From contig OZ024743.1 in the NCBI GenBank assembly GCA_964016885.1, positions 238,948,001-239,012,000 of the forward strand: 64,000 nucleotides of DNA. Direction: 5' to 3'. The notes beneath the pieces are model-generated. The model was not told the origin of the DNA, did not search any database, and saw only the letters and a program-made list of their open reading frames with translations. Origin of the DNA: Eledone cirrhosa (lineage: Eukaryota). Positions 1 to 64,000 of the stretch are shown piece by piece (the first letter of the stretch is position 1; each line of letters begins with the position of its first letter). The position numbers were made by a program, and so were the translations under genes.

Positions 1-262
1 AGAAACATTCTGTTGTACGGAAGGTTTGCATAAGGACCTTAATTTATTGCTTTCAGATTTTAACAACAGAGGTCATCGCCACCTGACAGATTTTTACGTT
101 ATAGCTCAAGAAGCAGATGTTAGCATTGTTAGAATAATTAATTATTTTGTCCTCCTCTAATGTGTTGCGTTGCGTACTCCACATACTTACTTTAACTTTT
201 CTTATGAAAGAGAGAGAAAGAGAGAGGGAGAGAGAGAGAGAGCGAGCAAGCGAGAGCGAGAG

Positions 263-323
<61 letters not shown>

Positions 324-827
324 CTTTGTCCACTGAAGAAATAAATTCAAATGAAACTCGTAGGAAATAATTGGGTGCCATGTTCTTAGACTTGTTTATT
401 CTCTTGGAAAGTGAAAAGATGTTTCTATTTGTATATAAATTGCTTCTGATAAGAATATTATTTAATTTGGGCATCTATCATGTCATAGACTGGATTTATA
501 GCATATTTTCTATATTCACAAGTAATTGTATGAAAACAGATTCGAAAAGTGAAATTTTACTGCGAGGCTATACATGTTAAATATTTTGTAATTATTATAA
601 CCATTAAAGGATTTAACAGAAAAATATTTCGTACTATCGTTATTATACTTATTTCACGTTTATTCAAAATTCAGTGTTTCTCAGAGTGAAATATTAGTTA
701 AGTTTTGAAGTTCATAGAAATGTAATAAACACAAAGGAAGAAATAACTGTAAATACAGTGCGTTGCTATACATAATAGGTAAGAGAATCAGTTAAAATAC
801 CTCCATGGACGGAAGATAGGGACTAGC

Positions 828-899
828 GGTCGCTACAAAGGATCGAACTTATCTTTCAGATATCGGCTGATTGCTCTAACCATTGTGCTAAAAACGACC
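828..899 (-). ncRNA. tRNA-like cloverleaf inside a ~290-bp element (701-987) with ~27-bp imperfect inverted ends
   Basis: Acceptor ggtcgtt/agcgacc, box A-like tagcacaatggttagagc, stem tcag-ccgatat-ctga, T loop ttcgatc; ends agttttgaagttcatagaaatgtaa vs ttgcattttctataaacttcataact. Confidence 0.7.
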
Positions 900-1079
900 T
901 ATCCCTGCATAAGCTATTATTTATAGCAATCAATAGTATCTCAGTCTGCAACTGAGATTTTTTGCATTTTCTATAAACTTCATAACTCCTCAGCTCTCCT
1001 CAACTTTGATACTTTACATACGTTAAGTTATTTATTTAAAGCATAGATTAATAATTAAGACGATAGCTGCTGCTGGTGC

Positions 1080-1585
1080 TTCTTCTTCTTCTTCTTCTTC
1101 TTCTTCTTCTTCTTCTTCTTCTTCTTCTTCTTCTTCTTCTTCTTCTTCTTCTTCTTCTTCTTCTTCTTCTTCTTCCACTTACTACTGGGAGGGTCGTGGG
1201 GCTAGAGACCTGAAACACTCTTTTCAGTGGGTCCTGTCAGAAGCAACCATCTCCAGCAGTTCCGGCTTGATCACCAAGCGAAACCAGCCAAGCACATGGA
1301 TATTATCTAACCATCTTGCTCGGGGTCTACTCTTGAGTCTCCTGCCGGTTGGTTTTGCCCGTAAAATCTGTCCAGCGATTCGTTCCCGAAGACATTCTAA
1401 ACATATGCCCATAGTATCGGAGCTGTGGTCTCTCAATTTAGAGAAGTATCAAGTCTACCTGTAATGACTTTCTGATCTACGAGATAATCACTCTATCAAG
1501 TAACGCTACTCCAAAAATACTTCGGAGGAAACCCATTTCGGCCGCTTGTATTCGCGATCGTTTTCTTTCAGTCATTATCCGTGCA
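1080..1585 (-). mobile_element. 5'-truncated RTE-clade LINE 3' end with (GAA)n tail
   Basis: Degenerate peptide RIQAAE..FLR...RRLKSRPRARWLDNI...ASDR followed by (GAA)n. Confidence 0.8.
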
Positions 1586-1969
1586 TTACCCTGCAATGAA
1601 ACATTAAAGATTTAAGGGAAATATCAGAGGTGTGTGATAATGCAAGAAACACAATTAACATACATTCTACCATGAAATAAATCGCTGGAAATGTTTGTCA
1701 GACTTAGCATCGGTAAATGGTAAAACGAATGAATATCAAAAATATGTTCAAATTGGATAAATACAGAATTGGTGTTTGTCATAGCAGTTACTCAGAATTT
1801 ACTGCGGAAAAGAGCGAGATATATTTCAGACATGGTTCGTTGCGATAGACAGAAGTACAACATATACCGTTGACAAGTTTACAGAGAACTAGTAATGTTG
1901 AAGGGAATATGTCCCAGTATGATCTTAGAAATTATAAATAGAAAATAATGTATATAATATTCTGACAGC

Positions 1970-2113
1970 GCGTGGGCCCTCATTTGCTCTCAATAGTGAG
2001 AGATAGAGGTGGGGTGAGCGGGATAGATAAAGGCAGTGACAGTGGGAGTTTGGTGCCATTGTTTTCGAACCTGTTATTTATGTATATATATATTTACCAC
2101 ACCAGATTAACCG
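1970..2113 (+). mobile_element. Solo 3' UTR of CRE-like LINE (mirror copy at 9725-9870, minus)
   Basis: Similar to the sequence following the CRE-like ORF end at 18005-18130 (gacagtgggagtt..ttcg.acc); ends at (TA)n. Confidence 0.55.
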
Positions 2114-2115
2114 TA

Positions 2116-2172
<57 letters not shown>

Positions 2173-2255
2173 ATAATAATAAATTTGAAGACTAAGATCC
2201 AAAGAGGAATCGATAAGGATAAATATATATCAAATATATAAGAACCGTAGAGCGA

Positions 2256-4000
2256 ATATTTATTAAAATAACAGATTAAAGTTTAAGCAAAGAATCGCTG
2301 CTTTCACCCTTAACGGGATCTTCTGAAACTAACAAAGTCAATCTGTAAACGCAGAACTGGATATTTCAAAAAACGTTGCAACCGGAGGAATACAGGAAGA
2401 CGATACTTTGGTTCGTGGTAACGTTCGCTGGCAAAGAACGGGAAAAAACGAATATTATACGTCATTAATAGGAGCGGTGAAAAACAATTACGCGCAAAGA
2501 CAGAACCACGTTTATGGTATAAAGGAGGTCGTAGACTAATGTTCTCTTAGGTGGTGCATAGAGACGTTCTCTGGCAATGAACGAAAAAAACGAAGATAAT
2601 ACGTCATATGTGGAGCGTGGAGAACAATAGCACGCAAAGTCAAAACCACGTAAATGGTATAGCAGAAGTTGTAGACTAAAATTCTAACTAGGAGACCGAA
2701 TGAATCTCCGCTACAGAGTTAAGAAGAAAGTAAATAAATACAATACAGAAGTAATAGAAATAAATAAATACATACACGCAAACAAATACGTACATACACA
2801 AGCATACGCAAAAACTTACCATAGGTATACAAAACGACGCACATATAAATATGTGTGTGTGTATGCGTGTATACAAATAAATAAATAATTATATAAACGT
2901 ACGTGCTTTTGTCTTTGCGTGCTATTGTTCTCCACGCTCCACATATGACGTATTATCTTCGTTTTTTTCGTTCATTGCCAGAGAACGTCTCTATGCACCA
3001 CCTAAGAGAACATTAGTCTACGATCTCCTTTATACCAAAAACGTGGTTCTGTCTTTGCGCGTAATTGTTTTTCACCGCTCCTATTAATGACCTATTATAT
3101 TCGTTTTTTCCCGTTCTTTGCCAGGGAACGTTTCCACGAACCAAAGTATCGTCTACCTGTCTTCCTCCGGTTGCAACGTTTTTTTAAATATCCAGTTCTG
3201 CGTTTACAGATTGACTTTGTTAGTTTCAGAAGATCCCGTTAAGGGTGAAAGCAGCGATTCTTTGCCTTTGCTTAAACTTTAATCTGTTATTTTAATAAAT
3301 ATATATATATATATATATATATATTTATTAAAATAACAGATTAAAGTTTAAGCAAAGAATCGCTGCTTTCACCCTTAACGGGATCTTCTGAAACTAACAA
3401 AGTCAATCTGTAAACGCAGAACTGGATATTTAAAAAAACGTTGCAACCGGAGGAAGACAGGAAGACAATACTTTGGTTCGTGGAAACGTTCCCTGGCAAA
3501 GAACGGGAAAAAAACGAATATTATACGTCATTATTTGGAGCGGTGAAAAATAATAACATACAAAGACAAAACGACGTTTATGGTATAAATGAAGTCGTAG
3601 ACTAATATTCTATTAGGTGGTTCGTGGAGACGTTCTTTGGCAATGAACGAAAAAAACAAAGATAATACGTCATTATGTGGATCGTTGAGAACAATTGCAC
3701 GCAAAGACAAAACCACGTAAATGGTATAACTGAAGACGAAGACTAAAATTCTAACTAGGAAACCGAATCATTCTCAGCTTCAGAGTTAAGAATAAAGTAA
3801 ATAAAATGCAGAGGTAAATGAAATTAAATAAATACATACACGCATCCATATACGTACATACACATTCATTCGCGAAAACACTCGCCATAGGTTTACAAAT
3901 ACAAGCACGTACACAAAAAAGCCCGCACGCACATACAGAACCCACACAACGCCTGTACCCGCACACATACGAACGTATACACCAAATACGCATAAAAATA
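2256..4000. mobile_element. PLE pseudo-LTR complex: minus copy 2256-2900, inverted copy 2908-3300, second minus copy 3322-4000
   Basis: Near-identical inverted and direct copies around (TA)n; internal ~140-bp direct repeat; hammerhead-like motif in each. Confidence 0.8.
3222..3278 (+). ncRNA. Hammerhead-like motif with U4A core (minus copies 2280-2330, 3345-3395)
   Basis: agttt CAGAAGA t ccc gttaa ggg t GAAA gca..tgc TT aaact. Confidence 0.55.
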
Positions 4001-4079
4001 GAAATACTATTAAAATGTCTTACTCTACGACTCCTAACCTTGCAGATAACACCACAGCTTTAAATTTAGCTAAACTGCC

Positions 4080-4561
4080 TAGCCGTAGGAACACGTGCAA
4101 CCCTGTAGTTAGTACTAACTGTAATTGTAGGAATCGGGTTGACTGCACCCTATCCGGGAAATGCCTCTCTGGTAAATTTGTCTACAAATGTAAGGTTGAA
4201 ACACCCACGTCCCGTAGGGCCTACATAGGGTTAACCGCCAATACATTCAATCAGCGTTCTTTACATGCATACCCATTCATTTCGTTACCCTTTAAGAAGG
4301 ATTATGACGTCACTTTCAGCTTATATCTGGAGCCTAAAAGTCAACCACACCCAATATAAGTTACAGTGGGAGATCCTAGCTAGGGATAGATCGTATAACG
4401 GAAATAAAAGACCATGTGACCTCTGCGCCGCTGAGGCCCTGGAAATACTCTACGCCAAAGTCCACATCTTAAACAAAATATCTGAGGCAATTTCGGCTTG
4501 TAAACATAAATTGCACAACACTTTCCTGTATTACAGCCCCACATTATACTCTAACGGATAG
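4080..4561 (+). pseudogene. PLE GIY-YIG endonuclease fragment (frameshifted)
   Basis: CNCR...C.LSGKCL...VYKCKV...YIGLTANTFNQR / HTHSF..TSLSAYIW..WEIL..CDLC..E..LNK..E.ISACKH. Confidence 0.9.
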
Positions 4562-4771
4562 TACGAACTATACGCGGATATTTTACGTCTTGATATGGTT
4601 GCTAAGTATATGTTATGTTTATACCATTACTTATTTGTATAGGGAAGTATATATTACCTGTATGTTTTGTGAAGGTACGTATACTTTCTCGTACGTATAT
4701 TTGATTGTATATGTTATTGCGTATATATTATTTATTCTGGTACATATGCTTTTGGTTATGTGTAATGATAA

Positions 4772-4952
4772 TAATTGTTTCTACTTTTTGGCACAAGGCC
4801 AGCAATTACCCAGTGCATTACTGGTACTTTATTTTCTCGACCCCATAAGGATGAAAGGCAAAGTTAACCTCGGCAGGATTTGAACTCAGAATGGCAAGGG
4901 CCGTAACGCTATGCGTCAAAGCATGGCGTCCGACCCTCTCCCGATACTGCCA
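4772..4952 (-). mobile_element. tRNA-headed SINE (mirror copy 9497-9680, plus)
   Basis: Matches the other SINE copies in the window; box B gagttcaaatcc; (ATT)n tail. Confidence 0.9.
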
Positions 4953-5191
4953 AAATAAAAATAGCAATAAACGAAAGATATATATTTTATATCATCTCTG
5001 TTTTTTTACCAATCCAATTACGTTATATTGTAAATAATTTATGAAACGTTTAAACCAACTGTATTGTATCCTCCCAGTCAGGTAACCTCCTATGTGTTGA
5101 GATTTTTTCTAATCAAATGCTTAGAGGTCACCGATCTGTCCATCTCGTTTGTCTACTAGTAATATCATGAACAAATTATACATCTCATATG

Positions 5192-5269
5192 TATTTTGTC
5201 TGAAGAGGAAATGTCTTGCTTTATGTTATACATAAAACTTTACATCTGTGAAATATATATAATAAAATA
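5192..5269 (+). ncRNA. Type I hammerhead ribozyme in pseudo-LTR hairpin element (~4953-5360)
   Basis: tattttgt CTGAAGA [stem II] GAAA t atat a TA ataaaata; 8-bp stem I, palindromic loop 3. Confidence 0.7.
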
Positions 5270-6091
5270 AATAGAGATGATATAAAGTATATACTTATAC
5301 TCTGCTATGTATTGATTACATTACTTACTGTGGTTACTCCCGATTGAACCCTGGGTAAACGTATATATATATATATATTCTTCTCCACTCCCTCTAGTCA
5401 TCCTTTTATACATATATATTTAGACATACATATACATATATCGATATATATATATTGAGCAAAGGAAAAGACCCAGCAAAAGACCCAACCCAACATCTAA
5501 AAACTTATTCAATTTGTACATGCAAGAATGTTCTATTGTAATATTCTAACCGTGTGGTACTATCTGATGACGAATAAGATAAGAGGTGAAACCATTCTGA
5601 CGCTAGAACAAAAAGGAAAAGGATACAATCTTACAACCACAACACTGAGTTCACCAGAATGAATACTATAATGCAAAGAGAATATATTAACATACCTGAA
5701 GAGTGTCATCTGTCAGTACTGCTTAAAATATTCTAAGTTTTTCATTTCTTATTTCTAAATAGTGATGACCAGTTTGCTCCAATGCAAAATATCTCACGTA
5801 TCAAATCCGAACCAATCATACATTATTCAGCAATTAGTCAACAGAGAAGCATGGGCGGTACTGTGAACTTGTAAACAATGACTAGTTTGAAGCGTATACT
5901 GCTGTATGTGTAGGTATGTATATATGTCTCTCTATAGACGTGTGTTGGTGTACATAATATGCGTTTCACTCTTCTATAAATAGAAAGATATTTATATTTA
6001 TGAGTGAGGAATGTGTGTCTATATGCACTCAAACACACACACAACACACCTACACGCACACACACGCACACACACGCACACACACACACGC

Positions 6092-6160
<69 letters not shown>

Positions 6161-6162
6161 TG

Positions 6163-6206
<44 letters not shown>

Positions 6207-6209
6207 CAT

Positions 6210-8085
6210 ATATACATAATATTAAATATACTATTTATAGTTATGTATATACTAAACTATAAACAACTATAAACAAGGAGGCTGAGTAATTTATTACTAC
6301 CTTATTACCAGTAAGAGAAATAGCTCAATGTAAGAACATCAGTTATTTTACAGAGCAGTAATATAGATTACACAAGTATCAAAGTTATGTTTAAAACATT
6401 TAATCGCTGACAATTGTTTCTTCCAAACTTAAGCTTGAGTTCTCGGAGCATTATTAACGTTTGTACATATAATCAACCTCCTATTCAACTGAAGAATCAT
6501 ACAGATACATATATATTGATGTTGTGGACAACAGTTTCATGTTTACAGGGTGGAATGAATGCGACATATATTATACGAGAATTGTACAATAATTCAAATT
6601 AAGATTAAAATTAAAATTAAAATTAAAATTAAAATTAAAATTATAAATAAAAAAAAAAAATTAAAATTAAAATTAAAAGCAAAGGGTGGAATACATGCGA
6701 CAGATAATACAAGAGAATAGTCTAATAATTAAATTAAAGAGATAGTACACGCGTTAGTCATATATAAAGGAATGAAACAAGCAAATATATCATGCATATA
6801 TGAGTACTGTATGGCAAGGTATTACATGTAATACAAGCACTTTAAGCGAATATGTTAGTGTATTATGGTGGGTGCAATGCGATGATATTTTCTGTATAGT
6901 TCAAATTTGTATGTGTGTAGATTATGAAAGTTACAGATTTCACATCCATTACATATGTTAATTTATATCTGTATTGAATGTTTGTTATAATAATGGATTG
7001 TAACTTGGTGTTATTGTATCCATATTTATGGATCAGAGTTGTTCTACTACGAGAATTTTCAACGGTTTAATATCTGGAAGTGGATATGGAATTAAGGAGA
7101 ACTAATGCGTAAGGGGAGGTAACTAGCTCATTATAATAATTAAATTCTTTGCTCTAATATACATTATATAGTGCCTCAATTGAATCCCTTATATAAAAAG
7201 TTATGTATTTATATTTAACTTTAAATACAGTCTATTCTCTCATAATATATTAAAGGTTTCATTAGATTGTTGTCTACCCAATATTATATAATGCCACAAT
7301 TGAATCCCTTATACAAAATGTTATATATTTATATTTAATTTCAAATACAGTCTACTCTCTCATAATATATTAAAGGTTTCATTAGATTGTTGTCTACCCA
7401 ATATTTGGTAAGATACGGAATAACATATAGCTGTTTGCATGATAAATTAGATACATCCCTTGAGTAATTAAATTAATCCTTTATATACAATGTTATTAAT
7501 TTATACATTTAATTATAAATGTATATATATAATTCATTGTTCCATGTTACATTTAAGTTAAATAAATTCCTTATGTTAATAAATTAATCCTTTATATACA
7601 ATATTAATTTATACATTTAATTATAAATGTATATATAATTCATTGTTACATTTAATATTTAAATTTTATATATATTATATTATATTTTAATCACTATATA
7701 ATTATAAGTAATCTAAAGTAATTATATTAACAGGTGGTGACTATCAGAATATTTCTAGAGTATAATGTTAGAGATAAAAATGGTTTGTGTAGAGGAAAGG
7801 GTGGATGAAAGAGTGTGATGCAGCGTTGGAAGGCAAGTCTTAGAGGTAAAGTGCTAATGGTGGTGATGAGTTCAGATCTGACATTGTTATATACAAGGTT
7901 TAAAGCTATGGAATGAGTGTCGGAAGCGGTGCTGGCACGATGCAAACACTTCCGATTTTTTATTTAGGAGGTTAATTATATGTACAAACATTAATAATGC
8001 TCCGAGGACTCCAAGCTTAAGTTTGGAAGAAACAATTGTTAGCGATTAAATGTTTTAAACATAACTTTGATACTTGTGTAATCCA
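6210..8085 (-). mobile_element. PLE 3' UTR/pseudo-LTR with inverted terminal copy (6365-6482 vs 7966-8083); internal ~120-bp and ~108-bp tandem duplications
   Basis: Inverted repeat flanked by microsatellites; same family as 44870-45440. Confidence 0.7.
7999..8043 (+). ncRNA. Hammerhead variant, U4C core (minus copy 6406-6449)
   Basis: gct CCGAGGA c tccaagc ttaa gtttgga a GAAA c aatt g TT agc. Confidence 0.65.
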
Positions 8086-8112
8086 CATATACATATATAT
8101 ATATACATACGG

Positions 8113-8218
<106 letters not shown>

Positions 8219-8239
8219 TGTTTTAGTCTCATTCATTCT

Positions 8240-8882
8240 CAGCCTGGTAGAGAATGTTGATAGGCCAGAGGGGATCACTAATGTAGACGGGGAGCCGCTA
8301 GAATTGGTTGAGGATTTCCTGTATTTGGGAGCAAAGATTGAGAAAACGGAAGATGATGTGGTTGACAGGAAGAGCAAAGCCTGGGCGGCGTGCCACAGCT
8401 TGAGATCGGTGTGGAAGTCGGACATTCGTAAAGACCTGAAAATCCGCCTCTTCATTGCTGTAGTGGAGCCTGTGCTGCTGTACGGGTCGGAGACTTTGAC
8501 ACTGACCAAGAAACTCACTCAGATGGTGGATACGTGATTCACGAGAATGCTGAGGATGGCTCTGAACATTAATCAGTATACATTGAGGATGAAAAACTCA
8601 GAACTCTATGGGAGCCTCCCAAATGTCAGCTCAAAAGTGACACAGAGGGGACTGAGGTTAGCTGAACATGCTCACCGACATCCAGAGTTGACATTGCACT
8701 CAGTGCTCCTGTGGGAGCCCCTACATGGACATACTGGAAGAGGAAGACCAAGGTTAACGTATGTTGATGCCCTAAGGACAGACACTGGTCTGTTGGAGAC
8801 GCAGGACATGGCAGCGATAATAAGGGACAGAGACCGCTGGAGAGAATTCGTCCATGGATCTCGGGAATTTTACCCGCCCTAG
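8240..8882 (+). pseudogene. RTE-clade LINE RT C-terminal fragment
   Basis: VEDFLYLG...KIRLFIAVVEPVLLYGSETLTLTKK...RMLRMALNI...LRLAEHAHRH...GRGRPRLTYVD...DRDRWR. Confidence 0.9.
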
Positions 8883-9681
8883 AATATATATATATATGTA
8901 TATATGGATACATATTTTTCAGGCTAGCATGGTTTGAATGGATTTTCATGTTCGATGACCAGACAGAATCGATGACCAGGTCATGCTCATACGTCCCTTG
9001 GTCTCTGCAGTTGGATGCCTTTTCCTGATGCCAATTATTAAAAGCTTGATATGAGTAAATGGTATCGTAACCCCAGCACTACTATTTTACACCGTTGACT
9101 GAACAAATTGTGCAATGTCAACTCTAGCTGTCAGTGAGCATGTACAGCTAACCTCAGTCCCCTCTGTGTCACTTTTGAGCTGACTTTTGGGAGGCTCCCA
9201 TACAGCTCTGAGTTTTTCATCCTCAGTGTTTTATGTATGTTATACATCTTCAGACAAAATACATGAGATGTATAATATTTTCATGATATACTAGTAGACA
9301 AACGAGATGGACAGATCGGTGACCTCCAAGCATATGACAAGAAAAAATCTCAACACATAGGAGGTTACGTGACTGGAAGAACACAATACAATTGGTTTAA
9401 ACGTTTCATAAATTATTTAAAATATAACGGAATTGAATTGGTAAAAAAACAGAGATGATATAAAATATATATCTTTCGTTTATTACTATTTTTATTTTGG
9501 CAGTATCGGTATAGGGTCGGACGCCATGTTTGACGCATAGAGTTACGGCCCTTGCCATTCTGAGTTCAAATCCCACCAAGCTAATCTTTGCCTTTCATCC
9601 TTATGGGGTCGAGAAAATAAAGTACCAGTAATGCACTGTGTTATTGCTGGCCTTGTGCCAAAAAGTAGAAACAATTATTAT

Positions 9682-9729
<48 letters not shown>

Positions 9730-10274
9730 TTAATGTGGTGTGGTAAATAAATATATACATAAATAACAGGTTCGAACTCAATGGCACCAAACTCCCACTG
9801 TTACTGCCTTTATCTATCCCGTTCTCCTCACCTCTATCTCTCACTATTGAGAGCAAATGAGGGCCCATGCGCTGTCAGAATATTATATACTTTATTTTCT
9901 ATTTATAATTTCTAAGACCATACTGGTACTTATCCCCCCCCCTCTCCCCCCAACATTAGTAGTTCTCTGTAAACTTGTCAACGGTATATGTTGTACTTGT
10001 TTCTATAGCAACGAACCATGTCTGAAATATATCTCGCTCTTTTCCGCAATAAATTCTGAGTAACTTCTATGACAAACTCCAATTCTGTATTTATCCAATT
10101 TGAACATATTTTTGATATTCAGTCGTTTTACCATTTACTGATGCTATGTCTGACAAACATTTCCAGCGATTTATTTCATGGTATGTTAACTGTGTTTCTT
10201 GCATTATCACACACCTCTGATATTTCCCTTAAATCTTTAATGTTTCATTGCAGGATAATGCACGATAATGCACA

Positions 10275-10695
10275 GATAATGACTGAAAGAAAACGATCGC
10301 GAATACAAGCGGCTGAAATGGCTTTCCTTCGAAGGATCTTTGGAGTAGCGTTACTTGATAGAGTCAGTATCCCGTAGATCAGAGAGTCACTACAGGTAGA
10401 GTTTATACTTCTCTAAATTGAGAGACCACAGCTCCGATACTATGGGCATATGGTTAGAATGTCTCGGGAACGAATCGCTGGACAGATTTTACGGGCAAAA
10501 CCAACCGGCAGGAGACTCAAGAGTAGACCCCGAGCAAGATGGTTAGATAATATCCATGGGCTTGGCTGGTTTCGCTTGGTGATCAAGCCGGAACTGTTGG
10601 AGATGGTTGCTTCTGACAGGACCCACTGAAAAGAGTGTTTCAGGTCTCTAGCCCCACGACCCTCTCAGTAGTAAGTGGAAGAAGAAGAAGAAGCA
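10275..10695 (+). mobile_element. RTE-clade LINE 3' end (duplicate of 1080-1585)
   Basis: MTERKRSRIQAAEMAFLRRIFGVALLDRV..QLRYYGHMVRM..RPRARWLD; short (GAA)n tail. Confidence 0.8.
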
Positions 10696-10881
10696 GCAGC
10701 AGCAGTAGCAGCAGCTATCGTCTTAATTATTAATCTATGCTTTAAATAAATAACTTAACGTATGTAAAGTATCAAAGTTGAGGAGAGCTGAGGAGTTATG
10801 AAGTTTATAGAAAATGCAAAAAATTTCAGTTGCAGACTGAGATACTATTGATTGCTATAAATAATAGCTTATGCAGGGATA

Positions 10882-10953
10882 GGTCGTTTTTAGCACAATG
10901 GTTAGAGCAATCAGCCGATATCTGAAAGATAAGTTCGATCCTTTGTAGCGACC
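10882..10953 (+). ncRNA. tRNA-like cloverleaf (duplicate of 828-899)
   Basis: Same sequence in the right arm of the inverted duplication. Confidence 0.7.
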
Positions 10954-12597
10954 GCTAGTCCCTATCTTCCGTCCATGGAGGTATTTTAACTGATTCTCTT
11001 ACCTATTATGTATAGCAACGCACTGTATTTAGAGTTATTTCTTCCTTTGTGTTTATTACATTTCTATGAACTTCAAAACTTAACTAATATTTCACTCTGA
11101 GAAACACTGAATTTTGAATAAACGTGAAATAAGTATAATAACGATAGTACGAAATATTTTTCTGTTAAATCCTTTAATGGTTATAATAATTACAAAATAT
11201 TTAACATGTATAGCTTCGCAGTGAAATTTCACTTTTCGAGTCTGTTTTCATACAATTACTTGTGAATATAGAAAATATGCTATAAATCCAGTCTATGACA
11301 TGATAGATGCCCAAATTAAATAATATTCTTATCAGAAGCAATTTATATACAAATGGAAACATGTTTTCACTTTCCAAGAGAATAAACAAGTCTAAGAACA
11401 TGGCACCCAATTATTTCCTACGGGTTTCATTTGAATTTATTTCTTCAGTGGACAAAGTATGTTTCTTTCTCTCTTTCTCTCTTTCTCTCTTTCTCTCTCT
11501 ATTCTCTCTCTCCCCCTCTCTCTCTCTCGCTCTCACGCTCGTTCTGTCTCTCTCTCTCCCTCTCTCTTTCTCTCTCTTTCATAAGAAAAGTTAAAGTAAG
11601 TATGTGGAGTACGCAACGCAACACATTAGAGGAGGACAAAATAATTAATTATTCTAACAATGCTAACATCTGCTTCTTGAGCTATAACGTAAAAGTCTGT
11701 CAGGTGGCGATGTCCTCTGTTGTTAAAATCTGAAAGCAATAAATTAAGGTCCTTATGCAAACCTTCTGTACAACAGAATGTTTCTTACAATTGGAGTGGA
11801 GTAGAATGTAGAAAGTCCGACGCCGTGTTCTAAGGATTTTTCAGGGGTAGAAACTATGTGGAAAGTACGAAAAATCTATCAGAAATGGTAGTAGAATATC
11901 AAATCAGAAGGTCAATGGTTCATATTCTGAGCATGTTACTACGTTGTATCAATTGTCAAGTTACATAACACTCAACAACCAAATCGAACTTTTTCTAACC
12001 AGAGAGAAAATGAAAGTAGGCAGTGGTAATAGTGAAATAGTTGATGAGTGTTTTGTTTTCATCCGGTGCCCAGTTCAAGTCCCACTGTGACAATGTTGAA
12101 AGGATTAGAAAACCGTTCAATTGTGTTTATTTCTAAAATAAATCAAGGGTTGTTAAAATTTTTAATTATAAAATATTTACATACGGTAATGACCCCAATC
12201 ATGACTTTATAAGACGCACAGTGATTTTGAGGATCAAATTGTGCCAGGAATATCCATGAAAATCTTGTTAGAAAGGAGACCATAATTCTGGGCATCACTT
12301 GATAGCATCGATGCTGGTTGGCACCACTGGTGAACGTGATACCGTCGGAAGGTGTCGAAATCCTAGAGAACACCGCTCGATAGCCGACAAAGAGGATATA
12401 TCGAAATTTAAGATGAATGAAGAATGTTGAATAACTATATATATATATATATAGGAGCTGAATTGACAGAGTCGATAGAACGCCGGATACAATCCTTTGT
12501 GGTACTCGCTCAGATTTACTGCTATCTGAATTCAAACTCCACCGAGTTCAAATTGTCTTTCCTCTTTTCAAGGTCAATTAAAAAAGTACCAGTCTAA

Positions 12598-13245
12598 TAC
12601 ATCTACGGCTAGCCAGCTCAGCGCCTATGGTGGTAAGTAAGTAGGTATCCCTAGGGCCAAACACACCAGAAGTCTCAATTGCTAAGGGCTCGACTGCAAA
12701 TCTGTCGGAGAGCGACCGATACTTGGAGAGTTTACCATCCCCAGCCTGAAGAGCAGCAGAACCTGGGTTAGTCGCAGACTGCACCAAAATGTGTATCTGC
12801 AAGTGGCATCCCAGATGAAGGGTTTACCACCGCGGAACGGGAAGATGGTTATACCGTCTGGCCTTTTGCCGTTCCCCTCGGTCCAGCCGAAAACGGCTCG
12901 AGCTGGGAGGGGAAGCCTGCAGGATCCAAGTATGCTTTATGACCTCGTTGGTGTGGAAAGCTGCCGGCACTAGAGCGATAAGAAAGCCGGTGGAGGCCGA
13001 AAGAGTCCACGCTGGATACGCAGCGATGTTTGTGTGGCTCGCAGATCCGGAGGTCAAGCCTCAGGGAAACCCCGATGCCCAGGCTATCATTGTCCAGCTG
13101 CGTGCCAGTAGAGAAGGAGGGTAAGGCACGGAGCCAGGCACCGCTGTGGGGTTTACTCATAATAGAGGCAGATGGAGAGGGCGAGGAGAGTGGGAATTCG
13201 ACTCTTCTGTCTTCGGACCCGGTCTGCAGCATCAGTTACACAGAC
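12598..13245 (-). mobile_element. CRE-like (restriction-like endonuclease) non-LTR retrotransposon fragment with inverted 3' UTR piece at 13150-13245
   Basis: SGAWL..LP...GTQLD..LRL..CEPH..; after frameshifts KRPDG.T.FP..GK..IWDATC; K.SKY.SL...[11 protein letters not shown]. Confidence 0.8.
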
Positions 13246-13718
13246 TTATACCAAGATTTGTTCTGCTATCAGCATTGTAATATCTTAAACTAGAGACACT
13301 TCCACATATATGTATATATGTACGTCAAATTGAACAAACAGAAGCTTTTTCACGTTTCTTTGACCTCTCATACTTGTCCTACATTCTAAGTTTCTTTTAT
13401 TTCTAATTCTATCTTCAGCTGGACGTTAGTAACCTTTCCTAATGCATCAAGCTTCAAGCTAATATATATCTTCATTGGACTGTATTGATTTACAGTGGGG
13501 GTTTTTTCTGTTTACTTTTTGCATATCCATCCTATTTTATATATAGTGAAAAATGGAACGGGAACAAAACAGAGAGGCAGTACGGACAAAGGTTTATTAG
13601 TTTCACGCTCTTGAGAGTGGGGTGGGTGGGGTGGGGAACATATATATATATATACATATGGGGAACATATCTATATACATATGTGGGGAACACATATATA
13701 TATATATGTGGGGAACAC

Positions 13719-13810
<92 letters not shown>

Positions 13811-13887
13811 GTTATTCCGGGTTGAATCTGAGGTAACCACAGTAAGTAAAGTACTCAATACATTGCAGAGTATAAAAGTTTTAATAT

Positions 13888-13976
13888 AGATGAGATTCTA
13901 CAGGACTAGAACTGCTTCATTCCTTAAAAATCCTGATGATTTCTAAGGAATGAAACAGTTCTAGTCCTGTAGAATC

Positions 13977-13982
<6 letters not shown>
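13888..13982 (+). ncRNA. Near-perfect hairpin whose right arm is a hammerhead core (13933-13970)
   Basis: ~45-bp inverted arms; CTGATGA t ttc taag gaa t GAAA c agttcta g TC ctgt. Confidence 0.7.
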
Positions 13983-14065
<83 letters not shown>

Positions 14066-14237
14066 CGTATACATACATATATATACATATATATATACGT
14101 ATATATATATATATGTATATATATATATAAATACATATTTACGTCTATATGTATTCATAAATATATATATTTACATATATGTAGACGTACAGAGGCATAC
14201 ACACATGCATACGCGAACACACACACATATATATATA

Positions 14238-14268
<31 letters not shown>

Positions 14269-15744
14269 ATATATGTGTGTGGACGTTTGTATGTGTGTAT
14301 GCATGTGTATTTTTATGTGTATATGTTTGTGTATATATAAATGTGTATATATGTGCGTTTATATATGTGTGTGTGTATATATATACATATATGTGTGTGT
14401 GTATGAATATATGCGTGTATGTATATATGTATATATGTGTGTATGTGTATGTATATATGTATGTATGTGTATGTATAAATGTTTATAAATATAAGTCTGT
14501 CTTTTTTTTTGCTTCAGTCTGCCAATCAATCGAGTTTAGATCCGAAGATTTCTAACTAGGGAATTCCGAACAGGAAATGGGATGACAAATAAGGAGATTC
14601 TATTATGGAAAGATGTCTTGCCGTTGTCAAGTGAAGCGCATTAGCAGCTGCCTGCACAGATTTTCGCCTTCGGCTCTAATGCGTCTGCGCAAGAAAAGAG
14701 CGCGGAAGACAGAAAAAAAAACGTGAGAGCGCGGGAAAAGATTCATAACTAAACTGAAAGGGATTGAATGACACGATTGAAGGGGACGTCTTCATTGTAG
14801 GAAACGATATATATATATAGAGAGAGAGAGAGAGAGGGGTAGAGAGAGGGAGATACATACACACATACATATAAACATACATACACGCACACATACACAC
14901 ACATATATACACACACATACATACATATATACGTACATTCATTCATACATATATACACAGACACATATACAAACTTTATTAGTGGAGAAGGTCCTCAGCT
15001 GCTAGGTTTGAAGGTACATCCACAAAAACAAACTGCCCGTTTTACCACTGGATATCGGTTACGGATGCTCACTCTCTCTCTCTCTTTCTCACTTTATTTT
15101 TCTCTCTCTTTCTCTCACCCACACCATCTCTCCCTACTTCACACTCTCTCTCTCTCTCTTCTTTCCAACCTCTCTCCGTCCCTCCCCCTCTCTCCGCCAC
15201 TCCCCTCTCTCTCCTACAACATATGTCTCCCCCTCTCCTCATACGCTCTCTCACTCTCCTTCACCATGCGCTCTCTGTTTATTTCCCCCGTCACCTTCAC
15301 AAGGTTCAGTGTCCTTCTTCCATCTTCCGTTGCAAATGTCAAACTCATTCATGTGGAACGGACGACTAATCAATCAATTGGACCCAAATCGTTATTGACT
15401 TGTCTCTAAAAATACTTAAGTGATCTTGTCTCAAGAAATATGTCTGCCAAGTGTCAAGAGAGTGGCTAACCTAATGATAGAACCTGGATGAGAAAAGTCC
15501 CATAAAAATATGATTAAAATAAAATCTTGTGACTCAGGCCACTGTTTAGTATTAAGAATTTGGATAATTAACATTAAATCGAAAAGGCGGAAGTCAACAA
15601 TGAATAAATAAATAATGATTTCTGATTTAGACACAGGTCCAACAATTTATGGGAAGGGGAAGTCGATTACATCGACCTCGGTACGTGACTGGTACTTTAT
15701 TTCATCGACCCCGTAAGGATGAGAGGCAAAGCTAACATTTCAAG

Positions 15745-17330
15745 CCAAAAGAAGATGGCCGGTCGATCTTCACTATGGGCTTGTCCAATAGCCAGATCCG
15801 TTCTACACCCGACAACAGCTGTTCGACATAACTCCACGAGTGAGTAATGAACGGACACTAGACGGGTGCATGCAGAACGCTTTTGTCGTCTGCGCGTCTG
15901 AAAACACTTCCGGCCCTGTTGTGTTTATCTCGAACCGGCAATGCTCCCCGACAACAATGCCAAGCGAGGGATTTCTGGAAGTTATCCATAGTCCCCAACT
16001 CGAAAGTACTACGGAACAGACCGATCAGTTCGGCTTAGTCGACACCCAAGCCTCTCCGATTGCGTCGTCGCTCTTAATCCCCACTAAACTTCTATAGAAA
16101 TCGGGAGTGGAAGTTCTACTGATCGCATTGCGTGCCTGATAGAAGGCAGTGAGTGCCTGGCAACATTCCAGATGCCAGGCGCCCTGTTTCGGTCTCTTAT
16201 TGACCCAGGATGACAACTCAGTCAAGGAGACGAGCTCCGGAAAGGCTTGTCTCAAAAACGGTGACCACATCTGTTCACCATTTAAGCAGACTATCTGGAG
16301 ATGCCGCAGCTTCAGCGAAGGATTGCACATCATTAGCCATTGCCTTACAAGCCCTCCAGGTAGAGGATGCTGGCAGCGATGGACTGCGTCACCCACGGAA
16401 CCTGTCTCCTCTACAAGAAGCTGAAGATGCGCGAACGGATGTAAGGCACGATGGTCAGGTGGCATTAGATGACGGACGCGATTTACACGTTCGCCAACTC
16501 CACCCGATCTTTCTGAGACAGATTCCTCTCGGCCTATTTCTGGGTGAGAGTGTCTACCCTCGTTACAGTTCTTATCCACCTTGTGGTCTGTCAGAGCCAG
16601 ACTCTGGACAACTCTACCGGTCCGTCCGTCCGTCCTGTGGCCGACAACGCTTTTGGACAGCATGGACTTGCCTATCCAGTTACCGAGCGGCGATCCCACC
16701 GAATCATCAGGCTTGATCCCTAATCCCGTCAACGTTTAATATTCTTCTAAAAAGTTGCCAGCCACCTCGATTTCCAATCGACGCAACATGCTGACGCAGC
16801 CTTTATACGTCCCGGTTCGAGTGAGATGACCTGCAACAGCTCCAGCTTCTGTAGTGGAGGATTGAGAGTCACTACGTACAGAAGGGATGAAAGAGGGTAT
16901 GATTGACGAATTGAGAGTGCAGTCTGGAACAGTTTCGTAATGTGGGCATTTACTTTGACCACCGAACTGACGCCGTTGTGCATTGCAGCGATCCAACCTC
17001 AGAAGACGGGACCGAAACCGGCTACCTTTATGTTAGCCTAATGTATAGATGGTTGATCCTATCGAAAGCTTTTGATTGCTATAAATTGATCAGACCTCCA
17101 CCGAAGCTAAGTATAGTCCCTACCTACTCTATGATATAGCGCATGAAGTGTATAGACTTGGTCTGGAGTGACTTACCAGACACTTGATGACAAGCACCAA
17201 CCTCGTTGCTAGCATCTTGGTTAACATTTTAAAGTTTGTGTTTAGCAAAGTTATGGGCCGGAAATTATCTATAACGCCTTTTATATTTTCGTCTTTCCTC
17301 ATCGTTGTTACTACGCCCCGTCTCATAGAA
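15745..17330 (-). pseudogene. Degenerate L1/Tx1-clade ORF2 relic related to the 52-62 kb elements
   Basis: NFRPITLLNT..K.L.K.LA.RL; SIRQ.YPLSSLLYV; CQHP..GGL...WLMM..LKLRHL; ELVSLTEL.SWV.KRPK.GAWHLECCQALTA. Confidence 0.9.
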
Positions 17331-18004
17331 TGACATTGCTCAATAAATGGAGGACTGGTGACATTGCCCAATAAATTGAGAACTGTGAACACTTAATTTT
17401 CCAGAAGCCAGGCTTAACTCAACACATTACTCACATCTATGTGACGAATTATGGGATAATGCGCTTGAAAAAGGGACACCGTTACTTTTTACCTCTTAAG
17501 AATCTCTTCGAGTGGGGCAGCCATAGTGAATGTCTCTGTTCAATCAGCCACGGCATATCCAGTTCTACTCGTAGAGGGAACGGAAGCTATTAGTTGCGAA
17601 AGCTATTCCTACCACACGAGGTGAAGAAGATAACATTTCAATCTGCTCAGACGAAAGTGGGTTAAAACATATATAATGGGAGCGATATACGATTTCGTTT
17701 CATTTCGACCTTTTAATAATAGATTCCTCTCAGATGATGCCAGCTATCTTGCTCCTAACCCCTCCCAATTCCTATTCACTTGAAGAACCGACCGTACCTA
17801 GTACATAGTAGCTTGCAGGTCACAAGGCCCAGCTCCATAAAACCCTAGCCGATGACGTGGCCTTGCCTTTTTAGGTGTTGAACTTCAAGCTCACCAACTT
17901 TCCAGTGTTGTTAGAGAGTGTGAGGTTGTATTGGCAAAATGACAACATTCTTGGACTGGGTGGTATTCAGACTCTCTCTCATATTGTTAGTACTTCACTA
18001 CCTC

Positions 18005-18360
18005 AATACGTACAACTGACACTGCACACCAGGTCCGAACACAGACGAGCCGAACTCCCACTGTCATCGCCTCCATCACTCTCGCCCTCCCCGTCTCTCT
18101 GTACTATTAACAAATGGGGTCCTACGTGCTGGCCGCCCCACGGACTCGGCGCATAGAATGGAGAAGGCGTTTCCTCGAAAGACGATAAGGGAGATGCACT
18201 GGAAGAGCTATTCCATCTCGCGAGGCTCACATCTCCGGCTAGCCAGCCTAGTGCCTATGGTGGTAAGTAGGGAGGTAGCCCTTAGCTCCAAGGACACCAG
18301 ATGTCTCCACTGCTAGGGGTTTGACTGCAAGCTCGGAGAGCGACCGATACTTGGTGAGTT
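18005..18360 (-). mobile_element. CRE-like LINE 3' end (ORF terminus plus 3' UTR)
   Basis: TKYRSLSE..KPLAVETSGVLG...LASRRCEPREM..LFQCISLIVFRGNAFSIL then UTR. Confidence 0.75.
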
Positions 18361-21300
18361 GTTTGTTTCTGTTTTTCACCTGGACTTTCATTAGAATGGC
18401 ACTCACAATCTTTACTACAGTAATATTCGTCACCATTATGAAAATGCCATCCGTATTACTAACATGGCTTCCTCACATCCCAGTCCAACCGTGATGCATC
18501 TCAATACTTCTTAGTTCCACAGTAGCAATTCAATAATGATTACATACAGAAGAGATTGATGTCATATTGGATGAAACTACAGCGTGATAGAAGACAGTTC
18601 TGATAGTGTCTCTTTATTCTGGCCACCCATCAGGTGCAACTCTCTACGTGACTGATCCAGCCTCCGAAAACTAGACTGAATCCGGTTGAATTGAGGCTAG
18701 CTGTCATGGTACGACGTTTAACTGAAAACTGCACTGAAACCATTTGCACTGAGGGCAGCTATTAAGTTGTGACATGTAGCTTATCGAAATCATTTGACTA
18801 GTGGAAATATATCATTACTATGCTTGAAAAGATGCTTTGTTGTATTCATTCCAGCTCTTTGTATTATGTGTTCAAATCTCACTGTAACCATAGACGGGTT
18901 TGGATATTCATCATGTACACGCTTGTAGTTAAACATGGATAGTGTAAGTGCGATAGTATTATTGCAATTCATGATATCCAACACGCCGAGGGCAGAAGAT
19001 ATCTGATGATGATGAAGTTTTCGAATGTTATATTATCTAAACAATTCTATTACCGTTACGATCTGAGCCAGATATTCTTGTATGCTTAATTAAATATTCA
19101 TATATTATTATTTTGGCCAGTAACATTTTGTTTTGCTGATGAGGTCAGAATAACGTGAACACAACTCCGGAGTCGTCGTCTCTAGTTGCTGGAAAAATTA
19201 ATATAAAATTTGTCATTCATTGTTTATTTTGCATTCTCCCTATAAACATTTTTACTTATTTGTTTGTAATGATCTATGCATTAAATTGTGACATTAACCG
19301 TACCATTATTTTACATACTTGTGGCGTTTTAAATTTGAGACAAGCGAACAAGATGTCCTCCTTATGTTCACACAAGCGGATAGATATAACTGCCAGAAAT
19401 ATCCTTCAAATGACACCCTATTATCTTGAGCGAGAGGGAGTGTTAGAGAAAAGGGCGATGGAGAGTGAGGGAGAGAAAAAGAGAGAGAGAGAGTGAGAGA
19501 AGAGGAGAGAGAGGGAGAGAAAAAGGACAGAGTGAGAGAGAAAGTTAGAAGGGGAGGGAGAAGGAGAAAGCTCATTGGATAATGTAATTAGATATAAATT
19601 ATAACAGAAAACAAACAAATATAAGTGTACTGTCCTTTGCTTGACTTATTAAGTCCGACGATTTTGATAAGTTTGCAGAATCACTGAGCATCGCCGTCGC
19701 TGCTGCCACCACCAACATCACCACCACCACCACTACCACTATCATCCCATCCCCACCACCACCACCACCGTCACCACCACCGTCGCTACTATCACCAATA
19801 ACAACATCATCACCGCTACCACCACCACCGTCACCATCACTCCCACCAATAAATGCGCGAAAAAATGGGATATTTGCACAATATATCAAATACTACAGGT
19901 TTAACGTACAAATGCAGGTATCACTTCCTGTGAGAAATAACTAAATCTCTCTTAACGTGGTTTTCTTTAAAAAAAAAAGATACTTTGGATAACGGGGCTT
20001 GGGGATATACAATATTTTTTTCTGTCTGGAGCTAAATATGATAAATTTCAGAAAGAAAGTTACATAGCTTAGGATAATTTCTTTGATAAAATGAGCCCCT
20101 ATGCAAACTTCAAGGTAACCTGGTGAAGAACTAACCTAAAGCTTGAAGCATAATATATATTAAATATCTGAAATAAAAAAAAATGCAAAGGGTTTATGAC
20201 TGGAACGACTTCAATCATAAGCCTACTCAATCAGGGTTAAACAAAAGTAACATAATCAACCCCAATAAAACAATATGGAAGGATGAATAGAAGAGGTATT
20301 GCAAATATTATGTCCAACTACCAGGGGAAATAACAAACGGATACTTCGTAGATTATGTTACTTTTCATATCAAAATATTATTGCAAATGGAAGTTTGAGA
20401 TTTTCGACTTATTAATTTCTATCTAATAAGTGCGGCTGCTCAAATTACTCATTGGCGGGTACATGCGATATATTTCCGGTTTATAGTGATATAGCTGATT
20501 GTAAAGTCACTTCCTTTGTTACAACACTAGGAATAAGTATCAGGAGCGTTAGCAATAATACAAACAGGAGGTTATAACTAGAAAAAAGCAGGCATTTCTT
20601 CTTAGATAAAAATAACTGTTATATTCGATGTAGTTCAACCAACTTATGCATCTCCGTGTGCATGCTTGCATGTATGTGTGTGCATTCATGTACGCTTGTA
20701 TGCATGTATGTATACTTGTATTCATGCATGTTTCTAGGCATGTGTGTATGCATGTGTGTATGTATGAATGCATGTATGTATGCACATATGTAAGTATGTA
20801 TGTATGTGTGTGTATGCATGCATTTATGTATGAATGCAGGTGTGTATGCATGTATGTATGAATGCATGTGTGTATGCATGTATGTATGTATGAATGCATG
20901 TGTGTATGCATGTATGTGTGTATGTTTGTATGTATAAATATCATGTCAGGTTGCTCTCGAGTGCTACTGGTAACTTGTAACCTAGTATAACCTGGGTCAT
21001 GGTCGGGTCGTCGGCGACTAAACCGGCAACCCCACCAGTGAGGAGGGTGATATTTACTTGGTGAGGAGGGTGATATTTGGACACCCTGCGAGGTGAAATA
21101 CAAGACCCGGCAACGGGCGGAGGAACTCAGCAGAGTCAACTGTCATCCAAATAGTACTTTTCTGTTCTTTTCTTTTTTTTTCACCTGGGAGTGAAAGGTC
21201 CCAAGTTCTTATCACAACACCTTTCTAGGACAATGAAACATTCAAATAAAAAAAAAAATCTGCCGCTTCAGCAGCATCCGATGATGTTGACCAGTCCTCC

Positions 21301-22036
21301 TTTTCGGGTAGTGTTTTCGATACTCAGATAGTGGGATTGGTCGCGTGCAAGGCCTTTCCCCACTTAAAAAACCTTCAAAGTACAGGCACTGTTAGTTCAG
21401 GATCTGTTACAGGTTTGTGTAGCTGGCCGTAGCCTAAAAGTGCACCAAACTCTATAATCTGACAAGCGATTGCAGTACTCTTAGCAGAGTTTGCAGCCAT
21501 CATGTATGTATATGTATGTATGTATGTATGTGTGTATGTATGTACGTACGCAGTGAATTGTGAGTAGTTAAAAGATAGGACACCATTCGTAGCGGTCTTT
21601 GTTTTCTGCGCCAAATTCATATCCCAATGACCTCAATTTTATCTTTCATCGATTCGTGATCGATAGTCAAGTACGATTCTAGTACAGCTAATTTTCAGAC
21701 TTGTCACCTCCTGTCAAACCTGATGCATGGTGGTATTGTGTATCAATGTTTGCATTCTAATGTCAAATCCCGTTGTGGCCTGCGTTCGTATTTGAATTAA
21801 TTAAAACTACCTGACTCTATGATACAAGCAATTGGACCAAGTTTGGGGATAAATTACTTTCTGCCTATTATCCCTTTAGAGGCACTGAAAAAAAAGGTCA
21901 CTGGCACTGCCCTTCGCTCTTTGACTTGCCACTAAATATTTATAATATGTACATATACATACATACATATATATATATACATATATATATATACATACAT
22001 ACATATACATACATATATATATACACACACACATAT

Positions 22037-22067
<31 letters not shown>

Positions 22068-22072
<5 letters not shown>

Positions 22073-22190
22073 AAAGAGACAGGGTCCCGACGGCTGAGCT
22101 CCGGCCGTTTCGACAGTTAGATCAGATACCCTAAGTATTAAGTAGTCTGGTACGTTACGGTCCACCCGGTATCTTACCACACCCTCTTGG

Positions 22191-22195
<5 letters not shown>
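22068..22195. mobile_element. Short inverted pseudo-LTR fragment between (TA)n tracts (family also at 36175-36295 and 43541-43762)
   Basis: Shared gaaacggccggagctcagccgtcggg and ggtccacc.ggtatcttaccacaccctct blocks. Confidence 0.75.
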
Positions 22196-22243
<48 letters not shown>

Positions 22244-24150
22244 AAGAGAGAGATTGATATAGATATATACACATACGTGTATGTGTACATATTTGTATAT
22301 GTGTAAGAGGTAAACATGAATTTAGAAATCAATTGCGTGTTGCGTAAAGGGTGTACGTAAGAAAACATTATGAATAGAATTTGCCTCTCAGATACAGAAA
22401 GGATGTATGCAATGCAAAAGTGATACGGGATATATTTGCAAAAGATTAAGAATGTATTATATAAAACTACTTTTCATGATTAAGAGAAATTATATTTGTT
22501 AGTAAAGAAGATGATATCAATGGACATGTTTTGTTATCATTGAACCTCGTCAGCGAAGTTGTCAACACAAATACACTTGATCAGCTGATAGAGATATTTA
22601 CACAGAAGAAGTGTTGCTGACATATTCGACCAACAGTAATTTGCATGATATTAATAAGATTAAGCAATATCTTATATAAAATCATGCTATTGCTAATAAA
22701 TTTGCTTTTTAGTACACGTATATGTGTTTATAATTTTTGCTATATAATGATTGTATTTATGACAATTACAGCTTATTTATATTCTATTAAAATACTACCG
22801 TTCATGTCTTTCTTTCATGTCAGCCATTTCAGTTACAAGATAACGGCTGTAAATTACAGCTGCTATTCAGTATAGTGCAGAATTCTTGCTAATGGCCAGA
22901 CGCATTTCCTTTAACTTGCTTGCAGCTTGGATTTATTGAATGGAAATTACGCTACGATGAACTTTATGGACTTTTCATTATTGCCGAAACTTCAATAAAT
23001 ATAACGTGATAGCATCGAATCAATTAACTATACAAATGCCACTCAAAGGAAAGTGCCTGTAATATAAATTAAGAATTTTGTTATAAACACTAAAACCGAC
23101 ATGTTTTTAAAAGTACAATATACTCATTGAAAATTGACCTATCTTTTAATTAGTGTATATTTTATCAAATCCGAAATGTCAGTTTCTTTAATGATACTAT
23201 CAATTACCCCTTAAGTTTACAAACAAATTATGCCGAACGGCACATTGTGTCCTTGGGCAAGGGGTTTCATTTCAAGTTGTTTCAGTTTACTCAGCTAAAA
23301 ATGAATACCAGTACTTTTTAATGTCATCATCATAATCATGATGATCATCGTGATCATGATCATCACCATCGTCCTCATCATCATCATCATAATCATCATC
23401 ATCACTATCATCGTCACTATTATCATCACTATCATCACTATTACCACCATCACCATCATCAACAGCAACAGGTTGAATGCCATGAATCCTTATCACAGTC
23501 TTTCTTGTGATGCATTTATACACTCACTGTATTTAAAGTCTGCGGAATTCTTAATATTCTCTAACCCCATAGCTCTTTTAGAATCTTCACAATGTTGGCA
23601 TATTTGCAAACTTAATTAAAAAGTTAAATTGCTGTTTAGAGCTTAAGACTAAACATGGCTTGACAACATGTTGAACATATTTATCATTTAAGTACTGCGA
23701 CATATCTTGCAACAACATGGAGAATAAAATAGCAAACACACATGTATATATCTGAGACATAATTGGATAAATAAGATAGAACAATATAATTATAAACTAT
23801 GTTTATTATAACAGTCCCTAGGTGTATACGAACAGCTCAGATTTCACCATACAAATTTTACAAAGTTCTGGAGCGTACCTACATAAACGTGCAATTGTTT
23901 GAACTGATTCATATGCAACTCTGAAGAAATGTTTCTGTAAGGAATTTAGTACACCATATAAAGGCGTTAGACCTATTGCTCTTGACAAATAAATTATGAA
24001 AAAGTGCTGCTCTGGGGTATAGAATTTTGAAGAAAACAACCGAAGTATGTATAAATGAAAAGAGAAATATGGAAAAATAAAACTTTGCAAAACACAAAAG
24101 TAGATTTATCCTTCATCTGCTCAACGTGTGATAAAACTTGCCTTAATAAT

Positions 24151-24337
24151 TGTTTCTACTTTTGGCACAAGGACAACAATTAACCAGAGCATTACTGGTA
24201 CTTTATTTTATCGACCCCGTAAGGATGAAAGGCAAAGTCAACCTCGGCGGGATTTGAACTCAGATCGTTAACGGACGTAACTATGCTGGAAAGAATGGCG
24301 TCCGACCCTCTACCGATACTGCCAATCCACCGCCTTT
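24151..24337 (-). mobile_element. Full-length SINE with 20-bp TSD
   Basis: TSD ataaaac(t/g)tgccttaataat at 24131-24150 and 24338-24357. Confidence 0.92.
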
Positions 24338-25994
24338 ATAAAACGTGCCTTAATAATGCTGACTTATCTTCACGTCTCATAACTCCTCTTCATACAGTTG
24401 GTCCAAATTCACAAACTTCTTTTCAGCAGACATTGTCATATGTTATATAATTATAGGAAGACATGTAAACCATACACCGGTATGAAAAGGTATTTAAACA
24501 TCCACAAACCAGATAAGACACACAATACTGTGCACTGGAGTTGAGGCATATATGCACTGTTATTAATGCAGCTATCGGGACTCAAGAGCCACTCACGTGT
24601 TCATGCATGGAAAAAGCACGCCCAGCGAGAAGTGTTCGAGCTTTGAATAGGAGAATTCTATATGTATGTATATGTGTGTGTATATATGTGCTATGTGTAT
24701 TTATACGTGTGTGGAAGTGTGTGTGTGTGTGTATATATATGTACGTACGTGTGTATGTATGTGTATGTGTGTGTATCTATGTATGTATGTTTATGTATGT
24801 ATAGCGATTCACTAGAGCTGGTTTTGGTTTTATTCTTTTCATTCAGACACTGGTGCATCAATATCTAAAAGCCACGATATATTTGACCATCTCTACTGGA
24901 AAATAGTAAGGCTTCACAAATAGTGGCTACTAAGCTATTCAGTGTTTAAGGAGAACATGGCATATTTATGTTATTATTGTTGTTTTTCTCATTATTTAAT
25001 CGCAAGTCAGTCTTGATCGAGTAGAACTAAGATTCAAGACACTTCAGGGCTGACCGCTTCCCATATTTTATTCAGATATTGTGTATCAAGAAACACATTA
25101 TCCAATATGACCTTTTTTTTCTCTTTTTGAAAGACAGTACAATGTGATTTGAGGGGAATTGGTATGATATTTCTTCCAGGTTTAACAGGAGGCTCCTTTG
25201 TTGGCTCATTGTAAATTAATAATGGATAAAGCTCATGCAGCGCGTTTGCGGATGATATCTTACATTATATTACTGAAGCTTCCAACCCCTCCACAATGAG
25301 TGTAACACGTACTCTTTACTTTTCGCTCGATATACGTATTGTCGTCTTTCTTTTTGGCAAAATAACCAAGACCAACACCTTCACATTTTACATTCGAATT
25401 GACGCGCCGATTGTTCATAACAGGATGATGTATATGTGATGTATCTATTAGATAAAAAATAACTAATTTGATTGATAAGAATCACGGGCTACTTCGATTA
25501 AAAACGTAATTTGTCATCTATTCTTCATTTTTATACCAAATAAAATAACGCTTTTTGCGTTGGGTCTGTCCGAAATAGACAGCACAACACTTGGTCAGAA
25601 CTTTAGGCTTTTTATACGAAGCTTCAGAAAGTGATAATTTAGATTGAACATATTGGCCAGTTTGTGAGTAAATTAACTATTCATCTCCCAGTTGCCAATC
25701 ACCTCGGATATCCAAACCATCGATCACCTTTTGACTCCATTTAGCAGGATATTTGTCACACGATGAATCGCTAATTAATTTATTTTCACAAAAATAGGAA
25801 GCACCTCGGGCAATTAAGTCTAGCATGGGCATCTCTGGAAATTTCATTAAAACGTCAAAACATTAAAAACAAAAGAATGTGGAAGTAAATAGTTGTTTTG
25901 GGGGGCTACTGTGATTTTGAGGAATTACGCACACGTACACACACACAGTCACTTCCATCCAACTACATATGCATACATACAGACGCACACCCTC

Positions 25995-26610
<616 letters not shown>

Positions 26611-26611
26611 G

Positions 26612-26643
<32 letters not shown>

Positions 26644-26675
26644 TACATATATAATAATATATATATATGTATATG

Positions 26676-26748
<73 letters not shown>

Positions 26749-27289
26749 ATAATAATAGATTTGAAGACTAAAATCCAAAGAGGGCTCGATAAGGATAAAT
26801 ATATATCAAATATATAAGAACCGTAGAGCAAATAAATATATATATATATATATATATAGTTTAGAGGAGGATGTTTACTGTTGTGAGAAGGAGAAACATG
26901 CAAACTTTGTAACCCTTTTAAGAGCATCTGAGACTGATGAGTGGTAAGATAGGAGGGTATTTTCAACCCAGGGACTTGACACGTGGTGTTGCGTAAACTC
27001 CAGTAATGCCACACACGGGCCATGTGAAAGTGGGCGACGGATTAAACCGAACTACCAAAGAAACTAGAGTGGAATTTGAACGCAAAATGCATAGAACTGC
27101 AGAAAACCACGCAATGCATTTTATCTGACTCTCTAACACTTCCGTTAGTTATCCGATTTTGACTAATATTTTTTGGATACTGAATGGATTTGAACTCAGG
27201 TCACAGAGTCAGAGAAAAATACCTCAAGAAATGTGTATGATTGATTAAATCAATTCCTGTGTGTTTGCCTAGGGCGTATTATATAGAGC

Positions 27290-28020
27290 GAACACAGCAT
27301 GGCCGAATGGTTAAGAAATTCGCGTTGCAAATCTAAAGTTCCAGTTTTGATCTCAGGGCGTGCCATGTAATATAGCCTCAGTCAACCCATATTGTTTGAA
27401 TGAAATTAATTAGTGGGAACCTTTCGGAACACAGTCCGAACTGTACCTGTAATTCAAATGGCTAGCCTAGTCACGTTTTTAGACCTCTGTAAATATAAAC
27501 GCAAAAATGGTGGCCTTGTGCCTAAATCAGAAACCATTATTAACCGTTGTAAAGGGCGGTGGATTGGCTGTATCAGTAGAGGACCGGACGCTATACTTTG
27601 CAGCATAGAGTTACGGCCCTTTATTATCTGAGTTCAAATCCCGCCGAGGTTAACTTTGCCTTCCATCCTTACGGGGTCGATAAAATAAAGTATCAGTCAC
27701 GCACTGGGGTCGATTTAATGGACTTTCCTCTCCCCGCAAAAATTGCTGGACTTGAGTCTATATAAGAAACCATTATTAACCGTTGTAAAGCGATGGATTG
27801 GCAGAATTGGTAGAGTGTCGGATTAACCACAATTATGGTGTTTGTTCTGGTTCTTTACATATTCTGTTCAAATCCTGCCGATGTCAACTTTGTCTTTTAT
27901 CCTTACATTTCGACAAAAAAAAGTACTAGGGAAATAATGGGTTTCGTTTAATCAACGTTGCCCTTCCTCTAAAATTTTGGAGGTGCCTAAAATTTTGCCT
28001 TGTACCTAAATTTAAAAAGA
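27290..28020 (+). mobile_element. Head-to-tail cluster of three SINEs; middle young copy ~27553-27775 with TSD
   Basis: ttaaccgttgtaaag duplicated at ~27540 and ~27776; tRNA box A/B heads. Confidence 0.8.
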
Positions 28021-28271
28021 TCAATGTTGGCAGTAAAAGATAATAGCAACTGCATTAACATCTGATCTGAATCCCTTATAAGTCAGCACCTGCTGACGCT
28101 GCAGTAAATAGTAATAACACTAGAGGTTCTAGGAAGTTCAGAAGAAGTCAAAAGTAAATTTTAACGGCTATTGTAGCATCATTGAATTACTTGCTGCAAT
28201 ATTTCTCTGCACCTGCAGGTTGCAACCTAATATATGACATCTAGGTACTTATTTTCTTCAGGATATATATC

Positions 28272-28338
<67 letters not shown>

Positions 28339-28383
28339 AAATAACAGGAGGCTGGACTGGTGTAATTCCTTAAAAGGTTTATT

Positions 28384-28442
28384 ATACTATGATCATTTCA
28401 ATGAACGGGTTCAGTATGAATCCGGTGACATCATCAGGTATT
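28384..28442 (-). ncRNA. Type I hammerhead motif
   Basis: atac CTGATGA [hairpin] GAAA t gatc a TA gtat. Confidence 0.65.
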
Positions 28443-28585
28443 CGAAATATAACAAATGAATATAATAGACAAAATCTATGGGGCTGAAAAATGAGAGACA
28501 TGAGGGCGACCGAACATTTAGCAGCTTCTACCCCGGTCGGCCGCCCTCAAATGACCAGTTCTATCCAGTGTTGAACCAACAAACC

Positions 28586-28681
<96 letters not shown>

Positions 28682-28699
28682 TATAAATATATATATAGG

Positions 28700-28950
28700 G
28701 AAAAAAGATGAAATCGAAAATGCAACTGGAGTCTTTTTAGGAATATTTATTTAGTTCCTTTATCGGTTTCGCAGTTCTTGTGCTTTTTAAAAGTAGAATT
28801 GAGATGGAGGGTTTGTGGTTTATATATATATAGTTAGGGAACCAGAAATTGCATTTTGTGATCCAGTTCGTGGTTAAGAAAGCCAGTTTCATGGATGGTT
28901 TCAACGTACGGTTAGGGGTAACTCCACAAATTTGTAAGAATTCCGTTCAA
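28700..28950 (-). mobile_element. PLE pseudo-LTR fragment, family of 41430-41770
   Basis: Reverse-complement similarity (agactccagttgcattttcgatttcatc; ccctccatctcaa.tctactt). Confidence 0.75.
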
Positions 28951-28959
28951 TCTAGGAGT

Positions 28960-30431
28960 ATAAAGTATAAAATATAAAGAGAAAACACAGGTAAGCATTA
29001 AGAGAAGGATTTTATCCAGGTATTTACGACCGTTTCATTGGTAAGTGCAACCTTATATTGCTATACTGCAAATAGCAGCCACTCAATCATAATTGTTGTT
29101 CACAGTCCAAATTTTCAAAATAGTGAGTAAGTTGCTCTTGAAATAGTTCTTAATATATAGAGAAAAACATTTTTTTAAAATTGTATCTACTACTATAGAG
29201 AGAGAGGAATTAGAAGGTGATGGGACAAATGGAATAGTACAGAGAGAGGGGAAGGGGTAAGAGTTAGGAAGTAGAGTGACAAACTGAGATGGAGGGAGGG
29301 GAAGAGGTGGAAGGATTCCTTGAGCAGTTTTGATATGTAGACTTCATGTCGTGGAATGTAGTGAGTTAAAGAGAATTAAATTGATCATAGTGGGAGAGAT
29401 GGATAGAGAGAGAGAGGTGGGGGGGGGGGTATAAAGAGATAAATATATATATATAAAATAAAGATAAAGATAATAGTTACAAAAATAAAAGCAAAGAAGG
29501 GGGAGAAAGAAGAAAAGAAAGATAGCCAAAAAGGGGAGGGAAGGAAGGAAGAAAACGTAGAAATAGTAGTGGAATGAAGGAGAAGGGAGGGATATAGGTA
29601 TTGGTTTTTGTGGGTAATTAAAAGGGTTTAGATACAACAAGATGGTATAAAGTCTAAGTATATGCAGTTTGTCAGTTGGTAGTAAGAAGTTAAGAGGTTT
29701 GATTTGCACTTGTGGTGCGAAAACTTCTCTTTGAGTCTACGTGACTTGTTTGATTTCGATGTTGTATTTCTATTTACCGTATACTTTGTAGTTCTATGCG
29801 TAAGTGCGTGTGTGCGTGTGTTTCTGGAGTTTGTGCTATGCGTGTTCGTGTGCGCTTTACGGAGGCTTTTATCTATATATTTTACTCTATCTAAGTGGCC
29901 TGCCTTGTTTAATGCGGTATTGTAGTATTCTGCATGCTCCTCGAAGATTTGTCGGTTAGACGAGAGGCGGGAGATCCTAAGAGATATGCTGCGTGGAATG
30001 GATTAATTATGGATAGTGGGTGGTTTGAGTTACAGTTGATGTATGCTAAGTTTTCATTAATCTTGTGAAAAGGTCTTAAAGTCCCGTATTTAGGTTAAGC
30101 GTCGCGTCTAGAAATTTAACTGGTTTAGTGCTATACTCATACGTTATGCTAAGGCCTAGGTTCCCGAGAGTATTTCCAATATTCTTACGGAGTCTTTCTA
30201 TGCTCTGGTTATTTAGGTTCTTAACTAGGAGAAGGGCGTCGTCTCTGTAGATTCCAGCGTGAAGTTCGCTAAACTCACTATTTTGAAAATTTGGACTGTG
30301 AACAACAATTATAATTGAGTGGCTGCTATTTGCAGTATAGCAATATAAGGTTGCACTTACCAATGAAACGGTCGTAAATACCTGGATAAAATCCTTCTCT
30401 TAATGCTTACCTGTGTTTTCTCTTTATATTT

Positions 30432-30440
<9 letters not shown>
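28960..30440 (-). mobile_element. 5'-truncated PLE: RT fragment (29870-30270), 3' UTR, inverted pseudo-LTRs (28960-29127 / 30272-30440)
   Basis: GIYRDDAL...GLSIT...VKFLDATLNL...YINCNSNHP..II..IP.SI..RIS.LSSN...F...A.YYN.AL. Confidence 0.9.
30279..30380 (+). ncRNA. Hammerhead with U3-A8 core (minus copy 29021-29122)
   Basis: tatt TTGAAAA t ttgg...ccaa t GAAA c ggtc g TA aata. Confidence 0.65.
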
Positions 30441-30477
<37 letters not shown>

Positions 30478-30526
30478 TTCGTTTCTGAATTTGTTTAGCA
30501 AGATTCTTTATCTGAAATCGTGTGTT

Positions 30527-30990
30527 GAAACCGATATTGTTATACTTTGGGAGGGTCATGTTGCCAATAAGAAACACACGCACCAGTTGCTTTCACTTCA
30601 ATTTATTATAATAAATTTATAATAAATTTATAAATTTATAAATTTCTGGTTGGTTTGTTCGTTCCACAACCAGATAGTTGTTTATATATAGTCATAGTTC
30701 TTTCGTCACACACTCTGTGACCTCTTTTGTTTCAAAATGGCGTAGGACAGAACAAAGGAGAGGCACAGAAACAAAGAAAGGAATCCCCAGTCACTGAAGA
30801 GGTCACGGAGTGTGTGACGAAAGAACTATGACTATATATAAACAACTATCTGGTTGTGGAACCAACCAACCAACCAGAAATTTATAAATTTATAAATTTA
30901 TTATAAATTTATTATAATAAATTGAAGTGAAAGTAACTGGTGCGTGTGTTTCTTATTGGCAACATGACCCTCCCAAAGTATAACAATATA
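30527..30990. mobile_element. Pseudo-LTR foldback (arms ~30527-30727 / 30797-30990)
   Basis: ~195-bp near-perfect inverted repeat ending in (TA)n. Confidence 0.9.
30789..30833 (+). ncRNA. Minimal type I hammerhead
   Basis: agtca CTGAAGA g gtcac ggagtgt gtgac GAAA g aa c TA tgact. Confidence 0.8.
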
Positions 30991-31009
30991 TATATATATA
31001 TATATATAT

Positions 31010-31740
31010 AATGTTATACTTGGGAATGGTCATGTTCGCAATAAGAAACACACGCACCAGTGCTTTCACTACAATTTATTATAAATTAAATTTATAAATT
31101 TAAGAAATTTATAAATTTCCGGTTGGTTGTTTGATTCCACAACCGGACGGTTATTCATATATTGCCAGGCCTGGAACAATGACGTGCCAGCGTTGTCTGG
31201 GCTTCGAATAGACCATAAGATGAACAGTGACCCAGTCACAGGCTCACCAACACGGCCACTCTGTGGAGCTAACATTGCTAGTAACTACAGACTTTCCTAC
31301 TTCCTCTCCCTGATCGTACGCCTCATCATTGAAATGTCCCCGGATACATGTGACAGCACGGAGGACCTCCTCAGTAGAATCAGCGAAAATAACCGATCTA
31401 AGGACCTAACAGACTGTATAATAGGTAGTATGGACGTAGTGTCCCTATACCCATCCATTAACGTGGATTCTGCTGTGGAGAAATGCGTAGAAATGATCAG
31501 TGAGAGCAATGTTGAATTCCGTGGGATTGATACCAGTGAGCTGGGACTCCTACTTAAACTTACATATAATAATGATTATCTAGATACGTATGACCTTAGC
31601 AACCTCTACACCATAAGGCCAGCAAGAGGCAGACCACCTATCATTACCTCAATGGCCAAGAAAACCCACACAGATAGATGGAATGGCTGGACCAGAGCCA
31701 TACGGACCCCCGAAAACCATGATGTACTAAAGAAAATAAA
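31010..31740 (+). pseudogene. PLE reverse transcriptase N-terminal fragment preceded by inverted pseudo-LTR piece (31010-31165)
   Basis: DHK...G.PTRPLCGA...LS.FLS...CDSTEDLL...IIGSMDVVSLYPSI. Confidence 0.8.
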
Positions 31741-32014
31741 TACACCCCAGTTAACACACACATATGTACACACCCACAGCCAAACACATACACCCACCCC
31801 ACACACACAACCAACCTAAACACCACATCTACACACCCACGCACCTCATATACCATAAACACATACACCACGCATACATATACTTCCTTACAAACCAAAC
31901 ACACATACGCGCACATACAGCAGGTAGAAGAAGATGAAGCTATGGAATGTAATCGTCTAAGTGAAGTATTTAATCAATGAGCGCACACAGCGACCCCACA
32001 GCAGGAGGTTAGAA

Positions 32015-32112
32015 CAATAGATAATGACACTTGCTCAAGATGACATGCAGCGGGATCGAACCCGGATATGAGGATTGCTAATCAGCCTCCTTAACCATTG
32101 GCTTATGCTTTC
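32015..32112 (-). mobile_element. Old tRNA-headed SINE fragment
   Basis: aagccaatggttaagg (box A), gggttcgatcccg (box B), cttgagcaagtgtc. Confidence 0.65.
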
Positions 32113-32289
32113 TCCAAGAAACTCAAATATACAACGTAAAGAAAATATGGAAGTTATTTTCGTGATTATACAGGTATACACACATACACACACGAACACA
32201 TATACACATAGCTACATGCGTCACATGCATACATGCACACATACATGTACATGCACGTGCATATACACACGTGTACACATACGAATATA

Positions 32290-32530
32290 CACACGCGCAC
32301 ATAAACACACATGCACACACATACACACACGCATATGCACACACACACGCATATGCACACAGACGAATACATGCACACGCATATGTACACATACGAATAC
32401 ATACTCACGCATTATGTACACATACGAATACATACACACGCATTATGTACACATACGAATACATATACACGCATATGTACACATGCAAATACATACACAT
32501 GTAAATACATACACACGCATTTGCGCACAC
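32290..32530. repeat. ~30-bp minisatellite (tatgtacacatacgaatacatacacacgcat)
   Basis: Several tandem variants visible. Confidence 0.7.
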
Positions 32531-32901
32531 ACGTACACACAGAGACGGCAAATAAATACAGTAGACATCTCAACTCATCTAAAATCGAGATATTTTTTAA
32601 TGAAAGTGCTGAATGAATAATTAAAAATTGATTAGACATGTGACAACAACATATATATGAAGGAAATAGAACAAAATGAAGGAATATCGAATACACACAC
32701 ACATACTACCCACACAACCTGAATGAAGGACATGTACTGATGATACGATATTTTCGGATACACCCCATCAGCCGGGAGGTAATATGGCCGAAATTTAATG
32801 ATACAGTTGTAAATATATATACTGTACATCCATGACACTTTCGATTAATATATATATAGCAAACGGAACAAGCGAAAGGGATTGACGAAGGCATCATATA
32901 T

Positions 32902-33064
<163 letters not shown>

Positions 33065-33309
33065 CATGCGTGTGTGTGTGTCTATATCAAGGTAAATTGG
33101 CGGAATCGTCAGAACGTTGGATAGAATGATTTGCAGTATTCTTTCCGACTCTATAATGTATGAGTTCAAATCCCTCTATTTATGGTTGATAAAAAAGATT
33201 CAGTCTAGTATTGGGCTCAGTTCTTCATGTATACCTCTTTCTAACTTTCTTTCTTTCACTCTCTATTCTTCTCTGAAAAAAATCTGCTGCTTTCAGGAAT
33301 TGTTGTTGG

Positions 33310-34172
33310 CAGCTGTGGCTTCTCTGCTCTCCTTCCATCGCACCACCAACTGGTTAAGTTCCATTTTCATTGGTGACGAAAAATGGTGTCTCTACATTAA
33401 CAGTCCAGAGTTGATAAAGAGAGTACGCCACAACGACAAGGAAATGCAAGCCCCCACCCTAGCATGGCCCTACCGAGTGTCTGCTGGAATTGGAAAGGTG
33501 TCATCCACTACGAGCTGCTCCCACCGAACAACAGCATAAATTCTGACATCTATTGCCTGACTGATTAACAGCGAAAATCGTGCAGGTGTGTCCACACCAT
33601 GGCCCTGTTCCATTCTTTCATGATAATGCTTGGCTGCATACTTCAAGGATGAACTGTGAATAGGTGCTGTAGCTAGTAGGAAGTTTCTACCTCACCCGCC
33701 GTATTCGACTGTCCTCGTACCTACAGGCTACCACCTTGTTCTCTCAATGAGGAATGTAATGCAGTCAAAGACCTTTGCCAACTAAGACCAGTTAAATCAG
33801 TGGCTGACAGTTTTTTTGCATTGAAGCCAAAAGAGTGCCTCGGGGAGGGAATCGTGTGCCTTCCTTACCGATGGCAGACGGTAATCGCAAATAATTGTTT
33901 CTACTTTTGGCACAAGGCCAGCTATTACCCCAATGTATTACTGATACTTTATTTTATCGACCCCGTAAGGATGAAAGGCAAAGTTGACCTCGGCGGGATT
34001 TGAACTCAGAATGGCAAGGGCCGTAACTCAATGCGTCAAAGCATGGCGTCCTACCCTCTACCGATATTGCCAATCCACTGCCCTTGGGTAAACGCAAATA
34101 ATGGCAATTATTCTGGCTTGTAAAATTTCCCGAATGTTAGAAAACGAGGAGAAATTTCAGACTAACCTAATA
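33310..34172 (+). mobile_element. Degenerate mariner (Tc1/mariner) transposon 3' half with right TIR; interrupted by SINE
   Basis: GDEKWCLYIN; WNWKGVIHYELLP; HDNA; PHPPYS..L.PT.YHL; FFA.KP...GI..LP.RWQ.VI; end ttcagactaacctaata-TA. Confidence 0.9.
33896..34086 (-). mobile_element. Full-length SINE with 16-bp TSD
   Basis: ggtaa(t/a)cgcaaataat at 33880-33895 and 34087-34102. Confidence 0.92.
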
Positions 34173-35385
34173 TATAGTCCAAATTGCTTTAACTTGGGCT
34201 ACTAAAGCCTGTAAACTGCTCGAATGGCCAAAAATTGTGTGTGCATGTGTAATGTTTAATTTACAAAAATGAATAGTACTCAGTACATTAAAGTAAATAG
34301 CAATTGGGAGGTGATTACTTAGTTTTCCTGTATATTGTTGATCCCGTAATTAGATTCGATATTTTACCAGTGTTTATAACATAGATTATTTACTAGTGGT
34401 CAGTCATCGCAGAGAAAATGGCTGAAATGAAAATTAATAAGAGCATATATAAATACACACACACATATATATACGCACCGAACCGCACACATGTATGTTT
34501 CATTAGCGAAAGAAAAAGCATGGAGATGCGGTTGATACCATCTGCCAAATACAAGGTAAGACCACATCGCATCACCAGCAAGACAAACATACAAGCACGT
34601 ATAAATACAGAGAAACACAGAAATACGGACAAACACACGAAAAAAACCCACAAGAATAAACAAACAAAAAAAAAAACAGGCGGTCACATACAAATACAAA
34701 CAAAAACACGCACAGGCCTGCACAATATTTATTGGTGTTAGTTTTTGACATGAATGTAAGGAAATCTGGATTTCTCATAATTCATGCAAGCCTCTCTACA
34801 TCTAGATTTTCGTAGCATTTAAAATGTGTGTGTGTGTGTGTGTGTGCCTGTTTGCATGCACGTTACATTAAAGAAATGACTGTGTCGGAGATTAACAGCC
34901 CGTCTCATAAAGGAGCCCCGCGTGGTGGGGTGGCTTCTGCAGCGTGTGTCACTGGCCATTGTCCGCGGGGCGCAGCCGAAACACCACTCTGACCTAGGGG
35001 TGGAATCGACCTAGAGATAGAGACTGTCATTCTTTCCTTTCACCCCTTTTTTTCTTCCATTATCTAGTAGTCCGTGCTCTTCCCCTCCTTTTCCTTTTAT
35101 TTATGGCATTTGTAGTCCTTACTATTACTGCTTTCTTCTCCTGTACGTGAAATACAATATTGGAACTTTTTATTAAGGATTTCCGTATTACGTCTTTCAT
35201 ATATAGTGTGGACTAACGTGTTCCCAATTAAATGTTTCAAGATCTTCTCCGCTTCATCATTACAGTAAAATTATGCTAATGATTATATGTTGCTCCTACG
35301 CTTTGCAGTCGGTCGCAACTTGCCACAAGAATACTGTTATCTATATAATACTAAAAGGATGTGTGTGTATTTATGAGCAGGCACC

Positions 35386-35469
<84 letters not shown>

Positions 35470-36092
35470 TTTATATAAATACATACACACAAGTATATAT
35501 ATAGGCGTTCCAGTTTCATTTCACATTATATACATGTCCGTGTATATTTTAATTATGTAGAAATTAGTTTTAAGTGAACATGATTTAAAAAAAATATTTT
35601 GAAGTGAATATGACCCAACGGTCACGGGTGGTCTAATAACTGATAAAATCAAACGCCCGGTTTAAAAATTATTCAATGGTTCGTCTCTGGTATATGTGTC
35701 ACGATTTAGTGTTAAATTTGTATACTGGGATAAATAGTCTGTCTCTGACAGACATTGCTTAATTTTCTTTTTCTCTTTTCCTCTTTTCCTCTTTTTCTCT
35801 TTTTCTCTTTTTCTCTTTTCCTCTTTTTCTCTTTTTCTCTTTTTCCTCTTTCCCTTTCACTTTTATGTTTCATTTAAATATTATTTTTGTGTCTAACTTT
35901 ACAATGTAATCTTTTCCATATATAAATATAATGTACCTCATATAAAGCGAAAACATGCATATTAATAAAGTATTCAGAAATGCTCTTATACTTTGTGGAA
36001 TTCTATATACATGTGTAGTGATCAACTATTATTATAGTCATTTAGTTATTTGCATTACGACGCACGATAATTATCTATCTATCAATCAATCA

Positions 36093-36136
<44 letters not shown>

Positions 36137-36295
36137 CTCTATCTCTCTCTCTATATATATATATATATAAAAAGTATGACCCCGACGGCAGAGCTCAAGC
36201 CGTTTTGACGGCTATTTCAGGACTCTACTACCCTAAGTATTGAGTACTCTGGTGCGTTATGGTCCATCTGGTTCCTTACCACAATTCCTTTGTTT

Positions 36296-36326
<31 letters not shown>

Positions 36327-36654
36327 GAAGAGAGAGAGAGAATGGGTGGGGTGGGGTAGGTGGGGGACTCTTAAATAATGTCAACCTCTCTAGTATTGGA
36401 GGCACAAATATATATAGTATAAAGAGTCTGGACAGACGGCTCAACGAGCTGTTGGAACGGCAAGAACTCAACTGTCGTGTCCCGCTTCTTTATAATGTAG
36501 CCATACTCAACTACTCTAATTATCGAGTACTCTATTGAGTAATGGTCTAGCTAGATTTAAACTGTTTCTATCCAGATTTATAAATATATATATATATATA
36601 TAAATTAATAAAAATAATGAATAAACAAAGAAACAGTTCCTTATATTAAAAAAT

Positions 36655-36794
36655 TCATCATTTTACGATCGTTTCTAGGATATATATGTTAGTGTTGGTA
36701 TGCATAACCTATAGATCTATGTAAATTTTTTACAAACTATCAGAAGGAATATACATACCTACACATATATATATGCTGTCTTCAGAAATAATGA
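36655..36794 (-). ncRNA. Type I hammerhead at 3' end of PLE
   Basis: tcattattt CTGAAGA [long stem II] GAAA c gatc g TA aaatgatga; 9-bp stem I. Confidence 0.8.
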
Positions 36795-37752
36795 TACTTG
36801 TTTATTGAAAAAAACCAACAAAGATTTAATACAATAGGTCTGTTTGGGAACAGGTTTTGAATTGACCAATAGAAAGATAGTGAAGATCAAGATGGTAAAA
36901 TAGTAGTTAAAGAACCTTAATTTAGGGGTAGAGGAAGGTAGATTTCAGTTTTGGATGGAAAGAATATTATGAATGAAAGATTATTTTAGGGATGAAAATA
37001 GGTCATATGCAGTCTTCAGAAATAATTATATTTGTTCATTGAATAAAATCAACAAAGATTTAATATAATAGATCTGTTTGGGAACAGGTTTTGAATTGAC
37101 CAATAGAAAGGTAATAACTGGCTAAATGGTAAAATAGTAGTAATGGAACTTTAATTTAGGGGTAGAAGAAGGCAGATTTCAGTTTTGAATGGAAGGAGTA
37201 TGAAGAATGAAAAGGTTATTTTAGGGGTGAAAATAGGTCAGGTCGGTAAAAGGTACACGAAAAATTGCTGTTATAAAAGAATAATGCCAATGTAAATATC
37301 TAAGGAGACTAAAATTTTACGATAAAAGTGTTAGTGGAAAAATATATATATGGAATTTACATCTATGAAAAGAAAGTAAATTAATTAAATTGATAGGTAT
37401 ATTTATATTGATAAAATTATATTAATGCATATAGATATGATAAATAAGAGTTAGATGTAATTGAAGAGTGCTGTTAAAGACGAGGGGAAATAAAAAAAAT
37501 ATATATATATAATTATTGTGAAGGGGGGAGGGTAAATTTATTAGTGAGAAATAACAAATATATAGAGATTACAAGGAACAGAATCATAACCTGAAATTAA
37601 AACAGTATATATGTATACTTAATGGTATCAATTTTAGGAAAAGATAGTTGTAAAAAGGAAAATAAAATTATGCAGTTCATTAGTAGTAGAATATTAATTA
37701 TAAGTTAACTAAATTTAAAAAAATGTTATTATAATAATTTCTAAAGTGTATA

Positions 37753-38400
37753 TTAATTGGGTTTATAATATTTAAAGGTTTTTCTCAGTTTATGATTACA
37801 CGATATTATTAGTTCCTGTCGCTTATTTAATAGGATATCCTTAGATTTCATTATTTCAAAAAGTTCTTGGGAACACGATCTACATTCATATCTATTATTT
37901 TGATAAGGGGTGGCCCTTTTGAGCACACTCCAGGTCAGGTCATAATCTATATTCCTCTTTCTATAATTATTAATTATTTCAGCTAAATATGTTGTATTAG
38001 CTAATCCGGCATTTTTAAAACTGTGTTTGTGGGTATTAAATCTTACTTTAAATTGGTTAGAGGTAGCTCCTATATATGAATAAATTGAGTCCTTAGTGTT
38101 AACTTTACATTTATATACTATGTTATTAACAAGGCAATTTCCTTTTAATGGGCAATTTGCTTTGTTTCTACAGTTACAACTTTTCGTGAATCCTGTAGCA
38201 GAGGAGATATTATGGTTAGTTTGATGTATTGGTGGTATACTCATGGTTTTTTTACATTTATATGCATTATAGGCACTTATATTTTGTTTTATGTTTTTGG
38301 TTATTGAGTAGGATAATTTAACCGTTGATCTATTTAAAATTTGATGGTATTTGTGGTTTGGCGGGAAGTTCTTCTCTAGGATATTAAACATTTTTTTATA
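37753..38400 (-). CDS. PLE GIY-YIG endonuclease domain (uninterrupted C-terminal ORF fragment)
   Basis: FPPNHKYHQILNRSTVKLSYS...CNCRNKANCPLKGNCL..NIVYKCKV...YIGATSNQFKVRF..HKHSF...C..C..E...LLNKRQEL..SCNH. Confidence 0.9.
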   Translation of the reverse strand, partial: YKKMFNILEKNFPPNHKYHQILNRSTVKLSYSITKNIKQNISAYNAYKCKKTMSIPPIHQTNHNISSATGFTKSCNCRNKANCPLKGNCLVNNIVYKCKVNTKDSIYSYIGATSNQFKVRFNTHKHSFKNAGLANTTYLAEIINNYRKRNIDYDLTWSVLKRATPYQNNRYECRSCSQELFEIMKSKDILLNKRQELIISCNHKLRKTFKYYKPN

Positions 38401-39248
38401 TATTATAATTGAATATGAAAGAAAAAGAAAAACGAACACAGATGTATACATATATGTGTTCAAATCGCAAGGGATCAGATTCGCTTAGGTGAAAAGAATA
38501 CTAACTATAGACAATAGGGTTTGCCTGTCTCAATTTAAGAAAAAATCAAGAAAATATATACAAACCGGAATTGTGGTACCTACCAATCACCCAGACAGTT
38601 TGGTGCTGTTTCGCAATACTAATTAATTGTGAATAGAAATACCAATTCTTGCTCATCAGTGGGTGACAAATTAGTATCCTAGACACTTCTAAGTATATTA
38701 AGACACTGAATAGTGTGCTATATATAATAACGCACATGGTATCTTAGCGTGTCTCACAAACTTACAGCACTAAAAATAGCAACTAGCTATTTTATTGTAA
38801 GAGACTATTTTGAATTCCTAACTCAATATATACCTTTGATATACTATATTGCTATATAATGGATGATCGGATTTAAAGATCGTTAAAGGTTCTTGGCACT
38901 ACCATAGTTACCATCGCTTTCCTCTAGCCATGGGGCTTGTAGACATGAACCGAATGCTACCATTCTATTTTATATCAATGTGAACTGATATTTCTAATGG
39001 CCATCTTTTCACCCCTTGATAAGTTGTGTGTGAGACACGTTGGCTGAGAGTTTCTGACAGGAACGAAAAAATTGATTCCTTTTAGCTTCCCGTCCCCACG
39101 TAAAATTAGTAAATCAGTGGCTGGTTGAGAGATAGAGTCCTATCGGGTGCCAGTTGCTTTACCGTGTCAGTCGCCACAAACAGTCATGGCCGGCATTGAC
39201 TGGTCTTAGGATTCTGTTGTCGATCGATTGGTTATTGATTAGGCGAAA

Positions 39249-39358
39249 CCCGCTGATGAAGCCGCATAAGCCGATTGTGCATTGTGGCATAATATATGCA
39301 GACAGATGGTGCAGTGCACCTTACTGATGCATTAGTGCGGCAGAAACTCGAATCCGGG
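39249..39358 (+). ncRNA. Type I hammerhead (paralog of 26343-26452)
   Basis: cccg CTGATGA a gccgca ... tgcggc a GAAA c tcga a TC cggg. Confidence 0.75.
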
Positions 39359-39504
39359 AACCTTATAGGCACCCGTTTAAACGTGTGTTGTGTTGAAGCA
39401 AATAACTTTGTGCATACTCTGGGAATGTGTCTTACATTGCCCATGAAGTGCGCTGAGATACAACCGGTACTGGCATTGATAAATATGCTGGGTCCGTCAA
39501 CCCT

Positions 39505-39565
<61 letters not shown>

Positions 39566-39569
39566 AATA

Positions 39570-40846
39570 TTTATCAGAGAATTGGAAATGCTACTTGGAT
39601 GATTGTCTCATTCTTTGGTCCCACACACTCGACCAACTGAATGATTTTAAAAACTTGATAAACAGCATCAATAACCACATCCAATTCACAATGGAATACA
39701 GCCAAGATCCACTCCCATTTCTGGTCATCTTAATCTTAAAAAAAGACACAAATATTGAAACTGACATACCTACAAACCAACAGATTCCAAACAATACCTG
39801 CTATTCACCTCAAACCATCCAAAGCACACGAAGACGAACATTCCTTTTAACCTAGCAAGAAGAATTTGCACTATTGTCTCCAATTATGAAACGCGAAATA
39901 AAAGACTTCAAGAATTGAAGGAAATTCTACCCGAAAGACAGTACCCACCATTACTAATAAATAATGGAATAGAAAAGGCTAAAGCAATAGGCATTGATGA
40001 ATTACGAAAACAGAAACAAATTCAAGGTACGTCCAATATTTTATCATATATCTCAACACACAACCCAAGAAATGCGGAAGCTTACAACACTATTCACAAG
40101 AACATCCCACTACTGAAACAAGACCCAAGAATGAAAAAAAGCCCTTGAAACACACAAAATATTCAAAAGCAAAAGACAACCGAAATCACTGAAAACATTA
40201 CACACCAATGCCAAATTACCTACCACAAACCCACAACCAACTGTCAAAAAATGTGGTCGCTCTAATTGTCGAACCTGCACTCACCATATTGAAGGCAACA
40301 CGTATACATTTAAATCAGGACAAAATTTTGCTGTAAAAAATCACTTCACTTGCTCATCAAAAAATCTGCTTTATGCCATTAAATGTAAAGGATGCAATGA
40401 AGATTATATAGGATAAACTAAACTCACACTCAGAAACAGAATGACAGTTCATCGCCAATAATTTCGAGATCCAACCACGAGACAGATACCACTAAGCGCA
40501 TATCTAGACATATGCGCAAGTAATAAGACCCAAATTCCAAGTCTTCCCATTTTACCTTTGACAATACAACAGAACAAATAAATAACGAATAAATAAGGAA
40601 AATATGTTTATTCAAAAATATAGACCAGCATTAAATATGGTTTAATATACATTATGTCAACACCATAACATGCTAACCATCCAAACAGACACATACACAC
40701 ACACATAACACCTTCTACTTTAGAAAATAAAACCCGAACTAAATAAACATTAACATACGTTTGCGCTGACAATACAACAGAACAAATACGAATAAGTAAG
40801 GAAAATATGTTCATTCAAAAATATTCCTACTAACGGAATCATTTTC

Positions 40847-40891
<45 letters not shown>

Positions 40892-41795
40892 ATATATTCT
40901 CTTCATCTTAACATGCTAACCATACTCCCACACAAACATAACACCCATACACACACAACTCCCTCCCCCATTTCTACTAATAGAATCACTTTCCGACACA
41001 CATACACACACATAACACCCATACACACACACACACACAACTCCCTCCCCAATTTCTACTAATAGAATCATCTTCCTATACACACACCCACACACACATA
41101 CACAAGCACACAAATAAACATACATATCTCTACTTTCTTTATTTCAATAGAAAATCTGAATTCTGACACCCCAGCGAACCAATCATATTCACTGAACCAG
41201 AATAATTCTCCCATCCCATTTCTCTTGACCATTATCCTTTTGTCATAAAATTCTCTAAAAGGCTACAAAATAAATTCCCAAATACGGGCGCAAAATTTAA
41301 TGAACTTGTTCACGTGACAGGCATAATTTCATTCATAACCAATCAAATTACATTTATAAAAAAAAAGCCTTCGTGAGCCCCTTTTTTAAGTAAAAAGAAA
41401 TTCAAACACTCATTAATGAAAAAACAACCTGAGCCCACCCCCTTGTTTGAAGAACTTTGTAACGCGAACTGGCCCGAAATATATTATACTTATTGACCAA
41501 CCAATCAAATTACTTCTTTAAAAACCTGGCGTTTCGAGCCACTTTTTTCCATATAAAAACAAGTAACATTCAAAGACCAACCAGATGTGAGAAAAACCAT
41601 AGACCCTCCATCTCAACTCTACTTTTGAAAAGCAGAAGAACTGCGAAACGTTAAAGGAACCAAATAAATATATATATTTTTTGTTAAATAAGACTCCAGT
41701 TGCATTTTCGATTTCATCTTTTTTTCTTTATACTTTCACTCGTGTAGGACACCTCGGTTAATTTTCATTTTGTAAAAAAAACCTCACTTTCTAAT
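39570..41795 (+). mobile_element. 5'-truncated PLE (Neptune-like): RT C-terminus, Cys motif, GIY-YIG, long 3' UTR
   Basis: YLDDCLILW..IQFTME..LPFL..YKPTDSKQYL..SNHPKH..NIPFNLARRICTI; KCGRSNCRTC; TCSSKNLLYAIKC..C.EDYIG*T..L..RM..H. Confidence 0.92.
41621..41657 (+). ncRNA. Hammerhead-like motif with U3-A8 core, degraded stem III
   Basis: ctt TTGAAAA gcag aagaa ctgc GAAA cgt TA aag. Confidence 0.5.
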
Positions 41796-41815
41796 ATATA
41801 TATATATGTACATAT

Positions 41816-41899
<84 letters not shown>

Positions 41900-42045
41900 A
41901 TATATATAGAGATATATGTTTATATATATAGATATATGTTTATATATATATATATATATGTTTATATATATATATATAAGTATGCATACGTACACACATA
42001 TTACCCCCCCCCCCCACATATATATATATATATATATATATATAC

Positions 42046-42640
42046 AAATCTGTTGTAAACAAATGACCCGGATTAGAAGCTGTCCCGGTGACCGATGGCC
42101 AGCTGTTTGTTCAACACTCAGTGGTGCTAGCGCGAGAAATAACATTTTTATTTTATTATTAATATTCGGCAAGAGGGTGGTGGATTGGCAGTATCGGTAG
42201 AGGGTCGGACACCATGCTTTGACGCATAAAGTTATGCCCCTTTATGATCTGAGTTCAAATCCCGCCGAGGTTAACTTTGCCTTTCATCCTTACGGGGTCG
42301 ATAATATAAAGTACCAGTCACGCACTGGGCTCGATTTAATCGACTTTCCCCTCCCCCAAAATTGCTGTCCTTGTGCCTATATAAGAAATCGTTATTAATA
42401 TTCGGCAAAGCCAGCCGCAACTCGCTCGATATGCAGATGGGGCTACTCAGCTGATGTATACTTAAGAAAATACTATATATTTTCAACCATTCAACACATT
42501 GGGAGAGAGGTATGCAATCCAGATGAAGGGCAATCACCCAGAAACATGTTGATTGTTCCTCAAAGCCAGTGTTGAACAAGGAGGCGACGATCGGTCACCG
42601 GTACAGATTCTAATCTGGCTAGTTTGTTTACAAACGAATT
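42046..42640. mobile_element. MITE-like element with ~73-bp imperfect terminal inverted repeats
   Basis: 42046-42118 vs reverse complement of 42568-42640. Confidence 0.6.
42173..42391 (+). mobile_element. Full-length SINE (long variant) with 17-bp TSD
   Basis: ttattaatattcggcaa at 42156-42172 and 42392-42408. Confidence 0.93.
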
Positions 42641-42725
42641 GAACATTATTATTAATGTTCGATATAACCCATACGTACATATGTATAAGCATATATGTGT
42701 GTGTATACATATATATATATATATA

Positions 42726-43348
42726 AAGTAATGTAAGAATATTTTCGAAACAGCGAGTGGGTTTGAAATTATTAGAAATGTAAGCTATCGCCGTACTTTG
42801 ACTGAAGAAATTAAATAAATTATTTAGCCTGACAGTGGGGTTAAGAACCCTCGGAGAAATGGAAAAAGATGAGTATTGACGTCCATGGGAGTCGAACCCA
42901 CATCTTTGGTTATCCGGACCACTGTGCTACCATTTACACCAACACATCACCCGTCTTTTTCCATTCAAATTAGAAGCTATAAACATAGCGACTGTAATGT
43001 CAAGTAAAGTAAGAATATTTTCGAAACAGCGAGTGGGTTTGAAATTATTAATTATTAACCCACTAATTTTGAAATTAATAATTTCAAACCCACTCGCTGT
43101 TTCGAAAATATTCTTACTTTACTTGACATTACAGTCGCTAAGTTTATAGTTTCTAATTTGAATGGAAAAAGGTGGGTGATGTGTTGGTGTAAATGGTAGC
43201 ACAGTGGTCCGGATAACCAAAGATGTGGGTTCGACTCTCATGTACGTCAATACTCATCCTTTTCCATTTCTCCGAGGGTTCTTAACCCCACTCTCAGGCT
43301 AAATAATTTCTTTAATTTCTTTAGTCAAAATACGGCGATAGCTTACAT
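42726..43348. mobile_element. Foldback element of ~277-bp units, each with a tRNA-like cloverleaf, between (TA)n tracts
   Basis: Arms 42778-43052 / 43073-43348; 42726-42774 directly repeated at 43002-43050. Confidence 0.9.
43178..43249 (+). ncRNA. tRNA-like cloverleaf (minus copy 42877-42948); not a translational tRNA
   Basis: gatgtgt/gtacgtc acceptor, gtgt/gcac D stem, tggt-ccggata-acca, T arm gtggg-ttcgact-cccat (left-arm version). Confidence 0.8.
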
Positions 43349-43540
43349 ATATATATATATATATAGTAACTAATAAGCTCTGTAACCTACACAGAGCACT
43401 CTTTTTTCCTGTACCCTTCCGACGGAATTACTTCATTTATATATATATACAGATATGCATATATGTCTGTATATGCATACTTACTCTTATGTTATCAGCT
43501 GTGCTAGAGCGAGAAAATTCTTATTTAATATATATATATA

Positions 43541-43762
43541 TAACAAAGAGGGTGTGGTAAGATACCAGGTGGACCATAACGCACCAGAGTACTCAAAATG
43601 TAGGGTAATAGAGTGGGCAATATGAAAAGAATCAGGACCCCGACGGCTGAGCTCCGGCTGTTTCGACAGCGAGATCCGAGACGACAGCTAGATGTAGCAG
43701 TCTTTTCGGATCTAGCTGTCGAAACGGCCGGAGCTCAGCCGTCGGGGTCCTGGCTCTTTTCA
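43541..43762. mobile_element. Pseudo-LTR foldback with nearly complete hammerhead (43680-43750, plus)
   Basis: ..GACGA cagctagat...atctagctg tc GAAA cggc cggagctca gccg TC ggggtc; inverted copy 43541-43679. Confidence 0.75.
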
Positions 43763-43798
43763 TACACACACACGCACACAAACACACACACAAACACA

Positions 43799-43865
<67 letters not shown>

Positions 43866-45185
43866 ACATAAATATATATATGTATGTATGTGTGTGTGTG
43901 TGTGTATTGACATATATGCTTCCATACATGTATAAATCGACATTTATATATGTGTTTATATCTATATGTATTTATGAAATATATAAACAAAGCAACAAGT
44001 AAACCTTTATATAAGGTTGAGTCATAGTTGTTGGGTAGTAGATGTGTAAGGGAAAGGGGGCTGTAATATCAATTAGTAACGAGTAATAAAGGGGAAGTAT
44101 GGTGTGGTGCACATAAAACGTAAAAGATTTGCAAGATGGATGAAAAACAAAAACGAAACAAACGAAACGAAACATGATTATGTTTACATTATGACGTGGC
44201 CTCATCAATCATAGACTTTCCATTGGAGAAGCGTATCATAGAACGCTCATGGTATTTCTTTTATATTATTGCTGTAGATATCAGATCTCTCTTTTTGTAA
44301 ATAAAATTACCTAGCTTGATTTCATATATCCGAAATTTTGAAGAGGCATGCTAAGACTAGCTGAAAGAGAACTAATCAACATAGTAGGAACACGTTTGAT
44401 CCTTGAATAATGTGCATCATTTCATCTTGTCTTTGCCTATTCAGCTGAAAAAGAATCCCTAGCAGTATTACGGGGTTAACGTTGCGACAAACTGGCCTAT
44501 CCTTCATATGATTGGATAAGGTTTAGGTGATTGTGTTGATTAGCGAATCATGAGACTACGGCCAGATGTTACGAGACAAACTTTAAGTTATATATATATA
44601 ATAAACTTTAAGTAATATATAAATTGTATTTTCTATTGTCTTCGTCTTTTGCACCCCTTACTTTGACTATATATATATATATATATATATACAGATTATG
44701 TGAATGACATATAATCTATATATTACGTTTCCTGGATTGTGAAAATGGTGGTGTATACAAAAACCATATCATTATTTTGCTTCTCATTTTTAATACTTCT
44801 CTGCACACAAGCTTCTTTATCATACATAAAAAATACTTTACCAGTACAACCCCCATAATACTCTTGATTACCCGCTTAAAGTGCTTGTATTGCATATAAC
44901 ACCTTGCCGCACATTAATCATATATAAATAAGACACACGTGCATGCCCCACGTGTAACTATTGCATACACTAACTACTTCAAACTTCGTAAACTGCCGGT
45001 GTTGTATTTTAACTTTAATTTTGTTTTAATTTTCCTTTTAATATGATTTTAATTTTTGAATATAAATTGCCATGCTAAAATATTATAATGGATGTCACCC
45101 CACTGTGCATCGATATATACATATGTTTCTGGATGTCTCTTGTGTTGGAAAGGAGGTCATGTATGTAAACAATCATTGAAAAATT

Positions 45186-45230
45186 GCTCCGAAGACTCCA
45201 AACCTCGGTTTGGACGAAATAATTGTAAGC
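45186..45230 (+). ncRNA. Hammerhead variant with U4C core in pseudo-LTR (~44870-45440)
   Basis: gct CCGAAGA c tccaaacc tc ggtttgga c GAAA t aatt g TA agc; downstream 45275-45365 matches reverse complement of 6275-6365. Confidence 0.65.
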
Positions 45231-46188
45231 TAATAAATGGTTTGAACAGAACTTTGAGTCATGTGATTTCTATATAACTGCTCTGTAGAACAACTGATGT
45301 TATTACATTGAGCTATTTATCTTACTGGTAATAAGGTAGTAATAAATTACTGTCTTTCACTGTTTAGGGTTTAAAATATATATATCTATAAAAAGTTTTA
45401 TCATATACATAACCATAAATAGTATCCTTAATACTATATATATATACATACACATTCACATACACACACATATATATGTATATATATATATATATATACA
45501 TATATATAGATATATATATATATAGAGAGAGAGGGGGGGGGGTGAATCAACTCAACGCAAGTATAGCTGGCGAAACAATAAAATACCGTCAATAACAGTA
45601 TTGGGTAAAATCTTACCTGAGAGGTCCAGAATAAACGGCTAGAAGTGTGTTGGTCTGGAGAAGTGATGGGTAAAGTGGCGAATTAGGAGCACCATTAGAT
45701 CATACGTTGGAATGCTTTGTGGCTTTATCTTGGATCACCCCGCTCGTAGTTGTCAACGTTATCTTCCATCATCAAAAGCGCAGCCATGTCATATTGTGTC
45801 AGGCTGATTTTACCTAAGTATATCGTTATGGGGACATGCGTCTTTGTAGAACACAAAGCCGTTTACGCGTTACTTCCACGTGTAAGAATTCAGTTGTTTG
45901 AGCAACGGGATGCCCCTGTTCGAGTTGTTGAAGAACTCACTAAATACGCCATAAATTTTTGTGTCACAGAATCAGCAGTGAGATAGAAAAAGCATTGAAG
46001 TATTCATGTATTTCCTTTTAAATTCGAGAGGTGAAATACTGTCATGCTAAACACACCCACGAAATGCTGTCAAGTTAAACACACACACACACTCACAGAG
46101 TAATAATGTATATCTATATATGAATATACATATATTTATATATATTGTACATTTATATATATGTCCACATACATACATATACATACAT

Positions 46189-46273
<85 letters not shown>

Positions 46274-46361
46274 AATTGGCAGAGTCGTTAAGACGTTAGA
46301 TAGAATGCTTCACGGTGTTCGTCCCACCTCATTGCGCACCCTGAGTTCAAATCTATGTCAT

Positions 46362-46910
46362 TTACTTCTTTTCGGCGAAAGAAGGGAGAGAAGCTGACAG
46401 TCTGTTTCATTCTGGTTGGTGTTCATCAGAGCCATGTACCCCGCTGCTTCCGACGAAAATTATAGAAGCTGGATTCTTATAGATTTCCAGTAATAATCAG
46501 GAGCTGAGTGACATAGTAACTACTTTAAAACTGATAGCGCATGGTCTTTTAAATGTTTTTAATTAAACATACGTATATTGCTAAATATACTATACATACA
46601 TTCGTGTATACATCGCAATTTCAGAGCACCAATCCTAATACCTAATTTTTGCTGGACCGGCAATCGCTCTGTATATTCAGCTCCTGATTATTACTGGAAT
46701 TCTATAAGAATCCAGCTTCTATAATTTTCGGCGGAAGCAGGGGTGTACGTGAGTCTGATGAACGCCAACCAGCGTGAAACAGACCGTCAGCTTCTCTCCC
46801 TTCTTTCGCCGAAAAGAAGTAAGTCACTACTTTAAAACTGATAACCTATGGTTTTCTAAATGTTTATAATTAAACATACGGTATATTGGCAAATATACTA
46901 TACGTACATA
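46362..46910. mobile_element. Pseudo-LTR foldback (46362-46508 / 46676-46822) with ~85-bp direct duplication; hammerheads at 46392-46433 (-) and 46751-46792 (+)
   Basis: CTGATGA acgc caacca gcgt GAAA cagac(c/t)g TC agct. Confidence 0.8.
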
Positions 46911-47655
46911 AATATATAAATATATAAGGGATAACAAAATATCGTTATAGGTAATCCAGTTAGAGATTGTGAATACATCTTATTATGGATAGTTTTAGCG
47001 TACGGCGTTGTTTATATATCTCTATCTTTCACTTTCTATCTTTCTATTTCTCTCCCTAAATTTATTTCATCTCTGGCATTTTATCTTATTTTATCTTATA
47101 TCATTTTCACTTCTAAAATAACTTACTACTAATTAATCAAATAATTAATTATATAATTAATTTATTAAAATAACCAATACACACATGAATATATTTCACA
47201 TTATCATGTTCTACCTTCGTATCTTTCTATATATAATAACCACTTTCAATAATCTTAATATGTTTAAAATTCTTCGCACATTTTTACTTATTTATTTTCA
47301 TATTATATATTATTTTGTATCATCCTCGATGTAACTTGTTTATTTATTTACATTTATTCATGTATTAACATTTATTCATTTATTGTTGATATCATTATTT
47401 TCCCTCTATTTTTCTTTTTCTCTACCTTTATTTCTCCTTTATCCTTTTCTCTCCTCTTTCTCTCCACCTTTATCTATGTCTTTTCTTTTCTCTCTATATC
47501 TTTCTCTGTTTTCTTTTCTCCTTTTTCTTTTTCTTTTTCTTTTTCCTTTTTCTTTCTTTCTTTTATCTAGCCGTCTTTCTTTTTTCGTCTCTCTATCTTT
47601 ATTATTAATATTATTAATGATGCTGTAATTTGGATTTGTAAATTTACCGGATAGT

Positions 47656-47763
47656 TGTCTCTGATGATCTGATTAGGCTAACATCGTATTTGAAATTGAG
47701 TGGCACTGCTTCTAGTTTTCAGCAATTTTTAGACAACTTAATCAGCGAAACAATTGTTAGACA
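47656..47763 (+). ncRNA. Type I hammerhead with long stem II
   Basis: tgtct CTGATGA t ctgatta...taatcag c GAAA c aatt g TT agaca, ~55 bp upstream of (TA)n. Confidence 0.8.
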
Positions 47764-47816
47764 GTAAATAAATCCCCTTTTTTTGTACTATTGACCATGT
47801 TATTCTTCACCTTTTC

Positions 47817-47857
<41 letters not shown>

Positions 47858-48579
47858 ATTGGAAAAGTTAAACATTTTTCATCTTGATGTTATAGTCACT
47901 TATATGTCTGAATTATTGTCGGCTTTTTGCTTACATTAATTTCTCTATTTTCATTTATATATTTAAACTCGGAGCTTTCCTTGAGTGCTTACTAATATTT
48001 GTGACTAATCCCAGTTGTTTTATTTAAAAAAAAAACTGCGATAATATTGCTTTATGCCGAACTCTATATTTTTGTTGAGTCTTTTTCGGAATATTTTGAA
48101 TGCTGTTTCTTATAAACAGATTTTCGTTTCATCCCGGCATCACTAGCCTGTGTCCACCTGTGTTTTGTTATTTCAATTCAACACGCTGTTCGCTTGCCTG
48201 CTTTTAAATTACCTTCTGGCATCTTAGCAGTGACATTTTGTTAACGAGTTGAGCACTACTGATGAACGATACCAAACGTGACTAACCCCATTGAAAAGTT
48301 TCATGAAATAGTCTTTTAAGACTATATAGTGCATTTGTAGATTTCCCCAAATTGACGGTTAAGTATTTCTTCTTGATTTTATTTTGAGTTAAGATTGTAT
48401 TGGTTTTTTCCCCAACTTACAGCAAGTCTGAGGATAACATTTTTCTTCTTTTCTTGTTTTGAATTAAGATTGAATTATTTATCCCATATCTTACGTTAAA
48501 AATGTTTCATCTTGATGTTATAGTCACTTATATGTCTGAATTATTGTTGGCTTTTTGCTTACATTAATTTCTCTATTTT

Positions 48580-48614
48580 GGGTAATTGCTGGCCTTGTGC
48601 CTAACGTAGAAACA
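48580..48614 (+). mobile_element. 35-bp 5'-truncated SINE tail with 17-bp TSD
   Basis: attaatttctctatttt at 48563-48579 and 48615-48631; empty paralogous site at ~47935-47951. Confidence 0.9.
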
Positions 48615-48632
48615 ATTAATTTCTCTATTTTC

Positions 48633-48694
<62 letters not shown>

Positions 48695-49317
48695 AACATT
48701 TTCTTAAGATAAAACTGATCCGCTATCACCATTCTTTTACACTAGTTTTGTTTAGCTGCATATAGGATTTGGCTGTTGAAAGCTCTAGAAAAACTGAAAA
48801 AAAAAAATAACTCTTTACTTTATAAAAATCATACAATTTACGAAGGGATGCTAACATAACTTAAACGTATACTTGGGGACATTGCAACTCTTGATGGGGA
48901 GTTTTATATACAGCCAGTCTATAATAACTTTAAGTTATCCCCACGACACGAAATATATTGTAATTATTGCGAAGTCAACAAACCCTTTCTAGCTGTCAAT
49001 ATGAAATATAATAAATTTGTTTTTGTTTTTCCCCCGAAGGAAGAGCATGCATTATACACTGAGGCCTTTGCAGTTAAAGTGTATGGCTTCTTTTTTCTTT
49101 TGCAGATGGCAATATTTTCATTGTCAATCACGAAATACGACAACTACAATTGTTCAATTGGTTTATTGAGTTATCGTAAAATGTAGGTTAACTGCAAAAT
49201 GAAACCTGCGAAATTTGTAAACAAAGAAATAATAGAAATCTTTATTTTTTACAGGTTAACGTGTCATTTTTAACGAGGCGGGTAATCAGCTTACATATAT
49301 ACACATACACTCATGTA

Positions 49318-49425
<108 letters not shown>

Positions 49426-49999
49426 CCGAAGAGATTGTTTTAAACAATAATTTAGCATTCGTTGTATAGCGGCCTAATTTTGTTATGAGAAAACTCTCAG
49501 TTGTCCAAGTAAACTGTAATGTTTGTGGTGAGAGAATCACAATTTAAATATGTTGCTGCTTTAAAGATTTTTAATCAGCAAAACTAATAACTACTATTTT
49601 AGTGATTCTATTCTTTTTTGTTGTTGCACTTAATTTTTGGGGGTTTGTTTTGTATATTTTTCGGCTTCTATTTTCCGTTCTGTGATTAATTTTGAAACAT
49701 AACACTGTTTCCTATTTGTTTATTTTTGTTTGTTTTCTTTACTCTTTGGGATTCTTTTTCTTTAGAATTTATTGCTAATTAAAACAAAAGTGTCTGCTTT
49801 AAGCGGACTATAAAGCGTCAATATGAGGTGCTAAAGTCGGAAAAGAAGGAAAGGGGCATATTTTCAACAGGGGAGCTAAATCAGCAGCAGAGATGACGAA
49901 TAATTAACAAAAACAAAACAAATCTTAATTATGTGTGTTTATCTCCTTATTCTTCCTTTCTACTGCTCTTTCCTCCTTCCTTTGTTTTTCATTCCTACT

Positions 50000-50213
<214 letters not shown>

Positions 50214-50259
50214 TCTCGCCCTTTCCTCAATCTGTCTTATATATATAAACTAGCTAGAT

Positions 50260-51540
50260 TTAATAATTCCAAGATCTTACAGACGCACCCTTTCCCCTCC
50301 ATTCATCTCTCTCCGCCTCAGCTCACCACTCTGAAAGAACTTCATTTAAAACATTTAATATACATCCCTTCAGACAAAAGGAGAAAATTCTTCGTCATTG
50401 ACCAGAATATTTACACACAATTAGCGCTATAATACTTCAAAAGCACAACCTTATATACGAACAACATCATCGCTTCTACCGACCGCGAACTGCTCTTTAT
50501 CGTCATGTGCAACACCTTTTTTCAGTTTGAGGGCTACGTATACAAACAAATCTCAGGATTTCCGATGGGGTCGAGTCTCTCAAGCCGGCTAGCCATCACT
50601 TACATGGACCATTTGGAACGCACAGCACTCACCACCTGCTGCTCTTGCTCCTTCTTCTCCAGGTATGTGATGATATATTTATGTTCACTTCGTGATGCAA
50701 AGAAGTCATCAAGATCTACAATATCTTGTAAAACATAGACGCACACATAACATTTGAGGTTGAACATCCAGAACCCACCGGGTCCCTCTCTCTACTCAAC
50801 TTTACACTAACAGTCACTGAGTAGGTATACATATACACCAAATTATACAAGAAGGATACCTGCAGAGACATTTTCGTTCACCACGATTCCACCCTCCCGT
50901 ACAGAGCCGAAATGACCTATATGCAGAATGAGATCTCCTGGATACGCAACAGATGCAGCGAAGGTAGCGACAAACATACACCGTGGAATTCCGAAGAGTT
51001 CTCACCGAAATCGGCGACCCTGCTTCTCCCACCAAATGCCAAGACAACAGCACAAAAAAGAACAAGGAGGACACGTGCCCCTACGGATAACATTTGCTAG
51101 TTAAAGCTACTACAGTTCAATAAGATGACAGCTGCCATAAGACAGGCCATTCGTAGTGGGGGAACTGAATATACGGCTGGCAAATTCAGGACCCTCTTTG
51201 AAGAGACTTCTCCACAGACACCAACCCACATACAGCGATATAGGCACACTTCCTAACTGTCCCATCAACAATGCAGAAGTGTGTATGAGAGTATAAGTGG
51301 TCAATACGATCACGTGCACAAAATGTAGCTCCTCATCGAAGGAACACGTGACGAGAGCCTCTTCTGTCAAAAACATCTTGACAGTTGACATAACCAAGAT
51401 ATTGAGGTTAGCATAGAAGCGAGTGAAAGGAATACGAGAAATTTGAGAATTAAAGAAGCTATTTTATATAAATGATAGGTCAGAAAAGCATAGAGGCGGG
51501 ATCCATACGAACCAAACATTTTCCAATCAGTTACAGTTAC
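50260..51540 (+). pseudogene. Degenerate PLE RT plus GIY-YIG remnant
   Basis: NTFFQFEG.VYKQISGFPMGSSLS..LA..YMDHLE...RYV(D)D; FEVEHP...SLSLL.F; CPI...C...V..ITC..C; LRIKEAIL. Confidence 0.85.
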
Positions 51541-51684
51541 ATATAGTTCGTGTGTTTCATCTGAAAAGGGGGAAATATCACGCATTGTACCGGCATTTAA
51601 AAAACGTATCGGTCATTTACTAGTCACACATACAGACAGACACATATATATGAGTAATTTAGTATAAGTTATACGTTAATATTA

Positions 51685-51903
51685 CGTATAGCCCTGCCAC
51701 CTTCTACTCAATGGAATTTATATATCGACAGTCGATCGACAAGATCCCAGATCTCGCCAAATAGGACCGAGGTTTTTCCAATTCATTATACTATCCACCG
51801 GTCGCAAATCGAGGCAGAGGGAGCAAATCGCCCGGTCAGGAATCGAACTCACAATCTTACGATTGCGAATACAATTCTCTAACCACTCAGCCACGCGCCT
51901 TCA
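51685..51903 (-). mobile_element. tRNA-headed SINE-like element of a different family
   Basis: ggcgcgtggctgagtggttaga (box A) ... gtgagttcgattcct (box B). Confidence 0.7.
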
Positions 51904-51946
51904 CCAATTTAGATATCTATCCATCTATCCATCTATCTATCTATCT

Positions 51947-54900
51947 TTAAAAAACAATTTTAAAGAGGACATGGGTCCCCCCTGCGTCGGGCCCATTAAC
52001 CGCGTCCTCCTAAAAAACTATCCCACCCCCTCCCCAAACACCCACACAACTCCAAGCTCCCCAACCACACAACACACTGATGCCCCCACACTTCCACAAA
52101 CCACCACCCCACCCAACAACCCATCCCCCACCCTAATGGAAATTGTGCAGCCCGATACCCGGGACGCAGAGAGGTAAGTGCCTTTTCTCTTCACCACCAA
52201 CATGGCTATGCTAAGAGTAGGCTGTTTAAATGCGCGTGGCCTGGGCTCAACTTGGAAGCAAGCAATGCTTCTAAATGACCTCAGGTCACAACGTATAGAT
52301 GTGATGGTTATTTGCGAGGCCCGGATCAGCAACGTGCGACAGCTGGCCCCCACCTTTGATGACTTTGAGATGCACGCATCTCTCTGTCAGCCCGGAGGTG
52401 GGGGTGGAGTTGTCGTTCTGCTGCAAAAACATCTGGGTCTCGCAACACAGATGGTACATTTGGACCCGGAGGGTCGACTAGTGGTTCTGGACCTTGGCAG
52501 TGGTAAAGGCGGAGCGTTTAGGTTGGTAGCCGCCTACGGCCCTTTCGGGTCAATGCGGCCGGACTTCTTCCATCGTCTGGAGACTTTTCTAGGGACGTCC
52601 CGCTCCTTGCTATTAGTGGGGGACTGGAATGGTATCCTAGATGCACGCTGGGACTACGTAGGGGCCTGCCCCGATAGAGAGGGGTGTAATAGCCTCAAAG
52701 GGTTAATCGGTCGATTTGACCTGGCCGATAGATATCGACTAGATTTTCCGACTGCGCCAACCTGGACTTGGGCAAATCGTAGCGGATCATCTAGGTCGTA
52801 CCTAGATAGGTTCTTAGTTAGAATTAAGGATAAGGACTTTTTAAGTTGTCCAAAAATGCGCATGGTTGGCTATTCACACCACAAATTAGTGACCTGCATG
52901 GTCGACCTTGACAGAACTCATAGTCAGGGCCCCGGTTACTGGAAGCTCAACTTGTCCTTGCCGGCAAGTAGAGCCTACAGGAATCGGATTAGTACGTTAG
53001 TTAAGGAACGGTTGACTGGAGCGATCGTCAACAGCAGGTGGTGGGTATCTCTAAAGAGAGAGATTAGAGTAGTCTCGATAGAATTTAGTAAGGTTCTAGC
53101 TGCGGATAGGAATAGGAAGGAAAGGGAGCTAATAGATAGAGTAGAAGAGGCAATTAGAAGCGGCGACGTGGCCAGAGTGCTAGCGTCGAGAACGGCTTTG
53201 AGCCAGTTTTTCGACGCGAAGCACGAAGGCTGCGTTGTCCGAAGTAAAATACGTGCTCTAGGGAACGAGGGGACCAAAGCTGTTAGCTGGGCCCGCGTGA
53301 CAGAGGCCAAGAGTGGAACTAAATCCACCATCCGGTCTTTGCGAGACCTGGATGGACGGGCGATTCTTGAGCCTAAGCAGATGTGTGAGGCCTTTCAAAG
53401 GCACTTTGCCCGACTGTTCGGGAGGGGCGGGGAGCCGGTTGGGAACGTGGACTTCGGTCCATACCTCGACGGCCTGCCGCGCCTCTCGGACAGGGAGGCG
53501 AAGTCCTGCGAGGAGCCGATTTCGGCCGCTGAGATAGAGGACGTGCTGAGCCAATGCGGCAAACGCAAATCCCCGGGTCTCGATGGTCTTCCTTACGAAT
53601 TATATCTAGCTATGCCGGACTTGTTCCCCGATCTCCTCGAGGCGGTCTACTGCAACTGGCAACAGAACGGGAGAATTCCCTGTACTGTGACCAAGGGCGT
53701 AGTCACGCTAGTGAGGAAGGACGAGAACAAGGGGGACGAAATAAGTAACTTCAGGCCCATAACTCTGCTAAATACAGAGTTACAGATTTTGGCCAAGGTG
53801 CTAGCAAAGAGGTTGGCGCTTGTCGTGGGCAACCTGGTGGGAGATGCGCAGACATGCGCTATCCTGTCCAGGTCCATCCATGACAACCTCCACCTCATGC
53901 GATACATCATAGAGATGGTTGGGAACGAACCCGGCTTTGGTGGGGCTCTGATCAACTTGGATCAATCTAAGGCGTTCGATAGGGTCGACCATGGTTACCT
54001 GGATGCGGTGCTAGCGGCGGCAGGCTTCGGACCCGTTTTCAGGGGCTGGATCACTGCTATGCACAGCAGCCGCATCTGCTCTAGGGTCAAGGTGAACGGC
54101 TACCTCTCGGAGCCGTTCAAAATCGCGCGGTCCATCCGACAAGGGTGCCCTCTCTCCTCCCTTCTGTATGTGTTGACTCTCGAGCCACTACTGCGGAAGT
54201 TGGAGTTGTTGCAGGGCATCCCTTTGGAACCGGGATTGCGGAAAGCGGTGTCGGCCTACGCCGATGACGTGACAGTAATGGTGTCGACGGCTTCCGAAAT
54301 CGAGGCGGTCGGCACCTTACTGGGGGAGTACGAAAAGTTCACAGGGGCTAAGCTGAACCGGGACAAGTCGATCGGTTTGCAACTCGGCACGTGGAGGGGC
54401 AGACCGATGCCCTCCGATGGCGTCGTCGGACGCTGGACGGAGGGCCCGGTGAAGTTGCTCGAGGTCTGGTTCGGACCGGACCTCCAGGTGGAGAAAAACT
54501 GGGCGGAGGTTACGAACAGTGTGTTTGCACTGACCCAGAAGTGGGCCAGTTGCAAACTATCCCTGAAAGGTCGGGCGGAGGTGGCGAACACCTACATAGC
54601 GTCCGTCATCTACTACCGCCTGACCGTAGTGCCCTGCCCAATGGAAACCGTCACCAAGATGGAGCGCGCGCTCTTCCAATTCCTTTGGAAGAGGCGGGCT
54701 CCTATGGTGAGGAGATCCATCTGCTGTCAACACCCTTCGAAAGGAGGGCTGGGGATGCCGTGGCTAATGATGCGTAAACACGCATTAAGGCTACGGCACC
54801 TCTACGTATTCCTCACCGGACAACCGGTGTGGGCCTCGTTTGTGAGACGAACCTTTCCCAGACTCGTCTCACTCACCGAGCTGCAATCCCGGGTCAAGCA

Positions 54901-55957
54901 AAGACCGAGAAAACTGGGCGCATGGCACACTGAGTGTGCCCAGGCGCTCACCGCCCTCTGGCAGGCGGATCCGGTTATCAGTGGAGACTCCACCGCAACA
55001 TTCTATAGAGGGCTGGTACGCAGCAGGTGCGACGACGCCCTCGGAGAAGCCCTAGACATGGAGGAGGACGAACTGGCCAGCCTGTTCGGTAGGACATTCA
55101 GCCCGTGACCTATGGACAACTTCCAGAAGTCCCTGGCCTGGCAGTGCTACCAAGGAGCTTTACCCGTTCGAGAAAGGCTCTACAGACACGGGCGCCCGGG
55201 TAGGGACCCCGCCAAAAAGATCTGTCCCAGATGCGTGTGCGACGAGGAAACCGTTGCACACGCATTGGTACACTGCTCGGGCGTAGCCGATCTGTGGGGC
55301 TATGTCGAACAACTGCTGTCAAGGGTGGGACCGATCCGGTTGACCACCGAGTCTATTGTAATGATCAAGCCGCCTCCCCCCTTCAAAGATGAAGCAGAGG
55401 CGGTGTTTCTGTGCGTAATAGCCATGGCGAAAGAGGTTGTATGGTGGACGCGTCTGAAAGGACTGAGGTCAGGTACCTTTCTCTCTGGCCAACAACTGGT
55501 CCGTTTCTTCCGATATCATTTCGGAAGAAGGATCAGGATGGAGAGAGAGGTGCTGCACCCCAGTCGTTTTTATGAAAGGTGGGTGAAAGTGGCGAGAATG
55601 GCCCGTGTGAATGGGCCTTCACTCTACATCAGACTATAGGTGAGGAAGATGAAAGACCAAGGGAGAACCCCTTCTCTGTGTTCCTGAGGAAAAGGGTTGC
55701 ACACTTTTTCGGGGGTGTGTGCGACCCCCCAAGGCGCCTCCTCTCTATTGAGGATTTTGTTATAAATTTCATTTTTTGTTATATTTTATAACAAAATCCT
55801 CTATTGAGGATTTTGTTATAATTCTATTTTTTGTTATATTTTATTTTATTTTTATATATTGTTATTGCCTCCTCCCTATTGAGGACGCCTTGTTTTGTAA
55901 ACTCCCCCCATTGTAATTGTCCCACTTTTGATGCCCTTGTGGCAAATAAAAGAAACA
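51947..55957 (+). mobile_element. L1/Tx1-clade LINE copy 1 (5'-truncated in ORF1)
   Basis: ORF1 tail, near-intact ORF2, 3' UTR with AATAAA; flanked by tatctatct. Confidence 0.95.
52202..55639 (+). CDS. LINE ORF2: APE endonuclease, reverse transcriptase, C-terminal CCHC finger; one internal TGA at 55106-55108
   Basis: LNARGL, GDWN, SYLDRF; KSPGLDGL, NFRPITLLN, LDQSKAFDRV, IRQGCPLS, YADD; CPRC...ETVAHALVHC. Confidence 0.95.
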
Positions 55958-56556
55958 TATCTATCTTTGGGATGGACACACGCGTGAAACTTGCTGGGTA
56001 AGTTCTGCCTAAATTTCTCTCGAAATTCCTAACTGTGAACCTTCATTTTCATATCAACTTGTCGAGGGACTGCCAGGTCAAATTTGATCTGGTCAGTCTC
56101 TCAAAATATTCTACGCCTTTAGGCGAAATAGTACATAGACATTTTTTTTTTAGGGGGTGAAAGCTAACATTTAAAAAAAAAATGGCTAAAGTTTCTTCAC
56201 CAACATTCGAAGGGGGAAAGGGGAAGATATGCTTACAGCTTCCCCCTGCCACTGTCATAGTAGCAGATGTCAACGACAAAGGTCAGCCAGCGGTAGAATT
56301 TTCTCCACTTGCTGACCGACAACTTGATATTACCATGGCAACAGATCAAAACAACATAACCAGCGGCACCAGCAACAACAATAACAACAATGCTATGAAC
56401 GAAAACACAACTTCACAAATGAATTCCGCAACCACAGATCAAGCAATTGAGAACAACAACAACAACAACAACAAAAACAACAACAACAACGACAACAATG
56501 ACAACAACAACAACAGCAACAATGATGACAACAACACCAACATCAGCAACAATAAT

Positions 56557-56648
56557 TGTTTCTACTTTTGGCACAAGGCCAGCATTTAACCAGTACATTA
56601 CTGGTACTTTATTTTATCGACCCCGTAAGGATGAAAGGCAAAGTTGAC
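56557..56648 (-). mobile_element. 5'-truncated SINE with TSD
   Basis: ca(t/g)cagcaacaataat at 56541-56556 and 56649-56664. Confidence 0.9.
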
Positions 56649-57018
56649 CAGCAGCAACAATAATGACAACAACACCAACAAGAACAACTGCACAAACAAG
56701 GGGAAAAAAAGGCTCATTTGCACAAACTGTCCAAAATACAGAACTATATACACAGATTGACATCTCTAATGCCAGAGAATTGCTAAGAGATGCCAAGCAA
56801 TATATAACTTTTGGAGAGAAGGGCGCTTTTAGCATCACTTCTGCATAAGAATTCCGTAGAGACACTGTCCTGAAGACCATAGTTTTTAGGACATTCTCAA
56901 ATACCACCAGAAAACAGCTCAATTAACTCAAAACGAAATTGAACTGGTTCTAAGGAACTCCATGAAGGACATTGCCTTCATACAGAAGGGAAAACTCTTC
57001 GGGTTTATCAATAATAAT

Positions 57019-57207
57019 TGTTTCTACGTTAGGCACAAAGCCAGCAATTAACCAGTGCATTACTGGTACTTTATTTTATCGACCCCGTAAGGATGAAAGG
57101 CAAAGTTAACCTCGGCGGGATTTGAACTCAGAATGGCAAGGGCCGTAACTCTATACGTCAAAGCATGGCGTCCGACCCTCTCCCAATACTGCCAATCCAC
57201 CGCCCTA
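57019..57207 (-). mobile_element. Full-length SINE with 16-bp TSD
   Basis: gtttatcaataataat at 57003-57018 and 57208-57223. Confidence 0.93.
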
Positions 57208-58552
57208 GTTTATCAATAATAATGAAAGACCAATTGATGGCACAGAAATATTCTGTGTCGCCAATTGTCTACACCTTTTCCCCCACATACATGGGAAAAA
57301 GGAGCCAAAAAATAAAAATAACAAACATCACACCAAATGTAAACATCTGGAGGATAATAGCTGGTTTCAACAATTTTGATGAAGGCACAATAATTTCGGT
57401 AGGAAAGTCCTCCAGGGGCATATTCAACGGTACAAGCGTAGAAGTTCTGGTCCAAATGAGACCAGAACGGATAGCTCAAATACCACAACGTGTGCCTCTG
57501 GATGGAAATTCCTACATAAACATTTCTGTTGAGGGTAGGCAGCCTTCATGTTACCACTGTTTAAGCAATGGTCACCTGAGAGCTTCTTGTCCTCAATTAA
57601 CTGCATTGAAAAAAAAGGCACTACTGCCGACACCCAACATAACAACACAACCACCACCACCACCACCACCACCACCACCACAACAACAACAGCAACACAC
57701 AAAAACAAACCAAACTGCAAACACAGAACACAGTCCCACCCAACCCCTCCCCACCTAAAACAACTCCAGAAACACCCACACACATAACAGCTCCTCAAAA
57801 TGTACCTCTCCCCAACAACACGGATGAGGCCTCATCATCGTCACCCAGTGACGGTGAGGGAGAGCCTTTCCGACCAGTAAAAAGAAAAAAGAAAAGACAT
57901 AACACAAAACAAAAATGCAACAAACACACAAACACCAATACAAGCGACGCAAACAGCACAAACAAAAACACCGCCCCCTGAAAACGAAACACCTACTACA
58001 AAACGTAAACACACACAAGAACCACAGAAAAAAAGCAACACAACACAACAAAAATGTTACACCTACATAAATACTAACAATAAAACTTTAACAGACACCA
58101 TATATAAAAACCCTTCGGTGGATACCGAAGGGAAAACTTTTACACACTCTGCGGAGAATCCTAATCTTAAAAGGATTAGGATCTCCATGGACACACATAA
58201 ACAGTTAAAGGAAAAATTTCCTAACGACGTAGGTACCCCCTGCATCAAACCCTATAACCGCGTCCTTTTGAAATGTTTCCCCACCCCCACCCCAGACACT
58301 CCCACCCAAGACGCCCCCACCCCACCTGAAACCCCCTCCCCACCAAATATATGCGTCCCCACCCCACCAAAAAAAACCTCCAACACCCCCATGGAAATTG
58401 TGCAGTCTGGTCCCAGGAGACGAAGAGAAACCACCACCCATCAAACATACCCTCCAACACCCCATGGAAATTGTGCAGCCTGGTCCCCAGGAGACGAAAA
58501 GCCCGATACCCGGGACGCAGAGAAGTAAGTGCTTTTTCTCTTCACCACCAAC

Positions 58553-61500
58553 ATGGCTATGCTAAGAGTAGGCTGTCTAAATGCGCGTGGCCTGGGCTCA
58601 ACTTGGAAGCAAGCAATGCTTCTAAATGACCTCAGGTCACAACGTATAGATGTGATGGTTATTTGCGAGGCCCGGATCAGCAACGTGCGACAGCTGGCCC
58701 CCACCTTTGATGACTTTGAGATGCACGCATCTCTCTGTCAGCCCGGAGGTGGAGGTGGGGTTGTCGTTCTGCAGCAAAAACATCTGGGTTTCACAACACA
58801 GACGGTACATTTGGACCCGGAGGGTCGACTAGTGGTTCTGGACCTTGGCAGTGGTGAAGGTGGAGCGTTTAGGCTGGTAGTCGCCTACGACCCTTTCGGG
58901 TCAACGCGGCCGGACTTCTTCCATCGTCTGGAGACTTTTCTGGGGACGTCCCGCTCCTTGCTATTAGTGGGGGACTGGAATGGTATCCTAGATGCATGTT
59001 GGGAGTACGTAGGGGCCTGTCCCGATAGAGAGGGGTGTAACAGCCTCAAAGGGTTAATCGGTCGATTTGACCTGGCCGATAGATATCGACTAGATTTTCC
59101 GACTGCGCCAACCTGGACTTGGGTAAACCGCAGCGGATCATCTATGTCGTGCCTAGATAGGTTCTTAGTTAGACATAAGGATAAGGACTTTGTAAGTTGT
59201 CCAAAAATGCTCATGGTTGGCTATTCACACCACAAGTTAGTGGCCTGCATGGTCAACCTTGACAGTACGCATAGACAGGGACCCGGTTACTGGAGGCTCA
59301 ACTTGTCCTTACCGACAAGTAAGGCTTACAGGGACCGGATTAGCACTTTAGTTAAGGAGCGGTTGACGGGCGCCATCGTCAACAGCAGGTGGTGGAGATC
59401 TATAGAATTTAGTAAGGATTTAGCCTCAATTAGAAATAGGAAAAAAAGGGAGTTGGTAGATAGTGTAGATGAGGCAATTAGAAGCGGTGACGTGGCCAGA
59501 GTGCTAGCGTCGAGAACGGCCCTTGGCCAGTTCTTCGACGCAAAACACGAAGGCTGCATCGTCCGAAGCAAAATACGTGCTCTGGGAAACGACGGGACCA
59601 AAGCTGTTAGCTGTGCCCGCGTGACAGAAGCCAAATGAGGGAGTAGATCCACTATCCGGTCTTTGCGAGACTAGGATGGATGGGTGATCCTTGAACCTAG
59701 GCAGATGTGCGAGGCTTTTCAAAAGCACTTTGCCAGATTGTTCAGAAGGGGCGGGGAGCCGGTTGGGGAAGTGGACTTCGGTCCATACCTCGGCGGCCTG
59801 CCGCGTCTCTCGGTCAGGGAGGCGAAGTCCTGCGAGGAGCCGATATCAGCCGCTGAGATAGAGGACTTGCTGAGCCAATGCGCCAAACGCAAATCGCCGG
59901 GTCTCGATGGTCTCCATATAAACTATATCTAGCTATGCCAGACTTGTTCCTCAATCTCCTCGAGGCGGTCTATTGCAACTGGCAACAGAACGGGAGAATT
60001 CCCTGTGCTGTGACCAAGGGCGTATTCACGCTAGTGAGGAAGGACGAGAACAAGGGGGACGATATAAATAATTTCAGGCCCATAACTCTGCTAAATAGAG
60101 AGTTACAGATTTTGCCCAAGGTGCTAGCAAAGAGGTTGGCGCTTGTCGTGGGCTACCTGGTGGGAGATGCGCAGACATGTGCTATCCCGTCCAGGTCCAT
60201 CCACGACAACCTCCACCTCAAGCGATACATCATAGAAAGGGTTGGTGACGAACCCGGGTTTGGTGGGGCCCTGATCAACTTGGATCAATCAAAGGCGTTC
60301 GATAGGGTCGACCATGGTTACCTGGATGCGGTGCTAGCGGCGGCAGGCTTCGGACTCGTTTTCAGGGGCTGGATCAATGCTATGCATAGCAGCCGCATCT
60401 GCTCTAGGGTCAAGGTGAACGGCTACCTCTCGGAGCCGTTCGAAATCTCGCGGTCAATCCGACAAGGGTGCCCTCTCTCCTCTCTTCTGTATGTAATGAC
60501 TCTAGAGCAACTGCTGCGGAAGTTGGAGTTGTTGCAGGGCATCCCTTTGGAACCGGGATTGCGGAAAGCAGTGTCGGCCTACGCCGATGACGTAACAGTA
60601 ATGGTGTCGACAGCCTCGGAAATCGGAGCGATCGGCACCTTACTGGAGGAGTACGAAAGGTTTACAGGGGCTAGGCTGAACCGAGACAAGTAGATCGGTC
60701 TGCAACTCGGCACGTGGATGGGCAGATCGATGCCCTCCGATGGCGTCGTCGGGCGCTGGACGGAGGGCCCGGTGAAGTTGCTCGGGATCTGGTTTGGACC
60801 AGACCTCCAGGTGGAGAAGAACTGGGGTGAGGTAACGAACAGGGTGTTTGCACTGACCCAGAAGTGGGCCGAGTGCAAACTGTCCCTGAAAGGTCGGGCG
60901 GAGGTGGCGAACACTTATATAGCGTCCGTCATCTATTACCGCTTGACCGTCGTGCCTTGCCCAAGCGAAACGCTCGCCAAAAGGGAGCGCGCACTCTTCC
61001 AATTCCTTTGGATGAAGCGGACTCCTATGGTGATGAGATACATCTGCTGTCAACACACTTCGAAAGGAGGGCTGGGGATGCCGTGGCTAATGATACGGAA
61101 ACACGCATTAAGGCTACGGCACCTCCCGGTATTCCTCACCGGTCAACCGGTGTGGGCCCCGTTTGTGAGGCGAGCCTTTCCCAGACTCGTCTCGCTCACC
61201 GAGCTGCAATCCTGGGTCAAGCAAAGACCGAGAAAACTGGGCGCCTGGCACACCGAGTGTGCCCAGGCGCTCACGGCTCTCTAGCAGGCGGACCCGGCTG
61301 TCAGTGGAGAATCCACCTCGTCATTCTATAGAGGGCTGGTGGTTAGCAGGTGCGACGACGCCCTTGGAGAAGCCCTAGGCATAGAGGAAGACGAACTGGC
61401 CAACCTGTTCGGTAGAACATTCAGCCCGGAACCCATGGATAACTTCCAGAGGTCCCTGGCCTGGCAGTGCTACCGAGGGGCTCAGCCCGTTCGAGAAAGT

Positions 61501-61962
61501 CTCTACAGACACGGGCGCCCAGATAGGGATCCCTCGAAAAAGATCTGTCCCAGATGCGTGTGCGACGAGGAAACCGTTGCACACGCATTGGTACACTGCT
61601 CGGGCATTGCCGATCTGTGGGGCTATGTCGAACAACTGCTGTCAAGGGTGGGACCGATCCGGCTGACCACCGAGTCTATTGTAACGGTCAAGCCCCCCCC
61701 CCTCTTCAAAAACGAAGAAGAGGCGGTGCTTCTGTGCGTAATAGCCATGGCGAAAGAGGTTGTATGGTGGACGCGTCTGAAAGGACTGAGGTCAGGCACC
61801 TTTCTCTCTGGCCAACAACTGGTCCGTTTCTTCCGATATCATTTCGGAAGAAGTATCAGGATGGAGAGAGAGGTGCTGCACCCCAGCCGTTTTTATGAAA
61901 GATGGGTGAAAGTGGCGAGAATGGCCCGTGTGAATGGGCCTTCACTCTACATCAGACTATAG
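58553..61962 (+). pseudogene. LINE ORF2 pseudogene (copy 2)
   Basis: Colinear with 52202-55639; ORF pieces 58529-59638, 59684-59932, 59878-60693, 60718-61284, 61339-61962. Confidence 0.95.
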
Positions 61963-63246
61963 GTGAGGAAGATGAACGATCAAGGGAGCACCCCCTCTCT
62001 GTACTCCTGAGGAGAAGGGTTGCACACTTTTTTCGGGGGTGTGTGCGACCTCCCAAGGCGCCTCCTCCCTATTGAGGATTTTGTTATTAAATTTATTTTT
62101 GTTATATTTTATATATTATTTTATATCTTGTTATTGCCTCCTCCTTATTGAGGACGCCTTTTTATGTAAACTCCCCCCATTGTACTTGTCCCCCTCTTTG
62201 ATGCCCTGGTGGCAAATAAAAAGAAAGTTATCTATCTGTATGTAATGTCCTGGTGGTAAATAAATAGAAAGTTATCTATCTGTATGTATGTATGTATGTA
62301 TGTATGTATGTATGTATGTATGTATGTATGTATGTATGTATGTATGTATGTATGTATGTATGTATGTATGCATGTATGTGTGTGTGTGTGTGTGAGTGTG
62401 TGTGTGTGTGTATACATTCTGCTCGCTCCATTCAGCTAATCTTTTTGTAGAATAAATCAGCATTTTGTGCTAGATTAAGGTAAAATGTAGCCGTTGGAAA
62501 TTAAAGATCTATAAGGCTTTCATATTCTAACCATGAATGATCATTTCTATGTTTGTTGATTTCGTCAGTAATATATATTTCGTAATGTTATGCTTGTTTG
62601 AAAGAAATGTCTTAATTTTCAGTTAAGAATGAAAGAGAACAAGTGATGATAGAGTGATGATAGAGTATGTATGCATGGTCCCGTAACTCCTGGTAGATTC
62701 GTACCGGTACCGCATTGACATACGGAATTTTAAGACTGGTGGAGCCCATCCCTCTCCAGGCCTGAGTACAGCAGATTTCTTCCAGAGAAAGATAGAGAGA
62801 GGGGGGAAATGAGAAAGAAATATAGAGGAAGAATCGAAACTCAGTACTAAACTGGCACTTTTTTTTATCGACCTCGAAAGGATGAAAGGTAAAGTTGACC
62901 TCGATGGGATTTGAACTCAGAGATGATAGAGTGATGAGTGGTAAATTAATTCCAGATAAACATTTCAACGGTACTCACAGGTCTTTGTTTTAGCTTCATA
63001 TTATTGTTCAGAATCAGATTGATAGAGGAATAGCAAAACAAAGAAATATCAAGAAAACCAATACGGTAGTCATATCGTGTTTACATTTTGGCTGTAGGCA
63101 AGCATCAATTCAAGCATTGCTGAAAAATGTTTTTCCTATCTTCTTACGAGACCCTGCACAAAATTTAATTGACGAGGGTAGAGCAGAAGAGGAGATTGTG
63201 TTTTTGGTCATTCGTCTAACGTATTTCTTTTACGTGGAAAGCTTTG

Positions 63247-63343
<97 letters not shown>

Positions 63344-64000
63344 AATATATATATATATAACTGTGTGTGTGTGTATGATAAAAAATGACAAACACAGAGA
63401 TAAAACAACGCTTAGTGTTATTAAGTTGACGCTTTGAATGAAAGAGAGAAAAGAAATTGAACGTGCCGCATGTTTGTCGTTTATCGTCAGGACAAGAAAA
63501 TAATAGATGGATTAGAAAATAAAATAAAATAAAAGAGACCGTGGGGGGGGGGGGGGGGGGGGGCATCCGAGTGTGTGAGTGTGTTGTTTTTAATTTCTTG
63601 TGTGTATCATATATAATATATAAAGGCAAAGCCAGTATTCGTACAAAACAGACTAGATGACGAGAAAAAGTTTTTGCTAGAAATAGCAGTCAATTTAAAA
63701 TCGTCCTTCATCTGAACAGATATAGGAGCAGTTTATATTTTTATATAAAAAAATTAGTCATCTCAATGAATAATATATATATAAGTATGTATACGTACAT
63801 ACATATATGTATACAGACGTACAGTAGTATGTATATATATATATACATACATGCACGCATATATATATATGTACGTATGGATTCACCGAATATTTATTAT
63901 AATGCTAAGTGTCTTTGTAAACAAACATCCCGAATTAAGCCGTACAATGTCTAGCAACCATCGTTGCTCATTTGTTCAACACTGACAAAGGAACGCTGTA

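Follow-up and report, generated by a model that had tools for sequence, protein, structure and literature searches.

Within the window, by which we mean the whole stretch of 64,000 nt that was analyzed, positions 42708 to 43365 hold an element with no ORF that is built from tandem and inverted copies of a short unit (Table 1). An inverted repeat of 281 nt (42773-43053 and 43073-43353, 95% identity) is accompanied by a direct repeat of 54 nt at a spacing of 276 nt (42721-42774 and 42997-43050), and both repeats are bounded by (TA)n tracts, an architecture already recognized in the preliminary description. We correct its unit length to 276 nt at this locus and 271 nt in the family, given that a 5-nt duplication unique to the locus among 33 aligned units accounts for the greater length. 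A 72-nt cloverleaf sits in the middle of the unit and is enclosed by a complementary flank of about 17 bp, hereafter the mount; both had been noted before, and we found the flank in both arms and the cloverleaf with ARAGORN as well as with the Rfam tRNA model (38.5 and 37.6 bits, gathering score 29). The anticodon loop at the locus reads C32, C33, GGA, T37, the variable loop has 4 nt, and a T5 run lies 9 to 13 nt 3' of the cloverleaf, within the mount. Rfam microRNA matches at the locus fell under their own gathering scores and were rejected as foldback artefacts.

Table 1. Features of the locus (window positions) and tRNA-Gln-like gene copies elsewhere in the genome (locus positions)
Feature	Position	Strand	Remarks
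(TA)n target tract, left	42708..42725	.	read directly
Left arm, full unit plus ~49 nt of the next unit ("tail")	42726..43053	- (tRNA sense)	ends at 3' site 2 in (TA)n
Predicted 7-bp hairpin across the unit junction	42750..42795	-	encloses 3' site 1, before site 2
Mount 3' strand, left arm, with T5	42858..42874	-	complementary repeat
Cloverleaf, left arm, 72 nt, non-decoding loop, D arm tRNA-Gln-like	42877..42948	-	ARAGORN, Rfam tRNA
Mount 5' strand, left arm	42949..42965	-	complementary repeat
Head-to-head junction filler, 19 nt	43054..43072	.	short unit pieces; read directly; 43038-43094 repeat, period 30
Right arm, one inverted unit	43073..43348	+	ends at 3' site 1 in (TA)n; 5'-to-5' with left arm
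Mount 5' strand, right arm, purine-rich	43161..43177	+	complementary repeat
Cloverleaf, right arm, 72 nt, A box and B box, A58 = 43234	43178..43249	+	ARAGORN, Rfam tRNA
Mount 3' strand, right arm, pyrimidine-rich, T run = T4 here	43252..43268	+	complementary repeat
(TA)n target tract, right	43348..43365	.	read directly
Amber tRNA-Gln-like copies	L225:1002-1073; L226:1002-1073, 2956-3027; L227 likewise		acceptor 5' strand and anticodon stem partly mismatched

Copy number and insertion anatomy

The element occurs in several thousand copies in the 3.0-Gb genome, and four subfamilies were resolved, with units of 271, 290, 259 and 260 nt. A DNA search of the genome gave 2887 candidates, 40 of which were scored. 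Exact matches to patterns of 17 to 22 nt numbered 1549 for the T arm; the 3' part gave 2241 in subfamily A and 4907 in subfamilies B to D (units of arrays included), compared to 0 for control patterns read backwards. The loci chosen by pattern were drawn among the matches listed, and most of them lie within the first 165 Mb of contig C1. Set A comprises 80 loci picked by the subfamily A 3' pattern, with 133 arms. Positions in the unit (u1-271) refer to the majority of the 33 aligned units, whose mean identity to it is 98.3%, with the tRNA at u98-169, A58 at u154 and T5 at u178-182.

Arms terminate in TA/CA tracts in 125 of the 133 cases in set A, with 53 of these 3' ends at site 1 (u258-12), 67 at site 2 (u35-50) and 5 elsewhere. 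The two sites are about 40 nt apart and bound the optional tail. Permuted start points, for which the preliminary description had suggested looking, were not seen among these copies; the 3' ends are fixed at the two sites. Adjacent inverted pairs were joined head-to-head (5' to 5') in 90/90 instances across all fetched loci. Both outer ends lay at a site in 67 of 84 foldbacks, the other 17 having an end outside the sites, and in 64 of those 67 the pair used one site per arm, where 50% is expected (p 3e-16). Partial tandem copies form pseudo-LTR-like repeats with seamless tandem periods. Partial tandems, an inverted 5'-truncated arm, a tail of 30 to 40 nt and microsatellite targets are described as hallmarks of Penelope-like elements (PLEs) in the accessible text of PMC8557442. 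Given that the hammerhead-bearing repeats of the window share the orientation of the element, we take the tRNA strand to be the template.

Two chimeric foldbacks (L009 and L011), in which the element is joined head-to-head to the 3' ends of other TA-ended families, are expected if one machine copies both families. An autonomous element with a 1257-aa frame, found at L288 (G000:C3 ~199.33 Mb) and at window positions 30273-31819, has the same layout, with two 3' ends 58 nt apart and an inverted arm. Its repeat contains a hammerhead motif, a first look gave 11,246 candidates in the genome, and from its motifs we presume it to be a PLE; Pfam assigned no family to the PLE fragments. A second, endonuclease-bearing PLE family gave 67,473 candidates. 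No autonomous PLE with a 3' end shared with the element was found in 914 kb of fetched DNA and the two PLE families, the best match being antisense with E 0.04. The earlier proposal of a non-autonomous, PLE-mobilized element is borne out by the TA/CA ends, the head-to-head pairs and the site usage, although the partner was not found, and these features of the copies make it very probable that the element is a non-autonomous PLE client.

Long arrays invite the reading that this is instead an ordinary tRNA-derived SINE, MITE or satellite fragment mistaken for a PLE client. One array of 10.3 kb is flanked by TA at either end and has the usual 3' end, another of about 6.5 kb has an inverted head of 391 nt, and a subfamily B satellite of at least 70 kb contains at least 243 units (G000:C28:19508000-19577999; L110, L111, L321-L325); the 17-bp mount also resembles a short inverted repeat. 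However, the smaller arrays do not differ from the dispersed copies in their TA flanks and 3' sites, and the mount is internal, at no terminus in the loci read. The tRNA stands at no fixed 5' end, no A tail is present, and no LINE-like tail was seen in the copies, whose TA tracts would mask any target-site duplication. The inverted arms are fixed in polarity but vary widely in length, so that terminal inverted repeats are not fixed. Already weakened by the TA/CA ends, the head-to-head pairs and the one-site-per-arm foldbacks, a SINE, MITE or satellite origin appears extremely improbable to us.

Other repeats of the window were recorded alongside. A TA-ended family at 43542-43764, 22054-22213 and 36152-36309 is abundant (86 ends in one cluster) and forms foldbacks; it had no hammerhead match in the window scan and supplies the other arm of the chimeric foldback L009. 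An element at 42040-42646 has inverted ends of 79 nt (78%) around a copy of a tRNA-derived SINE at about 42174-42398. A LINE with endonuclease and RT domains is present in two tandem copies (52149-55790 and 58500-62113, 91.6%), the first with a 976-aa frame.

The mounted cloverleaf and its conservation

The cloverleaf scores 38 to 44 bits, whereas a true tRNA-Gln scores 67.7; the two have 38 of 72 bases in common, chiefly in the D arm. Its anticodon loop differs among the subfamilies, given that C33 is found only in A, B and D have T33, C reads CGA, and T37 is present throughout. The preliminary description had argued from C33 and the lack of a long variable arm that this is no translational tRNA; this stands at the locus, but C33 is a feature of subfamily A and not of the family. 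A functional tRNA gene would have U33, a purine at position 37, a stable anticodon and an isotype-matching arm, a combination that the cloverleaf does not show. Variable columns are nevertheless far fewer in the cloverleaf and mount than in the spacer (13/108 versus 86/193; p 2e-9, a generous value for four related sequences). Judged from this pattern among the copies, the cloverleaf is under selection and is not a decoding tRNA.

The 17 bp of the mount are paired in 89% of cells in 14 copies, and its changes are one-sided only; most of them replace an A that faces U by G, so that pairing is preserved on the tRNA strand but not on the other. The covariation proposed earlier as a check on the fold was absent; in these 14 copies no two-sided covariation rose above shuffles for the cloverleaf and mount (474/500 and 411/500). 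In the 7-bp hairpin that spans the unit junction, one pair is compensatory between subfamilies (11 copies; 12/500 shuffles), and we consider this predicted structure a candidate signal for the reverse transcriptase. The top of the acceptor is distorted in subfamily B, the minimum-energy fold of the locus differs from the cloverleaf, and folding z-scores at the locus (-2.1 sense, -2.5 antisense) do not distinguish the strands. The fold, like the methylation and cutting discussed below, is inferred from DNA copies.

Consistent with the preliminary description, no hammerhead pattern was found within the element in the window scan or on either strand of the four subfamily majorities. The only look-alike, antisense and confined to a single copy of the locus, is missing from the subfamily majorities and was rejected.

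Two observations concern tRNA-Gln genes. In tRNA-Gln(TTG) genes at L223 and L225, six leader bases and the first three tRNA bases are the same nine bases that end the mount 5' strand, a post hoc match suggesting that the element may have originated from a tRNA-Gln(TTG) gene with its leader. Separately, a tandem tRNA-Gln cluster at G000:C1 ~168.22 Mb contains repeated copies of a tRNA-Gln-like gene whose anticodon is CTA (amber) (Table 1).

Breakpoints in the tRNA and the template RNA

We scored the 5' breakpoints of 120 set A arms, leaving out 13 of the 133 in which the TA end was absent or identity was below 85%. Among 78 arms reaching u163, 53 ended within u152-163, the T-arm zone, compared to 2.6 expected from background, and none of 26 stopped in the adjoining 12 nt (u140-151). 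The result was similar when one arm per locus was counted (31/50) and in single arms (14/21). The pattern was repeated in 62 more loci of subfamilies B to D, for which 84 arms out of 95 were scored (three arms are counted twice owing to an overlap between two loci): 43 of 60 arms stopped in the zone compared to 1.8 expected, and of the 17 that went on, none stopped within the following 12 nt. Arms from either start site stopped there (28/35 and 22/36); given that the position is the same from both sites, the stop is tied to position and not to length, and a fixed cDNA length was rejected as its source.

The mode of the T-arm stop lies 5 to 6 nt 3' of A58, not 1 nt, and its 5' boundary coincides with A58 to within 2 nt, with a 4-nt palindrome and AT microhomology at the mode blurring the exact base. 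Among copies that continue past this point, A58 itself was changed, mostly from A to T, in 47 copies per 1549 exact copies compared to 22 and 20 for two control A's (p 1e-4), an excess measured against these two sites only. The modification m1A58 is reported to stop a retroviral RT (PMC13191261) and to be added to pre-tRNAs (bioRxiv 10.64898/2026.05.17.725798; PMC10275265) in the accessible portions of these sources. On the strength of the 5' breakpoints together with the A58 changes, we regard it as quite probable that the template RNA is handled as a tRNA, and it is likely that its T arm was folded and methylated at A58. A stop at the entry to the T stem, caused by a folded elbow or a bound protein, would fit equally well and would also imply tRNA-like handling. 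In another locus (L018), the 5' junction joins the T loop of the element to another sequence, a tRNA-derived SINE, at the start of its T arm. Both run in the same orientation, as if the template had been switched from one tRNA-like RNA to another.

Could the cloverleaf be a mere passenger that was picked up from a SINE or a tRNA gene, with the breakpoints set by local hairpins, microhomologies or a few truncated masters? Short palindromes and AT are present at both hot spots, about nine set A foldbacks have one symmetric junction in common, and in subfamilies this young the conservation rests on few changes. However, no comparable peak occurs at the longer palindromes found elsewhere in the unit, and the breakpoints range from A58-2 to +9, involve many partners and are seen again in second periods and in all four subfamilies. 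Moreover, the stop strips the cloverleaf from about 70% of copies, yet the cloverleaf is their best conserved part. We consider a passenger cloverleaf very unlikely.

A weaker peak lies at tRNA +1. There, 6 of 24 passes stopped in set A and 1 of 13 in the B to D set alone. In a pooled analysis of 280 distinct arms from 209 fetched loci, with zones picked after viewing set A, 11 of 84 ended within 2 nt of +1 compared to 1.3 expected, and 18 of 85 ended in the 12-nt zone compared to 3.65, so that roughly one pass in five stops near +1; AT microhomology blurs this peak as well. A 10-nt zone scored for RNase Z cleavage after N73 had 12 ends compared to 3.9 expected in set A and 3 compared to 2.8 in subfamilies B to D, and the acceptor 3' strand is still joined to the trailer in most truncated copies. 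The host-nuclease processing proposed in the preliminary description is thus supported to a moderate degree for RNase P at +1; RNase Z cleavage at +73 was not adopted as the main processing step given that its excess is confined to subfamily A. In the region from the D stem to the anticodon arm (tRNA 16-44), the pooled loci also have somewhat more 5' ends than expected (21 compared to 11.3), possibly from further modifications or local palindromes.

The bases upstream of +1 bear on whether the cloverleaf was kept mainly as an internal Pol III promoter, with methylation and RNase P trimming as side effects. Transcription would start a few bases upstream of +1, leak once through T5 and end at the next T5, giving a terminally redundant RNA of 1.35 units. 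The A and B boxes are intact, and T5, at the usual terminator position, is invariant in the four subfamily majorities even where its pairing partner has turned to G; subfamilies A and B have 10 to 11 T3 runs on the sense strand and no T4 outside T5. In the pooled loci, 5 ends lie 3 to 9 nt upstream of +1 compared to 2.0 expected, and the leader match to tRNA-Gln(TTG) genes points the same way. Sm-alpha, which is transcribed by Pol III, provides a tRNA-Gln-derived, hammerhead-bearing precedent. However, an efficient T5 would deprive the RNA of both RT start sites, most arms extend upstream of +1, only 2 stops compared to 3.7 expected were found 10 to 23 nt upstream of it, and subfamilies C and D have a T4 that is read through. 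A promoter would also require the boxes alone, and neither the stems nor the outer mount pairs beyond T5. We regard the promoter account as the main rival of the reading favored below, though as rather unlikely in itself.

About four in five passes cross +1, with the length unchanged in 62 of 63 segments, which indicates that most templates were continuous (uncut) there, as multimers or circles. A circular template would arise if RNase P cut each +1, the mount held the monomer ends as a nicked helix, and a host ligase sealed them into a 271-nt circle that was copied more than once. Animal retrozymes form circles, according to the accessible text of PMC7229834. In the element, the nick would fall between the mount and the acceptor stem. 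In 30 matched loci, successive periods of one arm diverge by 4.06% and two arms by 4.00%, compared to 4.5 to 12.8% between neighboring units within arrays; successive periods share 16 rare variants in 7 loci compared to 2.2 by coincidence; and the 5-nt duplication at our locus is present in the unit, tail and inverted arm alike. Half of the shared variants (8/16) come from one locus, though, and an equal pattern would be produced by young arrays that are homogeneous or by template jumps within one RNA. Ligation poses a further difficulty, given that RNase P leaves a 5'-phosphate and a 3'-OH whereas RtcB joins a different end chemistry. The similarity of periods fits repeated copying of one unit but is no proof of a circle, and we consider a circular template unlikely.

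The reading that we favor, with moderate confidence and from the sequence of the copies, is that the element is a protein-free tandem PLE-type retroelement with a tRNA cloverleaf on a 17-bp stem, whose RNA would be treated as a pre-tRNA, with RNase P replacing the hammerhead in its role. A PLE protein dimer would nick both strands of a TA tract and prime on a single RNA at two internal sites. Reverse transcription would mostly come to a halt at the T arm, with m1A58 the most likely obstacle, after which the cDNA ends would be cut back by 4 to 5 nt to the nearest microhomology and joined. The mount would work like the leader-trailer helix of MALAT1, letting RNase P cut at +1 in some units, so that unit-scale RNAs would be freed from longer read-through or array transcripts, and the trailer would mostly not be separated by RNase Z. 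A bolder version, which extends this reading to a circle and which we think quite unlikely, would make the element a ribozyme-free retrozyme in which RNase P cuts each cloverleaf, the mount splints a 271-nt circle, and a PLE dimer copies it, starting at a separate site for each of the two strands. The truncated insertions, thousands in number, would then preserve m1A58 as a fossil trace across the genome.

Relation to known retroelements and significance

The element shares tRNA-like A and B boxes, a non-autonomous nature and thousands of copies with tRNA-derived SINEs. SINEs start with a tRNA head and finish in a LINE-type tail, whereas the element has a tandem unit and internal priming, and most of its copies are without the tRNA 5' half. 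Among PLEs, its hallmarks are those of the Naiads and the Chlamys MRC1 clients; Naiads are without a hammerhead, and non-autonomous head-to-tail members are known (PMC8557442). No tRNA part is described in the accessible text of that paper, and the clients described there resemble the 3' end of their partner, whereas no partner was found here. The PLE Poseidon PAc of Anolis likewise has two internal RT start sites that define its tail, as shown in vitro, with both strands of AT-rich DNA cut and extended and a dimer predicted (PMC11167929). Poseidon PAc, as far as the accessible text goes, is autonomous, bears a hammerhead and has no strand preference of sites in vitro, compared to the different sites per arm observed here.

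Animal non-LTR retrozymes resemble the element in size range, in small non-coding tandem units that occur as monomers to multimers, and in their proposed mobilization by PLEs, but have a type I hammerhead per unit and circles that have been shown, in the accessible parts of PMC7229834 and bioRxiv 10.64898/2026.07.22.740005; the element has no hammerhead. It does have the tandem non-coding units of a few hundred nucleotides that characterize a retrozyme. With neither the hammerhead of a retrozyme nor the fixed tRNA head of a SINE, it is a member of neither class, and as its copies suggest, it works like a retrozyme. Sm-alpha and Sj-alpha of Schistosoma, like the element, have a tRNA-Gln-related part in a small high-copy retroposon of retrozyme type. 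Sm-alpha has a hammerhead and the element has none, and neither a mounted cloverleaf nor T-arm truncation was seen described in the accessible text (PMC2770079). Outside mobile DNA, the mascRNA of MALAT1 is also a non-decoding tRNA mimic in a longer RNA, with an A-rich leader that pairs with a U-rich trailer, extends the acceptor stem and promotes RNase P cleavage (PMC8457004). MALAT1 mascRNA belongs to the end of a single-copy lncRNA, has a 7-bp extension, needs a 5' bulged A and is then cut by RNase Z, according to the accessible text of that paper, whereas the element has 17 bp and a 3' bulge, is mobile and mostly keeps its trailer.

Already known are PLE clients that are non-autonomous, PLEs that have no hammerhead, tandem retrozymes and, in Sm-alpha, a hammerhead-bearing retroposon derived from tRNA-Gln. 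The distinctiveness implied by the preliminary description holds in part, given that PLEs without a hammerhead (Naiads, PMC8557442) and the tRNA part (Sm-alpha, PMC2770079) each have precedents. The freely accessible literature covered yielded no ribozyme-free PLE client with a mounted cloverleaf, no T-arm-limited truncation and no one-site-per-arm foldbacks. The element is not described in the accessible text of an octopus repeat paper (PMC13282606) or an oyster genome paper (PMC9679248), and the supplements and repeat libraries of these papers may contain it as an unclassified SINE. What appears new here, as read from the copies, is the pile-up of 5' truncations in the T arm, the weaker +1 peak and the excess of changes at A58.

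In annotation, such copies will inflate tRNA-Ser counts. Tandem and inverted insertion by PLEs is an open problem, and the use of different start sites per arm would fit a dimer that primes twice on one RNA, with the strong T-arm stop marking the cDNA ends before joining. tRNA modification would be readable from genomic copies, which may offer a cheap route to modified templates in other repeat families. If our favored reading is true, a retroelement has swapped its self-cleaving ribozyme for host tRNA processing, which would widen the class of retrozymes and PLE clients, and searches based on the hammerhead would overlook members of it.
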